From: Halieaceae bacterium
Lineage (GTDB): Bacteria; Pseudomonadota; Gammaproteobacteria; Pseudomonadales; Halieaceae
Assembly: GCA_030066555.1 (NCBI GenBank)
Contig: JASJBK010000003.1
Location: forward strand, 6,287-70,286
DNA length: 64,000 nucleotides
Direction of reading: 5' to 3'
The translations under genes and the position numbers were made by a program. Below are positions 1 through 64,000 of this stretch, piece by piece (the first letter of the stretch is position 1; each line of letters opens with the position of its first letter). Below the pieces are notes generated by a model. That model searched no databases. It saw only the letters and a list, made by a program, of their open reading frames with translations, and was not told the origin of the DNA.

Positions 1-679
1 CCAGTACCCGCCGCTCGCGGCACTGGCCGCTGAAACGGGCCCGGTTTTCGCGGTGATCGTAGAACCAGCCAGTCTTCTGGCCACGCTGCGCCGGCGCCAG
101 GAATTTCACCCCGTTTTCGAACAGCTCGAGGGTATCCGGCACCTCGCCGTACACTACCTCGACACGACTCTCCAGACCCTGTTCCTGCCGTGAGCGGCTG
201 TCGGCCCGCAGCAAGATGCCGGCTGGCGCCAACTCGGCCACCAGGGCCTCAACCAGGACATCGCGGTACTGTTCGGCACCCGCCGTATTGAGCTGAACCA
301 CCAGGTAGTTTCCGTAGCGGTCTGCGACTATGCCGGACACACCATCGCTGTCGCCGTACAGCAGGCGGTAACAGCCATCACTGTAATAGCGCTCGCGCAG
401 GTCGAGGGCGGCGCGGATGCGCCCGGCGGCGTGATCGACATCGAACTGTCGGTCGGGCGCACGGGTGACAACCCGGGCGCAGATCAGCGAGTTGGGCTCC
501 ATATAGGCAGAGGCCAGTACCTCGCCGGAGGCAGCGGTGACATTGACCGGGTCACCAGGCTCGAATTGCCCCAGCGGGGAGTGCCGGGTATCGATTTCGT
601 TGCTGTAGATCCAGCAGTGGCCGTGCCTGAGCCTGCGGTCTGCGCCCTGACGCAGCCGGAGCTCAGGATTGTTCAGCAC
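1..679 (-). CDS. rlmI: Class I SAM-dependent 23S rRNA m5C methyltransferase, RlmI/YccW-like (N-terminal ~226 aa only; C-terminus lies beyond window start)
   Basis: Not in the ORF track because it runs off the edge. Hand translation of the minus strand from GTG 679-677 gives VLNNPELRLRQGADRRLRHGHCWIYSNEID...GQKTGWFYDHRENR. This is a PUA-like N-domain plus the QKTG-F-D-R motif typical of the RlmI family. The GTG abuts the gcvH stop (680-682). Confidence 0.6.
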   Translation of the reverse strand, partial: MLNNPELRLRQGADRRLRHGHCWIYSNEIDTRHSPLGQFEPGDPVNVTAASGEVLASAYMEPNSLICARVVTRAPDRQFDVDHAAGRIRAALDLRERYYSDGCYRLLYGDSDGVSGIVADRYGNYLVVQLNTAGAEQYRDVLVEALVAELAPAGILLRADSRSRQEQGLESRVEVVYGEVPDTLELFENGVKFLAPAQRGQKTGWFYDHRENRARFSGQCRERRVL

Positions 680-1072
680 TCAGGATTCTTCAGCGCAGTG
701 GGCGTCGTAGTCCTCGGCGGACAGCAGGTTGCCAAGATCTGACTCGTCTTCAACCTTCAGGCGGAAGAACCAGCCATCGCTGTAGGGATCGGTGTTGACG
801 GTCTCGGGGGCGTCCTCGAGTGCCTCGTTGATGGCAACCACCTCACCACCCACCGGCGTGTAAATATCAGAGGCGGCCTTCACCGATTCCACCACGCCGG
901 CTTCATCGCCGGCCGCGAGGGTGGCGCCCAGTTCCGGCAGCTCGACGAACACCACGTCGCCGAGTGCACTCTGGGCGTGGTCGGAAATTCCCACGGTGAC
1001 GGTGCCGTCTCCCTCGAGCCGAGCCCATTCGTGGCTGCTGGCGTACTTCAGTTCAGCGGGGGTATGGCTCAT
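680..1072 (-). CDS. gcvH: Glycine cleavage system protein H
   Basis: 130-aa ORF. It has the lipoyl-lysine motif VESVKAASD and the typical GcvH N-terminus ([14 protein letters not shown]). Confidence 0.95.
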
Positions 1073-1143
1073 GGAGCGCTCCTGTCAGACAGCTTGAATG
1101 GGCGAAATTCTACCCGCTGCCTGTGTAAATACAATGAGCAGGA

Positions 1144-2367
1144 TCAGCGAACGCCCATGGCGTGACGCATCAATTGTTGCTTGAGGGGACCGGAGCGGTC
1201 GACCCAGTGCATACCGGTGTTACGCAACCAGCGCACCGGCAACCGACGCTCGCCGAACAGGCGCTTGAAACCATCCATCGCCGCCATCATCACCAGGTTC
1301 TCGCCCTTGCGGCGGCGCTGGTAGCGCAGCAGCACGTCGATTTCGCCGGGGCTACCGCCGCGACCGGCAGCCGTAAGCAGTTCGTCTGACAGGGCCGCCA
1401 CGTCCTGCAGGCCCAGGTTGATGCCCTGGCCCGCCAGCGGGTGAATGGTATGGGCGGCATCCCCGACCAACGCCAGGCCGGGTTTGACATAGTCGGTGGC
1501 GTGGCGCTGGCGCAGCGGGAAGGACAGTCGCGGCGAGCTGTCGAGCACCTCACCCAGGCGATGCTCAAGCGCGGCGCCAAGTTCGCTGCGGAATGCCTCG
1601 TCATCCAGGGCGAGCAGTTGCTCAGCGCGCCCGGTCTCCGCCGACCAGACGATGGAGCAGTAATGGCGGCCATCGATATCCGGCAGCGGCAGGAAGGCCA
1701 GCGGGCCTGTGGCCAGGAAGCGCTGGTAGGCACAGGCCTCATGGGGTCGCTCGGTACAAACCGTGGTCACCAGGGCGCTGTGGCCGTAGTCCCATTCGCG
1801 GGTGAGGAAACCCGCCAGTTCACGCAGCCGCGACAGGGCGCCGTCGGCACCCACCACCAGTGGCGCCGACAGGGCACTGCCATCCTCCAATTCCACCACT
1901 ACTTCGCCCTCCCGCGCCAGGTCGAGGTCTGCCACCCGGGCCGGACTGATCAGGGTGATGCCGGACTGGCGATCGAGGCCCGCCAGCAGGGCGCCGGCCA
2001 GAAGCCGGTTCTCGATGATGTGCCCGAGATGGGGTGCATCCACTTCTGCGGCCTGGAAATCGATATGGCCGGTACCGTCTGCATCCCAGACTGCCATAGA
2101 CCGGTAGGGACAGATGCGGCTGGCCACGAGTGCCTCCCAGGCACCCAGGGATTCCAACAGACGCTGGGACGCCGGGGTGATGGCGCTGACCCGGGGATCG
2201 AAATCACCGACCCCAGTCGCGGTGGGCACATGATCAATACCGCCGGTGTCCAGGGCTCGCGCCTCAACGAGAGCCAGCCGCAGGCCCGAGTCCTCCAGGG
2301 CTCGCGCCAGCGCAGCGCCGGCAATACCGCCGCCGACCACGATCACATCATAGTCAGGGCCTGACAT
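1144..2367 (-). CDS. ubiI: FAD-dependent ubiquinone biosynthesis hydroxylase, UbiH/UbiF/VisC/COQ6 family (UbiI/VisC-like)
   Basis: ORF 1144..2412. Start moved to ATG 2367, giving MSGPDYDVIVVGGGIAGAAL (GxGxxG FAD fingerprint). It lies directly downstream of ubiH, as visC does in E. coli, with a 14-nt overlap with ubiH. Confidence 0.85.
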   Translation of the reverse strand: MSGPDYDVIVVGGGIAGAALARALEDSGLRLALVEARALDTGGIDHVPTATGVGDFDPRVSAITPASQRLLESLGAWEALVASRICPYRSMAVWDADGTGHIDFQAAEVDAPHLGHIIENRLLAGALLAGLDRQSGITLISPARVADLDLAREGEVVVELEDGSALSAPLVVGADGALSRLRELAGFLTREWDYGHSALVTTVCTERPHEACAYQRFLATGPLAFLPLPDIDGRHYCSIVWSAETGRAEQLLALDDEAFRSELGAALEHRLGEVLDSSPRLSFPLRQRHATDYVKPGLALVGDAAHTIHPLAGQGINLGLQDVAALSDELLTAAGRGGSPGEIDVLLRYQRRRKGENLVMMAAMDGFKRLFGERRLPVRWLRNTGMHWVDRSGPLKQQLMRHAMGVR

Positions 2368-3598
2368 CGCGATACTCCGTGCTGGCCGCCACGCCGGCAG
2401 TGCGGCGCACAAACTCCCGCTTCAGACCCGGCGCCAGGTCCAGGGCGAACAGCCCCAGGTCGCGCAGGGCCGAGACGGCAAGGTCTTCCTGCATGAACAG
2501 GTCGGGCAGGCGATCACTGAAAGCCGTGGTCTGGGCCTGGTCGGTAGCCTGGGCGTCGCGGTAGCCCAACAACACCTCGAGGTCACCGGGCGACGTGCCC
2601 CGTTCAACGGCCTGCGCCAGGCAACTGGCGAGGCGCGCCACGTCGCGCAGGGCCAGGTTGAAACCCTGGCCCGCAACCGGGTGCAGGGCGTGGGCGGCAT
2701 TGCCCATCACCACCACACCGCTGCGCACCTGTTCCTCGGCCTCCACCAGCGCCAGCGGGTAGCTGTGGCGCTTGCCGAGCTGCTCAAGCCGCCCGAGCCG
2801 ATAGCCAAATTCCTTCTGCAGGCGTGCCAGGAAATCCCCGTCGCTGGAGTCCAGCAGTGCCTCAGCGTCGGCCTGGGGCAGGGTCCAGACCAGTGCGCTA
2901 CGGGCCCGGCTGGCGCCGGGTTCCCGGGGCAGGGGCAGCATCGCCAGGGGCCCGCGCGGGGTAAAGCGCTCGAAGGCGCGGCCCTCGTGGTCAAGCCGGT
3001 GCCCGATATTGGCGATTATGGCCTGCTGTGCATAGCGATGTTCGCGGTGGCCAATGCCCAACGACGTTCTCAGGCTCGAGTTTGCACCATCAGCCACTAC
3101 CAGCAAATCCGCCTCGAGGCGGTCGCCGCCTTCCAGGACCAGGCTGGCGCCGTCATCGCGGCTCTCCGCCCGCTCGACCCTTGCCGGGCTGACAGTGCGC
3201 ACCGATCCGTCGAGCAGTGCCCGCAGCAGGCTGTTGCCGAGCCAGGCGTTTTCCACCACGTAGCCCAGCGCGGGCCACTGGTAATCGGCGGCTCGCATAA
3301 GCGTACTGCCAAAGCACCCCTGCTCCGAAACATGGATGGTATCGATCAGCCGTACCTGAGCAGCGATGCCGTCCCACAAGCCCCATCCGCTGTAAAGCAG
3401 GCTGCTGCCATAGGACAGTGCAGTGGAGCGTGCATCGAAGGACGGCGTATAGCTGTCTTCGAACCCGGCCTCGGGGGGCTCAAGCGGAAAAGACTCCACC
3501 AGGGTCACGTCCAGCGACGGCGCCTGGCGCTCCAGAGCCAGTGCCAGGCTGACTCCCACCATGCCGCCACCGGCGATGACCACCCGGCTGGCGCTCAT
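2354..3598 (-). CDS. ubiH: 2-octaprenyl-6-methoxyphenol hydroxylase, UbiH family
   Basis: 414-aa ORF with the FAD fingerprint MSASRVVIAGGGMVGVSLALAL. UbiH/COQ6 family length and motifs. ATGA overlap with ygfB. Confidence 0.85.
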   Translation of the reverse strand: MSASRVVIAGGGMVGVSLALALERQAPSLDVTLVESFPLEPPEAGFEDSYTPSFDARSTALSYGSSLLYSGWGLWDGIAAQVRLIDTIHVSEQGCFGSTLMRAADYQWPALGYVVENAWLGNSLLRALLDGSVRTVSPARVERAESRDDGASLVLEGGDRLEADLLVVADGANSSLRTSLGIGHREHRYAQQAIIANIGHRLDHEGRAFERFTPRGPLAMLPLPREPGASRARSALVWTLPQADAEALLDSSDGDFLARLQKEFGYRLGRLEQLGKRHSYPLALVEAEEQVRSGVVVMGNAAHALHPVAGQGFNLALRDVARLASCLAQAVERGTSPGDLEVLLGYRDAQATDQAQTTAFSDRLPDLFMQEDLAVSALRDLGLFALDLAPGLKREFVRRTAGVAASTEYRDVRP

Positions 3599-4173
3599 GC
3601 CTCCGGCTCCGCGGTGGCGTCGTCATCCATAACCCGGTTCATGAACAGGTTGAGGCTGGCGAAGCGGAGGTACTCGGTCAGCTCGAAGAAATGGCTTTCC
3701 CCCTCTTCGTCTTCGCCGCTGGCATCATGATCAGCCTCGGCGATGGCGGCGATATCCTTGAGCACCTCGCTGGTCTCCTCGTCCAGGCCGGCGCCGTCGG
3801 TCTTGGTCACCATCAGGGCGTAGGCCGCCAGGAACCCCTGGCACCACTCGGCCAGGCAGCGCACGCGCTGGCTGATGTCATGGTCGTCGTCGGGCAGCAA
3901 CAGGTGAAAATCGAATTCTTCGTCCAGCATCGCCCTGGCGGTCACCTGGGCAAGCCGCAGGCTGGTTTCACCCAGTTCGCCATGCAGGCCAAGTTCCAGC
4001 GCCTGGGCCGTGGCAGCCACACAGTCTTCCGCCTGCACGGTCCCCGCCCCGGCGTAGACACCGCAGATTCCGCCGTGCACAAAGGACGGTGATTGCTCGG
4101 CACCCTCGGCCACCATCTGGTTGGCAAAGTCGTCGAAATCGAATGGCTGTTCGTCAGGGTTGGTGAATTCCAT
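3595..4173 (-). CDS. ygfB: UPF0149 family protein YgfB
   Basis: 192-aa acidic ORF (FVHGGICGVYAGAG..., CLAEWCQGFL). It holds the conserved position upstream of ubiH and divergent from zapA-ssrS. Confidence 0.8.
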   Translation of the reverse strand: MEFTNPDEQPFDFDDFANQMVAEGAEQSPSFVHGGICGVYAGAGTVQAEDCVAATAQALELGLHGELGETSLRLAQVTARAMLDEEFDFHLLLPDDDHDISQRVRCLAEWCQGFLAAYALMVTKTDGAGLDEETSEVLKDIAAIAEADHDASGEDEEGESHFFELTEYLRFASLNLFMNRVMDDDATAEPEA

Positions 4174-4238
4174 GCAAGTACTTATATTAATTTCGTGAAA
4201 TCGTTGGCAGGTTATTGATATTACTATGATTTAGTGAA

Positions 4239-4267
4239 TTGACCTGTCCGGTGGCGAACTCTATAGT
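4239..4267 (+). promoter_or_regulatory. Candidate sigma70 promoter for zapB-like/zapA (TTGACC-17nt-TATAGT)
   Basis: TTGACC at 4239-4244, a 17-nt spacer and TATAGT at 4262-4267. It sits in an AT-rich divergent spacer about 55 nt upstream of ATG 4322. Confidence 0.45.
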
Positions 4268-4321
4268 AATGACACCTGATAATTCAGAACACTTTACAAC
4301 GACAGGTGCGATCAAAGGGCC

Positions 4322-4531
4322 ATGGCGGATACGCAGTTCAAGGCGCTTGAAAAGAAGATAGATGATCTTATCAAGCTCTGCGCCGACTTAAACCGCGAGA
4401 ATGTCAGCCTCAAGGCTGATGCCCGGCAGTGGGCGGCTGAGCGGGACTCCCTGCTGGCGCGGAACGAACAGGCCCGCAGCAAGGTAGAGGCCATGCTGGG
4501 CCGCCTCAAGACCATGGAGCTCGACAAATGA
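4322..4531 (+). CDS. Small coiled-coil protein, ZapB-like/TIGR02449-type, upstream of zapA
   Basis: 69-aa heptad-rich helical ORF (KALEKKIDDLIKLCADLNRENVSLKADARQW...). ATGA overlap with zapA. Confidence 0.55.
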   Translation: MADTQFKALEKKIDDLIKLCADLNRENVSLKADARQWAAERDSLLARNEQARSKVEAMLGRLKTMELDK

Positions 4532-4854
4532 GCAAAGCGCGTACGGTTTCGGTCAGCATCCTGGACAAGGAGTACCAGGTGGCCTGTCCGCCGGAGCAGG
4601 AAGCCGAGCTGATCGTGTCTGCCTCCTACCTCGACAAGCAGATGCGCTCTATCCGCGAAACCGGCAAGGTGATCGGCCTGGAACGCATTGCGGTGATGGC
4701 GGCGCTCAATATCAGCCACGAGCTGCTGCAGGCCTCGGAGCAGGAAGATACGCTGACAGCCGCGGATACCGGAGCGACCGATGAGGCCGTGTCCAGCCTG
4801 GCCCGCAAGATCGACGAGGCCATCTTCTCCCTGCGGCAGATGGAGATCGGTTAG
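4528..4854 (+). CDS. zapA: Cell division protein ZapA
   Basis: 108-aa ORF (VSILDKEYQVACPPEQEAEL...AALNISHELL). The canonical zapA-ssrS-ygfA arrangement follows it. Confidence 0.85.
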   Translation: MSKARTVSVSILDKEYQVACPPEQEAELIVSASYLDKQMRSIRETGKVIGLERIAVMAALNISHELLQASEQEDTLTAADTGATDEAVSSLARKIDEAIFSLRQMEIG

Positions 4855-4887
4855 CCGCTCTCCGGCACTTCCGCTATACTGCCCGCT

Positions 4888-5066
4888 GGGAATCCTGGTG
4901 TATTCGCCAGAGAACAAGTTCTCTACCCGATATTTACACCCCAGGGGGTTGCTCGCTGCTGATGATGTGCAGGTCCGCACGACGGGAAGCCTAATTCAGC
5001 ACAGTGACCACCGCCTTGAACCATCGGGTTCAAGGGCATCGTTCTCAGCGGTACTCCGGGTTTTCC
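4888..5066 (+). ncRNA. ssrS: 6S RNA (SsrS)
   Basis: Compared by hand with E. coli 6S RNA. Shared blocks are CCGAUAUUU, GAAGCCU-AA and CCUUGAACCA-GGGUUCAAGGG. The 5-prime GGGAAUCCUGG..GAGAAC pairs with the 3-prime GUUCUC..CCGGGUUUUCC to form the closing stem. A -10 box TATACT (4875-4880) lies 7 nt upstream of the proposed 5-prime end. The ends are +/- a few nt. Confidence 0.85.
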
Positions 5067-5073
5067 GTTCCTT

Positions 5074-5482
5074 TATAAAACCGCTCAGGTCCTTAGCCTC
5101 AGTCGCTATCGAGGCGCTACATCACTGTCATTGCTTGCGTAGCCGCTCCAGCTCTTCTTTCTGCGAAGTCCGCTCAAGTCCCTGGCCTCAATTGCTATCG
5201 AGGCGCTACATCACTTTTATTGCTCGCGTAGCAGCTCCTGCTTTGCATTTTTGCGAAGCCCGCTCAGGTCCTTCGCCTCAGTTGCTATCGAGGCGCTATG
5301 TCACTGTCGTGGCTTGCGTAGCCGCTTCAGCTTTGCTTTCTGCGAAGCCCGCTAGGGTTCCTTGCCTCAGTCGCTATCGAGGCGCTATGTCACTGTTGTT
5401 GCTTGCGTAGCCGCTCCAGCTTTTCTTTTTGCGAAGCCCGCCCAGGTCCCTGGCCTCGGTTGCTATCGAGGCGCTGCATCAG
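5074..5482. repeat. Tandem repeat, 89-90 bp unit x about 4.5, between ssrS and ygfA
   Basis: The anchor motif GCTATCGAGGCGCT recurs at 5105, 5194, 5284, 5373 and 5462. The unit start GCGAAG recurs at 5163, 5253, 5342 and 5431. Units are roughly 80-90% identical by eye. Confidence 0.9.
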
Positions 5483-5527
5483 ATTCCCTGGTTCCTGGGT
5501 GGGGTAGAATTGTTGCCAATACTGTTA

Positions 5528-6145
5528 ATGGAGTCCCGGGGCGTGGATACGGCTGTGAGCAAGCGGGCGATACGCGCGGATATGCGTGCTCGGCGGCGTT
5601 CCCTGTCGGACGCCGCCCAGCGGCGACATGCGCTGCTGCTGGCGGGGCATATCGCCAGGTCGCAGCAGTTCCGGCGGGCACGGCGGGTGGCCATGTACTG
5701 GGCCTGTGATGGCGAGATCGACCTGGCGCCGGTAATGCGGCTGTGCTGGCGGCGTCGCAAGCAAGTCTACCTGCCGCGCCTGCTGCCGGGTGGCAGCATG
5801 GAGTTCGCTGAGCTTAAGCCTGGTAAGAAGACCGTTCGCAACCGCTTTGGCATACCGGAGCCTGCCTTAAGTGCGCGAAAAGGCCAAATCTATGCCATGG
5901 ACCTGGTGCTGGCACCCTTAGTGGCGTTTACCCGCAACGGCGAGCGACTCGGGATGGGGGGTGGCTACTACGATCGCGCCCTGCAGCGGGCCGGGGTATG
6001 CGTGGTGGGCGTTGCCCACAGCTGCCAGCAGGTGGAGCAATTGCCGCGAGACCCCTGGGATGTGGCGATGAAGGTGGTCATAACAGAAAAGGGGGCCATT
6101 CGGCCCCCTTTCCTGTGCGTGCAAACACGCAAAAATTTACTCTGA
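5528..6145 (+). CDS. ygfA: 5-formyltetrahydrofolate cyclo-ligase
   Basis: ORF 5429..6145. Its first 33 codons lie in the tandem repeat, so the start was moved to ATG 5528 (MESRGVDTAVSKRAIRADMRARRR...). The motif GMGGGYYDR is typical of the family, and the gene sits in the conserved position after ssrS. Confidence 0.85.
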   Translation: MESRGVDTAVSKRAIRADMRARRRSLSDAAQRRHALLLAGHIARSQQFRRARRVAMYWACDGEIDLAPVMRLCWRRRKQVYLPRLLPGGSMEFAELKPGKKTVRNRFGIPEPALSARKGQIYAMDLVLAPLVAFTRNGERLGMGGGYYDRALQRAGVCVVGVAHSCQQVEQLPRDPWDVAMKVVITEKGAIRPPFLCVQTRKNLL

Positions 6146-6298
6146 TGAGATTTCGTCCGCCGTGAACACGCCGGCCTGCAGTGCAGATACCGGCTCAGCA
6201 ACACTGCGGCTGGAACTCATCGGCATCAGCAGCGTCACCGCAACGCCGAGGCCGAATACAGCCAGCAAAACCACCAGAAGATCAGGCTTTTTTTTCAC
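6137..6298 (-). CDS. Candidate 53-aa small membrane/secreted protein (below ORF-track length cut-off)
   Basis: Hand translation from GTG 6298 gives VKKKPDLLVVLLAVFGLGVAVTLLMPMSSSRSVAEPVSALQAGVFTADEISSE*. This is a basic N-terminus followed by a 19-residue hydrophobic helix. GC3 is moderately high. The Shine-Dalgarno sequence is weak, and the ORF overlaps the ygfA 3-prime end by 9 nt (convergent). Confidence 0.25.
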   Translation of the reverse strand: MKKKPDLLVVLLAVFGLGVAVTLLMPMSSSRSVAEPVSALQAGVFTADEISSE

Positions 6299-6569
6299 CT
6301 TCTTAGCCCCTATTCAAAAGACCCACATTAAAAACAACCACTTGCAGATGCGGGCAGTTCTTGCGGTTCGCCGCCCGTCACATTGTGGCTGTTTTCACGC
6401 TGATGAGACCTGAAAGGTTGCAACAGCGAATTTTGGTAATTTGCCACAAACGAAGTCGAGTTTAGTTGGCCAAAGCCAAAATGCAAGCCCTTATTAACAT
6501 TTCCGTCAATTTTCTGTGACACTGGTGCGCGTCTTGACGGCTAGTCCCGGACTGCGCGTCCCGGACCAG

Positions 6570-8087
6570 TCAGCTCAGGTACTGCTGGTAGGCAGGGTTA
6601 TCCGTCTCGTCCCAGAACCGATAGTGGATGCTCTCCAACGCGGCATACACCTCGCGTCGCTCGCCGGGCTCCACCTGCAGGCCAACCAGCACCCGGCCAT
6701 AGGCGGCGCCGTGGCTGCGGTAGTGGAACAGGGAAATATTCCAGCGCTGGCCCAGCCGGCTCAGGAAATTCAGCAGCGCTCCCGGGCGCTCTGGGAATTC
6801 AACCCGGAACACCATTTCATTGTCGACGCTGCTGGCGGTGGGCCCGCCCACCATATGGCGCACGTGCAGGCTGGCGAGTTCGTTGTCAGTGAGATCGATC
6901 ACCGGGTAGCCCTTGGCTTCCAGGTCGGCCACCACTTCGCCGGCACCGTTGGTGCCCTCCGCGATCTTCACGCCCACGAAGATGTGGGCATCGCGCTCGT
7001 CGGTGTAGCGGTAGTTGAATTCAGTAATCGAGCGCTTGCCGAGGTCGCTGCAAAAGGCCCTGAAACTGCCCGGCCGCTCGGGAATCGAGACGCTCAGCAC
7101 GATCTCGCGCTTCTCGCCGATCTCGGTGCGCTCGGAGATATAGCGCAAGCGGTCGAAATTGGTATTGGCGCCGCTGGAGATAGCCAGCAGGGTCTTGTCC
7201 CTGATGCCCTCTCGCTCGATGTATTTTTTCAGCCCGGCCAGCGCCAGGGCGCCGGCGGGTTCAGCAATGGAGCGGGTATCCTCGAACGTATCCTTGATTG
7301 CCGCACACATCTCGTCGGTGCTGGCGGTAACCACCTCGTCCACCGTGTCGCGGATGACCCGGAATGGCTCCTTGCCAATCTGTGCCACAGCCACGCCGTC
7401 GGCAAACAGGCCTACCTCCGGCAGGGTAACGCGCCGGCGCTTCTCCAACGCCGCGGCCAGGCAGGCGGCATCTTCGGGCTCGACACCGATCAGCTTGATC
7501 TCCGGGCGCACGTACTTGATGTAGGCGGCGACACCGGCCAGCAGACCACCACCGCCCACCGGTACGAAGATGGCCTCGATGGGATCGGGGTGCTGGCGCA
7601 CGATTTCCATGCCGATGGTGCCCTGGCCGGCAATTACGTCGGGGTCGTCGTAGGGATGGATGAACACCAGGCCCTTTTCCTTGACCAGTTCACTGGCGTG
7701 TGCGGCGGCCTCGTCGAACGTGTCGCCGTGCAACACCACCCTGGCGCCGTGTGAACGCACGCCGTCGACCTTGATGCCCGGCGTAGTGCGCGGCATGACA
7801 ATGGTCGCCTTGACCCCCATGCGACTGGCCGAGTAGGCCAGCCCCTGGGCGTGGTTGCCCGCCGAGGCGGCGATCACACCGCGGGCGCGCTCCTCTTCGC
7901 TGAGCCGTGACATCTTGTTGTAAGCGCCACGCAGCTTGAAGGAAAACACCGGCTGCAGGTCTTCGCGCTTGAGAAGGATGTGATTACCAAACCGCTGCGA
8001 CAGCAGGCGCGCGTGATCGATCGGCGTCTCACGGGCCACATCGTATACACGCGACTCGAGAATTCGTTTTACATAGCTTTGCGGCAT
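6570..8087 (-). CDS. ilvA: Biosynthetic threonine ammonia-lyase (threonine dehydratase)
   Basis: 505-aa ORF with the PLP lysine motif SFKLRGA and two C-terminal ACT-like regulatory repeats. Length and N-terminus (RILESRVYDVARETP) are typical of IlvA. Confidence 0.95.
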   Translation of the reverse strand: MPQSYVKRILESRVYDVARETPIDHARLLSQRFGNHILLKREDLQPVFSFKLRGAYNKMSRLSEEERARGVIAASAGNHAQGLAYSASRMGVKATIVMPRTTPGIKVDGVRSHGARVVLHGDTFDEAAAHASELVKEKGLVFIHPYDDPDVIAGQGTIGMEIVRQHPDPIEAIFVPVGGGGLLAGVAAYIKYVRPEIKLIGVEPEDAACLAAALEKRRRVTLPEVGLFADGVAVAQIGKEPFRVIRDTVDEVVTASTDEMCAAIKDTFEDTRSIAEPAGALALAGLKKYIEREGIRDKTLLAISSGANTNFDRLRYISERTEIGEKREIVLSVSIPERPGSFRAFCSDLGKRSITEFNYRYTDERDAHIFVGVKIAEGTNGAGEVVADLEAKGYPVIDLTDNELASLHVRHMVGGPTASSVDNEMVFRVEFPERPGALLNFLSRLGQRWNISLFHYRSHGAAYGRVLVGLQVEPGERREVYAALESIHYRFWDETDNPAYQQYLS

Positions 8088-8238
8088 TGCGACGGTCTTA
8101 CAGGTTTTGCGGCGTTTACTTACCAGGCCGTCATACTAATGGAGCCGCCCGCTATTTGCAGCCCGGCCCTGTCGGCAACCGGGGCCGCGCCCTATAATGC
8201 CGCATCGCTTTTTCAGGTGTATTCCAGGAGACCGTGTC

Positions 8239-8913
8239 TTGAACCAGGACGAGATGAAGCAGGCCGTTGCGCGGGCAGCGCTCGATTACATCCGCCCCAA
8301 GCTCGAGCGCGACAGCGTCATCGGCATCGGTACCGGCTCCACGGCCAACTACTTCATCGACGCCCTGGGGGAGATCCGCGCAGAAGTGGAAGCCACTGTC
8401 GCCAGCTCTGAAGCTTCCGCCGCCCGGCTGCGCGACAATGGCCTGCCCGTCTACGACCTCAACAGTGTCGACCGCGTCAGCTTCTATATCGACGGCGCCG
8501 ATGAGAGCAATGCCAGCCTGCAGCTTATCAAGGGCGGTGGTGGTGCCCTGACCCGGGAGAAGATCGTCGCCGCCGTGGCAGATGAGTTCATCTGCATCTG
8601 CGACCAGAGCAAACTGGTGCATACCCTGGGCGATTTCCCCCTTCCCGTTGAAGTGATTCCAATGGCCCGCAGCCATGTTGCCCGCGCGCTGGTGAAGCTC
8701 GGCGGCGACCCGGTCTACCGGGAGGGATTCACCACCGACAACGGCAACATCATCCTCGACGTATACAACTTCCCCGTGGCAGCGCCCCTGGAGATAGAAC
8801 GCAAGATCAACGATATCGTCGGTGTAGTTACCAATGGCCTGTTCGCCCATCGCCCGGCTGATGTGCTGCTACTGGGACGGCCCGACGGCGTGGAAACCCT
8901 CAAAGCCCAGTGA
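8239..8913 (+). CDS. rpiA: Ribose-5-phosphate isomerase A
   Basis: ORF 8197..8913. [18 protein letters not shown]...[16 protein letters not shown] aligns with the E. coli RpiA N-terminus MTQDELKKAV. TTG 8239 is preceded by AGGAG (8226-8230). ATG 8254 is an alternative start. Confidence 0.9.
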
Positions 8914-8974
8914 TATGCTCCGCGGCCGGTTTCATGACAGGTTGTACCGACGGGTCCTCCGGGCCCGCATCCCG

Positions 8975-10615
8975 ATGCGATCATTTCTGAGCGTTTTCGC
9001 TGCGCTGGGTCTCAGCGCGTCTCCTCCCCTGTTGGCCGTGACCCCCGCCGTGGATCCGGTCAACAACGAAATCTCTATTTCCCTGGAGCAGGAGCCCCAG
9101 TGGCTTACCACGATAAAAGCCACGGACGCCGAGAGCTCCATCGTGCTGGACCATATCACTGAGGGCCTGATCACCCGCGATGTCGACAACAACCTTATCG
9201 GTGGCGTTGCCGAGCGCTGGGAGCTGACCGACGACAAGGCCACCTTCTGGCTACGCAAGAACGCCCGCTGGAGCGATGGTGAACCAGTCACCGCTCACGA
9301 TTTCGTGTTCGCCTGGCAGCAGGTGGCCAACCCTCAGAACGCTGCCGAGTACGCGTTCCTGATGCGGCTGTTTCCCAATGGTGCAGAGATTATCGCCGGC
9401 GAAATGCCGCCGGAAACGCTGGGTGTTGAGGCCATCGACGACCACACCCTGGTGGCACACCTGGTTACGCCCACCGCCTACTTTATCGACCTGGTCACAT
9501 TCATCAGCTTCCGGCCGGTACGTGAGGATTTCTACCGCGCCCAGCAGGGGCGCTACGCGGCCGACGCGGTGAACATGCTCTCCAACGGACCTTTCATTCT
9601 CACCGAGTGGGTCCACGGCGCCTCCATGCGCATGGAAAAGAACCCCTATTACTGGAACCGCGATGCCATCCCGCTGGATGCCATCAACGCGCCGTACATT
9701 ACTGAAGATCCCAACGCCCGCTTCAACCTGTTCATGGACGACAAGACGGCCATAGCCGACAACCTGCAGATTTCCGCCATGAAAATGGCCATGCAGGAAC
9801 ACCAGAAGCTGAAGTCATTCAGCGATGGCACGGTGTACTACCTGGGCTTCAACTATCGGGAGGGTCGGTCCACCGCCAACCTGAATCTGCGACGCGCCAT
9901 CCAGAGCGTATTCGATGCGGCGGAGATGACCTACAAGGTCATCGGCGTGCCCGGCAACCTGCCGGCCTACACTCTGTTCCCCCGCTGGCTGAAGGGTGAC
10001 GACGGCCAGAGCCTGCAGGCCCAGTATCCACCGCGCAAGCCAGACCTGAGCGTCGAGCGCGGGCGTGAGTACCTGGCCATGGCCAAACAGGAACTGGGCG
10101 TTGAAGAGATCCCGCCACTCACCATCCTGCTGAGTGATCAGCCACAGACGGCCAAGCAGGCGGAGTACTTCCAGAATGTCATGGCTCGCAATCTGGGCCT
10201 GGAGATCCGCCTGGACAAGCAGATATTCAAGCAGCGCCTGGCGAAGATGAGCGCCGGCGACTACGACCTGGTGATGGCAGGCTGGGGGCCGGATTACAAC
10301 GACGCGATGACCTTCGCCGACCTGTTCACCTCCTGGAATGCCAACAACCGGGGCCGCTACTCGAACCCGGAGTACGATGCGCTGATCACCGAGGCACTGC
10401 AGATTACCGACCAACGGCGCCGCAACCAGATCTTTGCGCGCATCCAGGACATCATCTTTGACGACGTGGTGATCATTCCCCAGTACGAGCGCGGCTTTAT
10501 CTACGCCCAGGACAAGCGCATCGACGGCGTGCGCCGCTACCATACCGGCGGCGACCTCAACTTCAATTACACCTTCATCATTGACGAAGACGGCAGCCGG
10601 GGAGTGCCGGACTAG
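8975..10615 (+). CDS. ABC transporter substrate-binding protein, family 5 (peptide/nickel/opine type, OppA/DppA-like)
   Basis: ORF 8834..10615. Start moved to ATG 8975, giving the signal peptide MRSFLSVFAALGLSASPPLLAV. Size (~546 aa) and sequence style fit cluster-C SBPs. It is the first gene of a five-gene Opp-like operon. Confidence 0.85.
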   Translation: MRSFLSVFAALGLSASPPLLAVTPAVDPVNNEISISLEQEPQWLTTIKATDAESSIVLDHITEGLITRDVDNNLIGGVAERWELTDDKATFWLRKNARWSDGEPVTAHDFVFAWQQVANPQNAAEYAFLMRLFPNGAEIIAGEMPPETLGVEAIDDHTLVAHLVTPTAYFIDLVTFISFRPVREDFYRAQQGRYAADAVNMLSNGPFILTEWVHGASMRMEKNPYYWNRDAIPLDAINAPYITEDPNARFNLFMDDKTAIADNLQISAMKMAMQEHQKLKSFSDGTVYYLGFNYREGRSTANLNLRRAIQSVFDAAEMTYKVIGVPGNLPAYTLFPRWLKGDDGQSLQAQYPPRKPDLSVERGREYLAMAKQELGVEEIPPLTILLSDQPQTAKQAEYFQNVMARNLGLEIRLDKQIFKQRLAKMSAGDYDLVMAGWGPDYNDAMTFADLFTSWNANNRGRYSNPEYDALITEALQITDQRRRNQIFARIQDIIFDDVVIIPQYERGFIYAQDKRIDGVRRYHTGGDLNFNYTFIIDEDGSRGVPD

Positions 10616-11559
10616 TGGGCGCCTATATCGCCAGACGCCTGCTGTCGGGCGTGATCACTATCTGGTTCATTGCCACCGCGACCTTCTTTGGCATGCACGC
10701 GGTACCCGGCGACCCGCTGCTCAATGACAAGGCTGTCACCCCGGAAATTCGCGCCAACCTGGAACGGGCCTACGGGCTGGACAAACCGGTGCCCCAGCAG
10801 TACCTGATCTTCCTGAAGAATATGCTGCAGGGCGACTTCGGCATTTCCTTCACCCAGCAAAACCGCCGGGTCAACGACATCATCGCCGAGCACTTCCCGG
10901 TATCCGCCACCCTCGGTGTACTGGCCCTGCTATTCGCCGCCGGCGGCGGCATCATGTTCGGCGCCTTAACGGCCCTGTTCCGCAGCCGCATGCCCGACTA
11001 CCTGATCATGTTCCTGGTAATTATTGCCGTGTCTGTGCCCAGTTTTGTGTTCGCGGGCCTCGGCCAGCTGGCCATCCTCCGGCTCAACAGCCTGCTGGGC
11101 TTCAGCCTGTTGCCCGTCGCGGGCTGGGGAACCGTGGCGCACATGCTGGTGCCCGCGCTGGTACTGGGGCTGGGAACCATGGCGTACCTGACCCGCCTGA
11201 TGCGCTCTTCCATGCTGGAAGTCGCCGAAACCGATTACATCCGGACCGCCCGCGCCAAGGGCCTGACCCCCCGACGCATTTTCTTCAGGCACCAGCTGCG
11301 CAACGCCATTCTGCCAGTGGTCACAGTGCTTGGCCCGGCGATCGCCGCCATCACCACCGGCGGCTTCGTGGTAGAACTGGTCTTCGCAATTCCCGGCCTG
11401 GGTCGCTACTTCGTACAGGCGGTACAGCAGCTCGACTACACGGTGATCATGGGCACCACGGTGTTCTACGGGGCCTTCCTGGTGCTGATGGTGATTGCGG
11501 TGGATATCGTCTACGGCTTCATCGATCCGCGCATCCAGGTCTCCAAGAGTCTCTCCTGA
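10615..11559 (+). CDS. ABC transporter permease (OppB/DppB-like)
   Basis: 314-aa ORF with six predicted TM segments. The N-terminus IARRLLSGVITIWFIATATFFGMHAVPGDP is typical of OppB/DppB. Confidence 0.9.
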   Translation: MGAYIARRLLSGVITIWFIATATFFGMHAVPGDPLLNDKAVTPEIRANLERAYGLDKPVPQQYLIFLKNMLQGDFGISFTQQNRRVNDIIAEHFPVSATLGVLALLFAAGGGIMFGALTALFRSRMPDYLIMFLVIIAVSVPSFVFAGLGQLAILRLNSLLGFSLLPVAGWGTVAHMLVPALVLGLGTMAYLTRLMRSSMLEVAETDYIRTARAKGLTPRRIFFRHQLRNAILPVVTVLGPAIAAITTGGFVVELVFAIPGLGRYFVQAVQQLDYTVIMGTTVFYGAFLVLMVIAVDIVYGFIDPRIQVSKSLS

Positions 11560-12962
11560 TGGTCAGCTATATCCCCACCGCAGAAGACTTCCAGGCACTC
11601 GATAGTGCGCGCGAGGGTGACCGCATCGATCGGCCCTCCCTGTCTTACTGGCAGGATGTCTGGCGTCGCCTGCGCAGCAACCGGCGCGCTCTGGCCTCGC
11701 TGAGCATCGTCGTAGGCTTGCTGCTGTTTACCCTGATGGGACCGCTGCTGTGGAGGGTGGACCCGGCGCTGCAGGACCTTGAGCAGGTCTCCCAACCCCC
11801 CAGTCTGGGACGCTACGCGCTGGTGGTCGCCGACAATACGCCGGCGCCCACGGTTACCCACACCGCCATCAGCTCGGCGGCTGTGGACCGTGAGCAGGCG
11901 GCGCGGAATCTGCGCCTGCTGGGAACCCCGCATTCCGAGGGCGTGAACCTGGCCTGGGACCCGCTGCCCGGTGTCGATGCCTACCAGCTCTACCGCCATG
12001 AATACCCGCCCCGGGATGCCGACGACCTGGGCCTGCCCATGGCGCGCCTGATGCCGCAAGAGATCAGCTACCGGGACCTGCTGGGGCTCGAGACCCGTCA
12101 GTACTACTACTCGATCGTAGGCGTCTACAATGGCAAGGAAGCTCGCGCCTACACCACGCTTCCGGTAGTTGTGGAACAGGCCATCCTGTTCTCGGAAGCC
12201 GAGTACCGCGGCCTGCTGAGCGGCGACGCCACCCCCGAAACCGCAGTAGGCAGCTCGATCCGCCTGGAGTCACACCCACTGGGCACCGACTACCTGGGTC
12301 GCGACATGCTGGCACGGCTGATGTGGGGTGCGCGCACCTCCCTGTTTATCGGCATCTGTGCACCGCTGATCTTTGTCATCATCGGCCTCGCGTATGGCGG
12401 ACTCGCCGGTTACAGCGGCGGCCGCCTGGACGGCGCAATGATGCGCTTTGCAGATTTTGTTATCGCCCTGCCGTTTCTGCTGTTCATGATCCTATTCAAG
12501 ATCGCCTTTGGACTCGGCCCGGGAGAGAGCGGCATCGGGCCCATGCTGCTGGCGCTGGTGCTGTTGAGCTGGCCCGCCACCGCGCGGCTGGTGCGCGGCC
12601 AGGTGCTGCAGATTCGCGAAGAAGCCTATATCGCTGCCGCCCGCATGATGGGTGCTACCGCGCCCTACCTGGTGCTGCGCCACATCCTGCCCAACGTGAT
12701 GGGCGTGTTGCTGGTGTCCCTGACCTTTGCGATTCCTACCGCCATCTTTACCGAGGCTTTCCTGTCATTTATCGGCATGGGGGTGGTGCCGCCGACACCG
12801 TCCTGGGGCTCCATGTGCAATGACGGCATTCGCACCATGCTATCTCACCCCCACGAGCTGATGTTCCCGGCGCTATTCATCAGTGTCACGGTACTGGCTT
12901 TCAACCTGCTGGGTGACGGCCTGCGCGACGCCATGGACGCGCGCATGAGGAGCGGCACATGA
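11559..12962 (+). CDS. ABC transporter permease (OppC/DppC-like) with ~165-aa periplasmic insertion after TM1
   Basis: 467-aa ORF. The OppC-type N-terminus (SYWQDVWRRLRSNRRALASL) and the core (HPLGTDYLGRDMLARLMWGARTSL...) are separated by an extra domain. Confidence 0.85.
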   Translation: MVSYIPTAEDFQALDSAREGDRIDRPSLSYWQDVWRRLRSNRRALASLSIVVGLLLFTLMGPLLWRVDPALQDLEQVSQPPSLGRYALVVADNTPAPTVTHTAISSAAVDREQAARNLRLLGTPHSEGVNLAWDPLPGVDAYQLYRHEYPPRDADDLGLPMARLMPQEISYRDLLGLETRQYYYSIVGVYNGKEARAYTTLPVVVEQAILFSEAEYRGLLSGDATPETAVGSSIRLESHPLGTDYLGRDMLARLMWGARTSLFIGICAPLIFVIIGLAYGGLAGYSGGRLDGAMMRFADFVIALPFLLFMILFKIAFGLGPGESGIGPMLLALVLLSWPATARLVRGQVLQIREEAYIAAARMMGATAPYLVLRHILPNVMGVLLVSLTFAIPTAIFTEAFLSFIGMGVVPPTPSWGSMCNDGIRTMLSHPHELMFPALFISVTVLAFNLLGDGLRDAMDARMRSGT

Positions 12963-13975
12963 GTGAGCAGCCGGTGCTGAGCGTCCGGGACCTCGAGGTC
13001 GAGTTCGACACCTTCGGCGGCAAGGTGCGGGCGGTGCGCGGTGTCTCCTACGATGTACACGCCGGCGAGACCCTGGCCGTGGTGGGCGAGTCCGGCTGCG
13101 GCAAGTCGGTCACCGTGCAGGCACTGATGGGGCTGATTCCCACGCCCCCGGGGCGCATAGTGGGAGGCTCCGCCCGGCTCATGGGCAGGGAACTGATCGG
13201 TCTCAACCAGGCCCAGCTCAACGACGTGCGCGGTGCGGACATGGGCATGATCTTCCAGGACCCGATGACCTCCCTCAACCCGACCATGCGAGTTGGTGAC
13301 CAGATCGCCGAGACCCTGGTGGTGCACCGCGATATTTCACGGGACGCGGCGCTGGCAGAAGCGGTGCGCCTGCTGGAACGCACCCGGATTCCCGAGGCGG
13401 CCCAGCGCGCAAGGCAGTACCCGTTCGAATTCTCCGGCGGCATGCTGCAGCGGGTCATGATTTCCATGAGCCTGGCGTGCACGCCGAAGCTGCTGATTGC
13501 CGATGAGCCCACCACGGCGCTGGACGTCACCATCCAGGACCAGGTGCTGGAACTGATGCAGGAAATCCAGCGCGAGGACCACATGGCGATCGTGCTGATC
13601 ACCCACGACCTCGGTGTGGTCGCACGCATGGCCGACAGAGTCGCGGTGATGTACGCCGGCGAAGTGGTTGAGTACGGTTCCGTGGACGACATCTTCTACC
13701 GCTCCGCACACCCCTATACCGAGGGCCTGAAGGAAGCCATGCCCGACATGCACCAGCACGGCAAGGACCGTCTGGAAGCGATTCCCGGCAGCCCACCCGA
13801 CCTGTTCTCACCGCCCCCGGGCTGCGCTTACCACCCGCGCTGTCCGCACGCCATGCGTATCTGCAATCGCATCGGCCCGTCGGAGTACCCGGTTGGCGAC
13901 GCGCACCATGCCAGCTGCTGGCGCCTGCACGAGGACGCGCCGACTACTGCAAGCGAGGACGGCCATGCTGGTTGA
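12959..13975 (+). CDS. Oligopeptide/dipeptide-type ABC transporter ATP-binding protein (OppD/DppD-like)
   Basis: Walker A GESGCGKS, signature FSGGMLQR, Walker B LLIADEPTTALD and a C-terminal Cys-rich oligo_HPY tail. ATGA overlap with the permease. Confidence 0.9.
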   Translation: MSEQPVLSVRDLEVEFDTFGGKVRAVRGVSYDVHAGETLAVVGESGCGKSVTVQALMGLIPTPPGRIVGGSARLMGRELIGLNQAQLNDVRGADMGMIFQDPMTSLNPTMRVGDQIAETLVVHRDISRDAALAEAVRLLERTRIPEAAQRARQYPFEFSGGMLQRVMISMSLACTPKLLIADEPTTALDVTIQDQVLELMQEIQREDHMAIVLITHDLGVVARMADRVAVMYAGEVVEYGSVDDIFYRSAHPYTEGLKEAMPDMHQHGKDRLEAIPGSPPDLFSPPPGCAYHPRCPHAMRICNRIGPSEYPVGDAHHASCWRLHEDAPTTASEDGHAG

Positions 13976-14912
13976 AGTGCGCAAACTGAAGACCCATTTC
14001 AACATCGGCCACAACCGCACGGTGCACGCCGTGGACGGCGTGTCACTGAATATTGCCGAGAACGAGATTCTCGGCCTCGTGGGCGAGAGCGGCTGCGGCA
14101 AGTCCACCCTGGGCAAGACGCTGGCAGGGCTGCAGTCCAAGACCAGCGGCGAGATCCTGTTTCGCGGCAAACCGCTGCCGGACCGGTACTCGCAGAAGGA
14201 TTTCCAACGCCTGTCCACCAATATCCAGATGATCTTCCAGGATCCCTACACCTCCCTGAATCCGCGCATGACCATCCAGGAGATCATCTCAGAACCGCTG
14301 CGGCTGCAGGAGGGCGGAGGCAAGAGCGACTACCGGGACCTGGTGGCCCAGTGGCTGGAGCGGGTGGGCCTGAAGCGCGACCACGCCAGCCGCTACCCCC
14401 ACGAATTCTCCGGCGGTCAGCGCCAGCGCATCGGCATCGCCAGGGCGCTGATCGTCAAACCCCGGTTTGTGGTCTGCGATGAGCCGATCTCCGCCCTCGA
14501 TGTGTCGGTCCAGGCCCAGGTCATCAACCTGTTACAGGAGCTCAAGGAAAGCCTCGGGCTGACCCTGCTGTTTATCGCCCACGACCTGTCCATGGTGCGC
14601 TACCTGTGCGACCGCATGGCGGTGATGTACCTGGGTTCCGTGGTGGAGGAAGGGCCGTCAGAAGAGGTGTACTTCAAACCCAAGCACCCCTATACCCGCA
14701 TGCTGATCGCCTCCAATCCGGTGGCAGACCCCCACAGGGAAAAAGCCCGCGCCCACCAGCCACCCCAGGGCGAGATCCCGTCCCCAATCAACCCCAAGCC
14801 GGGCTGCCGATTTGCCGATCGCTGCCCGGAAGCCAGCAATCGCTGCCGCGAGGAAACGCCGGTGCCCAAGTTCATCGACGAACAGCGCATGATTGCCTGC
14901 CACCTCTACTAG
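13965..14912 (+). CDS. Oligopeptide/dipeptide-type ABC transporter ATP-binding protein (OppF/DppF-like)
   Basis: ORF 13893..14912. Start moved to ATG 13965 ([12 protein letters not shown]). Walker [10 protein letters not shown], signature FSGGQRQR and Walker [13 protein letters not shown]. Confidence 0.9.
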
Positions 14913-14927
14913 CCGACCGGAGCCAGC

Positions 14928-15527
14928 GTGGAAGACGAGAAAGCCCGCTTCCTGAGCCAGTTGGCCGAGCGCTATGGCCCATCGCTGGAGCGCTTCCTCA
15001 CGCGCAAGCTGGATAACCCCGCCGATGCCGCCGAGGTCGCCCAGGAAACCTTCATCCGCCTGTACCGGCTGGAGCATCCGGACCAGCTCGACAACGCCCG
15101 CGCATTCCTGTTCCAGGTGGCCTCCAACCTGGCAGTGGACCAGCTGCGCCGACGCAGCCTGCACTTCCGCTTCCTGAAAGCCGAGACCCGCGACAGCGGC
15201 GAGGGTGAGCTTCCCGAGGGCGCTGCCGACAGCGCCTCTCCGGAGCAGATTCTCAGCAGCCAGGAAAAGCTGGCGCGTATCTATGAGGCCGTGGACCGTC
15301 TACCCGAGAAGTGCCGCCAGGCCTTCCTGCTACACCGCAATTCCGGGCTGTCCTACGGCGACATCGCCAAAGAGCTCGGGGTATCGGTATCCAGTGTCGA
15401 AAAGTACATCCTGCAGGCGCTCAAGGAATGCCGGCGGGCGCTCAGCAGCTATTATGAAGAGGGAGAGGCCAGTGATGGCGGGGCCGGCGGGGGAACCGTT
15501 CAGGGACCGGGGTCTCAAAAACGCTAA
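14928..15527 (+). CDS. ECF (group 4) RNA polymerase sigma factor, FecI-like
   Basis: 199-aa ORF with region 2 (AAEVAQETFIRLYR...FLFQVASNLAVDQLRRR) and region 4 (LSYGDIAKELGVSVSSVEKYI). It starts 16 nt after the ABC ATPase stop. Confidence 0.9.
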   Translation: MEDEKARFLSQLAERYGPSLERFLTRKLDNPADAAEVAQETFIRLYRLEHPDQLDNARAFLFQVASNLAVDQLRRRSLHFRFLKAETRDSGEGELPEGAADSASPEQILSSQEKLARIYEAVDRLPEKCRQAFLLHRNSGLSYGDIAKELGVSVSSVEKYILQALKECRRALSSYYEEGEASDGGAGGGTVQGPGSQKR

Positions 15528-15764
15528 GCTGCATTGAGGGATTGTGCTGCTGTAACGTTTAAGTGTCATAAAGGATGGCCACACAGAGTGTGGGACGCCT
15601 GCCGGAGCACCAAGCGTAGCGAAAATCGTTACATAATGATGAAAACTGGGTGACAATCGGCAGGGCAATCGGCAGGACAAAGGGGCCTGGAGCGACTTGA
15701 GTTCGTACCAGGGAAACAATCGGCTCAGCAGCCAGTTAATCGGGCGAGGACAAGGCAGGCAAGC

Positions 15765-16751
15765 ATGAAGCGCTCTACCGTCAGCAACCTCCGCCAGGAA
15801 CTAAGCGGCGCCATGGAAGACCAGGCCTGCCAGTGGATTGCCCGCCTGCGCGCCGAAGACGCCAGCGAGGCTGACCACCAGCAATTCGCACTCTGGCTGG
15901 CCGCAAACCCGGCCCACGGCCGCGCCATGGACGCCGTGCTGGCCATGTGGGAAGACCTCGAGGTGCTCAAGCACCGCCCTGTCAGCACGGAACCCGCGCA
16001 ACCTTCCCGTCGCCGCTGGATTGGCACCGGCCTGGCGCTGGCCGCCTCCCTGGTGCTGGCGATCCTGCTGTCACCAGGTCTTGGCCTGGGCCCTGGCACA
16101 GAGGAATACCGCACCCGCCTCGGCGAACAGCTGGCGGTTACGCTGGCCGATAGTTCTTCCGTCAAACTGAATACCGATACCCGGCTACTGGTGAACTACA
16201 GCAGTGGTGAGCGCCAACTAACCCTGGTCCGCGGCGAGGCCTTCTTCCAGGTGGCCCACGACCCCGACCGACCATTCCTGGTGACTGCCGGCAACACCGA
16301 GGTGCGGGCCCTGGGTACCGCGTTTAATATCCTGCTCAACGGCGAACGCAGTGAAATCACCGTCACCGAAGGCGTGGTGCGCGTTACCGAGCTCAACGCC
16401 CCCGATACACGACCGGCCCTGACCGAGCTACTGTACAGCGACCAGCGTCTGGCCGGCGACCGCGGCGGCCTGTCCCCGGCAGAGAGCGTCGACTCTGGAA
16501 ACCTGCTGGCCTGGCGCGACGGCAAGCTGGTAGCCCACGACATGCCCCTGGGCGAACTGGTCACCGAGCTGTCGCGCTATCACCCCAACCGCATATTCAT
16601 CGCCGAGCCGGACCTGACCCAGACCACGGTGTCCGGCGTGTTCCAGCTCGAGGATCTCGACAGCATCCTGCTGGCGCTGGAGCACACTGTCGGGGTGCGC
16701 AGTGTCGCCCTGGACGACGGCAGCCTTCAGTTGATCAGGGCGCCCCTATAA
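15765..16751 (+). CDS. FecR-family anti-sigma factor / transmembrane sensor
   Basis: 328-aa ORF. It has an N-terminal anti-sigma domain (ACQWIARLRAEDASEADHQQFALWLAANPAH), one TM segment and a periplasmic FecR domain (LADSSSVKLNTDTRL...GEAFFQVAHD). Confidence 0.9.
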   Translation: MKRSTVSNLRQELSGAMEDQACQWIARLRAEDASEADHQQFALWLAANPAHGRAMDAVLAMWEDLEVLKHRPVSTEPAQPSRRRWIGTGLALAASLVLAILLSPGLGLGPGTEEYRTRLGEQLAVTLADSSSVKLNTDTRLLVNYSSGERQLTLVRGEAFFQVAHDPDRPFLVTAGNTEVRALGTAFNILLNGERSEITVTEGVVRVTELNAPDTRPALTELLYSDQRLAGDRGGLSPAESVDSGNLLAWRDGKLVAHDMPLGELVTELSRYHPNRIFIAEPDLTQTTVSGVFQLEDLDSILLALEHTVGVRSVALDDGSLQLIRAPL

Positions 16752-16766
16752 GCTAAGTTTTCGCCT

Positions 16767-19730
16767 GTGAACGCACGGGCTCATCCTCGGACTGCAGCGC
16801 GGCTCGCTCGCATTCTTCTGCTACTGTGGTGTCTCCCGGGCACAGTCATTGCCCAGGCCCGGTACAACTTTGATCTGGCGGGACAGGCGCTGTCAGAATC
16901 CCTGATACAGTTCAGCCACCAGAGCGGGCTGGCCATCGTCTTTTCTGATCCTGAAATCCGCGGAATCGAGAGCCCTCGCGTGCAGGGCCGCCTCACTCCG
17001 AACGAGGCATTGACCAGCCTGCTGGCCGGCACCGACTTCACCTGGCGACTGATCGACGACCGTATTGTGGCCATCTATGACGGCAGCTGCCGCAGTGATG
17101 ACAGCTGCCCGGAAAACGAGCAGCTGCTGGTGATGAACCCGCTGTACGTACCTGGAATCGAAGAACTCTACGTCTACGGCAACCGCATCACCGGCTCGCG
17201 GATAAAGCGCAGCACCCTGCAAGGCTCCGCGCCGGTGGATGTTATTTCGTCGCCGGATATCGAACTGTCCGGTGCCCAGACCCTGGGTGAAATCCTGCGC
17301 TACCTGCCATCGGTGTCGGGCAATGCCACCAGCACCGCTATCAGCAACGGTGGCGACGGCACCGCCACCGTGACCCTGCGCGGCCTGCCCGCCTCCAGTA
17401 CCCTGGTATTGATCAACGGCCGGCGGGTCGCCAACGACGGACTGGCCGGGGAATCGATAGACCTCAACACCATCTCGCCGGCGGCGGTGCAGCGCATCGA
17501 AGTGCTCAAGGACGGGGCCTCGGCGATTTACGGTTCCGATGCCATCGCCGGGGTCGTGAACATCATCATGAAGGAGGACTTCTACGGCCTGCTGCTGGAG
17601 CAGTATATTGGCGCCGCCCAGGAGGGCGACGGCAGCACCACGACGACCACCATCCAGTACGGCACCGGCTTTCGCAATGGCTCGATGTTCTTCTCCGCCA
17701 GCCACTTCGACCAGGACGAGATCGCCGCCCGCGACCGCAGTATTTCGGAGTCCGCGGACGGGCGCTCCCGCGGCGGCGCTGATCTGCGCTCCAGCGCGAC
17801 ACCCAGCGCCCGGGTCACACTGCCGGGAGGGCAGACGGCGATTCGCGACCCCAGCAGCGGCGACTACCGAGAGGTCACGGAAGATGACCTTTTCAACTTC
17901 CCGGATTTCACCTCGTCACTGGTGCCTTCCGATCGCACCTCGGCCTACCTGTCCGCCAGCTACGATTTCAGCGAGCTGCTGACCGGCAAGCTGGAGGTGA
18001 GCTATATACGCACCAGCGCCAAGGCACAGCTGGCTCCGACACCGATTTTCACTGCCTTCGAGCAGCAACCAATCACGGTAGCGGCAGACAATATCTACAA
18101 CCCCTTCGGTATACCGCTGGAGGACGTACGCCGGCGGCTGATTGAACTGCCGCCCCGCCAGCAGCAGAACAAGTCCGACGTCACTCGCATCAGCGCCCTG
18201 CTGGAGGGGATCTACGGCCGCTGGGACTGGGAGTGGAGTGTCGACTGGAGCCAGAGCAACGCCAAGGAGACCACCACCGGGGTGGTCAGCGCCGACAACC
18301 TGCGCCGCGGCGTGGGCCCGGCAGACCAATGCCTGGGGCTTGAGCTTGACGGCTGCGTGCCCGTCAACCTGTTCGGCCGACCGGGCACCATCGACGGCGA
18401 CCAACTCGATTTCCTGCGCGTGCCCGGCAAGGTTCGCGGCGAGAGCAAGCTCGCCGGCACCAGCTTTACCGCCTTTACCCGCCTGATGGACCTGCCTTAC
18501 GGGCCGGTAGAGTTCGCAGTGGGCGCCGAGTACCGGGACGAATCGACCGAGAAGAAACCGGACCGCCGCCTTGAAAACGTCGGCACCATCGGCGGTACCA
18601 ACTTCGAGCGGACCCGCGGCGACCGACGCTCCGGCGAGGTGTACTTCGAGAGCATTTCACCCCTGTACCGCAACGAGGATCGGGGCCAGCTGTTCGACCT
18701 GGAACTGGCGCTGCGCTATTCGTATTACAACGATTTTGGCGGCACCACCAATCCCAAGGTGGGGCTGCGTATGCAGCTCAACCCGTCCTGGCTGTTCCGG
18801 GCCACCTACGCCCAGGGCTTCCGTGCACCGACACTTAACGAGCTGTTCATGGGCGCCACCGAGGCGCAGGCATTCATCTCCGACCCCTGCACGATTCCCG
18901 AAAACGTCGGGGCGCTGCCCGGCTGCCAGCAACTTGCCGACGACAGCCGCAACCAGTTCCTGACCATCACCGGCGGCAACGAGAACCTGGAAGAGGAAAA
19001 GTCGGTGAGCTACGGCGTCGGCCTTGTGTGGACGCCACGCTTCCTGTCGGGTTTCTACGGCGCAGTGGACTACTTCGACATCGACACCGACAACGTGGTG
19101 GGCTCCAGTGCGCAGTTCATCGTCACCCAGAACGCCACCCGCGGCCTGTTCGACGAACAGGTGGTCCGCGACGAGCAGGGCAACCTGCAGCAGGTCTCGG
19201 CAATCAACCTCAATGTCGGCGAGCGCCGCGTGCAGGGCGTGGATCTCAGCCTCAATTACCGCCTGCCCACCCGCGACTGGGGCCAGTGGTCAACGGCGCT
19301 GGATGTTGCCTATATGAAGGAGTACACCATACAGCTGGACCGGGATTCCTCCACCGTGGGATTCGCCGGCACTTTCATCGACCCCGCTTCCGAGGGACTG
19401 GGGGGGCTGCCGGAATGGAAGGGGACTTTCGGCATCCAGTGGGCCAGGCAGCGCTGGCGGGGCAGCTACGACCTGCACTACATCAGTGAGATGCGCGAGA
19501 CGGTGCCGGGCACCAATACACGGCGGGATATCGATTCCTGGGTGGTACAGGATGTGCAGTTCAGCTACGTATTCAATGTGCTGCGCGGCCTGCGGGTATC
19601 AATGGGAATCGACAATATCCTCGACGAAGATCCGCCCTTTGCCGCCTCCGCCTTCAACGACAACTTCGACGGGCGCAGTCATGAGCTGCGCGGCCGCTTC
19701 TGGTACGCCAAGCTGAGCCAGCGTATCTAG
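16767..19730 (+). CDS. TonB-dependent outer-membrane transducer with N-terminal STN signalling domain
   Basis: 987-aa ORF with a signal peptide, an STN domain (LAGQALSESLIQFSHQSGLAIVF...LTPNEALTSLLAGT) and a plug (IEVLKDGASAIYGSDAIAGVVNII). A long beta-barrel region follows. Confidence 0.9.
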   Translation: MNARAHPRTAARLARILLLLWCLPGTVIAQARYNFDLAGQALSESLIQFSHQSGLAIVFSDPEIRGIESPRVQGRLTPNEALTSLLAGTDFTWRLIDDRIVAIYDGSCRSDDSCPENEQLLVMNPLYVPGIEELYVYGNRITGSRIKRSTLQGSAPVDVISSPDIELSGAQTLGEILRYLPSVSGNATSTAISNGGDGTATVTLRGLPASSTLVLINGRRVANDGLAGESIDLNTISPAAVQRIEVLKDGASAIYGSDAIAGVVNIIMKEDFYGLLLEQYIGAAQEGDGSTTTTTIQYGTGFRNGSMFFSASHFDQDEIAARDRSISESADGRSRGGADLRSSATPSARVTLPGGQTAIRDPSSGDYREVTEDDLFNFPDFTSSLVPSDRTSAYLSASYDFSELLTGKLEVSYIRTSAKAQLAPTPIFTAFEQQPITVAADNIYNPFGIPLEDVRRRLIELPPRQQQNKSDVTRISALLEGIYGRWDWEWSVDWSQSNAKETTTGVVSADNLRRGVGPADQCLGLELDGCVPVNLFGRPGTIDGDQLDFLRVPGKVRGESKLAGTSFTAFTRLMDLPYGPVEFAVGAEYRDESTEKKPDRRLENVGTIGGTNFERTRGDRRSGEVYFESISPLYRNEDRGQLFDLELALRYSYYNDFGGTTNPKVGLRMQLNPSWLFRATYAQGFRAPTLNELFMGATEAQAFISDPCTIPENVGALPGCQQLADDSRNQFLTITGGNENLEEEKSVSYGVGLVWTPRFLSGFYGAVDYFDIDTDNVVGSSAQFIVTQNATRGLFDEQVVRDEQGNLQQVSAINLNVGERRVQGVDLSLNYRLPTRDWGQWSTALDVAYMKEYTIQLDRDSSTVGFAGTFIDPASEGLGGLPEWKGTFGIQWARQRWRGSYDLHYISEMRETVPGTNTRRDIDSWVVQDVQFSYVFNVLRGLRVSMGIDNILDEDPPFAASAFNDNFDGRSHELRGRFWYAKLSQRI

Positions 19731-19748
19731 GGAACCTCTGCAAAACTC

Positions 19749-20684
19749 CTAGGCATCCAGGTAGCGGGCAATCCGTCCCAGCATGTCCTCACGCACCGCG
19801 GCGGATTCGTTGACCAGGTGATGCATGCCGGTAGGCAGCATCTCAATCCTCGCCGCCGGGAACTGCTTTTCCAGCACCGGCAGGTTGCGGCGCCAGTCCA
19901 CCGTACCGTCATTGTCGCCCTGCAGGATCAGCAAGGGCGTCGCGCAGGGTGGCCGCGCCAGGAAGGCAGCCAGCCAGTCATTCAATGCACCTACCCAGCA
20001 CACCGGGATCTGGTCGTGCTGCAGGGGGTCTGTGGGCAGGAACTCCAGGAATTCGGGATCCTGGGAGTTCTCCGCAAACTTGCGCGGCACTGCGTCGAAA
20101 AAGCGGTGCAGCAGCCGGTAGGTGAGGAGGATACGCCGCCAGCCATGGGGCCACACCAGCGGCGCCAGCAGCACCACTGCATCGAAAGCCGCAGGCTGCC
20201 CGGCACACTGCAGGAAATCCATGATCGCGGCCCCGCCGGTGCTCTGGGCAATGACCTGGCGCGGGCCTGGCAGCTCGGCGGTCGCCGCCAGCACATCAAT
20301 AATCGCCTGGCGATACTCGGCAAAGTCATCGATCTCGGCGCGGGGCCCGGTAGACAGGCCATGGCCGGGCAGGTCGAAGGCCACCACGTTGCTGCCGCGG
20401 ACAAGGCCGAAGTGCACGAGGCGGGAATAGAGCCCGACATGATCGAAGTAGCCGTGCACCAGGTAAATGGTACTGGCAGCACCCGGCTGCTCCCAGGTTT
20501 GCAGGGCCAGGTGATGATCGCCGGATTGGATATAGCCCAGGCGGTGATGGAGATCCGTGAATTCGGGGCTGAAATCCAGGCCGTAGTAGTCGAAATAGGC
20601 GGTCGCTTCTGGCAGCTGCTGCCCGGTGCCGAAAGCGGGCAGGTGGCCCGCGAGGGCATGGAAGGCCTCCGTGGGTCCAGTCAT
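19749..20684 (-). CDS. Alpha/beta hydrolase (lysophospholipase/monoacylglycerol lipase-like)
   Basis: 311-aa ORF with IYLVHGYFDH, the nucleophile elbow AQSTGG and a C-terminal His region (MHHLVNE). ATGA overlap with the upstream marC-family gene. Confidence 0.7.
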   Translation of the reverse strand: MTGPTEAFHALAGHLPAFGTGQQLPEATAYFDYYGLDFSPEFTDLHHRLGYIQSGDHHLALQTWEQPGAASTIYLVHGYFDHVGLYSRLVHFGLVRGSNVVAFDLPGHGLSTGPRAEIDDFAEYRQAIIDVLAATAELPGPRQVIAQSTGGAAIMDFLQCAGQPAAFDAVVLLAPLVWPHGWRRILLTYRLLHRFFDAVPRKFAENSQDPEFLEFLPTDPLQHDQIPVCWVGALNDWLAAFLARPPCATPLLILQGDNDGTVDWRRNLPVLEKQFPAARIEMLPTGMHHLVNESAAVREDMLGRIARYLDA

Positions 20685-21271
20685 GCGCCGGCCAGGAAGC
20701 GGTGGATGCCGTCAAAGAACATCTGCACCGAGATGATCACCAACAGCATGCCCATCAGGCGCTCGGTGGCAATCAGGCCACGCCGACCCAGCACCCGGAA
20801 CAGCAATGGTGAGGCGGCGAGGATGATCGATGACACCAGCCAGGCACAAAACAGGGCGAGTCCGAACTCCAGGGTCTGGTCCGGGTTCTTGTGCACGAAC
20901 AGCATCACGACGGCCAGGGTCGAGGGGCCGGCCACGCAGGGCGTGGCCAACGGCACCAGGAAAGGCTCTCCCTCGGGCAGGTCATCCATGTTGAGACCAC
21001 CCATGGGGAAGATCATGCGCAGGCCGATGATGAACAGGATGATACCGCCGGCGATGCTGATGGATTCCTGCTTGAGCTGCAGCAGATCCAGGAACCAGGC
21101 ACCCCCGAACAGGAACAGGATGAGAATGAGCAGGGCAAAAAACAGCTCGCGCACGATCACCCGCATGCGCCGGTGATCGGGCACGTCTTTCAGGACACTC
21201 AGGAATATCGGCACATTACCAAGTGGATCCATCACGAAGAGGATCGTCAGGAAAGCCGTAACCAGGTCCAT
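20681..21271 (-). CDS. MarC family (UPF0056) integral membrane protein
   Basis: 196-aa ORF with the N-terminus FLTILFVMDPLGNVPIFLSVL typical of the MarC/YhgN family. Multiple TM segments. Confidence 0.85.
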   Translation of the reverse strand: MDLVTAFLTILFVMDPLGNVPIFLSVLKDVPDHRRMRVIVRELFFALLILILFLFGGAWFLDLLQLKQESISIAGGIILFIIGLRMIFPMGGLNMDDLPEGEPFLVPLATPCVAGPSTLAVVMLFVHKNPDQTLEFGLALFCAWLVSSIILAASPLLFRVLGRRGLIATERLMGMLLVIISVQMFFDGIHRFLAGA

Positions 21272-21272
21272 C

Positions 21273-22343
21273 TCAGGCGGGCTTGACGACCTGCTTCAGC
21301 TCACCCGCGCTGTAGCGCTGCACCATGTCTGCCAGCGATACAGGCCTGATCTTGTCGGCATTGCCGGCGGTGCCGAAGGCCTCGTAGCGGGCCACGCAGA
21401 TATCCTTCATGGCCTGGATGGTTTCCTTGAGGTACTTGCGCGGATCAAACTCGGCGCGATTCTCAGCCATGAAGCGGCGGATGGCACCGGTGGAGGCCAG
21501 GCGCAGGTCGGTGTCGATGTTGACCTTGCGCACACCAAAGCGAATCCCTTCCTGGATCTGCTCCACCGGGACCCCGTAGGTCTCGGGAATGTCACCACCG
21601 TACTCGTTGATGATCGCCAGCCAGTCCTGCGGTACCGAGGAAGAGCCGTGCATAACCAGGTGAGTGTTGGGAATGCGGTCGTTGATTTCCTTGATGCGGT
21701 CGATGGCCAGGATGTCGCCGGTGGGCGGGCGGCTGAACTTGTAGGCGCCGTGGCTGGTGCCACAGGCAATTGCCAGGGCATCAACATCGGTGGCGGCGAC
21801 AAACTGGGCCGCTTCCTCGGGGTCGGTCAGCAGCTGGTCATGCGTCAGTTTACCCTCGGCGCCGATGCCGTCCTCTTCACCCGCCTCACCTGTCTCCAGG
21901 GAGCCGAGGCAACCGAGCTCGCCCTCCACGGATACGCCGCAGGCGTGGGCCATGTCCACTGCGCTGCGAGTCACGCTGGTGTTGTAGTCGTAGTCCATCG
22001 GAGTCTTGCCGTCCTCGCCGAGGGAGCCGTCCATCATGACCGAGGTAAACCCGAGCTGGATGGAGCGCTGGCAGACCGCGGGGCTGACGCCGTGATCCTG
22101 GTGCATGACCACAGGTATATGGGGAAATTCCTCGACCGCCGCCTGGATCATGTGGCGCAGGAAAGGCGCGCCCGCGTACTTGCGAGCGCCGGCACTGGCC
22201 TGCATGATGACCGGGCTGTTGGTCTCGTCAGCCGCTTCCATGATGGCGCGGGTCTGCTCGAGGTTGTTGACGTTGAAAGCCGGAACGCCGTAGCCGTGTT
22301 CGGCGGCGTGGTCCAGCATCTGGCGCATACTGATCAGTGCCAT
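21273..22343 (-). CDS. fba: Class II fructose-1,6-bisphosphate aldolase
   Basis: 356-aa ORF ([30 protein letters not shown]...HQDHG...HGSSS). Confidence 0.95.
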
Positions 22344-22376
22344 GTAACTCTCTCCGTGGGTAACTCTGTGGCGGCG

Positions 22377-22516
22377 CTAGCCAGCGGCTCGCTCCTTCAA
22401 AATGGCCACCGCCGGCAGCTGGTTCTCAGCCAGCGGCTCGCTCTTCCAAAATAGCCACCGCCGGCAGCTGGTTCTCAGCCAGCGGCTCGCTCTTCCAAAA
22501 TAGCCACCGCCGGCAG
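22377..22516. repeat. 49-bp tandem repeat x about 2.9 that includes the last 14 codons and stop of pgk
   Basis: Unit C (22474-22516, the real pgk end) and unit B (22425-22473) are identical over 43 nt. Unit A (22377-22424) has about 3 internal mismatches. Every unit keeps a stop codon at the same relative position (TGA, TGA, TAG). Confidence 0.9.
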
Positions 22517-23641
22517 TACTTTCCCCTCAACATACTCCAGGAAAGCGCCACCTCCGGTGGAGATGTAGGACACCTTGTCGGCGATGCCGTACTTGTCGAT
22601 CGCAGCCAGGGTGTCGCCACCGCCCGCCAGCGAAAAGGCTGAGCTTTCGGCGATGTCGCGGCTCAGGGCCTCGGTGCCGCCGGCAAACTGGTCAAACTCA
22701 AACACCCCCACCGGGCCATTCCAGATAATGGTGCCGGCCTGGCGCAGGATCTCGCCGATGCGCGCGCGGGTGTCGGGGCCGATATCGAAAATCATATCGT
22801 CGTCGGCGACCGCCGCCGCGGGCTTGATGCTGGCCTCGGCAGACTCCGAAAACTCCTTGCCCGTGACCACATCGCTGGGCAGGGGAATGTCAGTTTTCTC
22901 CATCAATGCCTGGGCGGCCGGAATCAGCTCGTTTTCACACAGGGACTTGCCGATCGGCAGGCCGCTGGCGGCCAGAAAGGTATTGGCGATGCCGCCCCCG
23001 ACCACCAGCTGGTCAACCTTGTCGGCCAGGGTTTCCAGCACGGTGAGCTTGGTGGATACCTTGGAGCCGCCGACGATAGCCAGCAGCGGCCGCGCCGGGC
23101 TGGACAGCGCCTGTTCGAGGGCGTCGAGTTCTGCGGCCAGCAGCGGGCCGGCGCAGGCAACGGCTGCGAACTTCGCCACCCCGTGGGTCGAGGCCTGGGC
23201 ACGGTGTGCGGTACCGAAGGCGTCCATCACGAATACATCACAGAGCGCCGCGTAGCGCTGTGCCAGGCCATCGTCGTTGGCCTTTTCACCGGTATTGAAG
23301 CGCACGTTTTCCAGCACCACCACTTCGCCGTCGGCCACTTGCACCGCGTCGAGGCTTTCGGACAGCCGGACCGGCGCATCCAGCGCCCCGGCCAGGTAAT
23401 CGACTACCGGGCGCAGCGAGTACTCCGCGCTGGGCTCGCCTTCCACAGGTCTTCCCAGGTGGGACATGACAATAAGCCGGGCGCCGGCCTCCAGAGCCTG
23501 CTTCAGGGTCGGCAGCGCGGCGCGGATGCGCGCGTCGCTTGCCACTTTGCCGTCTTTGAGGGGAACGTTGAGATCCTCGCGCACCAGTACCCGCTGACCG
23601 GCGAGATCCAGGTCGCTCATTTTCAGGATTGACGTGTTCAT
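22475..23641 (-). CDS. pgk: Phosphoglycerate kinase
   Basis: ORF 22475..23710. Start moved to ATG 23641 ([27 protein letters not shown], compare E. coli [25 protein letters not shown]). ATGA overlap with the epd stop. Confidence 0.95.
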
Positions 23642-24666
23642 TCGGACTCCGAAGTCGAGGTGCCGTACCAGTGCTGGACCACGTCCAGCATGCGATTGGC
23701 GTAACCCCATTCATTATCGAACCAGACTAGCACCTTTACCAGCCGACGCCCGCTGACCCGGGTCTGGCCGGCGTCGACCACACAGGAATGGGGGTCCTGG
23801 TTGAAATCAGAGGACGCCAGCGGCTCGGCGGTGTAGCCCAGCACGCCGCAAAAGTCCGCTGCGGCTGCCGCTGACAGGGCCGCGTTGACCTCGTCTACCC
23901 CGGTATCCCGCTGCACTGACACCACCAGGTCCATGGCGGACACGTTCTGCACTGGCACCCGCAGGGCCTGGGCCGTGAAGCGCCCGGCCATCTCCGGCAG
24001 GATGCGCTCAACACCGCGCGCCAGACCGGTATCGATGGGAATGATGTTGGTGCCCGCGGCGCGGGTCTTGCGCAGATCGGTGTGGTGGTAGGCATCCAGC
24101 ACCGGCTGGTCATTCATGGCGGAATGAATCGTGGTAATGGTGCCGCTGTCGATCCCGAAGGCGTCGTCCAGGGCCTTGATAATCGGCACAATACCGTTGG
24201 TCGTGCAGGAGGCGGCGCTGACGATACGGTGCTCAGCGGTCAGTAGACCGTGGTTCACCCCGTAGACGATGGTGGCATCTACATCGGCCTGGGCGGGCTG
24301 GGAAAACAGCACCCGGCCTGCGCCCTGCTCCAGGTGGCGGGCAGCGGTGGCCCGCTCGGTGAAACTGCCGGTGCATTCGAGCACGACGTCGACGTCGAGC
24401 TCGGACCAGGGCAGATTGTCGATGTCCGGCTGCCGCAGCAGTCGCACCGGTTCGCCATCGACCCGCAGTATGTCGCCCTCCAGCGCCAGATCGCCCCGAA
24501 AGCGTCCGTGCGTGGAGTCATAGCGCGTCAGGTGCACCACGGTGGCGGTATCGGCAATCTCGTTGATGGCCACCACCTGCATCTTTTCGCGGTGCGGGCT
24601 TTCCACCAGGGCGCGCAGGACACAGCGCCCGATACGGCCGTAGCCGTTGATCGCAAGCTTGATCAG
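23638..24666 (-). CDS. epd: Erythrose-4-phosphate dehydrogenase (GapA paralogue); start codon non-canonical, CTG 24666-24664 proposed
   Basis: Close hand alignment to E. coli Epd (VVAINE..., [28 protein letters not shown]). The Rossmann motif [12 protein letters not shown] is encoded at 24625-24660, upstream of the first GTG (24606). No ATG/GTG/TTG is in frame. The CTG overlaps the tkt TGA. Confidence 0.85.
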
Positions 24667-26660
24667 AGCAGGATGTCCTCCAGGGTCTCGGCCACCACCT
24701 CGGGCGTAAAGCCGAAGTGCTTCATCAGGTCGCCGGCGGGGGCAGACTCGCCGAAGCTGGTCATACCGACCACGCGGCCGTCGAGGCCCACAAACTTGTA
24801 CCAGTAGTCAGCGTGACCGGCTTCCACCGCGACCCGGGCCAGCACGTCGGAGGGCAGCACCTGCTCCCGGTAGGCCGCGTCCTGGGCCATGAAGACTTCC
24901 GGGCTGGGCATGGATACCACGCGCAGCTTGCGGCCCTTGTCCGCCAGTATGGCAGCGGCGTCCAGCGCCAGCTGCACCTCGGAGCCGGTGGCAATCAGGA
25001 TACCGTCGAGCTCACCCTCCGGCTCTTGCAGGATGTAGGCGCCACGGGCGATGTCCGCCAGCTGCTGATCGCTGCGCGCCTGGTGTGGCAGGCCCTGGCG
25101 CGAGAACACCAGCGCGCTGGGGCCGTCGCGATGTTCGATAGCGGCCTTCCAGGCCACCGCCGATTCCACCGCGTCACAGGGACGCCAGGTCACCATGTTG
25201 GGCGTGGTGCGCAGGTTGGTGAGCTGCTCCACCGGTTGATGGGTGGGGCCGTCTTCGCCGAGGCCGATCGAATCGTGGGTATAGACGAAAATCGACTGCT
25301 GCTTCATCAGCGCCGCCATGCGCACCGCGTTGCGGGCGTATTCCATGAAGATAAGGAAGGTCGCGCCGTAGTTGATGAAACCCCCGTGTAGAGCGATGCC
25401 GTTCATGATCGCCGACATGCCGAACTCGCGCACGCCGTAGTAGACGTAGTTGCCTGAGGCGTCGGCGGCAGTGATGGGCTTGCTGCCGCTCCACACCGTC
25501 AGGTTGGAGCCGGCAAGGTCGGCTGAGCCCCCGAGCAGCTCCGGCAACAGGGCGCCGTAAGCATTGAGGCAATTCTGGGAGGCCTTGCGACTGGCGATAC
25601 TGTCACCGTCGGCCTGGCACTGGCGGATATAGGCCTCGGACTCGGCGGCGAAATTCTCCGGCAGCTCACCTGCCAGTCGGCGCTTTAGTTCCGCCGCCAG
25701 TTCTGGGAATTCCGCCGTGTAGGCATTCATTACCTGTTGCCATTCCTCTTCCGCCGCGGCGCCCGCCGCGCGGCCGTCCCAGGCGCTGTAGATATCATCC
25801 GGCACCTCAAAGGGTGCATGGGCCCAGCCGATGTTGTCACGGGTGGCGGCCACCTCGTCTTCGCCGAGGGCGGCGCCGTGACAGGATTCGCTGCCCTGCT
25901 TGTTGGGCGCGCCCTTGCCGATTATGGTCTTGCAGCAGATCAGCGTCGGCCGAGAAGTGTCGGCGCGGGCGTGATCGATGGCGGTCTTGATGGCGGCGGG
26001 ATCGTGGCCGTCTACGCCGGGAATGACCTGCCAGCCGTAGGCGTCAAAGCGCGCCGGCGTATCGTCGGTAAACCAGCCCTCGACCTCGCCGTCAATGGAA
26101 ATGCCGTTGTCATCGTAGAAGACTATCAGCTTGCCGAGGCCCAGGGTGCCCGCCAGCGAACAGACCTCGTGGGAGATGCCTTCCATCAGGCAGCCGTCGC
26201 CGGCAAAGCAGTAGGTGAAGTGTTCAATGACCCGGTATTCCTGGCGGTTGTACTGGGCGGCCAGCACCTTCTCCGCTATGGCCATGCCCACCGCGTTACT
26301 GATGCCCTGGCCCAGCGGGCCGGTAGTGGTCTCAACGCCCGGCGCGTAACCGTACTCGGGGTGGCCCGGGGTCTTGCTGTGCAGCTGCCGGAAATTCCTG
26401 AGTTCGTCCAGCGGCAGGTCATAACCCGTCAGGTGCAGCAGCGAGTAGATCAGCATGGAGCCGTGGCCGTTGGACATCACGAAGCGATCGCGGTTGGGCC
26501 AGCCCGGATTGGCCGGGTTGTGCACCAGGTATTGCCGCCACAGCACCTCTGCAATATCCGCCATGCCCATGGGCGCGCCGGGGTGGCCGCTATTGGCCTT
26601 CTGCACCGCGTCCATGCTCAGCGCACGGATGGCGTTGGCGAGGTCAGTCTGAGACGTCAT
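24663..26660 (-). CDS. tkt: Transketolase
   Basis: ORF 24663..26681. Start taken as ATG 26660 ([36 protein letters not shown]), preceded by GGAG. Full-length Tkt motifs are present. Confidence 0.95.
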
Positions 26661-26785
26661 CAGGAAACTCCGGGGTGTCAAAAAAGGGCGCTATTCTCTC
26701 GTAACCGCTGGCCCGGGGCAATGCGGGAAGCCGCCAATAACAAGGCCCTGGGCGCCATTGGGGTAACCCGGCGGTGTCAGCCGGA

Positions 26786-26815
26786 AATCTATATCAAAAT
26801 AATTTGATATAGATT
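26786..26815. promoter_or_regulatory. Perfect 13-bp inverted repeat AATCTATATCAAA-ATAA-TTTGATATAGATT; candidate SahR operator
   Basis: Arms at 26786-26798 and 26803-26815 are exact reverse complements. The repeat lies 25 nt upstream of the sahR ATG, in the tkt/sahR divergent spacer. Confidence 0.55.
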
Positions 26816-26839
26816 GAGCATCTGCTAGACTTCCCCGCC

Positions 26840-27865
26840 ATGCCTGCTCTCACCGAGGCCCGCGAGGATGCCGGAATCCCGGCTGGCGAATCCCGCGAAG
26901 CAGACAACGCCATCGAACTGCTCGCCGGCCTGTGCAAGGCCAGCGGCGATTCGCTGCGCCTGCGCGTTCTCAAGCTGCTACGCCAGGATTCACTCGCCGT
27001 CCAGGAGCTCTGCACGCTGCTGGACATGCGCCAGCCGGCGCTGAGCCATCATCTGAAGGTGATGGCAGGCGCCGGCCTGGTTACCAGTCGGCGCGAGGGC
27101 AACACCATTTTCTACCGCCGCGCGGTACCTGAGCCCCAGTCGGCGCTGGGGCAGCTGCAGGCAGCCCTGCTGGCCAGCGTCGACGAACTGCCGCTGGAAG
27201 CCCTGCTGCGGGAACGATTGTCGGAGCTGCGCAACGAGCGCGAGCAGTCTTCAAGGACCTTCTTCCAGCAGCATGCCGATGAATTCCGCGAACAGCAGGA
27301 CCTGATTGCGAGCTACGAGCAGTACGCCGACACCGTGGCCCAGGCGCTGGCGGAAGCACCGCTGGCGCAGCGCCACACCGTACTGGAAGTAGGCCCCGGC
27401 GACGGCGACTTCCTCACCACCCTCAGCGAGGGCTTTGAACGGGTAGTGGCGCTGGATAGCGCCGAGGAAATGCTGGCCCGCTCAAAGGCCCGGGCCGCGG
27501 ATGCCGGCCTCGGCAATATCGAGTTCGTGCACGGCGACACGCGCCACCCCCGGCTCAAGGCACTGTCTGCCGACTGCATCGTGGTCAACATGGTGCTGCA
27601 CCATAACCCCTCACCGGCCGACATCCTGCAGGACCTCGCCGGCTGCCTGGCACCGGGGGGCGTGCTGCTGGTGACCGACCTCTGCCGTCACGACCAGGAC
27701 TGGGCGCGCGAGGCCTGCGGCGACCTGTGGCTGGGTTTTGAGCCCGAAGAGCTGGCCTCCTGGGCCAGCAGCGCCGGGCTTACCGAGAACGCCGGGATCT
27801 ACCTGGCACAGCGCAACGGATTTCAAGTACAGGTGCGCCTGTTTGGCCACCAATCGACAAGTTAA
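26840..27865 (+). CDS. sahR: ArsR-family HTH fused to SAM-methyltransferase-like domain; SahR-type regulator of the methionine/SAM cycle
   Basis: The N-terminus has an ArsR wHTH (LRLRVLKLLRQDSLAVQELCTLLDMRQPALSHHLKVMAGAGLVTSRREGNTIFYR). The C-terminus has class I MTase motif I (VLEVGPGDGDF). The gene sits immediately upstream of metK-ahcY-metF. Confidence 0.75.
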   Translation: MPALTEAREDAGIPAGESREADNAIELLAGLCKASGDSLRLRVLKLLRQDSLAVQELCTLLDMRQPALSHHLKVMAGAGLVTSRREGNTIFYRRAVPEPQSALGQLQAALLASVDELPLEALLRERLSELRNEREQSSRTFFQQHADEFREQQDLIASYEQYADTVAQALAEAPLAQRHTVLEVGPGDGDFLTTLSEGFERVVALDSAEEMLARSKARAADAGLGNIEFVHGDTRHPRLKALSADCIVVNMVLHHNPSPADILQDLAGCLAPGGVLLVTDLCRHDQDWAREACGDLWLGFEPEELASWASSAGLTENAGIYLAQRNGFQVQVRLFGHQSTS

Positions 27866-27875
27866 GGACTAAGCA

Positions 27876-29030
27876 ATGAGCGAGTATTCCCTTTTCACCT
27901 CCGAGTCGGTATCGGAAGGACATCCGGACAAGATGGCCGACCAGATTTCCGATGCCATCCTCGACGCCATCCTCGCCGATGACCCCCACGCGCGAGTAGC
28001 GGTGGAGACCATGGTCAAGACCGGCATGGCCATCATCGCCGGTGAAGTAACCACTTCCACCTATGTCGAGCTGGAAGATGTGGTCCGCAAGGTCATCCTC
28101 GACATCGGCTACGACAGCTCCACGGTCGGCTTTGACGGCGCGTCCTGCGCCGTTTTGAATGCCATCGGCAAGCAGTCTCCCGACATTGCCATGGGCGTGG
28201 ACGAGGGCGAAGACAAGGAGCAGGGCGCCGGTGACCAGGGCCTGATGTTCGGCTACGCCACCAGTGAAACCGACGTGCTGATGCCGGCTCCGATCTATTA
28301 CTCGCACCGCCTGGTGGAGCGCCAGGCCCACCTGCGCAAGGATGGGGTGCTGCCCTGGCTGCGCCCCGACGCCAAGAGCCAGGTCACCCTGCGCTACGAA
28401 GACGGCAAGCCGGTCGCGGTGGACGCGGTGGTACTGTCCACCCAGCACGACGAGGGCATCAGCCAGGCTGACATCCATGAAGCGATCATGGAAAACGTGA
28501 TTCGCCACGTGCTGCCCGCGGAATGGCTGCACGACGACACCCGTGTGCACATCAACCCCACCGGCCAGTTCATCATCGGCGGTCCGCTCGGCGACTGCGG
28601 CCTGACCGGCCGCAAGATCATTGTCGACACCTACGGTGGCATGGCCCGCCACGGCGGCGGCGCCTTCTCCGGCAAGGACCCCTCCAAGGTTGACCGCAGC
28701 GCCGCCTACGCCGGCCGCTACGTGGCCAAGAACATCGTCGCCGCCGGCCTCGCCGATCGCTGTGAGATCCAGGTGTCCTATGCCATCGGCGTGGCCGAGC
28801 CCACCTCGATTTCCGTCAACACCTTCGGCACCGCCACCGTGGCGGAAGACCGTATTGTCGACCTGGTGCGCGAGCACTTCGACCTGCGCCCGAAGGGCCT
28901 GATCGAGATGCTGGATCTCAAGCGCCCGATCTATTTCAACACCGCTGCCTACGGCCACTTCGGTCGCGAGGAGCCCGAATTCACCTGGGAAAAAACTGAC
29001 AAAGCTGACGCCCTGCGCGCGTCTGCCTGA
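27876..29030 (+). CDS. metK: S-adenosylmethionine synthetase
   Basis: 384-aa ORF ([24 protein letters not shown]..., [19 protein letters not shown]). Confidence 0.97.
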
Positions 29031-29042
29031 GGAGACACTCAC

Positions 29043-30425
<1,383 letters not shown>

Positions 30426-30445
30426 GCGAGCAGAAGGTAAAACCG

Positions 30446-31312
30446 ATGTCAGCCGCCAATATCAGCTTTGAGTTCTTTCCGCCCAAGACGGATGAAGGGC
30501 GTCGCAAATTGCTGGAAGTCACGGCGCCTGCGCTGCAGGCGCTGGGTCCGGAGTTCTTCTCCTGCACCTACGGCGCCGGCGGCTCGACCCGGGACAACAC
30601 CTTCGACATCGTCGAACAGGTTCACGGCGCCGGCTCGACTATCGCCCCGCACCTGAGTTTTGGCGGCGACAACGAAACGGCCATCGGCGAGCTGCTGGAT
30701 CGCTACGTCGCCCTCGGCGTCAACCACCTGGTGGCGCTGCGCGGCGACATGCCCTCTGGCATGGGTGGTCGCACCCAGCTGGTATACGCCAGCGAGCTGG
30801 TGCGCTTCATCCGCGAGCGCACCGGCGATCACTTTCGCATCGCCGTGGGCGCCTACCCGGAGATCCACCCGGAAAGCACCAGCTATGACAGCGATGTGCA
30901 CTATCTGAAGGGCAAATTTGACGCCGGAGCCGATATTGCGATCACCCAGTACTTCTACAATGTCGATGCCTACTTCTACTACATGGATCGCTGCCTCGAT
31001 GCCGGCATCGACAAACCGATCTTCGCCGGCGTTATGCCGATCACCAACTTCGAAAACCTGGCGCGCTTCTCGCGCAACTGTGGTGCCGAGATCCCGCGCT
31101 GGATTGCCCAGCGCATGGAAGGTTTCAAGGGCGACCCCGACAGCACCCGCGCTTTCGGCATCGAGGTGGTCACCCAGCTGTGCCAGACGCTGATGGACAA
31201 CGGCTGCCCCGGCATCCACTTCTACACCATGAACCAGCTGGAGCCGGTACAGACCATTTTCCACAACCTGCAGTTCTCAGCCCCCGCCGAGGTCAACCGC
31301 GCCTCGGCATGA
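30446..31312 (+). CDS. metF: 5,10-methylenetetrahydrofolate reductase
   Basis: 288-aa ORF (ISFEFFPPKTDEG..., LVALRGD, ITQYFYN). Confidence 0.95.
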   Translation: MSAANISFEFFPPKTDEGRRKLLEVTAPALQALGPEFFSCTYGAGGSTRDNTFDIVEQVHGAGSTIAPHLSFGGDNETAIGELLDRYVALGVNHLVALRGDMPSGMGGRTQLVYASELVRFIRERTGDHFRIAVGAYPEIHPESTSYDSDVHYLKGKFDAGADIAITQYFYNVDAYFYYMDRCLDAGIDKPIFAGVMPITNFENLARFSRNCGAEIPRWIAQRMEGFKGDPDSTRAFGIEVVTQLCQTLMDNGCPGIHFYTMNQLEPVQTIFHNLQFSAPAEVNRASA

Positions 31313-32049
31313 GCCCAGCGCCCGACGCACCGCGGTTTTTTACCGAACAGCCCCTCTCTGCGGGTGATGAGCTGGCCCTGGAAACGGGGCCCAGCCGCCA
31401 CATCGCCAGCGCCCTGCGGCTGCGCGAAGGCACACCGATACGCCTGTTCAATGGTGCGGGAGGTGAGTATCTCGCCAACATTTCCGCGATCAGCAAGCAG
31501 ACCGTGACGGTGGCCGTCAGCGAGTTCTTCCCGGAGGACCGCGAAGCCAGCCTGCCGATTACCCTGGGAGTCGGCATCAGCCGCGGTGAGCGCATGGACC
31601 TGGTGGTGCAGAAAGGCACAGAGCTCGGCGTCGCCGCTATTCAGCCCCTGGTGACCGAACGCACCGAGGTGCGACTCAAGGGGGAGCGAGAGCAGAAGAA
31701 AGTCCGTCACTGGCAACAGGTGGCCATCAGCGCCTGCGAGCAGTGCGGCCGCAATCGCCTGCCCGCGATCGCCGAACCCGCGCCATTGGCCAGGTGGCTC
31801 GAGGGTGCAGAGGCCGAGCTCAAGCTGGTCCTGCACCACCGCAGCGACCAGGGTCTCGCGGAGTCTCCGGCACCGGCATCGGTGGCCCTGCTGGTCGGCC
31901 CTGAGGGCGGCCTGTCGGCGGCGGAAATCGAGGCCGCCGAGGTCGCAGGTTTCCAGCCACTGACCCTGGGGCCGCGCGTGCTGCGCACCGAAACCGCGCC
32001 GCTGGCGGCGTTATCCATCCTGCAATTTTACTGGGGAGACATGCAGTGA
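31309..32049 (+). CDS. rsmE: 16S rRNA (uracil1498-N3)-methyltransferase
   Basis: ORF 31180..32049. Start moved to ATG 31309 (ATGA overlap with the metF stop). Contains PRFF...HIASALRLREG...RMDLVVQKGTELGV...VGPEGG. Confidence 0.9.
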   Translation: MSPAPDAPRFFTEQPLSAGDELALETGPSRHIASALRLREGTPIRLFNGAGGEYLANISAISKQTVTVAVSEFFPEDREASLPITLGVGISRGERMDLVVQKGTELGVAAIQPLVTERTEVRLKGEREQKKVRHWQQVAISACEQCGRNRLPAIAEPAPLARWLEGAEAELKLVLHHRSDQGLAESPAPASVALLVGPEGGLSAAEIEAAEVAGFQPLTLGPRVLRTETAPLAALSILQFYWGDMQ

Positions 32050-32471
32050 CTGACGCTTCGGCCACCTCCAAAACCGAGCTGATTGCCACGCTGAACAACC
32101 ACCGGCCCGCCATTATTCGCACGCTTGGCGGATACATCACCGATGTCGACGAGGGATTGTGCGTCATGGAATACGACATCAGCGAAGAGCTGTGTCACTC
32201 CACCAACGTGGTCCAGGGCGGCATCATCACAGCCATGCTGGACGCCACCATGTCCCATGCGGTCTTCGCCAACAACCGGGACGTTACCGGCCTCGCCAGC
32301 CTGGAGATCAAGGTCAGTTTCCTGGAGCCTTCCCTGGCCGGTCGCTTTACCTGTCGCGGCATCATTCGCCGGGCCGGCTACAAGATCAGCTTCCTCGAGG
32401 GCGAGTTGTACAACGCCGACGGCATTCTCACCGCCACCTCCAGCCACACCGCCAAACTGACCCGCAGCTGA
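32046..32471 (+). CDS. PaaI-family hotdog-fold thioesterase
   Basis: 141-aa ORF (NVVQGGIITAMLDATMSHA...ASLEIKVSFLEP). GTGA overlap with rsmE. Confidence 0.8.
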   Translation: MTDASATSKTELIATLNNHRPAIIRTLGGYITDVDEGLCVMEYDISEELCHSTNVVQGGIITAMLDATMSHAVFANNRDVTGLASLEIKVSFLEPSLAGRFTCRGIIRRAGYKISFLEGELYNADGILTATSSHTAKLTRS

Positions 32472-32550
32472 GCCAGGGCAGCGCAGGCGCGCTTGTAGTC
32501 GTCGCGCTCAGCCGAAATAATCGACACGGTAACCGCCGCCGGAGCCGGCC

Positions 32551-33903
32551 ATGGCCAAAGGTATCTATCACGCGCCCTGGGAGAAATCCTTCGACCGGGT
32601 GCTGACCCCGCTGGAAGCATTCATCCACCGCCAGACCACCAGCGGTGCGCTGCTGATGATCTGCGCGGTGCTGGCCCTGGTGCTGGCCAACAGTCCGCTG
32701 CAGGAGAGCTACGACAAGCTGCTGCACAAGCCAATCAGTATCGGCTTCTCCAGCGCCGTGTTCTCGCTGTCGATCCACCACTGGATCAACGAGCTGCTGA
32801 TGGCGTTTTTCTTCATGATCATCGGCCTGGAACTGAAACGCGAACTGCTGGTGGGAGAGTTGTCCTCCCCGAAGCAGGCGCTGCTGCCGATCATGGCCGC
32901 TATCGGCGGCATGGTGGTGCCGGCACTGGCTTATTACGTGCTGAACCCGACCGGCCACGCCGCCAACGGCTGGGGTATACCCATGGCCACCGATATTGCC
33001 TTTGCCATCGGCGCACTGAGCCTGATGGGCAACCGCGTGCCCAAATCGCTGATCACCTTCCTGATCGCACTTGCAATTGTCGACGATCTCGGCGCGGTGG
33101 CAGTGATCGCGCTGTTTTACACCGATGCCCTCAACTACACCGCGCTGGCCTACGTGGGCCTGTTCACCGCCATGCTGGTCAGCTTCAACCTGGGCGGCAT
33201 TCGTCACGGCCTGCCCTACGCCATGATCGGGCTGCTGCTTTGGTCTGCCATGCTGGCAAGCGGCATTCACGCCACTATTGCCGGCATCATTATCGCCTTC
33301 TCAATTCCGATTCGACCAAAGTTTGACCCGGCCCTGTTTATCGACAAAGTGCGCGACCTGACCGGGAAGATGGAGCGCTCCATCGCCGACAACCCTGACA
33401 TCATCCACAACAACCGTTTCCGCAGCCTGGTCAACAGCCTCGGTGACGGCGTTCACCTGGTGCAGGCGCCGGCCCAGCGCGCCGAGCACGGCTTCCACCT
33501 GCCGGTGGCCTACCTGGTGATCCCGATCTTCGCCCTGGCCAATGCCGGCATTCCCATCGACTTCGACGATTTCGCAGCCTACCTGGCCCACCCCATCAGC
33601 CTCGGGGTACTGGCGGGTCTGCTGGTCGGCAAGCCGCTGGGCATAGCCGGCTTCACCTGGGTGACGGTGAAACTGGGCTGGGCGCAGTTGCCCGAGGGAT
33701 TGACCATGCGCCATGTTGTCGGCGTGGGACTGCTGGGTGGCATCGGCTTCACGATGTCGATCTTTATCGCCGACCTGGGTTTCATCGACTATCACCGTGA
33801 CCTGTTGCTGGCCAAGACCGGCATCATCGCCGCGTCAGCGCTGGCGGGCCTTGGGGGTGTCGCCGTCCTGCTGACGGCACCGCGAGGAAACAGCGATGAC
33901 TGA
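32551..33903 (+). CDS. nhaA: Na+/H+ antiporter NhaA
   Basis: 450-aa polytopic ORF (FIHRQTTSGALLMICAVLALVLANSP, ...AIVDDLGAV...). Confidence 0.92.
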   Translation: MAKGIYHAPWEKSFDRVLTPLEAFIHRQTTSGALLMICAVLALVLANSPLQESYDKLLHKPISIGFSSAVFSLSIHHWINELLMAFFFMIIGLELKRELLVGELSSPKQALLPIMAAIGGMVVPALAYYVLNPTGHAANGWGIPMATDIAFAIGALSLMGNRVPKSLITFLIALAIVDDLGAVAVIALFYTDALNYTALAYVGLFTAMLVSFNLGGIRHGLPYAMIGLLLWSAMLASGIHATIAGIIIAFSIPIRPKFDPALFIDKVRDLTGKMERSIADNPDIIHNNRFRSLVNSLGDGVHLVQAPAQRAEHGFHLPVAYLVIPIFALANAGIPIDFDDFAAYLAHPISLGVLAGLLVGKPLGIAGFTWVTVKLGWAQLPEGLTMRHVVGVGLLGGIGFTMSIFIADLGFIDYHRDLLLAKTGIIAASALAGLGGVAVLLTAPRGNSDD

Positions 33904-34393
33904 GGTAAAGGTCTGGTACCTGCAGCAGACAGACCCTGGGCAGCACCTGCACACACCGAACCCGGGGGGAATTCGGGTGGAGGAGGCGACCGTCAGGCAG
34001 TTCCGCTTCAATCGCTTTCTCTACGAACTGGTCGGTGCACCCTGGCAGTGGGTGGACAAACTGTCTTGGTCCGATGCCCAGTGGCGGGCCTACGCCGAGC
34101 GTGACAGCTTGCGCACCTGGGCAGCCTGGGTGGAGGGCAGCCCCGCGGGTTACTTTGAGCTCGAGAAACGCGCCGATGGCAGCGTCGATATCTGCTATTT
34201 CGGCCTGGCACAGCCGTTTATCGGCCGTGGCCTGGGTAGCTATTTCTTAAGTTGTGCGATCGCCGAGGCCTGGGCCTGGGACGCGAACCGGGTGACCGTG
34301 AATACCTGCAGCCTCGACCACCCCTCCGCACTCGGCAACTACCAGTCCCGCGGCTTCGAGGTCTATCGCACGGAAGTGGAGCAGCGCAGTTAG
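33896..34393 (+). CDS. GNAT family N-acetyltransferase
   Basis: 165-aa ORF with the acetyl-CoA motif FIGRGLGSYFL and NYQSRGFEVY near the C-terminus. Confidence 0.8.
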   Translation: MTEVKVWYLQQTDPGQHLHTPNPGGIRVEEATVRQFRFNRFLYELVGAPWQWVDKLSWSDAQWRAYAERDSLRTWAAWVEGSPAGYFELEKRADGSVDICYFGLAQPFIGRGLGSYFLSCAIAEAWAWDANRVTVNTCSLDHPSALGNYQSRGFEVYRTEVEQRS

Positions 34394-35628
34394 TCCGCAG
34401 CCCAGCGTGCGTGACACCATTCCAGGAATCCGGTCACGGACTCCAGCGACTGGTCGGTGCGCACCGAGTGAAATACCTCGAAGGCATGCTGGGCACCCGG
34501 CAGTTCCCCGTAGGCCACCACCTGGTCCGACACCGCCCGCAGGCGGTTGGCAAAGTGCCGCGCCTCTTCCACCCACACCAGGGAATCGTGGGTTCCCTGC
34601 ACCAGGAAGGTCGGCGGTGCGTCGGCGCGTACCTGGTAGAGCGGTGAAGCCTGCTGCCAGGCCTCCCGCGCCTCACTGGCGTCAGTCTGCATGACATAGC
34701 GGGCAAGAATGTCCTCCATGGACATGGTGCCGCGAATGCCCTCACTGTCGAGGAAGTCATAGACACCGTAGAAGGGGACTGCTGCCTGCAACCGGGTATC
34801 GGCTTCTTCGAAGCCGGGCTGCCACTCTGCCAGGTTTGGGGTCAGGGCGGCTAACGCCGCCAGGTGGCCGCCCGCGGAGCCACCGGTAATGGCGAGAAAG
34901 TCCGGATTGCCGCCGTAGTCCCCGGCGTGCTCGCGTATCCAGGCGATGCTGCGCTTCACATCGATAATGTGATGCGGGAAGGCGGAATGCGGACTCAAGC
35001 GGTAATTGCAGGCGACGCAAAGCCAGCCGCGGCTGGCCAGGTGATACAGCAGTGGCTGGCCCTGCTGATGCTTGGCACCCACCATCCAGCCGCCACCGTG
35101 CACCTGCAGCAGGACCGGGTAGCCGCCTTCCCGAGGCTCTTCCGGCTCGTAGACATCCAGCGTGTTACGGACGCCGTGCTCTCCGTAGCTGATATTGCGA
35201 TGCAGCTTCACACCGGGCCGGCGCATGCTGAAAGGACGCAGCCAGTAACGGGTTTCGATCGACGCATCCAGCACATGCTGCCGTGCCAGCGGGATGTCAC
35301 CCCGGTAGTTCTTGCCCAGTGCATCACGCAGTGCAGCCTCCAGCACGGCTCTGGTATTCATGGCCTGTACATGCAGCCAGGCCAGCCCCAACCAGCTCAA
35401 CAGGAACAGGATCAGGCCCCAGCGGCCGGCTTCGCTGTCGAGGCCGTCGCCCATCGCTACCAGCAGGCTCAGCAGCAGCGACCAGGCCATGTGGAACCAG
35501 GCCAGCTCCCCGGTCAGCCAGCCGGCAAAGAACCAGGGTATGGCGCCGTAGCTCAGGCGCCGGGCCTTGACCAGGGCGGTAACAGTGCACAGCGCCAGCA
35601 GTATGGCCAGCGCAAGATAGAGGCTCAT
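34390..35628 (-). CDS. Membrane-anchored alpha/beta hydrolase (esterase/lipase, HGGG + GxSxG type)
   Basis: 412-aa ORF with N-terminal hydrophobic helices, the oxyanion motif LQVHGGGW and the nucleophile elbow TGGSAGGHLA. Convergent 4-nt overlap with the GNAT gene. Confidence 0.75.
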   Translation of the reverse strand: MSLYLALAILLALCTVTALVKARRLSYGAIPWFFAGWLTGELAWFHMAWSLLLSLLVAMGDGLDSEAGRWGLILFLLSWLGLAWLHVQAMNTRAVLEAALRDALGKNYRGDIPLARQHVLDASIETRYWLRPFSMRRPGVKLHRNISYGEHGVRNTLDVYEPEEPREGGYPVLLQVHGGGWMVGAKHQQGQPLLYHLASRGWLCVACNYRLSPHSAFPHHIIDVKRSIAWIREHAGDYGGNPDFLAITGGSAGGHLAALAALTPNLAEWQPGFEEADTRLQAAVPFYGVYDFLDSEGIRGTMSMEDILARYVMQTDASEAREAWQQASPLYQVRADAPPTFLVQGTHDSLVWVEEARHFANRLRAVSDQVVAYGELPGAQHAFEVFHSVRTDQSLESVTGFLEWCHARWAAD

Positions 35629-35736
35629 CGCAGTTCTCCTGCGGGGTTTATCGACATTTTAAGGGCGCGGGCACCCGCTTGCACCCGCCATGACAACTGC
35701 GTAACTTAGCCGCTCTTTGTGCAGGAGGTGCCGGCA

Positions 35737-36684
35737 ATGGGCGTCAAACTTGGCGTGGTCATGGACCCCATCGAGAGGGTCAACTACAAGAAAGACAGCA
35801 CCATGGCGATGCTGTGGGCGGCGGCAGACCGCGGCTGGGAACTCAACTACATGACGCCCCAGGACATTTTCCTGGACCAGGGCGAGGCCCTGGCCAGCAT
35901 GACGAAGCTCTCGGTATTCCGCGACCCCGCGCACTTCTTTGAGAAGGGCGAGACTACCACCCGGCGACTGGCGGACCTCGACGTGATCCTGATGCGCAAG
36001 GACCCCCCTTTCGACAACGAGTACGTCTATACCACTTACCTGCTGGAAGTGGCGGAGCGCCAGGGCACGCTGATCGTCAATCGCTGCGCCAGCCTCCGGG
36101 ATTGCAATGAGAAGGTGTTCGCTACCCAGTTTCCCCAGTGCTGTCCGCCCGTGCTGGTGTGCGCCGACAACGAGCGCCTGAAGGCCTTCTACGCCGAACA
36201 CGGCGACGTGATTTTCAAGCCGCTGGACGGCATGGGCGGCTCGTCCATCTTTCGGGTCAAGCCTGAAGATCCCAACCTCAACGTGATCCTCGAAACGCTG
36301 ACCGATTTCGGCCAGACCACGATCATGGCCCAGCGTTTCATCCCGGAGATTTCCGAGGGCGACAAGCGCATCCTGTTGGTCAACGGCGAAGCAATACCCT
36401 ACTGCCTCGCGAGAGTCCCGCTGGCGGGGGAAAACCGCGGCAACCTGGCGGCAGGCGGCAGCGGCGTTGCCCAGGAACTGACCGACCGCGACCGCTGGAT
36501 CGTCGAGCAGGTCGCCCCGGCGCTGAAAGAGAAAGACCTGCTGTTTGTCGGTCTCGATGTCATCGGCGACTACCTTACCGAGATCAACGTCACCAGCCCC
36601 ACCTGTATCCGCGAGATCGACGCCGCCTTTGATACCGACATTGGCGGTCAATTGATGGACTGTATAATGGAGCGACTGGCCTGA
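35737..36684 (+). CDS. gshB: Glutathione synthetase
   Basis: ORF 35719..36684. ATG 35737 (MGVKLGVVMDPIERVNYKKDSTMAML) is preceded by AGGAGG. ATP-grasp motifs are present. Confidence 0.93.
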   Translation: MGVKLGVVMDPIERVNYKKDSTMAMLWAAADRGWELNYMTPQDIFLDQGEALASMTKLSVFRDPAHFFEKGETTTRRLADLDVILMRKDPPFDNEYVYTTYLLEVAERQGTLIVNRCASLRDCNEKVFATQFPQCCPPVLVCADNERLKAFYAEHGDVIFKPLDGMGGSSIFRVKPEDPNLNVILETLTDFGQTTIMAQRFIPEISEGDKRILLVNGEAIPYCLARVPLAGENRGNLAAGGSGVAQELTDRDRWIVEQVAPALKEKDLLFVGLDVIGDYLTEINVTSPTCIREIDAAFDTDIGGQLMDCIMERLA

Positions 36685-36703
36685 GAGGTACGCTATCGCC
36701 GTA

Positions 36704-37582
36704 ATGGAGTTCGCAGAACGCCACAGCCCACAGCACGATCACCTGGGCTTTTTCGTCTTTGTTGCTTTCGCCCTGCACCTGATGCTCATCCTGGGCATCA
36801 GTTTCGCCAGGGACACGTCCGATTATCGTGCACCGCAACTGGAGGTGACGCTGGCTCAGTATCGCAGCAGCGACGCACCCGAGGACGCCCGCTTTGTCGC
36901 CCAGGCCAACCAGGCCGGCAGCGGCACCCTGGCCGAGCGCGCCGAACTCACTACCCGCCGCCAGGCCGAATTCAGCGACAACCGGATTCGCGAGTTGGGC
37001 GGCGCCCCGCGGGTCACCGAAGTGCAGCCCCAGGCGCGTGAAGACGCCATCGTCACCACCATCAACAACGCCCTCAGGCAGGTTATCCAGGAACCAGTGG
37101 AAGAAGAGCCGGAACCGGTGTTCTCCGCGGCGGTAGACCCCGAGATTCGCAAGCTGTCGGAGAGCATTGCCAGCCTCGAGGCACGTCTCGACGAGCAGCA
37201 ACAGGCCTATGCGGAACGACCTCGGGTGAAGCGCCTGACGGCGCTATCGGCCCGGGCTGCGGCGGATGCGGCCTACCTGCACAACTGGCGCACCCGGGTT
37301 GAGGCGGTGGGCAACCAGCACTACCCCAGTGCCTCACGCCAATACGGCATCTACGGCGACCTGAGACTGCTGGTCGCCATCCGCTACGACGGCACCATCG
37401 ACAATATCGAGGTGCTGTCATCCTCCGGCCACGCAGTGCTGGATGAAGCCGCCATCCGCATCGTGCGTATGGCAGCACCCTTCGAGCCGTTCCCGCCAGA
37501 GCTGCGGGAGACTACCGATATGCTCGAAATCATCCGCACGTGGAAATTCAGGAAAAACCGGCTAAGCTCAGTTAGAGGCTAG
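36704..37582 (+). CDS. tonB: TonB-family energy transducer (C-terminal TonB domain)
   Basis: 292-aa ORF with an N-terminal TM segment, a charged linker and a C-terminal domain (YPSASRQYGIYGDLRLLVAIRYDGTIDNIEVLSSSGHAVLDEAA). It follows gshB, as tonB3 does in P. aeruginosa (from memory). Confidence 0.75.
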   Translation: MEFAERHSPQHDHLGFFVFVAFALHLMLILGISFARDTSDYRAPQLEVTLAQYRSSDAPEDARFVAQANQAGSGTLAERAELTTRRQAEFSDNRIRELGGAPRVTEVQPQAREDAIVTTINNALRQVIQEPVEEEPEPVFSAAVDPEIRKLSESIASLEARLDEQQQAYAERPRVKRLTALSARAAADAAYLHNWRTRVEAVGNQHYPSASRQYGIYGDLRLLVAIRYDGTIDNIEVLSSSGHAVLDEAAIRIVRMAAPFEPFPPELRETTDMLEIIRTWKFRKNRLSSVRG

Positions 37583-37625
37583 GGGTAAGGCTACCTGCCG
37601 CCCAGCGCCGCACCGGTACCTGCCC

Positions 37626-38210
37626 ATGAACGGATTAGTAGCGCGCAGCGAATCAGGCGACAGTCTGCGCAACCACTTTTTGCTGGCCATGCCCAGCCTC
37701 ACCGACGCCATATTTGCCAACAGCGTCACCTACCTCTGTGAACACAATGAACACGGTGCCATGGGCATTGTCATCAACCAGCCCCTGGACCTCTGTGTCG
37801 AAGAGGTGCTGGAACACCTGAACCTGTCCGCCGCGGGGCGGCTGCAGGAGACCCCGGTAATGGCGGGTGGCCCGGTGCACATGGACCGTGGCTTTGTCCT
37901 GCACCGGCCGGCGCCGCGCGACTGGGAGGCGACCCTGGCGGTCACCGACGAAATCTGGCTGACCACCTCGCGGGATATTCTCGAGTCAATCGCCGATGAG
38001 GAAGGGCCGGAAGACTGCCTGGTGGCGCTGGGCTACGCCGGCTGGTCTGCGGGCCAGCTGGAAGCGGAACTCTCCGACAACAGCTGGCTGACCCTGCCGG
38101 CCGACAGCTCCATCATTTTCGACACCCCTTACCACCTGCGCATGAGCGCCGCGGCCGCACGCCTGGGCGTCGACATGAACCTGCTCTCGGGAGAGGCGGG
38201 ACACGCCTGA
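37626..38210 (+). CDS. yqgE: YqgE/AlgH family protein (UPF0301)
   Basis: 194-aa ORF (LRNHFLLAMPSLTDAIFANSVTYLCEHNEHGAMGIVINQP). Confidence 0.9.
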   Translation: MNGLVARSESGDSLRNHFLLAMPSLTDAIFANSVTYLCEHNEHGAMGIVINQPLDLCVEEVLEHLNLSAAGRLQETPVMAGGPVHMDRGFVLHRPAPRDWEATLAVTDEIWLTTSRDILESIADEEGPEDCLVALGYAGWSAGQLEAELSDNSWLTLPADSSIIFDTPYHLRMSAAAARLGVDMNLLSGEAGHA

Positions 38211-38665
38211 GTTTCATCAAGCCCCCCAGCGACAACGCCAGCACCGCCACCACCATCCTCGCCTTTGACTTCGGCCTGCGCCAGATCGGGGTGGCGGTGG
38301 GCAATCGCCAGACCGGGACCTGCCAGGCGTTAACGGTGCTGCGAGCCCGTGACGGCATCCCCGACTGGGTGGCGTTGGAAAAGCTGGTCGCCGATTGGCA
38401 ACCGGATCTGCTGCTGGTGGGCAGCCCCCTGAACATGGACGACACGGAAAGCGAGCTGTCGCGACGGGCCGCAAAGTTCGGACGCCGCATCGCCGAGCGC
38501 TGCCGGCTGCCGGTGGACTACATGGACGAGCGGCTGTCGAGCTTTGAAGCCAAGCAGTTGCTCAGGGATGCGGGACACGGGGGCGATTACCGGAAGGACC
38601 CGGCGGACAGCCTGGCCGCAAAGTTGATACTGGAGAGCTGGCTGGCGCTACACGCCTCGCCCTGA
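38207..38665 (+). CDS. ruvX: Putative pre-16S rRNA nuclease / Holliday junction resolvase-like RuvX (YqgF); start codon non-canonical, CTG 38207 proposed
   Basis: The track ORF starts at GTG 38291 (MAVGNRQTG...). The conserved catalytic N-terminus ILAFDFGLRQIGVAVG is encoded at 38255-38302, in frame upstream. No ATG/GTG/TTG is available. CTG 38207-09 overlaps the yqgE TGA 38208-10. Confidence 0.8.
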   Translation: MSFIKPPSDNASTATTILAFDFGLRQIGVAVGNRQTGTCQALTVLRARDGIPDWVALEKLVADWQPDLLLVGSPLNMDDTESELSRRAAKFGRRIAERCRLPVDYMDERLSSFEAKQLLRDAGHGGDYRKDPADSLAAKLILESWLALHASP

Positions 38666-38674
38666 ACCCTCACG

Positions 38675-39814
38675 CTAGCGCATGAAGTTCTGGCGCTCGC
38701 CCTCGTCGTCTTCCATGCTCAACTCCGGTGCAGTCGCTACACCGTCGGCGCCGTCGGCATCGAGCTTGATCATCAGGCGCAGGTCGTTGCGCGAATCCGC
38801 GTGAGCCAGCGCCTTCTCCTCGTCGATAGCGCCTTCCTTGAAAAGGCGGAACAGGGCCTGGTCGAAAGTCTGCATGCCCTGTTCGTTAGAGCTGGCCATC
38901 AGCTCCTTGAGCAGGTGTACCTCGCCCTTGCGAATCAGGTCGGAGACCAGCGGCGTGTTCAGCAGCACCTCGATCACCGCGCGACGGCTCTTGCCGTCCT
39001 TCGTTGGCACCAGCTGTTGTGCCACCATCCCCTTGAGGTTCAGAGACAGGTCCATCCAGATCTGGTCGTGACGCTCTACCGGGAAGAAGTGCTGGATGCG
39101 GTCCAGTGCCTGGTTGGCGTTGTTGGCGTGCAGGGTGCACAGGCACAGGTGACCGGTTTCCGCAAAGGTGATCGCCTGCTCCATGGTTTCCTTGGTCCGC
39201 ACCTCACCAATCATGATCACGTCCGGTGCCTGGCGCAGGGTATTCTTCAGGGCCACCTCGAAACTGTCGGTATCGATACCCACCTCGCGCTGGGTGACGA
39301 TGCAGCCCGCGTGCTCGTGGATGAATTCGATCGGATCCTCGATGCTGATGATGTGGCCCGTGGAGTTCTTGTTGCGATAGCCGATCATGGACGCCAGCGA
39401 GGTGGACTTACCGGTACCGGTGGCGCCCACAAAGATAATCAGGCCGCGCTTGGTCATGGCCAGATCCCTGATCACCGTCGGCAGTTTCAGGTCCTCGATG
39501 GTGGGAATGGTGGTCTCGATGCGGCGCAGCACCATGCCAGGCTGGTTGCGCTGGTAAAAGGCGCTGGCACGGAAACGACCGATGGAATCGCGAGCCACGG
39601 CGAAGTTGCACTCGTGGTGTTCGTCGAATTCCGCGCGCTGATCATCGCTCATGACACCGGTGACGACCTTGAACACCTGGTCAGGGGAAAGGATGTGATC
39701 GGAAACCGGCATTACCTTGCCGTTGATCTTGAGACTGGGGGCCACGCCCGCGGTGATAAAGGCGTCAGAGGCGCCCTTGTCCACCATGAACTTTAACAGC
39801 TTATCGATATCCAC
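38675..39814 (-). CDS. pilU: Type IV pilus retraction ATPase PilU
   Basis: 379-aa ORF (MDIDKLLKFMVDKGASDAFITAG..., Walker A GATGTGKST). It lies downstream of pilT. Confidence 0.9.
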   Translation of the reverse strand: MDIDKLLKFMVDKGASDAFITAGVAPSLKINGKVMPVSDHILSPDQVFKVVTGVMSDDQRAEFDEHHECNFAVARDSIGRFRASAFYQRNQPGMVLRRIETTIPTIEDLKLPTVIRDLAMTKRGLIIFVGATGTGKSTSLASMIGYRNKNSTGHIISIEDPIEFIHEHAGCIVTQREVGIDTDSFEVALKNTLRQAPDVIMIGEVRTKETMEQAITFAETGHLCLCTLHANNANQALDRIQHFFPVERHDQIWMDLSLNLKGMVAQQLVPTKDGKSRRAVIEVLLNTPLVSDLIRKGEVHLLKELMASSNEQGMQTFDQALFRLFKEGAIDEEKALAHADSRNDLRLMIKLDADGADGVATAPELSMEDDEGERQNFMR

Positions 39815-39861
39815 TGGTTCTCTCCCTCAATCTCTTTCGCGCCGTCGCGCCAGGCGATCGC

Positions 39862-40896
39862 CTAGAAATTCTCCGGCATCTTGGCCTTCTCTTTGGCAGC
39901 CTCACGGCTGATCAGCCGCTTCTCCAGCAGGCGCTCCAGGCACTGGTCCAGGGTCTGCATGCCAATGGAGCCACCCGTCTGGATCGCCGAGTACATCTGC
40001 GCCACTTTATCCTCGCGGATCAGGTTACGGATCGCCGAGGTACCGCGCATAATCTCGTGGGCCGCCACCCGGCCACCGCCCTGCTTCTTCAGAAGCGTCT
40101 GGGAAATCACCGCCTGCAAGGATTCCGACAGCATGGAGCGCACCATGGCTTTCTCCGCCGCCGGGAACACGTCGATGATACGGTCGATGGTCTTGGCCGC
40201 GGACTGGGTGTGCAAGGTGCCGAATACCAGGTGACCGGTCTCCGCCGCTTCCAGCGCCAGCTTGATGGTTTCCAGGTCGCGAAGCTCGCCCACCAGGATG
40301 ATGTCGGGGTCTTCCCGCAGTGCCGAGCGCAGCGCCTCGTTGAAGCCCAGCGTATCCTTGTGCACCTCGCGCTGGTTAATCAGGCACTTCTTGCTCTCGT
40401 GCACAAATTCGATCGGATCCTCGATGGTGAGGATGTGCTGGTAGCGTGTGTCATTGATGAAGTCGATGATCGCCGCCAGCGTGGTGGACTTGCCGGAGCC
40501 GGTCGGACCGGTCACCAGCATCAGTCCGCGGGGTACTTCCGCGATATCCTTGAACACCTGGCCCATACCCAGGTCTTCCATGGTCAACACCTTGGAGGGA
40601 ATGGTCCGAAATACGCCACCGGCACCGCGGTTCTGGTTGAAGGCATTGACGCGGAAGCGGGACACGCCGGGAACTTCGAAGGAGAAGTCCGTCTCCAGGA
40701 ACTCTTCGAAATCCTTGCGCTGCTTATCGTTCATGATCTCGTAGATCAGGTCGTGTACCTGCTTGTGATCCATGGGCGGCAGGTTGATGCGGCGCACATC
40801 GCCGTCCACCCGGATCATCGGCGGCAGGCCGGCCGAGAGGTGCAAATCCGACGCGCCTTGCTTGGCGCTGAATGCGAGCAATTCCGTGATATCCAT
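39862..40896 (-). CDS. pilT: Type IV pilus twitching motility ATPase PilT
   Basis: 344-aa ORF (MDITELLAFSAKQGASDLHLSAG..., Walker A GPTGSGKST, AIRNLIRE motif). Confidence 0.95.
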   Translation of the reverse strand: MDITELLAFSAKQGASDLHLSAGLPPMIRVDGDVRRINLPPMDHKQVHDLIYEIMNDKQRKDFEEFLETDFSFEVPGVSRFRVNAFNQNRGAGGVFRTIPSKVLTMEDLGMGQVFKDIAEVPRGLMLVTGPTGSGKSTTLAAIIDFINDTRYQHILTIEDPIEFVHESKKCLINQREVHKDTLGFNEALRSALREDPDIILVGELRDLETIKLALEAAETGHLVFGTLHTQSAAKTIDRIIDVFPAAEKAMVRSMLSESLQAVISQTLLKKQGGGRVAAHEIMRGTSAIRNLIREDKVAQMYSAIQTGGSIGMQTLDQCLERLLEKRLISREAAKEKAKMPENF

Positions 40897-41218
40897 AGAC
40901 TTCGGCTCCCCTGTCCTAGCCGTCAGATCTTTGTAGCCGCTGCGTCTCCCTCAGGAGTCTCCCGGGGAGCACATCGCGGTGTTTCACCGTCCTTTATTAT
41001 CCAGCCCGGCCCGGCCATTCTGGCCGACGGTCCAACGCCGCGCGCTCTCGCAACGCCAGACCGCAGTCATGTGTGGCGCGTTACCCTCACAGATACCTCA
41101 ATTTCAGATACCTCTATAATGGCTGTCGATCCGGCCTGACAAACCGCCTCTCGAGTCCCACTCTAATGCAGAAAAACCGTCGAGGAGATGAGTGCTAGCT
41201 ACCGCACCAACCCGCGCC

Positions 41219-41905
41219 ATGACTGACCTTGCAGTAGCCAAGAATATCGCAAAGCTCGAAAAGAGAATACGAATCGCGTCACAAAATTGCGGTCGCGATG
41301 CGCGCCAGGTCACACTGCTGGCGGTGGCCAAAACCAAACCCGCCGCAGCCGTTCGCGAGGCCGCTGCAGCGGGCGTCATCGATATCGGCGAGAACTACCT
41401 GCAGGAATCCCTCGACAAGATGGCGGAGCTTTCCGACCTGCCGCTGCGCTGGCATTTCATCGGGCCACTGCAGTCCAACAAGACCCGCGCCGTGGCCGAG
41501 CATTTCGACTGGGTGCACAGCGTGGACCGTCTCAAAATCGCCCGGCGGTTGTCCGAGCAGCGCCCGCAGGAATTGCCGCCACTCAACCTGTGCCTGCAGG
41601 TCAACATCAGCAATGAAGAGAGCAAGGCAGGTGTCGGACTCGACGAGCTGCCGGCGCTGGCCGCCGAGGTGGCGAGACTGCCACAGCTCAGGCTACGCGG
41701 CTTGATGGCCATCCCCGCTCCCAGCGACGATCCGGCTGAGCAGCGCGCGGCCTTTGCTGCCCTGCGGCACGCCCTGGAGGGGCTGCAGGCGAGCATCGAC
41801 GGGCTGGACACTTTGTCGATGGGCATGTCCCGGGACCTGGAGGCCGCTATCGCCGAGGGCGCAACCATGGTGCGCGTCGGCACGGATATCTTCGGGCCGC
41901 GCTAA
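41219..41905 (+). CDS. yggS: PLP-binding homeostasis protein YggS
   Basis: ORF 41192..41905. Start taken as ATG 41219 (MTDLAVAKNIAKLEKRI..LLAVAKTKP..GENYLQE), aligned with the E. coli YggS N-terminus. Confidence 0.9.
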   Translation: MTDLAVAKNIAKLEKRIRIASQNCGRDARQVTLLAVAKTKPAAAVREAAAAGVIDIGENYLQESLDKMAELSDLPLRWHFIGPLQSNKTRAVAEHFDWVHSVDRLKIARRLSEQRPQELPPLNLCLQVNISNEESKAGVGLDELPALAAEVARLPQLRLRGLMAIPAPSDDPAEQRAAFAALRHALEGLQASIDGLDTLSMGMSRDLEAAIAEGATMVRVGTDIFGPR

Positions 41906-41976
41906 GCCGCGTGTATACTCTGCTGCCTTTATAGACAACCGGGCGATATTACCGGGCTACTCACAACGGGACGAAT

Positions 41977-42798
41977 GTGAAGCATCTCAGGGTTGGTTTC
42001 ATTGGCGCCGGCAACATGGCGTCCAGCATCATCGGCGGACTGCTCGAGCAGGGCATGCCAGCGGAAAATATCTGCGCCAGCGATCCCACTCCCGAGGCGA
42101 TCGAGCGGCTGCGACAGTTGGCACCGGTGGGTACCACCCAGGACAACGCCGAGGCGGTCAACGGCGCGGATGTTGTGGTACTTTCGGTCAAGCCGCAGGT
42201 GATGGCCGAGGCGGCGGCCAGCATTCGCGAGCCGCTGGCCGCCAGCGGCGCCATGGCGGTCTCCATCGCTGCCGGCATTACCCTGGCCAGTCTCGAAGCC
42301 GCCCTCGGCGAGGGCACCCCGGTAGTGCGCTGCATGCCCAATACGCCGGCGCTGCTTCGGGAAGGTGCTGCGGCACTGCACGCCAACGGCGCCTGCGGCC
42401 CCGCCCAGCGGGAGATTGCCGAGGTCATTCTCGGTGCCGTCGGCAGTGTCTGCTGGGTACCCGAAGAGAGCCAGATTGATACGGTTACAGCCCTGTCCGG
42501 CAGCGGCCCCGCTTATTTCTTCCTGTTCCTGGAAGCCATGGTCGATGCGGCCGAGGAGCTGGGCCTCGACCGGGAGACCAGCAAACAGCTCGCAGTACAG
42601 ACTGCGCTGGGATCGGCGCGCATGGCCGCCGAGGGCGATATCGACCTGCAGGAACTGCGGCGGCGTGTCACCAGCCCGGGTGGAACCACCGAGCGCGCCA
42701 TACAGAGCTTCGAAGCTGCGGGCTTGAGAGAAATTGTCAGTGCGGCCATACGGGCTGCCGCCGAACGCTCCCGGGAACTTGCCGGGGAACTGGGATAG
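41977..42798 (+). CDS. proC: Pyrroline-5-carboxylate reductase
   Basis: 273-aa ORF (VGFIGAGNMASSIIGGL..., SPGGTTE). Confidence 0.93.
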   Translation: MKHLRVGFIGAGNMASSIIGGLLEQGMPAENICASDPTPEAIERLRQLAPVGTTQDNAEAVNGADVVVLSVKPQVMAEAAASIREPLAASGAMAVSIAAGITLASLEAALGEGTPVVRCMPNTPALLREGAAALHANGACGPAQREIAEVILGAVGSVCWVPEESQIDTVTALSGSGPAYFFLFLEAMVDAAEELGLDRETSKQLAVQTALGSARMAAEGDIDLQELRRRVTSPGGTTERAIQSFEAAGLREIVSAAIRAAAERSRELAGELG

Positions 42799-42804
42799 AA
42801 CGCT

Positions 42805-43392
42805 ATGGGTCCGATTGCCGATTCCTTCACCCTGTTGGTGAACGTGTTTTTCAACCTGCTGATGCTGCTGGTGCTGTTGCGCTTCCTGATGCAGCTGGTG
42901 CGCGCCGACTTTTACAACCCCATCAGCCAGGCAGTAGCAAAGATGACCAACCCCTTGCTGTTTCCCCTGCGGAAGCTGATACCGGGCTACGGTGGTTTCG
43001 ACATCGCCTCCCTGGTGCTGCTGTTACTGGCGGAACTGCTCGCTACTTTCGTGCTGGGCCTGGTAAAAGGGGTGGGCCTGGTACCGCCCCTGCTGGCCAT
43101 CCTCTGGGCGCCGCTGGGGATTGTGAGCCTGTTCCTGAATTTCTACTTCTTCGCAATCCTCGCCATGATCATTCTCAGCTGGGTGGCCCCAGGCAGCCCC
43201 AGCCCGGTGATCTACCTGCTGCACCAGCTCACCGAGCCGGTCATGGCGCCATTCCGCAAGCTGCTTCCCAACATGGGCGGCCTGGACCTGTCGCCGATCC
43301 TGGTGTTTGTCGCCATCCAGATCGCGCAAATCTTTGTCAGCTACGCGGCCCGCGGCGTTAACCTGCAGCCGGCGCTGGTGGTCGGCTTCTGA
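42805..43392 (+). CDS. yggT: YggT family membrane protein
   Basis: 195-aa ORF with two YGGT-type repeats ([16 protein letters not shown]; [16 protein letters not shown]). Confidence 0.88.
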
Positions 43393-43399
43393 CAGCCAT

Positions 43400-44545
43400 A
43401 TGTACTCCGCGGACACCAAGGACAGCGTCGGGCTGGTCACCCCGCAGCGCGCAGAATTCCCGGAAGGCCTGACACTTGCCTGCGGGCGCCGTCTGCCGAA
43501 GTTCGAGCTGGTGTATGAGACCTACGGTGAGTTGAATGCCGACGCCAGCAATGCGGTCCTGGTATGCCACGCCCTGAGCGGCCACCACCATGCCGCCGGC
43601 TATCACAATGAGACCGATCGCAAGCCCGGCTGGTGGGAGTCCTGCATAGGCCCCGGCAAGGCCATCGATACCAACCATTTCTTCGTTGTCAGCCTCAACA
43701 ACCTGGGCGGCTGTCACGGCTCCACCGGGCCGCTAAGCGTCGACCCGGACAGCGGCGAGGAGTACGGCCCCGACTTCCCGCCCCTGCGCGCCCGCGACTG
43801 GGTACACAGCCAGGCGATGCTGGCGGACCGCCTTGGCATCCCCAGCTGGGCGGCGGTGATCGGCGGCAGCCTCGGCGGTATGCAGGCCATGCGCTGGGCG
43901 CTGGAGTATCCCGACCGGGTGCGCCACTGCGTGGTGATCGCCGCGGCCCTCAAGCTGAGCGCCCAGAACATCGCCTTCAACGAGATTGCCCGCCAGGCCA
44001 TCACATCGGATCCGGCCTTTCACGGCGGGCGCTACCGCCAGCACCAGGCCGTACCCCGGGACGGGCTGGCCATCGCCCGCATGGTCGGCCACATCACCTA
44101 CCTCTCGGACGATGCCATGGCCGACCGCTTCGGGCGCGACCTGCGCTCCGGAAACCTGGCGCTGGGCAGTGACGAGGGCGTCGAGTTCCAGGTGCAGAGC
44201 TACCTGCGCCACCAGGGCAGCACCTTCAGTGAAAGCTTCGACGCCAACACCTACATCCTTATGACCCGGGCGCTGGATTATTTCGACCTGGCCCGCGAGT
44301 ACGGCGACGACCCGGTGGCCGCCTTTGCCGAGGCCAGTGCCTCCTTCCTGGTCATGTCATTCAGCACCGACTGGCGATTTTCGCCCTCGCGGTCGCGGGA
44401 AATCGTCGACGCCCTGCTGGCCGCCGGCAAGTCGGTTTCCTACGCAGAAATCCAGGCCGACCAGGGCCATGACGCCTTCCTGCTGCCGATACCGCGCTAC
44501 GTGGAAGTGTTCTCCGCCTATATGCAGCGGGTACGCGGGGCATGA
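43400..44545 (+). CDS. metX: Homoserine O-acyltransferase MetX (acetyl- or succinyl-transferase)
   Basis: ORF 43307..44545. Start moved to ATG 43400, after the yggT stop. Contains [11 protein letters not shown]..., GGSLGGMQA nucleophile elbow. metW follows. Confidence 0.92.
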
Positions 44546-45132
44546 GACAGGACCTCACCCATATCCAGCAGTGGATCAAGCCCGGCTCGCGGGTGCTTGA
44601 CCTGGCCTGCGGCGACGGCGAGTTCCTGGCCCGGCTGCAAGCGGAGCGCGATGTGAAGGGTATCGGCCTGGAGATCGATGCCGGCAGCATCAGCGCCGGG
44701 ATCGCCCGCGGCCTCAACATTATCGAGCAGAACCTCGACCGGGGGCTGGATAATTTTCGCGATGACAGTTTCGACACCGTGGTGATGGCCCACGCCCTGC
44801 AGGCGGTGCGCTACCCGCACCTGGTGCTGGATGAAATGCTGCGCATCGGACGCGAGTGCATTGTTACCTTCCCCAATTTCGGCCAGTGGCGCTGCCGCCT
44901 CTATCTCGGCAGTCGGGGACGTATGCCCGTGTCGAAGTTCATGCCCTACACCTGGTACGACACGCCCAACATCCACTTCTGTACCGTTCGGGATTTTGAA
45001 AGCCTTTGCCAGGAGCGTGCCATTCGCATCCTGCAGCGCGACATGGTGGGGCCCGCCAATAACGGCGGGGTACTGGCGAAGGCCTGGCCCAACCTGTTCG
45101 CCACCACGGCGATCTACCACATCAGCCGCTGA
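44542..45132 (+). CDS. metW: Methionine biosynthesis protein MetW
   Basis: 196-aa ORF ([22 protein letters not shown]). ATGA overlap with metX. Confidence 0.92.
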
Positions 45133-45153
45133 GCGCCGCAACAGGAGAGCAGG

Positions 45154-45771
45154 ATGAGCACCGACATCAAACCCCACCGGGTCGTTATTGCCAGCGGCAA
45201 TCGCGGCAAGCTGGCCGAATTCGCCGACCTGCTGGCACAGTGGAATTGCGAAGCCGTGCCCCAGTCCGCGTTCGACATCGAGCCGGTGGATGAAACCGGT
45301 GACAGCTTCGTCGAGAACGCCCTGCTCAAGGCCAATGCCGCCTCACACTACAGCGGCCTGCCGGCCATCGCTGACGACTCGGGCCTGATCGTCGACGCCC
45401 TCGACGGCGCACCGGGTATCTTCTCGGCGCGCTACGCCGGTGAGGATGCCAGCGATACCGACAACAACCATAAGCTGCTGGCGGCCCTGGCGGGTGTTCC
45501 CGAAGAGGCGCGCAGCGCCCGCTTCCACTGCGCCCTGGTGTTCCTGCGCCACTGGCAGGATCCCAATCCCGTGATCTGCCAGGCGGACTGGGAGGGGCGC
45601 ATCCTGTTCGAACCCACGGGCAGCGGTGGCTTCGGCTACGACCCGCTGTTCTTTGTGCCCTCGGAGAATGCCAGCGCGGCTCAGTTGGACGCCGCCACCA
45701 AGAACCGCATCAGTCATCGGGGCCAGGCCATGGCCCTGCTGCTGGACGCGCTTGCACAGGAGCTCGGGTGA
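45154..45771 (+). CDS. rdgB: dITP/XTP pyrophosphatase (RdgB/HAM1 family)
   Basis: 205-aa ORF (VVIASGNRGKLAEF..., ADDSGL, GFGYDPLF, SHRG). Confidence 0.93.
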   Translation: MSTDIKPHRVVIASGNRGKLAEFADLLAQWNCEAVPQSAFDIEPVDETGDSFVENALLKANAASHYSGLPAIADDSGLIVDALDGAPGIFSARYAGEDASDTDNNHKLLAALAGVPEEARSARFHCALVFLRHWQDPNPVICQADWEGRILFEPTGSGGFGYDPLFFVPSENASAAQLDAATKNRISHRGQAMALLLDALAQELG

Positions 45772-46910
45772 GCGCGCTGCAGCTGCCGCCGCTCAGCCTC
45801 TACATCCACATACCCTGGTGCGAGCGCAAATGTCCCTACTGCGATTTCAACTCGCACCAGTACGAGGGCACTGTTCCCGAGACCGAGTATGTCGCGGCAC
45901 TCCTGCGCGACCTCGACGCCGACCTGGCGCTGGCACAGGGGCGCTCACTGGTATCGATCTTCATCGGCGGCGGCACTCCCAGCCTGGTCTCCACCGCTGC
46001 CCTTAAATCCCTGCTCGACGGAGTGCGCTCCCGACTGCCGCTGGCTGCCGACTGCGAGATCACCCTGGAAGCCAACCCGAGCAGTGCCGAGGCGGAGAAG
46101 TTTGCAGGCTTTGTCGACGCCGGCGTCAACCGCATCTCACTGGGTGTGCAGAGTTTCGATGACGACTGCCTGCGAGCACTGGGGCGGGTGCACGATGCCG
46201 AGCAGGCCCGGCGCGCAGTCGGCATGGCTCAGGCTGCGGGCATCGACAGCCTCAATATCGACCTGATGCACGGCCTTCCCGGCCAATCCGTTGCCGGGGC
46301 CTGTGCCGATCTCAAGCAGGCCATCGACTTCGCGCCCGCCCACCTGTCCTGGTACCAGCTCACCATCGAGCGCAATACCGCTTTCTACAAGCGACCGCCG
46401 GTGCTGCCGGTCGAGGACGCGCTCGGGGACATCCAGGACGCCGGCGAGACGCTGCTGGGACAGGCGGGCTTTGGCAACTACGAGGTGTCTGCCTATGCGC
46501 AGCCAGGCTTTCGCTGTCGCCACAACCTCAACTACTGGGAATTTGGCGATTACCTGGGAATTGGCGCCGGTGCCCACGGCAAGCTCTCGGTAATGGATTC
46601 CGGGACCATCCGCCGCACCGCCAAACGGCGGCAGCCCGCCGAGTACCTGGCTGCTGAAGACGCCCATAGCGCGGGGCAGTTGCTCGCCAGGGAGGACCTG
46701 CCCGGGGATTTCATGCTCAATGCACTGAGGCTCAGTGACGGCTTTTCAACAGCGCTTTACGAGGCGCGCACCGGGTTGTCATTGGACACGGTGTCCGACA
46801 TCCTCGAGCAGCTGGCTGACCGCGGATTGCTGGAGTGGAGCGGTGCAGTAATCCGACCCACGCCACTGGGGCGGCGCTACCTGGACAGCCTGGTCAGCGA
46901 GTTCCTTTAG
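45768..46910 (+). CDS. hemW: Radical SAM heme chaperone HemW (oxygen-independent coproporphyrinogen III oxidase-like)
   Basis: 380-aa ORF (LYIHIPWCERKCPYCDFNSH CxxxCxxC). GTGA overlap with rdgB. Confidence 0.9.
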   Translation: MSALQLPPLSLYIHIPWCERKCPYCDFNSHQYEGTVPETEYVAALLRDLDADLALAQGRSLVSIFIGGGTPSLVSTAALKSLLDGVRSRLPLAADCEITLEANPSSAEAEKFAGFVDAGVNRISLGVQSFDDDCLRALGRVHDAEQARRAVGMAQAAGIDSLNIDLMHGLPGQSVAGACADLKQAIDFAPAHLSWYQLTIERNTAFYKRPPVLPVEDALGDIQDAGETLLGQAGFGNYEVSAYAQPGFRCRHNLNYWEFGDYLGIGAGAHGKLSVMDSGTIRRTAKRRQPAEYLAAEDAHSAGQLLAREDLPGDFMLNALRLSDGFSTALYEARTGLSLDTVSDILEQLADRGLLEWSGAVIRPTPLGRRYLDSLVSEFL

Positions 46911-46972
46911 TTAAAGGGAGTGGTTGAAGGGATTAGCTGAGGGTGTTAGCTGCGCCCGTTGGCGCGCTGCCG

Positions 46973-47659
46973 CTAGCCGCGCCGCTCGAACACCAGGTCC
47001 CAGACCCCGTGACCCAGGCGCTGGCCGCGCTGCTCGAACTTGGTGAGCGGCCGGTGCTCCGGGCGCGGTGAGTACTGACCCGCCCCGGCGCGATTCTCGA
47101 GTCGCGCTTCTGCCGACAGGACCTCGAGCATGTGCTCGGCATAGTTCTCCCAGTCGGTGGCCAGGTGCAGGAAACCACCCGGTTTGAGCCGCTCGCACAG
47201 CAGGCCCACAAACGCGGGCTGGATGAGGCGGCGCTTGTGGTGCCGCTTCTTGTGCCAGGGATCCGGGAAGAAGATCTGGATGCCGTCGAGACTGGCTGGG
47301 GTAATACACTCCTCCAGTACCAGCACCGCGTCGTCGCAGTAAACGCGAATATTCTCCACGTCCCGCTCCATCATGCTGTGCAGCAGACGCCCGACCCCGG
47401 GGCGGTGCACCTCGATGCCCAGGTAGTCAGTAGCGGGCTCCGCTGCCGCCATATCCACCAGCGACTGGCCCATGCCAAAGCCGATTTCCATGACCAGCGG
47501 TGCCTCGCGATCGAAGGCGGCAACGGGGTCCAGCGGGCCGTCTTCCCTGGCGAGGCCGTAGCGAGGCAGGCCGGCTTCCAGGGCGCGGCGCTGGCCCTCG
47601 GTGATACGACCGGGCCGGACTACGAAACTGCGGATACGTCCATGCTCGTCGGTACTCAC
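46973..47659 (-). CDS. trmB: tRNA (guanine46-N7)-methyltransferase
   Basis: ORF 46973..47833. Start moved to GTG 47659 ([23 protein letters not shown]...), which makes a GTGA overlap with the upstream stop. Contains MEIGFGMG..., [15 protein letters not shown]. Confidence 0.88.
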
Positions 47660-48057
47660 GACTGCCTGCGCCCCGGGCCCAGGGACCAGGCCAGCAACAG
47701 CGACCAGCCGGCGATAAAGGACAGGCCACCGAGTGGCGTGATCGCGCCAAGCCAGCGAATACCCGTCGTGCTCAACAGATATAGGCTGCCGCTGAACAGC
47801 ACCAGGCCGACCGTAAAGGCCAGGCCTGCCCAATGCAGCAGGCGCGGGGCGCTCGCCACCCGGCCCAGCAGGGCCACAGCCAGCAGGGCCAGGGTGTGGG
47901 CGAAGTGGTATTCCACGGCGGTCTCAAAAATGCCCATGGAGCGGGCGTCGAGTTGGGCGCGCAGCGCATGGGCACCGAAGGCGCCCAGGGCTACCGCCAG
48001 CAGTCCACTGCCAGCGGCGATTCCAAGAAAAGGGGAGTGGTTGGGCTCAGGCTGCAC
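47656..48057 (-). CDS. DUF423 (YgdD-like) small membrane protein
   Basis: 133-aa ORF with four TM segments and the GAFGAH motif. Confidence 0.8.
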
Positions 48058-48066
48058 GGTAGCCGA

Positions 48067-48933
48067 TCAGGCTTCCATGCTGGCCCGAAGCTTCTTCATG
48101 GCATTCTGCTCGAGCTGGCGAATGCGCTCGGCTGAAACGCCGTACTCGGCCGCCAGTTCCTGCAGGGTGGCCTTGTCCTCCGCCAGCCAGCGGCGGGCGA
48201 CGATATCCTGGCTGCGCTCATCCAGGTCACGCAACGCAATGTGCAGCCTGGTCTCACTGCTGTCCTGCCAGTCGGCGTCTTCCACCAGGCTGGCCGGGTC
48301 CTGGCGGCGATCTTCGAGATAGTTGGCCGGCGCCTGCCAGGCCTCGTCGTCGTCGCTGTCCACAGGTGATTCGAAAGCCGTGTCGTAAGAGCTGAGACGG
48401 CCTTCCATGCTTTGCACATCCTTGACGTCGACGTTGAGATCAGCGGCGATGGCTTCTGCCTCTGCCTGGCTCAACCAGCCGAGCTGCTTCTTCTGGCCGC
48501 GCAGGTTGAAGAACAGCTTGCGCTGGGCCTTGGTGGTGGCGATCTTGACGATGCGCCAGTTGCGCAGGATGAATTCATGGATCTCAGCCTTGATCCAGTG
48601 CACCGCGAAGGACACAAGGCGTACGCCGCGGGCCGGGTCAAAACGCTTGACGGCCTTCATCAGGCCGACATTGCCTTCCTGAATCAGGTCGGCCTCGGGC
48701 AGGCCGTAACCGGAGTAGCTGCGGGCGATGTGCACCACGAAACGCAGGTGCGACATAACCAGCTGTCGGGCGGCGTCGAGGTTGTTGTTGTGGTAGAGAT
48801 CTTCTGCCAGCTCCTGCTCGCGCTCCTGGCTCAGCACGGGAATGCTGCCCACGGCCTGTACATAGGCCGCCAGGTTGGCGCCGGGAACAAGCTGGTCTAC
48901 GGGTGCAAGACTGGTACTCATTGCTCTGGTCAT
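48067..48933 (-). CDS. rpoH: RNA polymerase sigma-32 (heat-shock sigma factor)
   Basis: ORF 48067..48966. Start taken as ATG 48933 ([12 protein letters not shown], compare E. coli MTDKMQSLALAPV), preceded by GAGGAA. The RpoH box QRKLFFNLR is present. Confidence 0.95.
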
Positions 48934-48955
48934 TTCCTCGATTGGGTTGGCGATT

Positions 48956-48982
48956 TTAGCACTCAATGACTTTGAGTGCTAA
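48956..48982. promoter_or_regulatory. Perfect 10-bp inverted repeat TTAGCACTCA-7nt-TGAGTGCTAA in the rpoH leader / ftsX-rpoH spacer
   Basis: Arms at 48956-48965 and 48973-48982 are exact complements. The repeat lies 23 nt upstream of the proposed rpoH ATG. No U-run follows on either strand, so it is not a classical terminator. Confidence 0.3.
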
Positions 48983-49042
48983 TACCGGAAAAGTTCCCAA
49001 GTGGATCACCGGGCTATTAAAAAGTTGTTTTATTTCAGCGTG

Positions 49043-50002
49043 TTAGCGAGGCTGTACAGCGCTCAAGTGACGTGCCACTGCGAGCCAGGCGCCCAGCAGG
49101 CCCAGCAGGGCTCCCGCCACCAGCAGGCCCAGGCTGTCGAGGAATCCGAGGCCCTCGAGCACAAAGTCGCTCTGGTAAAGCAGCGCGAGGGTGGCCATGG
49201 GTCCGCGCAGCCACCACAGGGCCACGGCCACCACCAGCCAGGCCAGCAGGGCACCGCCCAGGCCGTACCAGAAGCCGGTATACAGGAAGGGCCGGCGCAC
49301 AAAGGCATCGCTGCCGCCCACCAGTTTGATGACGAGGATTTCCTGGCGCCGGTTTTCAATGGCCAGGCGAATGGTATTGCCAATCACGAGCAACACCCCC
49401 AGGCAGAGGATTGCACCTAGCGCTCCTACCGCGCGCTGGGATAGCTCAACCAGGGCGTTGAGGCGTTGCACCCATTCCATGTCCAGCACCGCGCGCTCCA
49501 CACCCGCCTCGTCCTGTAGCGCAAGCTGCAGTTCCGCGGCCCGCTGGGCCTGCCCATCACCCCCCAGTGGAGTCACCAGCACCAGGTTGGGCAGCGGGTT
49601 GTCGTCGAGATTCTGCAGGATGTCGCCAAACCCCGATAGCTGGCGAAATTCTTCCAGCGCCTGGTCGCGGCTGACCAGCCTGGCGCTGGCGACATCGCTG
49701 CGTTCGAGGATCCGTTCCCTCAGCAGACCCGCTGCGTCCATGGACACTTCCGAACGCAGGAACAGGGAAATCTGCGCCGGGCTATCCCAGCCGACGCTGA
49801 CGCTGCGGGCGTTGTCGAGCGCCACGCTGAGCCCCACCGGCAGGGCCAGGGCGATGCCGATCACCAGCCAGGTCATCAGGCTCGACACGGGCGACCGCAG
49901 CAGACGCGACAGGCTGTCCAGGGCGGACAGCCGGTGATGCACCTGCCAGGATCGCAGGCGGTCACCGAGGCCGGTGCGGCTCTGGCTGGCACCTACCGCC
50001 AT
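49043..50002 (-). CDS. ftsX: Cell division ABC transporter permease FtsX
   Basis: 319-aa ORF with four TM segments and a large periplasmic loop, downstream of ftsE. Confidence 0.92.
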   Translation of the reverse strand: MAVGASQSRTGLGDRLRSWQVHHRLSALDSLSRLLRSPVSSLMTWLVIGIALALPVGLSVALDNARSVSVGWDSPAQISLFLRSEVSMDAAGLLRERILERSDVASARLVSRDQALEEFRQLSGFGDILQNLDDNPLPNLVLVTPLGGDGQAQRAAELQLALQDEAGVERAVLDMEWVQRLNALVELSQRAVGALGAILCLGVLLVIGNTIRLAIENRRQEILVIKLVGGSDAFVRRPFLYTGFWYGLGGALLAWLVVAVALWWLRGPMATLALLYQSDFVLEGLGFLDSLGLLVAGALLGLLGAWLAVARHLSAVQPR

Positions 50003-50670
50003 CAGTCGCCGGCTCCCTGGGCAATCAGCCGGCCCTGGCGCAGGGTCAGGATGCGGTGGTGCAGGCGGGAAATCAGGGCCAGGTCGTGGCTGGCGACCAG
50101 CACGGTGACGCCGACCTGGTTGAACTGCTCGAACAGCTGCATGATCTCCGCTGACAGGGCCGGGTCGAGATTACCGGTGGGTTCGTCCGCCAGCAGAACA
50201 CTGGGTTTGTTGACCACCGCGCGGGCAATACCCACTCGCTGCTGCTCGCCGCCGGACAGAGTGATAGGCATTGATTTCTCACGTGCCAGCAGCCCGACCT
50301 TGTCGAGCGCGGCGCGTACCCGACGGCCCGTGTCTCGCGGCGAGTAACCGGCGATCAGCAGCGGCAGGGCGACGTTGTCGAACACGGTGCGATCAAACAG
50401 CAGCTGGTGGTTCTGGAATACCACGCCAATATCGCGGCGCAGCAGGGGAATGCGGGAAGGCTTCATCGCCTTCAGGTTCTGGCCATTGACCACCACCTGG
50501 CCACGACTGGGGCGCTCCATCAGCATGATCAGCTTGAGCAAGGTGCTTTTGCCGGCCCCGCTGTGGCCGGTAAGAAACACCATCTCGTCACTGTCGATGG
50601 TGAAGCTCACCTCCGACAGTGCCTCATGGCCTTGCGGGTAGCGCTTGGAAACGCGGTCGAAGGCGATCAT
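50002..50670 (-). CDS. ftsE: Cell division ATP-binding protein FtsE
   Basis: 222-aa ORF with Walker A GHSGAGKST, signature LSGGEQQR and Walker B VLLADEPTGNLD. Confidence 0.95.
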   Translation of the reverse strand: MIAFDRVSKRYPQGHEALSEVSFTIDSDEMVFLTGHSGAGKSTLLKLIMLMERPSRGQVVVNGQNLKAMKPSRIPLLRRDIGVVFQNHQLLFDRTVFDNVALPLLIAGYSPRDTGRRVRAALDKVGLLAREKSMPITLSGGEQQRVGIARAVVNKPSVLLADEPTGNLDPALSAEIMQLFEQFNQVGVTVLVASHDLALISRLHHRILTLRQGRLIAQGAGD

Positions 50671-50673
50671 GCC

Positions 50674-51756
50674 TCAGCTGCGATCCGCGAACAGGGCGTC
50701 AATAAACTCCTGCGCCACAAAGGGCCGCAGGTCTTCCGCTGCTTCACCGATACCGATAAAGCGGATGGGCAGGCCCAGTTTGCGAGCCACAGCGAAAATA
50801 ATGCCGCCTTTCGCGGTGCCATCGAGCTTGGTCAGGGCAATACCGGAGACACCCACCGCCTGCTGGAAGTGCTCTGCCTGGGCCAGGGCGTTCTGGCCCA
50901 TACCGGCGTCCAGCACCAGCATAACCTCGTGGGGCGCTGAAGCGTCGAGCTTGCCCATGACACGCACCACCTTCTTGAGCTCCTCCATCAGGTTGTCCTT
51001 GTTGTGGAGGCGCCCGGCGGTGTCGGCGATCAGCACATCGACACCCCGCGCCCTCGCGGCCTGCAGGGCATCGAAGATCACCGAGGCAGCGTCGGCACCG
51101 GTGTGCTGGGCGACTACCGGCACCTGGTTGCGCTCTCCCCAGGCCTGCAGCTGCTCAACGGCGGCGGCCCGGAAGGTATCACCGGCGGCCAGCATCACGC
51201 TTTTGCCATCGGCCTGGAAGCGCCGTGCCAACTTGCCGATGGTGGTGGTCTTACCGGCACCATTGACGCCCACCATGAGAACCACGAAGGGGCCTTCGGT
51301 GGCGGGTACCAGCGGCTGCTCACAGGGCGCGAGCAAGTCCAGCAGCTCTTTCTGCAGGGCCGCGTAGAGGGCGTCGCCGTCCTTGAGGTCCTTGCGCGAT
51401 ACCTGGTCGGTCAGGCGGCCAACAATATCCATGGTTGCCTCGACACCGACGTCGGCTTGCAGCAGGGCGGTTTCCAGCTCCTCGAGCAGCGCGGCATCGA
51501 TTTCCTTGCGGCCCAGGAACAGGCGGCCTACGCCGGAGGCGAGCTGGTTGCCAGTGCGGCTGAGACCCTGGCGCAGACGCCCGAAAAAGCCCTCGCTGCT
51601 TTCTTTATTTTCGTCATACTTGCTGCGGGCGCTGTCGACATTCTCGCTGCGGGTGCTGTCCTGCGGCGCGGCGTCAGCTTCCGGGGTGGCCTCCACAGGG
51701 GGTTCAGCATCCGTAGCGGATGCCTTCGGCGGTTTGTTGCGACCGAATAATTTCAT
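50674..51756 (-). CDS. ftsY: Signal recognition particle receptor FtsY
   Basis: 360-aa ORF with an acidic N-terminus and an NG domain (GVNGAGKTTTIGKLA, DTAGRLHNK, TKLDGTAKGG). Confidence 0.95.
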   Translation of the reverse strand: MKLFGRNKPPKASATDAEPPVEATPEADAAPQDSTRSENVDSARSKYDENKESSEGFFGRLRQGLSRTGNQLASGVGRLFLGRKEIDAALLEELETALLQADVGVEATMDIVGRLTDQVSRKDLKDGDALYAALQKELLDLLAPCEQPLVPATEGPFVVLMVGVNGAGKTTTIGKLARRFQADGKSVMLAAGDTFRAAAVEQLQAWGERNQVPVVAQHTGADAASVIFDALQAARARGVDVLIADTAGRLHNKDNLMEELKKVVRVMGKLDASAPHEVMLVLDAGMGQNALAQAEHFQQAVGVSGIALTKLDGTAKGGIIFAVARKLGLPIRFIGIGEAAEDLRPFVAQEFIDALFADRS

Positions 51757-51868
51757 CGTTACTGCGCGGGGAAAACGCGTATCCTAACACCATGGATGGA
51801 GCACGTTAATGGGCGTCGGGCGGGCGCGGCGACGGGCCGGGGATACGCCCGGAGCGCGCAGCCGGGTA

Positions 51869-52447
51869 ATGCAGGACCGCGGCCAGGCCGGGGTTTTGCG
51901 CATCATCGGCGGACAGTGGCGTGGCCGCAAGCTTCGATTCAGGGCAGCGAACGGGCTGAGGCCCACCCCCGACCGGGTGCGGGAAACCCTGTTCAACTGG
52001 CTGGCCCCCCACATCCATGAGGCACGCTGCCTGGATCTGTTCGCCGGCAGCGGCGCACTGGGCCTGGAGGCCCTGTCCCGCGGTGCCGGCTATGTACGCT
52101 TTGTCGACAGCAATACCACCAGCCTGGCCCGTATCAGCGAGCACCTTGCTGCGCTGGACTGCGACCGGGCCGATTGCCAGGGCGCAGACGCCCTGCGGTT
52201 TCTCGCCGGTGGCAGCAGCCCCTTCGACATGGTGTTTCTCGATCCACCCTTTGACCAGGGCCTGCTGGAGCCAGCGGCTCATGCACTGGAAGCCGGCGGC
52301 TGGCTCGCATCCGATGCCCTGATCTACCTGGAGGCGGGCAGCCGCGAGGCGGCGCCCTCGCTGCCGGCCAACTGGCAGCCACACCGTGAAAAAACCATGG
52401 GGGATGTCCGCTTCAGCCTGTTTGTGCGCACCGGGCAATTTGTTTAG
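51869..52447 (+). CDS. rsmD: 16S rRNA (guanine966-N2)-methyltransferase
   Basis: ORF 51809..52447. Start taken as ATG 51869 (MQDRGQAGVLRIIGGQWRGRKL...RPTPDRVRETLFNWL, DPPF motif). The choice of start is uncertain. Confidence 0.85.
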   Translation: MQDRGQAGVLRIIGGQWRGRKLRFRAANGLRPTPDRVRETLFNWLAPHIHEARCLDLFAGSGALGLEALSRGAGYVRFVDSNTTSLARISEHLAALDCDRADCQGADALRFLAGGSSPFDMVFLDPPFDQGLLEPAAHALEAGGWLASDALIYLEAGSREAAPSLPANWQPHREKTMGDVRFSLFVRTGQFV

Positions 52448-52455
52448 CATGCTGA

Positions 52456-52953
<498 letters not shown>

Positions 52954-52964
52954 GTTAACCACCG

Positions 52965-53780
52965 CTAGCTCTGGCACTCCCGACAGTACACCGTACTGCG
53001 CTGGCCCAGCCGGGTTTCGGTGAGCTGGGTCCCGCAGCGGGGGCAGGGTTCCCCACCGTGATCGTAGACGTTGAGTTGCTGGCGGAAGTAACCCGGCTTG
53101 CCATCACCCCCGACAAAGTCCCGCAGGGTGGTACCTCCCTGTTCCACCGCAGCCGCCAGCACCTGGCGAATCGCCTCCACCAGCAGTTCAAAGCGCGGCT
53201 TCGACACCCGCCCGGCGGCACGCCCCGGCCGCAGGCCTGACAGGAACAGGGCCTCATTGGCGTAGATATTGCCCACACCCACCACCACCTTGCTGTCCAT
53301 GATGAAGGCCTTGAGCGGCACCTTGCGCCCCCGCGAGCGACGGAACAGGTACTCCGCCGTGAACTCCGGGCCCAGCGGCTCCGGCCCCAACTCCGACAGC
53401 AGGAAGTGTGCGTGTGGGTCCTCCAGGCTCCAGAGCATGCAGCCGAAGCGGCGTGGGTCGTTGTAGCGAAGGATCTTGCCGGACTCGAGCACAATATCCA
53501 CATGATCGTGCTTCTGGGGCTCTTCCGGCTTTGTCAGCACCCGCAGCGACCCTGACATGCCGAGGTGAGAGATCAGTGTTCCTGCATCTGTGCGGAACAG
53601 TAAGTACTTACCTCTGCGCTCGATGTCGCGGATCGTCGCCCCAGGCAGGAAACGCGTCAGCTCCTCGGGGATCGGCCAGCGCAGTCGCCGGTCGCGGACC
53701 TCGATCGACTGCACCGCCTCACCTTTAGCATGCGGCAGTATTCCACGCCGGGTGGTCTCAACTTCGGGTAATTCGGGCAT
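52965..53780 (-). CDS. mutM: Formamidopyrimidine-DNA glycosylase
   Basis: ORF 52965..53840. Start moved to ATG 53780 ([14 protein letters not shown], giving the catalytic N-terminal Pro). C-terminal zinc finger CPRCGTQL...YCRECQ. Confidence 0.93.
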
Positions 53781-53907
53781 ATCTTCGTCGATCCTGCAGG
53801 CATCGTGCTCAGATGCCAATACTTCGCTATTCCAAGGCATTACAATCCTGATAGCGTAACTTCGCGTAACTTGAGCCTATCCTTCCAGTATTTGGTGCCA
53901 ACGTGTC

Positions 53908-54027
53908 GGGATCGCACTCCCGCGGGGTGTTTCCCGACTCGCTAAAAGCGTGACGTCCATGTCTCGCTCGACGCCGGCCGTCCATGGCCGGCGACGGTCG
54001 GGAAACACCCCGCGGAAGCCCGATCCC
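53908..54027 (+). repeat. Structured repeat element, copy 1: 58-nt conserved core (53939-53996) on a copy-specific 19+7 bp stem
   Basis: 53920-53938 pairs perfectly with 53997-54015, and 53908-14 pairs with 54021-27. The core is shared with the copies at 54188-54245 (inverted) and 61317-61374. Confidence 0.85.
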
Positions 54028-54160
54028 TTGTTTAGCGCCACCACTGCAGGTCAATCAGCGGCTGGTTGTCGGCTGGAGGCGCCTAGGTTGAAGAAGCATA
54101 CCGCGATGCGACCTCCATTTCGGCAATCTTGTCCCCTGCTACTGGCAAAGTTTCAGGGAG

Positions 54161-54272
54161 CATGGCCCTCTCACCAGGTTTGCGGACCGTCGCAGGCCAG
54201 GGACGGCCTGCGTCGAGCGAGACATGGACGTCACGCTTTTAGCGCGTCCGCAAACCTGGTGAGAGGGTCATG
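54161..54272 (-). repeat. Structured repeat element, copy 2 (inverted orientation): core 54188-54245 on a 27-bp copy-specific stem
   Basis: 54161-54187 pairs with 54246-54272 (26 Watson-Crick pairs plus 1 G-T). The reverse complement of the core differs from copy 1 at 4 of 58 positions, two of which form a compensatory pair. Confidence 0.85.
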
Positions 54273-54331
54273 ATCCCGAGCAGCTGGCACAAAAGCACAC
54301 CAGCCAGACTACCTGGATATTTCGATGAGGC

Positions 54332-54357
54332 ACAAAAAAGCCCGCCGTAGCGGGCTT
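54332..54357 (-). terminator. Rho-independent terminator downstream of rpmG
   Basis: The minus strand reads AAGCCCGC-TACG-GCGGGCTT followed by TTTTG. It lies 19 nt after the rpmG stop. Confidence 0.75.
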
Positions 54358-54375
54358 CGAGACGCAAGTAAGTGC

Positions 54376-54531
54376 TTACTTGATCTTGGATTCCTTGTAC
54401 ATGACGTGCTTGCGAACCACCGGATCGTACTTCTTCATTTCCATCTTGTCCGGCGTGTTGCGCTTGTTCTTGTCGGTCGTGTAGTAGTGGCCGGTGCCTG
54501 CGGAGGATACCAGTTTGATTTTCTCTCTCAT
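54376..54531 (-). CDS. rpmG: 50S ribosomal protein L33
   Basis: Below the ORF-track cut-off. Hand translation gives [51 protein letters not shown] (51 aa). Confidence 0.95.
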
Positions 54532-54570
54532 CGCTCTATTCCTTCTCTAATCCGTCAATCGGGTAAGGTC

Positions 54571-54807
54571 TCAGACCTTTTCGCCCCGGGCACGGATATC
54601 GGCCAGGACCTGCTCGATACCCTTCTTGTCGATGATGCGCATGCCCTTGCTGGAAACACGCAGGCTTACGAAACGCTTTTCAGACTCCACCCAGAAGCGG
54701 TGCTGGTGGAGGTTCGGCAGGAACCGGCGCTTGGTGCGGTTCTTGGCGTGGGATACATTGTTACCAGTTATCGGCCGCTTGCCGGTAACCTGACATACTC
54801 TGGCCAT
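54571..54807 (-). CDS. rpmB: 50S ribosomal protein L28
   Basis: 78-aa [36 protein letters not shown]... Confidence 0.97.
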
Positions 54808-54905
54808 GATGACTCACTCTCAATGGCGGCGGCGTAACCGCGTTCAATTCGGGAAATACCGGGGTCTGCCAGCTTTTGCCGGGCACCCCGTGAAACGAGC
54901 GCGAC

Positions 54906-54934
54906 TTTATACCAGAAGGCCCCTGGCAAGGCAA
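54906..54934 (-). promoter_or_regulatory. Candidate sigma70 promoter of rpmB-rpmG (TTGCCT-17nt-TATAAA on minus strand)
   Basis: The -35 box is the complement of 54929-54934. The -10 box is the complement of 54906-54911. The spacer is 17 nt, about 95 nt upstream of the rpmB ATG. Confidence 0.35.
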
Positions 54935-54993
54935 GCAGTCTCGCTTTAAATTCAAAGGCTTGCGCGCCCTTGCGGCGCCTGCGCTGGAGGCCG

Positions 54994-55668
54994 CTACAGC
55001 AGCCCGTCCTCGGCGAATGAAAACGCACATCCGCGGCCCACAATAATGTGATCCAGCACCCGGATATCCACCAGCGCCAGCGCCGCCTGGAGGCGCTCGG
55101 TGATGCGCCGGTCCGCGGCACTGGGCTCGGCAATACCCGACGGGTGATTGTGGGCAAAGATCACCGCGGCAGCCTCCAGCTGCAGCGCCCGGCGCAGCAC
55201 TACCCGAGGGTAGACGGCGGCGCCATCCAGGGTGCCCAGGAACAGGTCTTCGCAGGCGATCAGCGCGTGCTGGGCGTTGAGGAACAAGCAGCAGAACACC
55301 TCCCGCGAGGGGTCGTTCAGGTGGCTCTGCAGAAAGCGCCGCGTACGGCTGGGGCTCGACAACACCGCACCCTGGCGCAGCTCTTCCAGGGCGTGCCGCC
55401 GTGTCAGCTCCACCGCGGCCTTGAGCTGGGTGAACTTGGCGACACCCATACCGGGTTCGGCCAGCAGCTCCTCGAAACTTGCGTTCAGCAGGCCATGCCA
55501 GCCACCAAAGCGCTGCAACAGTGCGCGGGACAGCTCCATGACACTGCGACCGGCACCCCCGGTGCCCAGCAGAATGGCGAGTAGTTCGGAATCCGATAAT
55601 GCGGGACAGCCCCGCTCGAGCAGTTTTTCCCGCGGCCGCTCCGCCGCGGGCAGGTTTGATAAGTGCAT
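54994..55668 (-). CDS. radC: RadC-like JAB domain protein (UPF0758, YicR)
   Basis: 224-aa ORF (PREKLLERG...SDSELLAILLGTG..., the JAMM-like HNHPSG motif). Confidence 0.88.
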   Translation of the reverse strand: MHLSNLPAAERPREKLLERGCPALSDSELLAILLGTGGAGRSVMELSRALLQRFGGWHGLLNASFEELLAEPGMGVAKFTQLKAAVELTRRHALEELRQGAVLSSPSRTRRFLQSHLNDPSREVFCCLFLNAQHALIACEDLFLGTLDGAAVYPRVVLRRALQLEAAAVIFAHNHPSGIAEPSAADRRITERLQAALALVDIRVLDHIIVGRGCAFSFAEDGLL

Positions 55669-55757
55669 GGTCTCCTCCCTGAGATCCGTGCCCCGTGTGT
55701 CAAATCCGCTGGCCGGGTGATATCTTTAATGGCCAGTTTTCACGCTTGGTCAAGGCC

Positions 55758-56972
55758 ATGGGCCGTCTCTACAACCGTAACGTGCTGCTCGGGGTTACCG
55801 GCGGTATCGCTGCCTACAAATCCGCTCAACTTGTCCGGGACCTGCAGGAAGCAGGCGCAACCGTCAGGGTAGTGATGACCCGTGGCGCCACGGAATTCAT
55901 TACGCCACTCACCCTGCAGGCGCTGTCCGGCCAGCCGGTGCACCAGGAGCTGCTGGACGCCGACGCGGAAGCCGGCATGGGGCACATCGAGCTGGCGCGC
56001 TGGGCCGACCTGGTACTGGTGGCTCCGGCAACCGCCGATTTCATCAGCCGCCTGGCCCTGGGCCGGGCCGACGACCTGCTGACGACCCTGTGCCTGGCGA
56101 CACCGGCACCGCTGCTGGTGGCGCCGGCCATGAACCAGGGCATGTGGCGCGACCCGGCCACCGCTGCCAACATCGAAACCCTCAGCGGCCGCGGCATCCA
56201 TATCACCGGGCCGTCCGAGGGTTCCCAGGCCTGCGGTGATGTGGGTCCAGGCCGGATGCAGGAGCCTGCTGCCATCGTCGAGGCGGCACAGGCACTGTTT
56301 GCCGCCGGCCAGCTCGACGGTCTGCGGGTGACGGTCACCGCGGGGCCAACCCGGGAATCCCTGGACCCGGTGCGCTATATCAGCAATCACAGCTCCGGCA
56401 AGATGGGCTTCGCAATCGCCAGGGCCGCTGCCGAGGCCGGAGCGCGCACTACCCTGGTCAGCGGACCGGTGGCCCTGGAAACACCAGAATCTGTGAACCG
56501 AATCGAGGTCACCAGCGCCCTGCAGATGTACGATGCGGCATTGGCACAGGTGGGCCAGTGCGATATTTTCATCGGCTGTGCCGCCGTGGCGGACTACCGC
56601 CCGGCCGAGAGTCAGCCACAGAAAATAAAGAAAGGGCAGGAGACCATGCAGCTAGAGCTGGTCCGCAACCCGGACATCATCGCTGCCGTCGCCGCCCATA
56701 GCCAGCGGCCGTTTACCGTCGGCTTTGCTGCTGAAACACAAGACGTGCTCGATTACGCGCGCAGCAAGATGCACAAGAAGCGTCTGGACATGATTGTCGC
56801 CAATGACGTGGGCAGGGATGACGCCGGCTTTAACAGCGACAGCAATGCCGCGACAATACTGTGGACGGATGGCAGCCTGGAAGTACCGCTGACGACGAAG
56901 GGCGAACTGGCCCGGCAGCTGGTCGATACTATTGCCGGCCAGTGGCGGCTGCGGGCGGGCAAGGTTGCCTGA
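55758..56972 (+). CDS. coaBC: Bifunctional phosphopantothenoylcysteine decarboxylase / phosphopantothenate-cysteine ligase
   Basis: ORF 55695..56972. Start moved to ATG 55758 (MGRLYNRNVLLGVTGGIAAYKSAQLVRDL). Confidence 0.93.
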   Translation: MGRLYNRNVLLGVTGGIAAYKSAQLVRDLQEAGATVRVVMTRGATEFITPLTLQALSGQPVHQELLDADAEAGMGHIELARWADLVLVAPATADFISRLALGRADDLLTTLCLATPAPLLVAPAMNQGMWRDPATAANIETLSGRGIHITGPSEGSQACGDVGPGRMQEPAAIVEAAQALFAAGQLDGLRVTVTAGPTRESLDPVRYISNHSSGKMGFAIARAAAEAGARTTLVSGPVALETPESVNRIEVTSALQMYDAALAQVGQCDIFIGCAAVADYRPAESQPQKIKKGQETMQLELVRNPDIIAAVAAHSQRPFTVGFAAETQDVLDYARSKMHKKRLDMIVANDVGRDDAGFNSDSNAATILWTDGSLEVPLTTKGELARQLVDTIAGQWRLRAGKVA

Positions 56973-57028
56973 CTGTCTACCCGCGCAGGGAGCGCGGGAC
57001 TATTCTGACTGGGGGGTGCAGCAGGAAC

Positions 57029-60456
<3,428 letters not shown>

Positions 60457-60568
60457 TTCAAACTCCAGGCAAAAAGCGGTCACTGTGCGCGCTAATTTCT
60501 TGCAGCACTACCAGGTTGGGTCTAGCATTATTCTGTATTTCCAATCCCGCCTGGCCTGCCCCTGACAT

Positions 60569-61192
60569 ATGTCTCCGCGTAAAACTCAACGGCGTCAACA
60601 GATTCTCGAAGCGCTGGCGCAGATGCTGGAAGCGAGTCCGGGTGAGCGTATTACTACCGCACGGCTGGCCCGGCAGGTCGGTGTATCTGAAGCGGCCCTG
60701 TACCGGCACTTCCCCAGCAAGTCAAAGATGTTCGAAGGCCTGATCGAGTTCATCGAGGAAACCCTGTTCAGCCGCATCAACATCATTCTCGCCGAGGAGA
60801 GCGCTGCGGCGGCACGCTGTGAAAAGATGCTGTCACTGTTGCTGGCTTTCACCGAGCGCAACCCCGGCATTACCCGCATACTCACCGGCGACGCCCTGGC
60901 CGGCGAAACCGAGCGCCTGCACGCCCGTGTGGCACAGCTGTTTGATCGCTTTGAAACCCAGCTCAAGCAGGTCCTGCGGGAAGCCGAAATGCGCGAGGGC
61001 ATTCGCCCAGTGCTGACTATCAACGCCGCCGCCAACCTGCTGCTGGCCGCTGCTGAAGGGCGCATCTCCCAGTATGTGCGCAGCGGCTTCCAGCGCTCGC
61101 CCACCGAGGCCTGGCCCGACCAGTGGCAGCTGCTGATCTCCGACTTTTTCCGCCCTGCACTGCCGGCCACGGCACAAGTCACCCAGGCCTGA
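60569..61192 (+). CDS. slmA: Nucleoid occlusion factor SlmA (TetR family)
   Basis: 207-aa ORF ([60 protein letters not shown]). Confidence 0.85.
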
Positions 61193-61310
61193 ATTTCTCC
61201 TTAGGTCGGGCACGAGCTGGGTCTGCTCCTTCCCGCACTACCCGCCACGGTACAAGTCACCCAGGCCTGAATTTCTCCGTAGGTCGGACGCAAGCTGGGT
61301 TTATTTCTCC
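61151..61310. repeat. 78-bp tandem duplication (about 2 units) containing the last ~13 codons and stop codon of slmA
   Basis: GCCACGG(C/T)ACAAGTCACCCAGGCCTGAATTTCTCC... occurs at 61166 and again at 61244. There are 5 mismatches over the central 57 nt by eye. TGA occurs at 61190-92 and is duplicated at 61268-70. Confidence 0.85.
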
Positions 61311-61397
61311 CCGGACACGCTAAAAGCTTGACGTCCATGTCTCGCTCGGCGCCGGCCGTCCATGGCCGGCGACGGTCCGTGGAGAAATAAACCCAGC
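61294..61397 (+). repeat. Structured repeat element, copy 3: core 61317-61374 on a 24-bp copy-specific stem
   Basis: 61293-61316 pairs with 61375-61398 with one mismatch. The core differs from copy 1 at 3 of 58 positions. Confidence 0.85.
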
Positions 61398-61449
61398 TCG
61401 CGCCCTATATCGGCACAAAGCTCACTGGTTTTAAGGGAGTTGTGTGGGG

Positions 61450-62118
61450 TTAGTTTTTGGGGCGTGAGTACCGCCGGCGCAGCTCGACCTTGTCGAGCAG
61501 CAGGGCAAAGCGGTCGATATCGCGCTGGAAGCCCTGGTTAACCACGTCCACCTCGCGGGTGCGCTCTTCGATGGAGCGCTCGGTTTCGGCGATTTCGCTG
61601 CGCAGGCCGTCGATGGCTGCAATCAGCTCCATAGGTACCGGTTCGCCGCGGCGCTCGATATCGGCCGCCCGTTCCTGGTTGCTTTCTACCTGCACCTTGA
61701 GGCTGCGCACATTGGAGCGCAGGATGCTGATGCGGATACGCAGTTCACTCAGTGCACGGTCGCGGGCCGCCTCGATATCTTCGATACTTGAGTAGCGCAG
61801 CAGCAGTGACTCGTCCCATTTGCGCAGCCGCTCGGCTTCCTCGGCAGCTACCCGGGCCTCGTAGGCACTGCTGGACTGGTCGGCCAGCTCTTCGTCAGTC
61901 AGCGAGCGCGGCACCACTTGGTAAACACTGCCGTCGGCGTTCAGAATCTCGTAACCCTTGTGAACGTATTCCGGTGGAATGTTGTAGTTGATGACCGTGA
62001 TGCCCTCGTCATTGACGTAGCGGTAGAGGTATTCGGCACCACGCGCAGCGGAAACGCTAACGGCGAGGGCGAGCCCCGCTGTCAGCGCCATAAGCCTGGT
62101 CGCCGCACGTATCATCAT
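61450..62118 (-). CDS. DUF4124-like secreted coiled-coil protein
   Basis: 222-aa ORF with a signal peptide (MMIRAATRLMALTAGLALAVSVSAARG). This is followed by YRYVNDEGITVINYNIPP (the DUF4124-type motif) and a long charged heptad-rich helix. Confidence 0.65.
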   Translation of the reverse strand: MMIRAATRLMALTAGLALAVSVSAARGAEYLYRYVNDEGITVINYNIPPEYVHKGYEILNADGSVYQVVPRSLTDEELADQSSSAYEARVAAEEAERLRKWDESLLLRYSSIEDIEAARDRALSELRIRISILRSNVRSLKVQVESNQERAADIERRGEPVPMELIAAIDGLRSEIAETERSIEERTREVDVVNQGFQRDIDRFALLLDKVELRRRYSRPKN

Positions 62119-62177
62119 AGGAGGTTATGTTTCACTTTTCTGAGCACAATATAGGCGCTGCTCCTAGCACGCACAAG

Positions 62178-62825
62178 TTACGCCACACCGTACTGTGATC
62201 TGTATTCCAGCATCGCCGCAAGCGCAGGGATATCGCCGCCTTCACGGGATTCTAGGTACTCGATCAGGTTAACGAGATTCACAATACTCACAACCTGCAG
62301 TTCGTATTCATTTTCGATTTCCTGAATCGCAGAAAGTTCGCCCTGGCCACGCTCCATGCGATCCAGTCCAATCGCCACTCCTGCACAGCTGCCGCCCTCA
62401 GCGCTGATCAGCGCCAGCGCTTCGCGGATGGCGGTGCCCGCGGTGATCACGTCGTCCACCACCAGCACCCGGCTCGCCAGTGAGGCACCCACCAGCACGC
62501 CACCCTCGCCGTGGTCCTTGGCCTCCTTGCGGTTATAGGCCCAGGGCACATCGCGACCGTGCTGGTCGGCGAGGGCGATAGCAACGCTGGCGGCCAGCGG
62601 GATGCCCTTGTAGGCCGGCCCGAACAGCACATCAAACTCGACACCGGCGGCAACGATGGCATCGGCGTAGCAGCGGCCTAGTCGCGCCAACGCCGCGCCC
62701 GTGTCGAAGGCGCCGGCGTTGAAGAAGTAGGGGCTCACGCGGCCGGACTTCAGGGTGAACTCGCCGAAGCGAAGCGCCTCACGCTCGCGTGCCAGCTCAA
62801 TAAACTCAGACTGGTAGCCTTCCAT
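62178..62825 (-). CDS. pyrE: Orotate phosphoribosyltransferase
   Basis: 215-aa ORF ([33 protein letters not shown], the PRPP motif [13 protein letters not shown]). Confidence 0.95.
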
Positions 62826-63073
62826 CCGCAGTGGGTCCCCGTGTTTGAAGGTTTATCGCAATCCGATAATGGGGTATAAATGCTGACCCGCCGTCGGAAC
62901 AAAACAAACATAATAGCGCGTCCTGGCAGGGCACAGAAATGACTCTGGGCAACGCTACTTTTTACAACCGCAAGCTGCCACGTGCCGGTCACGTGTTGAT
63001 CGCTGCGGTTTGCGCGCACGGCCACCGGTGCGGCGCGCCGCGACCATGACACTTTCGCCTGAGGAGCGACTTA

Positions 63074-63844
63074 ATGAGGGTTATCAGTTTTTCCGCCGAT
63101 GGCGTGAAAAATGCTGCTGATAATGGATTCTACGACTGGGTCCTCGAACAGGATGCGGACTTCATCTGCATCCAGGATCTCGGCTGCAGCGAGTATGACC
63201 TGCAGGCGGATACTTTCTTTCCCAGCCAGTACAACGCCTATTTCTTCGATGCCGTAGAGGGCAGGTCAGACGGTGTCGCCCTGTACTGCAAGAGCCTGCC
63301 GAAAGCGATTATGACCGGCCTCGGCTTCAGCGACTTCGATATGGAAGGCCGCTACATCCAGGCCGATTATTCCAACGTCAGCGTCGGCTGCCTGTTGGTG
63401 CCGCCCGGTGGCGATGCCGGCAGCGAGGAGCAGTCCCGCAAGAGCGAATTCCTGGGACTGCTGCAGTCGCACCTCAACAAGATTCGCAACAAGCGCCGCG
63501 AGTTTGTCATCTGCGGCGGCTGGAACCTCGCCCATTCCGCCCACGACGTGCAGGACACCGAGCGCAACAGCACTCGCAGCGGTTTTCTGGCCGAGGAGCG
63601 CCAGTGGATGGACGAGGTGCTTGAGCTCGGTTATGTCGACGCCTTCCGTGAGATCAATTCAGACAGCGACGAGTTCAGCTGGTGGCCTGACGGCGATCGG
63701 GATGGCAACGGGTTGCGCACGGATTTTCAGCTGGTGTCGGGTGGCATGAAGTACGCTATCGAATACGGCGCTATCTACAAGGCCAGGGCCTTCTCCAACC
63801 ACGCTCCCATCATCATGGACTACGACCTGGAACCGGCTGCCTAG
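63074..63844 (+). CDS. crc: Exonuclease III-fold (EEP) protein resembling catabolite repression control protein Crc
   Basis: 256-aa ORF. Hand comparison with P. aeruginosa Crc shows shared blocks GLGF, GRY(I/L)QAD, FSWWPD and HAP(I/L)I(M/V)DYD. It sits between pyrE and rph, as crc does in pseudomonads. The ExoIII catalytic motifs are degenerate (QET to QDL; GDxN to GGWN; DH to NH). Confidence 0.6.
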   Translation: MRVISFSADGVKNAADNGFYDWVLEQDADFICIQDLGCSEYDLQADTFFPSQYNAYFFDAVEGRSDGVALYCKSLPKAIMTGLGFSDFDMEGRYIQADYSNVSVGCLLVPPGGDAGSEEQSRKSEFLGLLQSHLNKIRNKRREFVICGGWNLAHSAHDVQDTERNSTRSGFLAEERQWMDEVLELGYVDAFREINSDSDEFSWWPDGDRDGNGLRTDFQLVSGGMKYAIEYGAIYKARAFSNHAPIIMDYDLEPAA

Positions 63845-63849
63845 TCGCT

Positions 63850-64000
63850 CTAATGGTCTGTCGCCAACGCCTGCTGCTGTAACGCACAAATCTCGGCAAT
63901 ACCAGCAGACGCCAGGTCGAGCATGCTGTCGAGGTCACCGCGCTGGAACGGTGCGCCCTCGGCGGTGCCCTGCACCTCGATGAATTCGCCACCGTCAGAC
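63850..64000 (-). CDS. rph: Ribonuclease PH (C-terminal 49 aa; N-terminus beyond window end)
   Basis: Hand translation of the minus strand gives ...[49 protein letters not shown]. This is a typical RNase PH C-terminus. It is not in the ORF track because it runs off the edge. Confidence 0.85.

Follow-up and report, generated by a model that had tools for sequence, protein, structure and literature searches.

The spacer between mutM and rpmG in this Halieaceae bacterium contains two long hairpins in opposite orientation, which raises the question of what kind of element they represent. Within the window, that is, the whole 64,000-nucleotide stretch of DNA analysed, the spacer covers positions 53781-54375 (595 bp) and is followed by rpmG (54376..54531); its start is placed at 53781 because mutM must begin at MPELPEVE (53780). 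The core of copy 1 (53939-53996) and the reverse complement of the core of copy 2 (54188-54245) differ at 4 of 58 positions, and two of these four differences form a C:G to A:T double change in an 8-bp hairpin. A repeat search recovered the arms of both copies as inverted repeats, namely 53908-53938 with 53997-54027 for copy 1 (31 nt, 90% complementary) and 54156-54187 with 54246-54277 for copy 2 (32 nt, 94% complementary), as well as the two cores as an inverted pair (78 nt, 90%). The coordinates, spacer length, core differences and pairing counts given in the original prediction were all confirmed, and it described the layout correctly, with a conserved centre carried by a stem that is almost perfect but variable. 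A third copy of the core was found in the window at 61318-61374. A 27-mer of the core has three matches in the window against 0.00 expected (100 shuffles), and the folding z-scores of the three modules, relative to dinucleotide shuffles, range from -9.2 to -12.0.

Our analysis revealed that the 58-nt core and the long arms around it make up the TwoAYGGAY RNA motif, which has been on record since 2010 (Rfam RF01731). The view that the core belongs to no known family is thereby corrected, and the long closing helix P1 was also part of the 2010 description, which mentions a very long and nearly perfect stem (Weinberg et al., 2010, Genome Biol 11:R31). The features concerned are the following, in order of position:

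53901..54034, minus strand (RNA strand): TwoAYGGAY module, copy 1 (Rfam RF01731, 46.6 bits)
53908..53938, minus strand: P1 3' arm of copy 1, pairing with 53997-54027 (inverted repeat, fold)
53946..53969, minus strand: hairpin 2 of copy 1, GAGCG-A-GAC-AUGGAC-GUC-A-CGCUU
53972..53993, minus strand: hairpin 1 of copy 1, G+C-rich stem of 8 bp; the loop reads AUGGAC in the RNA
53997..54027, minus strand: P1 5' arm of copy 1 (inverted repeat, fold)
54035..54153, no strand assigned: linker of the copy 1-copy 2 doublet (alignment of relatives)
54154..54279, plus strand (RNA strand): TwoAYGGAY module, copy 2 (Rfam RF01731, 35.1 bits)
54157..54187, plus strand: P1 5' arm of copy 2, pairing with 54246-54276 (inverted repeat, fold)
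54191..54212, plus strand: hairpin 1 of copy 2, CGCAGGCC-AGGGAC-GGCCUGCG
54215..54238, plus strand: hairpin 2 of copy 2, loop AUGGAC
54246..54276, plus strand: P1 3' arm of copy 2 (inverted repeat, fold)
61192..61255, minus strand: solo type-A P1 arm remnant without a core (nhmmer, type-A model)
61279..61412, minus strand: TwoAYGGAY module, copy 3 (Rfam 47.8 bits; type-A HMM 140 bits)

Copies 1 and 3 score above the Rfam gathering cut-off of 43 bits and align to model positions 1-168. Copy 2 falls below this cut-off (E = 6.7e-4 in a 481-nt search); it has the same architecture as copies 1 and 3 and covers the full-length model. Both loops read AUGGAC in copies 1 and 3, whereas in copy 2 hairpin 1 has AGGGAC and hairpin 2 has AUGGAC. 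The module of copy 1 lies approximately 120 nt upstream of mutM and runs in the same direction; its P1 comprises 19 perfect base pairs, an internal loop and 7 further base pairs, and its fold reaches -96.2 kcal/mol (z = -11.5), compared with -85.9 for the opposite strand. Copy 2 folds at -92.9 kcal/mol (z = -12.0), and its P1 contains a single G·U pair on the plus strand and, close to the base, a G·A mismatch. Its module is antisense to every neighbouring gene (radC, rpmB, rpmG and mutM), and this orientation of the AYGGAY strand, with no promoter-like site, is an observation that counts against an RNA repeat. Copy 3 is located between convergent genes, 36 nt downstream of a same-strand 222-aa ORF, and the solo arm lies within the first unit of a 78-nt tandem duplication (direct repeat). 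In the linker of the copy 1-copy 2 doublet, the block CGCGGTATGCTT (minus strand) is conserved in relatives with and without modules.

Copies 1-3 belong to a G+C-rich TwoAYGGAY subfamily of Halieaceae (Cellvibrionales, Gammaproteobacteria). The subfamily shares with RF01731 the two AYGGAY-type hairpin loops closed by a long, near-perfect and sequence-variable P1, the gamma-proteobacterial hosts and the presence of multiple copies per genome. It differs in being G+C-rich and mostly scoring under the cut-off, in a hairpin 1 that often has the 5-nt loop AGGAC, and in a hairpin 2 reduced to a short, nearly invariant 5+3-bp stem. Of about 30 further Halieaceae modules, only 2 attain the Rfam cut-off, which places the subfamily at the edge of the model. 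Fixed inverted doublets, a placement biased toward gene 3' ends and a P1 of constant length (about 31 bp), all described below, are absent from the RF01731 descriptions that we found. In the original alignment, several copies per genome occur in Psychromonas ingrahamii (Weinberg et al., 2010). No function has been assigned to the motif since 2010 in the literature found; binding of CsrA was proposed for RF01731 by Gardner and Eldai (2015), and Rfam assigns the family to the Csr/Rsm clan CL00106. TwoAYGGAY is also named in the abstract of a recent preprint and mentioned in it 52 times (bioRxiv 10.64898/2026.09.22.753630, September 2026); in its text, "transposase" occurs once, and "CsrA", "recombinase", "nuclease", "integrase", "RAYT", "ribozyme" and "RNase III" are absent.

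The arms described as copy-specific in the original prediction are P1, the sequence of which drifts freely provided that pairing and length are kept, unlike the hairpin region, which is constrained in sequence. Across 51 modules, 97.2% of the cells are paired; shuffling lowers this share to 78.3%, and sliding the partners lowers it to 35-48%. Both sides have changed in 31 of 50 pairs, and the observed values were matched in 0 of 500 shuffles. The original prediction was right in inferring selection for base pairing in RNA or single-stranded DNA. Double changes affect 26 of the 34 pairs of P1; the base of the hairpin 1 stem covaries as well, with 100% of cells paired, and hairpin 2 is nearly invariant in the family and includes conserved G·U pairs. 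P1 measures about 31 bp in every arm type and terminates at an A·G or G·G mismatch, and the 3' flanks of the modules read CCUACGGAGC or GGCUUCAG. The arms fall into two family-wide types, A and B. Copy 3 carries the common type A, and orthologues of copies 1 and 2 have the corresponding arms, so that uniqueness of the arms to each copy does not hold. Homology of the arms is seen among paralogues (types A and B) as well as among orthologues, which means that arms and core move together. No similarity was found between the arms and plasmid or phage collections, matches of the core to phages were at chance level only (E = 0.4), and the idea of arms as guides or captured DNA was rejected.

Regarding the strand on which the module acts, the AYGGAY strand gives the more stable fold in all 57 modules compared, the means being -102.1 kcal/mol for it and -88.7 kcal/mol for its complement (Wilcoxon p = 5e-11). 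In the P1 helices, G·U pairs number 152 and A·C mismatches 3, and in 95 metagenome modules the corresponding numbers are 103 and 7. This excess of G·U pairs over A·C mismatches identifies the AYGGAY strand as the selected single strand, and the selected form is most probably RNA with loops reading AYGGAY. Hairpins of single-stranded DNA also tolerate G·T pairs, which counts against the RNA-level reading.

A search with a 20-mer of the core yielded 34 genomic loci, nearly all from Halieaceae, and at least 22 modules were found in one MAG. In total 22 inverted doublets were recognized, usually of about 330 bp and with cores 125-128 nt apart, all in a single relative orientation in which the RNA 5' ends face each other (22/22). 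A transcript entering any doublet from either flank meets the antisense module first, which counts against the RNA-level reading. The linkers are about 58 nt long and weakly conserved, and their alignment contains only weak motifs. All modules are intergenic, and they sit at gene 3' ends with a strong bias: 17 of 28 units lie between convergent genes against a background of 17% (p = 2e-7), and none of the 28 lies between divergent genes, for which the background is 25%. They follow stop codons directly, with gaps of 9-60 nt and tens of copies per genome. Scans revealed no sigma-70-like promoter sites at the modules or in the linkers and no terminators at the modules, where the helix is not followed by a U-tract. 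When ORFs of at least 90-100 aa were clustered over 34 Halieaceae and 120 metagenome loci, no protein family recurred beside the modules; the recurring ORFs correspond to orthologous neighbourhoods and to spurious ORFs through the repeat. Many of the metagenome matches lie at contig ends. A line of inquiry on viral contigs, based on a degenerate two-loop pattern that matched 120 loci, was dropped, as both loops were closed by stems in a single locus (L080). Concerted evolution of the cores gave no clear signal, with a mean distance of 0.109 within and 0.121 between genomes in a data set biased by the 20-mer used to retrieve the loci.

Orthologous versions of copies 1 and 2 occur in genomes where identity across the flanking genes is about 83%, and their arms are homologous with compensated differences (L042 and L044 for copy 1, L038 for copy 2), while in other relatives the modules have been lost. 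At the site of copy 2, the whole 122-nt hairpin including the 27-bp arms is present or absent as a unit. At the site of copy 1, relatives that lack the core retain the outermost 7-10 bp of the helix, which forms a short hairpin in L038. The history best supported by the tree is an old insertion with later loss of the inner palindrome. No target-site duplication was detected in comparisons of filled and empty sites or in the flanks of the doublets. Dispersed multi-copy spread and presence/absence differences are equally expected of a selfish DNA repeat.

The explanation that we prefer, with a probability of roughly 0.6, is that TwoAYGGAY in Halieaceae is a structured RNA repeat of REP/BIME-like character that is transcribed along with its neighbours and has a dimeric protein as its probable binding partner. 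It is dispersed between genes, typically as an inverted doublet at gene 3' ends, and in each module of about 130 nt the closing helix P1 (about 31 bp) bears two hairpins with GGA loops. Because the modules have neither a promoter nor a terminator of their own, we infer that they are made within neighbouring transcripts. [quoted passage not shown]

CsrA/RsmA is the best candidate for such a partner, since its consensus agrees with the loops. Written as a pattern, the hairpins are C-A(N)GGAN-G, with two GGA loops per module, and GGA is kept in 101 of the 102 loops of the 51 modules while the adjacent bases vary. Judged by their sequence, both loops resemble the CsrA/RsmE binding consensus. In the CsrA SELEX consensus RUACARGGAUGU the GGA is located in a hairpin loop, and the variant GACAGGGAUGUC matches its ACARGGAUGU part. 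The modules thus share with the Csr/Rsm sponges (CsrB, CsrC, RsmX/Y/Z) the GGA in hairpin loops, its C-A(N)GGAN-G context close to the CsrA/RsmE consensus and the clan CL00106, and two adjacent hairpins of a module would suit one CsrA dimer. In contrast to the sponges, TwoAYGGAY modules have two sites each on a 31-bp double-stranded stalk, lack their own promoter and terminator and occur in tens of dispersed copies; a Csr/Rsm sponge has its own gene with a promoter and a Rho-independent terminator, an arrangement not seen for the modules. When E. coli CsrA and P. aeruginosa RsmA were used as tblastn queries for csrA, neither matched the window or the retrieved loci, an uninformative result given that the roughly 0.4 Mb of Halieaceae DNA searched is a small part of any genome, and nothing useful was found in the literature on CsrA in Cellvibrionales.

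Alternatively, the modules could be selfish DNA repeats of the REP/REPIN or MITE kind that act as single-stranded DNA, the RNA structure being incidental, which we consider rather unlikely. The pair of hairpins would then be the sites of a dimeric HUH/Y1 (RAYT-like) or other transposase encoded elsewhere, and the long palindrome the mobile form. Such a repeat would explain the dispersed, multi-copy occurrence without a linked gene, the obligate inverted doublets of fixed orientation and the variable presence at orthologous sites, and the strand asymmetry fits single-stranded DNA hairpins as well. Two loci of one MAG (L016 and L021) share the same hypervariable P1 segment within different flanks and linkers, and the missing target-site duplication is what IS200/IS605-type chemistry predicts. 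The outer ends of the modules, GCTCCGTAGGCCGGG..., read GTAG followed by GCCGG, which we take to be like the 5' end of E. coli REP and to count for a selfish repeat. However, no transposase, RAYT-like or other, was found in 44 Halieaceae and 120 metagenome loci, which cover a small part of each genome (tblastn with a RAYT query, best E = 3.1), and one metagenome candidate (L174) proved to be a hydrolase-like ORF. Moreover, orthologues have been retained, with compensatory changes, while the flanking genes diverged by about 17%, the loops retain a motif of RNA-protein type, and the module of about 130 nt contrasts with the 20-40 nt of a classical REP.

The modules share with REP/BIME/REPIN elements the extragenic palindromes, commonly in inverted doublets, the enrichment at gene 3' ends, the GTAG-like outer ends, the lack of target duplication and the variable presence among relatives. 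They differ in having an internal two-hairpin core rather than being a short hairpin and in occurring in tens rather than hundreds of copies; a REP is a short (20-40 nt), imperfect palindrome headed by a 5' GTAG, whereas among the modules only the outer ends of type-A arms have anything like GTAG. REPINs usually flank a cognate RAYT (Y1/HUH) gene, for which the limited sequence searched gave no significant match. The Correia/NEMIS elements of Neisseria and the enterobacterial ERIC/IRU elements are likewise 100-150-nt intergenic palindromes that yield long RNA hairpins if co-transcribed; an influence on mRNA stability has been reported for both, and cleavage by RNase III for Correia elements. 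Their ends are conserved and their centre is variable, whereas TwoAYGGAY modules have a conserved centre and a variable stem, and Correia elements make a TA target duplication, which is not seen here. A MITE combines terminal inverted repeats with a target-site duplication, and no direct duplication flanks the modules.

Returning to the co-transcribed RNA repeat, a bolder version of it, distinctly unlikely in our opinion, is that TwoAYGGAY is a self-spreading 3'-UTR cassette, i.e., a REPIN-like repeat with host use at the RNA level in which an RNA of about 90 nt clamps a CsrA/RsmA dimer. Any transcript across a doublet would yield one sense module, cutting of the fixed 31-bp helix by an RNase III-like activity would release the ~90-nt RNA with its two hairpins, this RNA would clamp one CsrA/RsmA dimer, and summed read-through would set the free CsrA pool. 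If so, an orphan RNA motif of 2010 would gain a function, and a global regulator would be wired in a new way via a dispersed repeat.

It is also conceivable, but quite improbable, that the modules are pure 3'-end elements without a specific protein partner, which form a transcription barrier or block 3' exonucleases and so stabilise the upstream mRNA, as REP and ERIC elements do. The 3'-end bias, with no unit between divergent genes, and the very stable hairpins (-85 to -96 kcal/mol) are in line with this, and a doublet offers a strong hairpin whichever the reading direction. However, the near-invariant hairpin pair, the GGA kept in almost every loop, the fixed 31 bp and the G·U asymmetry are not needed by a stabiliser, and rpmG has its own intrinsic terminator at approximately 54337-54358. 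An intrinsic terminator consists of a G+C-rich hairpin and a U-tract; because no U-tract follows the hairpin, and the terminator scan was empty at the modules, the terminator half of the module proposed in the original prediction is unsupported, while the strong 3'-end bias is compatible with a role in 3'-end stabilisation or processing.

A divergent pair of stand-alone sRNA genes, Csr/Rsm-type sponges transcribed outward from the linker, would agree with the facing RNA 5' ends of all 22 doublets, the GGA hairpin loops and the clan membership, but it is very improbable: the short and weakly conserved linkers (about 58 nt) lack a sigma-70-like promoter, no terminator follows the modules, and tens of copies placed 9-60 nt after stop codons are unlike the arrangement of Csr/Rsm genes.

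Finally, the proposal that the core inserts into palindromes or makes them by inverted copying of its flank, or that the stem is a programmable guide, is hardly tenable, since the conserved arm types, the fixed length and the presence or absence of arms together with the core (as for the whole copy 2 hairpin) argue against inverted copying and, as the general rule, against insertion into pre-existing palindromes, as do the homology of arms between paralogues and orthologues, the history favoured by the tree and the lack of arm matches in phage or plasmid collections, even if the helix remnant in core-less relatives at the copy 1 site and the solo arm with the 78-nt duplication adjoining copy 3 could be read in its favour. 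The closest of the earlier ideas was that of a family of structured RNAs with a programmable long stem; the RNA family is borne out, and "programmable" is not, given the conserved arm types of about 31 bp.

The Halieaceae copies place several constraints on functional models of TwoAYGGAY, namely the constant helix of about 31 bp, the functional strand, the invariant GGA loops, the obligate inverted doublets, the placement at gene 3' ends and the lack of a linked protein gene. Modules are also present in culturable relatives, such as Parahaliea mediterranea (strain TN14-10, locus L032). With respect to annotation, long palindromes of this type should be assigned to a known RNA/repeat family and not to a new mobile element, and ORFs running through TwoAYGGAY modules should be treated as spurious.

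The conserved element found twice in the mutM-rpmG spacer (copies 1 and 2) and once near 61.3 kb (copy 3) is real and was well described by the original prediction, yet it belongs to a known family. Scanning the window with Rfam 15 at gathering thresholds returned the TwoAYGGAY RNA (RF01731), and the loops on the strand chosen by Rfam read AUGGAC or AGGGAC, i.e., they are AYGGAY-like.

Structured RNA features of the window
4889-5066, + strand: 6S (SsrS) RNA, Rfam RF00013, 86 bits (cut-off 46.4)
53901-54034, - strand: copy 1, RF01731, 46.6 bits (cut-off 43), full-length model covered
53908-53938 and 53997-54027: arms of copy 1, 31 nt, 90% complementary (repeat search)
54154-54279, + strand: copy 2, 35.1 bits (below the RF01731 cut-off of 43), aligned to the same model
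54156-54187 and 54246-54277: arms of copy 2, 32 nt, 94% complementary (repeat search)
61279-61412, - strand: copy 3, RF01731, 47.8 bits (cut-off 43), full-length model covered
61326-61352: third copy of the core, 27-mer match

Re-reading of the window sequence confirmed the description of the spacer, which measures 595 bp since mutM must start at MPELPEVE (53780) and rpmG spans 54376..54531. The cores of copies 1 and 2 form an inverted pair (78 nt at 90% in a repeat search) and, as predicted, differ at 4 of 58 core positions, two of which constitute a C:G to A:T double change in an 8-bp hairpin. A core 27-mer occurs three times in the window versus 0.00 expected, and all three modules fold with z of -9.2 to -12.0 against dinucleotide shuffles. 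The layout that had seemed unusual, in which a long, almost perfect stem of variable sequence carries a conserved center, is the published definition of TwoAYGGAY (Weinberg et al., 2010). The motif was listed for 'Human gut, gamma-Proteobacteria, Clostridiales', and the published alignment holds several Psychromonas ingrahamii copies from one genome, with repeated flanks (Weinberg et al., 2010). We assign a probability of about 0.9 to this identity and to the module architecture, a unit of ~130 nt in which a closing helix (P1, two arms) carries a core with hairpins 1 and 2. The Halieaceae modules, most of which score below the RF01731 cut-off, are new, divergent members of the family. Their contribution is descriptive and concerns fixed doublets (two modules as an inverted pair), a bias toward gene 3' ends, a constant helix length and a clear strand asymmetry.

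The 20-mer TGACGTCCATGTCTCGCTCG matched 34 stretches in a collection of species-representative genomes, of which Halieaceae MAGs account for nearly all, with Parahaliea mediterranea and one Cellvibrionales MAG in addition; together with the window, these loci contain 61 cores according to a core HMM. Counts per genome, obtained with exact 20-mer seeds only, are lower bounds: at least 22 modules in 12 loci of MAG CBDDJJ01 (4.8 Mb) and at least 10 on a complete 4.8-Mb chromosome. The 22 inverted pairs are all oriented alike, the RNA 5' ends of their modules pointing toward each other, and the core-to-core spacing is 124-128 nt in 15 of them and 191 nt in the window pair. Doublets combine one module of P1 arm type A with one of type B across a weakly conserved linker of ~58 nt. 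A pattern derived from the Rfam consensus matched at least 120 metagenome contigs (marine, soil, sludge, gut), many at contig ends, again with a long helix and two hairpins. Among these metagenome loci (L165-L284), TwoAYGGAY-like modules with a P1 of 27-34 bp come from all four kinds of sample, and ~40% of modules have a short P1 of at most 13 bp; the arm motif GGGGC.GGCCCUUUCCGGGAC is common to some of these modules and Halieaceae type B.

The arms had been regarded as unique to each copy, which fails family-wide, as they fall into two shared types. On the RNA strand, the 5' arm of type A (27 modules, including copy 3) has the sequence GAGGGYGUGAGCUGGG-(7 variable bp)-CYUCCCCGGAC and the 3' arm is its complement; the sequence of type B (22 modules) is GGAGCGCGUGCGGUGCCUGGGGYCCUUCCGGGAC. 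A helix of ~31 bp with a terminal A·G or G·G mismatch is found in all arm types, including the private arms of copies 1 and 2. In an alignment of 51 modules, the proposed covariation gained compensatory support: 31 of 50 pairs were changed on both sides, and paired cells reached 97.2%, versus 78.3% when shuffled and 35-48% for slid partners, with 0 of 500 shuffles as high as observed. Within the hypervariable part of type A (helix positions 12-18), each of the four Watson-Crick pairs occurs, and 89-100% of copies are still paired. In the same alignment hairpin 1 covaries at its base and hairpin 2 is almost invariant. No match to the arms was found in plasmid or phage collections. Some modules carry an additional G+C-rich insertion of ~15 nt (CGCGCGGCGUCCGCG-like) inside hairpin 1, forming a small extra hairpin:
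L014, 6302-6371
L029, 7769-7840
L030, 4764-4833
L031, 6107-6176
L044, 3349-3419

In 57/57 modules the fold of the AYGGAY strand is more stable than that of the complementary strand (mean -102.1 vs -88.7 kcal/mol; p = 5e-11), and likewise in all three window copies. Moreover, 152 G·U pairs were counted in P1 helices versus 3 A·C mismatches (an A·C being a G·U on the opposite strand), the metagenome set giving 103 versus 7. Selection acts on the AYGGAY strand in single-stranded form, most likely as RNA, a single-stranded DNA hairpin being the alternative. The main rival, a selfish REPIN-like DNA element acting in single-stranded form, appears unlikely. Target duplication was not seen, and neither a transposase nor a RAYT-like or CsrA-like gene was found in the window and retrieved loci, which represent a small part of each genome. 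The type A modules at L016 740-796 and L021 4722-4777 (both MAG JAZBOY01) share the hypervariable P1 segment UAGACCCCC and differ in flanks, linkers and type B partners, a hint that single modules are copied or undergo gene conversion. Replication-strand bias was ruled out as the cause of the asymmetry, because the modules of a doublet occupy opposite DNA strands. An ORF at 53950-54273 (+) and similar ORFs in other loci (~100-170 aa) traverse the palindromes; they cluster solely via the repeat, and indels between orthologues argue against their being genes.

According to a simple GC3-based gene call, 17/28 units lie between convergent genes, 11/28 between tandem and 0/28 between divergent ones, compared with 17% convergent and 25% divergent in the same loci (p = 2e-7 for convergent and 4e-4 for zero divergent, both optimistic as some loci are orthologous). 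Gaps to the stop codon are often merely 9-60 nt. Within a doublet, whichever module is closer to a gene lies antisense to that gene, and the sense strand of copy 2 is antisense to every neighboring gene. Neither a sigma-70-like promoter nor a hairpin-plus-U-tract terminator was found for the window modules, and no protein family recurs beside modules in the genomic and metagenome loci. The module is structured, strand-specific, length-constrained and intergenic at gene 3' ends, and it has neither a partner gene nor a transcription unit of its own. At 54337-54358, rpmG has an intrinsic terminator (- strand, GCCCGC-tacg-GCGGGC and then a T-run) that all relatives share and that escaped a consensus terminator scan.

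We consider function at the RNA level rather probable. Module RNA would arise by read-through from neighboring genes and, because modules are arranged as doublets, one sense module would be carried by transcripts entering from either side. RNase III would be expected to cleave a perfect 31-bp double-stranded RNA, which should also impede 3' exonucleases. As for a protein partner, GGA is kept in 101/102 loops while the adjoining bases vary, and the loop context C-A(N)GGAN-G resembles RUACARGGAUGU, the SELEX consensus for CsrA, where a hairpin loop holds the GGA; the common variant GACAGGGAUGUC is an exact match to ACARGGAUGU. A stalk bearing two identical hairpins would suit a homodimer. CsrA binding has been proposed for the family (Gardner and Eldai, 2015), and Rfam assigns it to the Csr/Rsm clan. 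On these sequence grounds CsrA is a tentative candidate, somewhat doubtful as the actual partner.

Since L33 is identical in many relatives, ten orthologous rpmG-mutM loci could be obtained via L33, with spacers of 41 to 494 nt. The flanking-gene tree places the window with L035, L041 and L044, next to L036/L040, L042 and L038 (~82-84% identity). Copy 1 occurs in the window, L044 and L042 with homologous arms whose differences are compensated; it is absent from L035/L041 and L036/L040, and in L038 all that is left of it is an outer hairpin of 10 bp. Only the window and L038 have copy 2, its 122 nt, arms included, being present or absent as a unit. Because both copies are found in both major clades with homologous arms, the simplest history is one in which the doublet is old and the inner palindrome was lost repeatedly. 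The homologous arms and this history argue against the suggestion that the element builds its stem from its flank. A conserved block at 54098-54112 with the motif CGCGGTATGCTT (- strand), present in 7/7 ingroup genomes with or without modules in the spacer alignment, may be part of a mutM promoter. Finally, near copy 3, a 78-nt head-to-tail duplication (61149-61304, units 83% identical) covers the final 44 nt of a TetR/SlmA-like ORF (60569..61192, +) and a type A P1 arm; its first unit is a solo arm without core, and the units differ mostly in the arm part.
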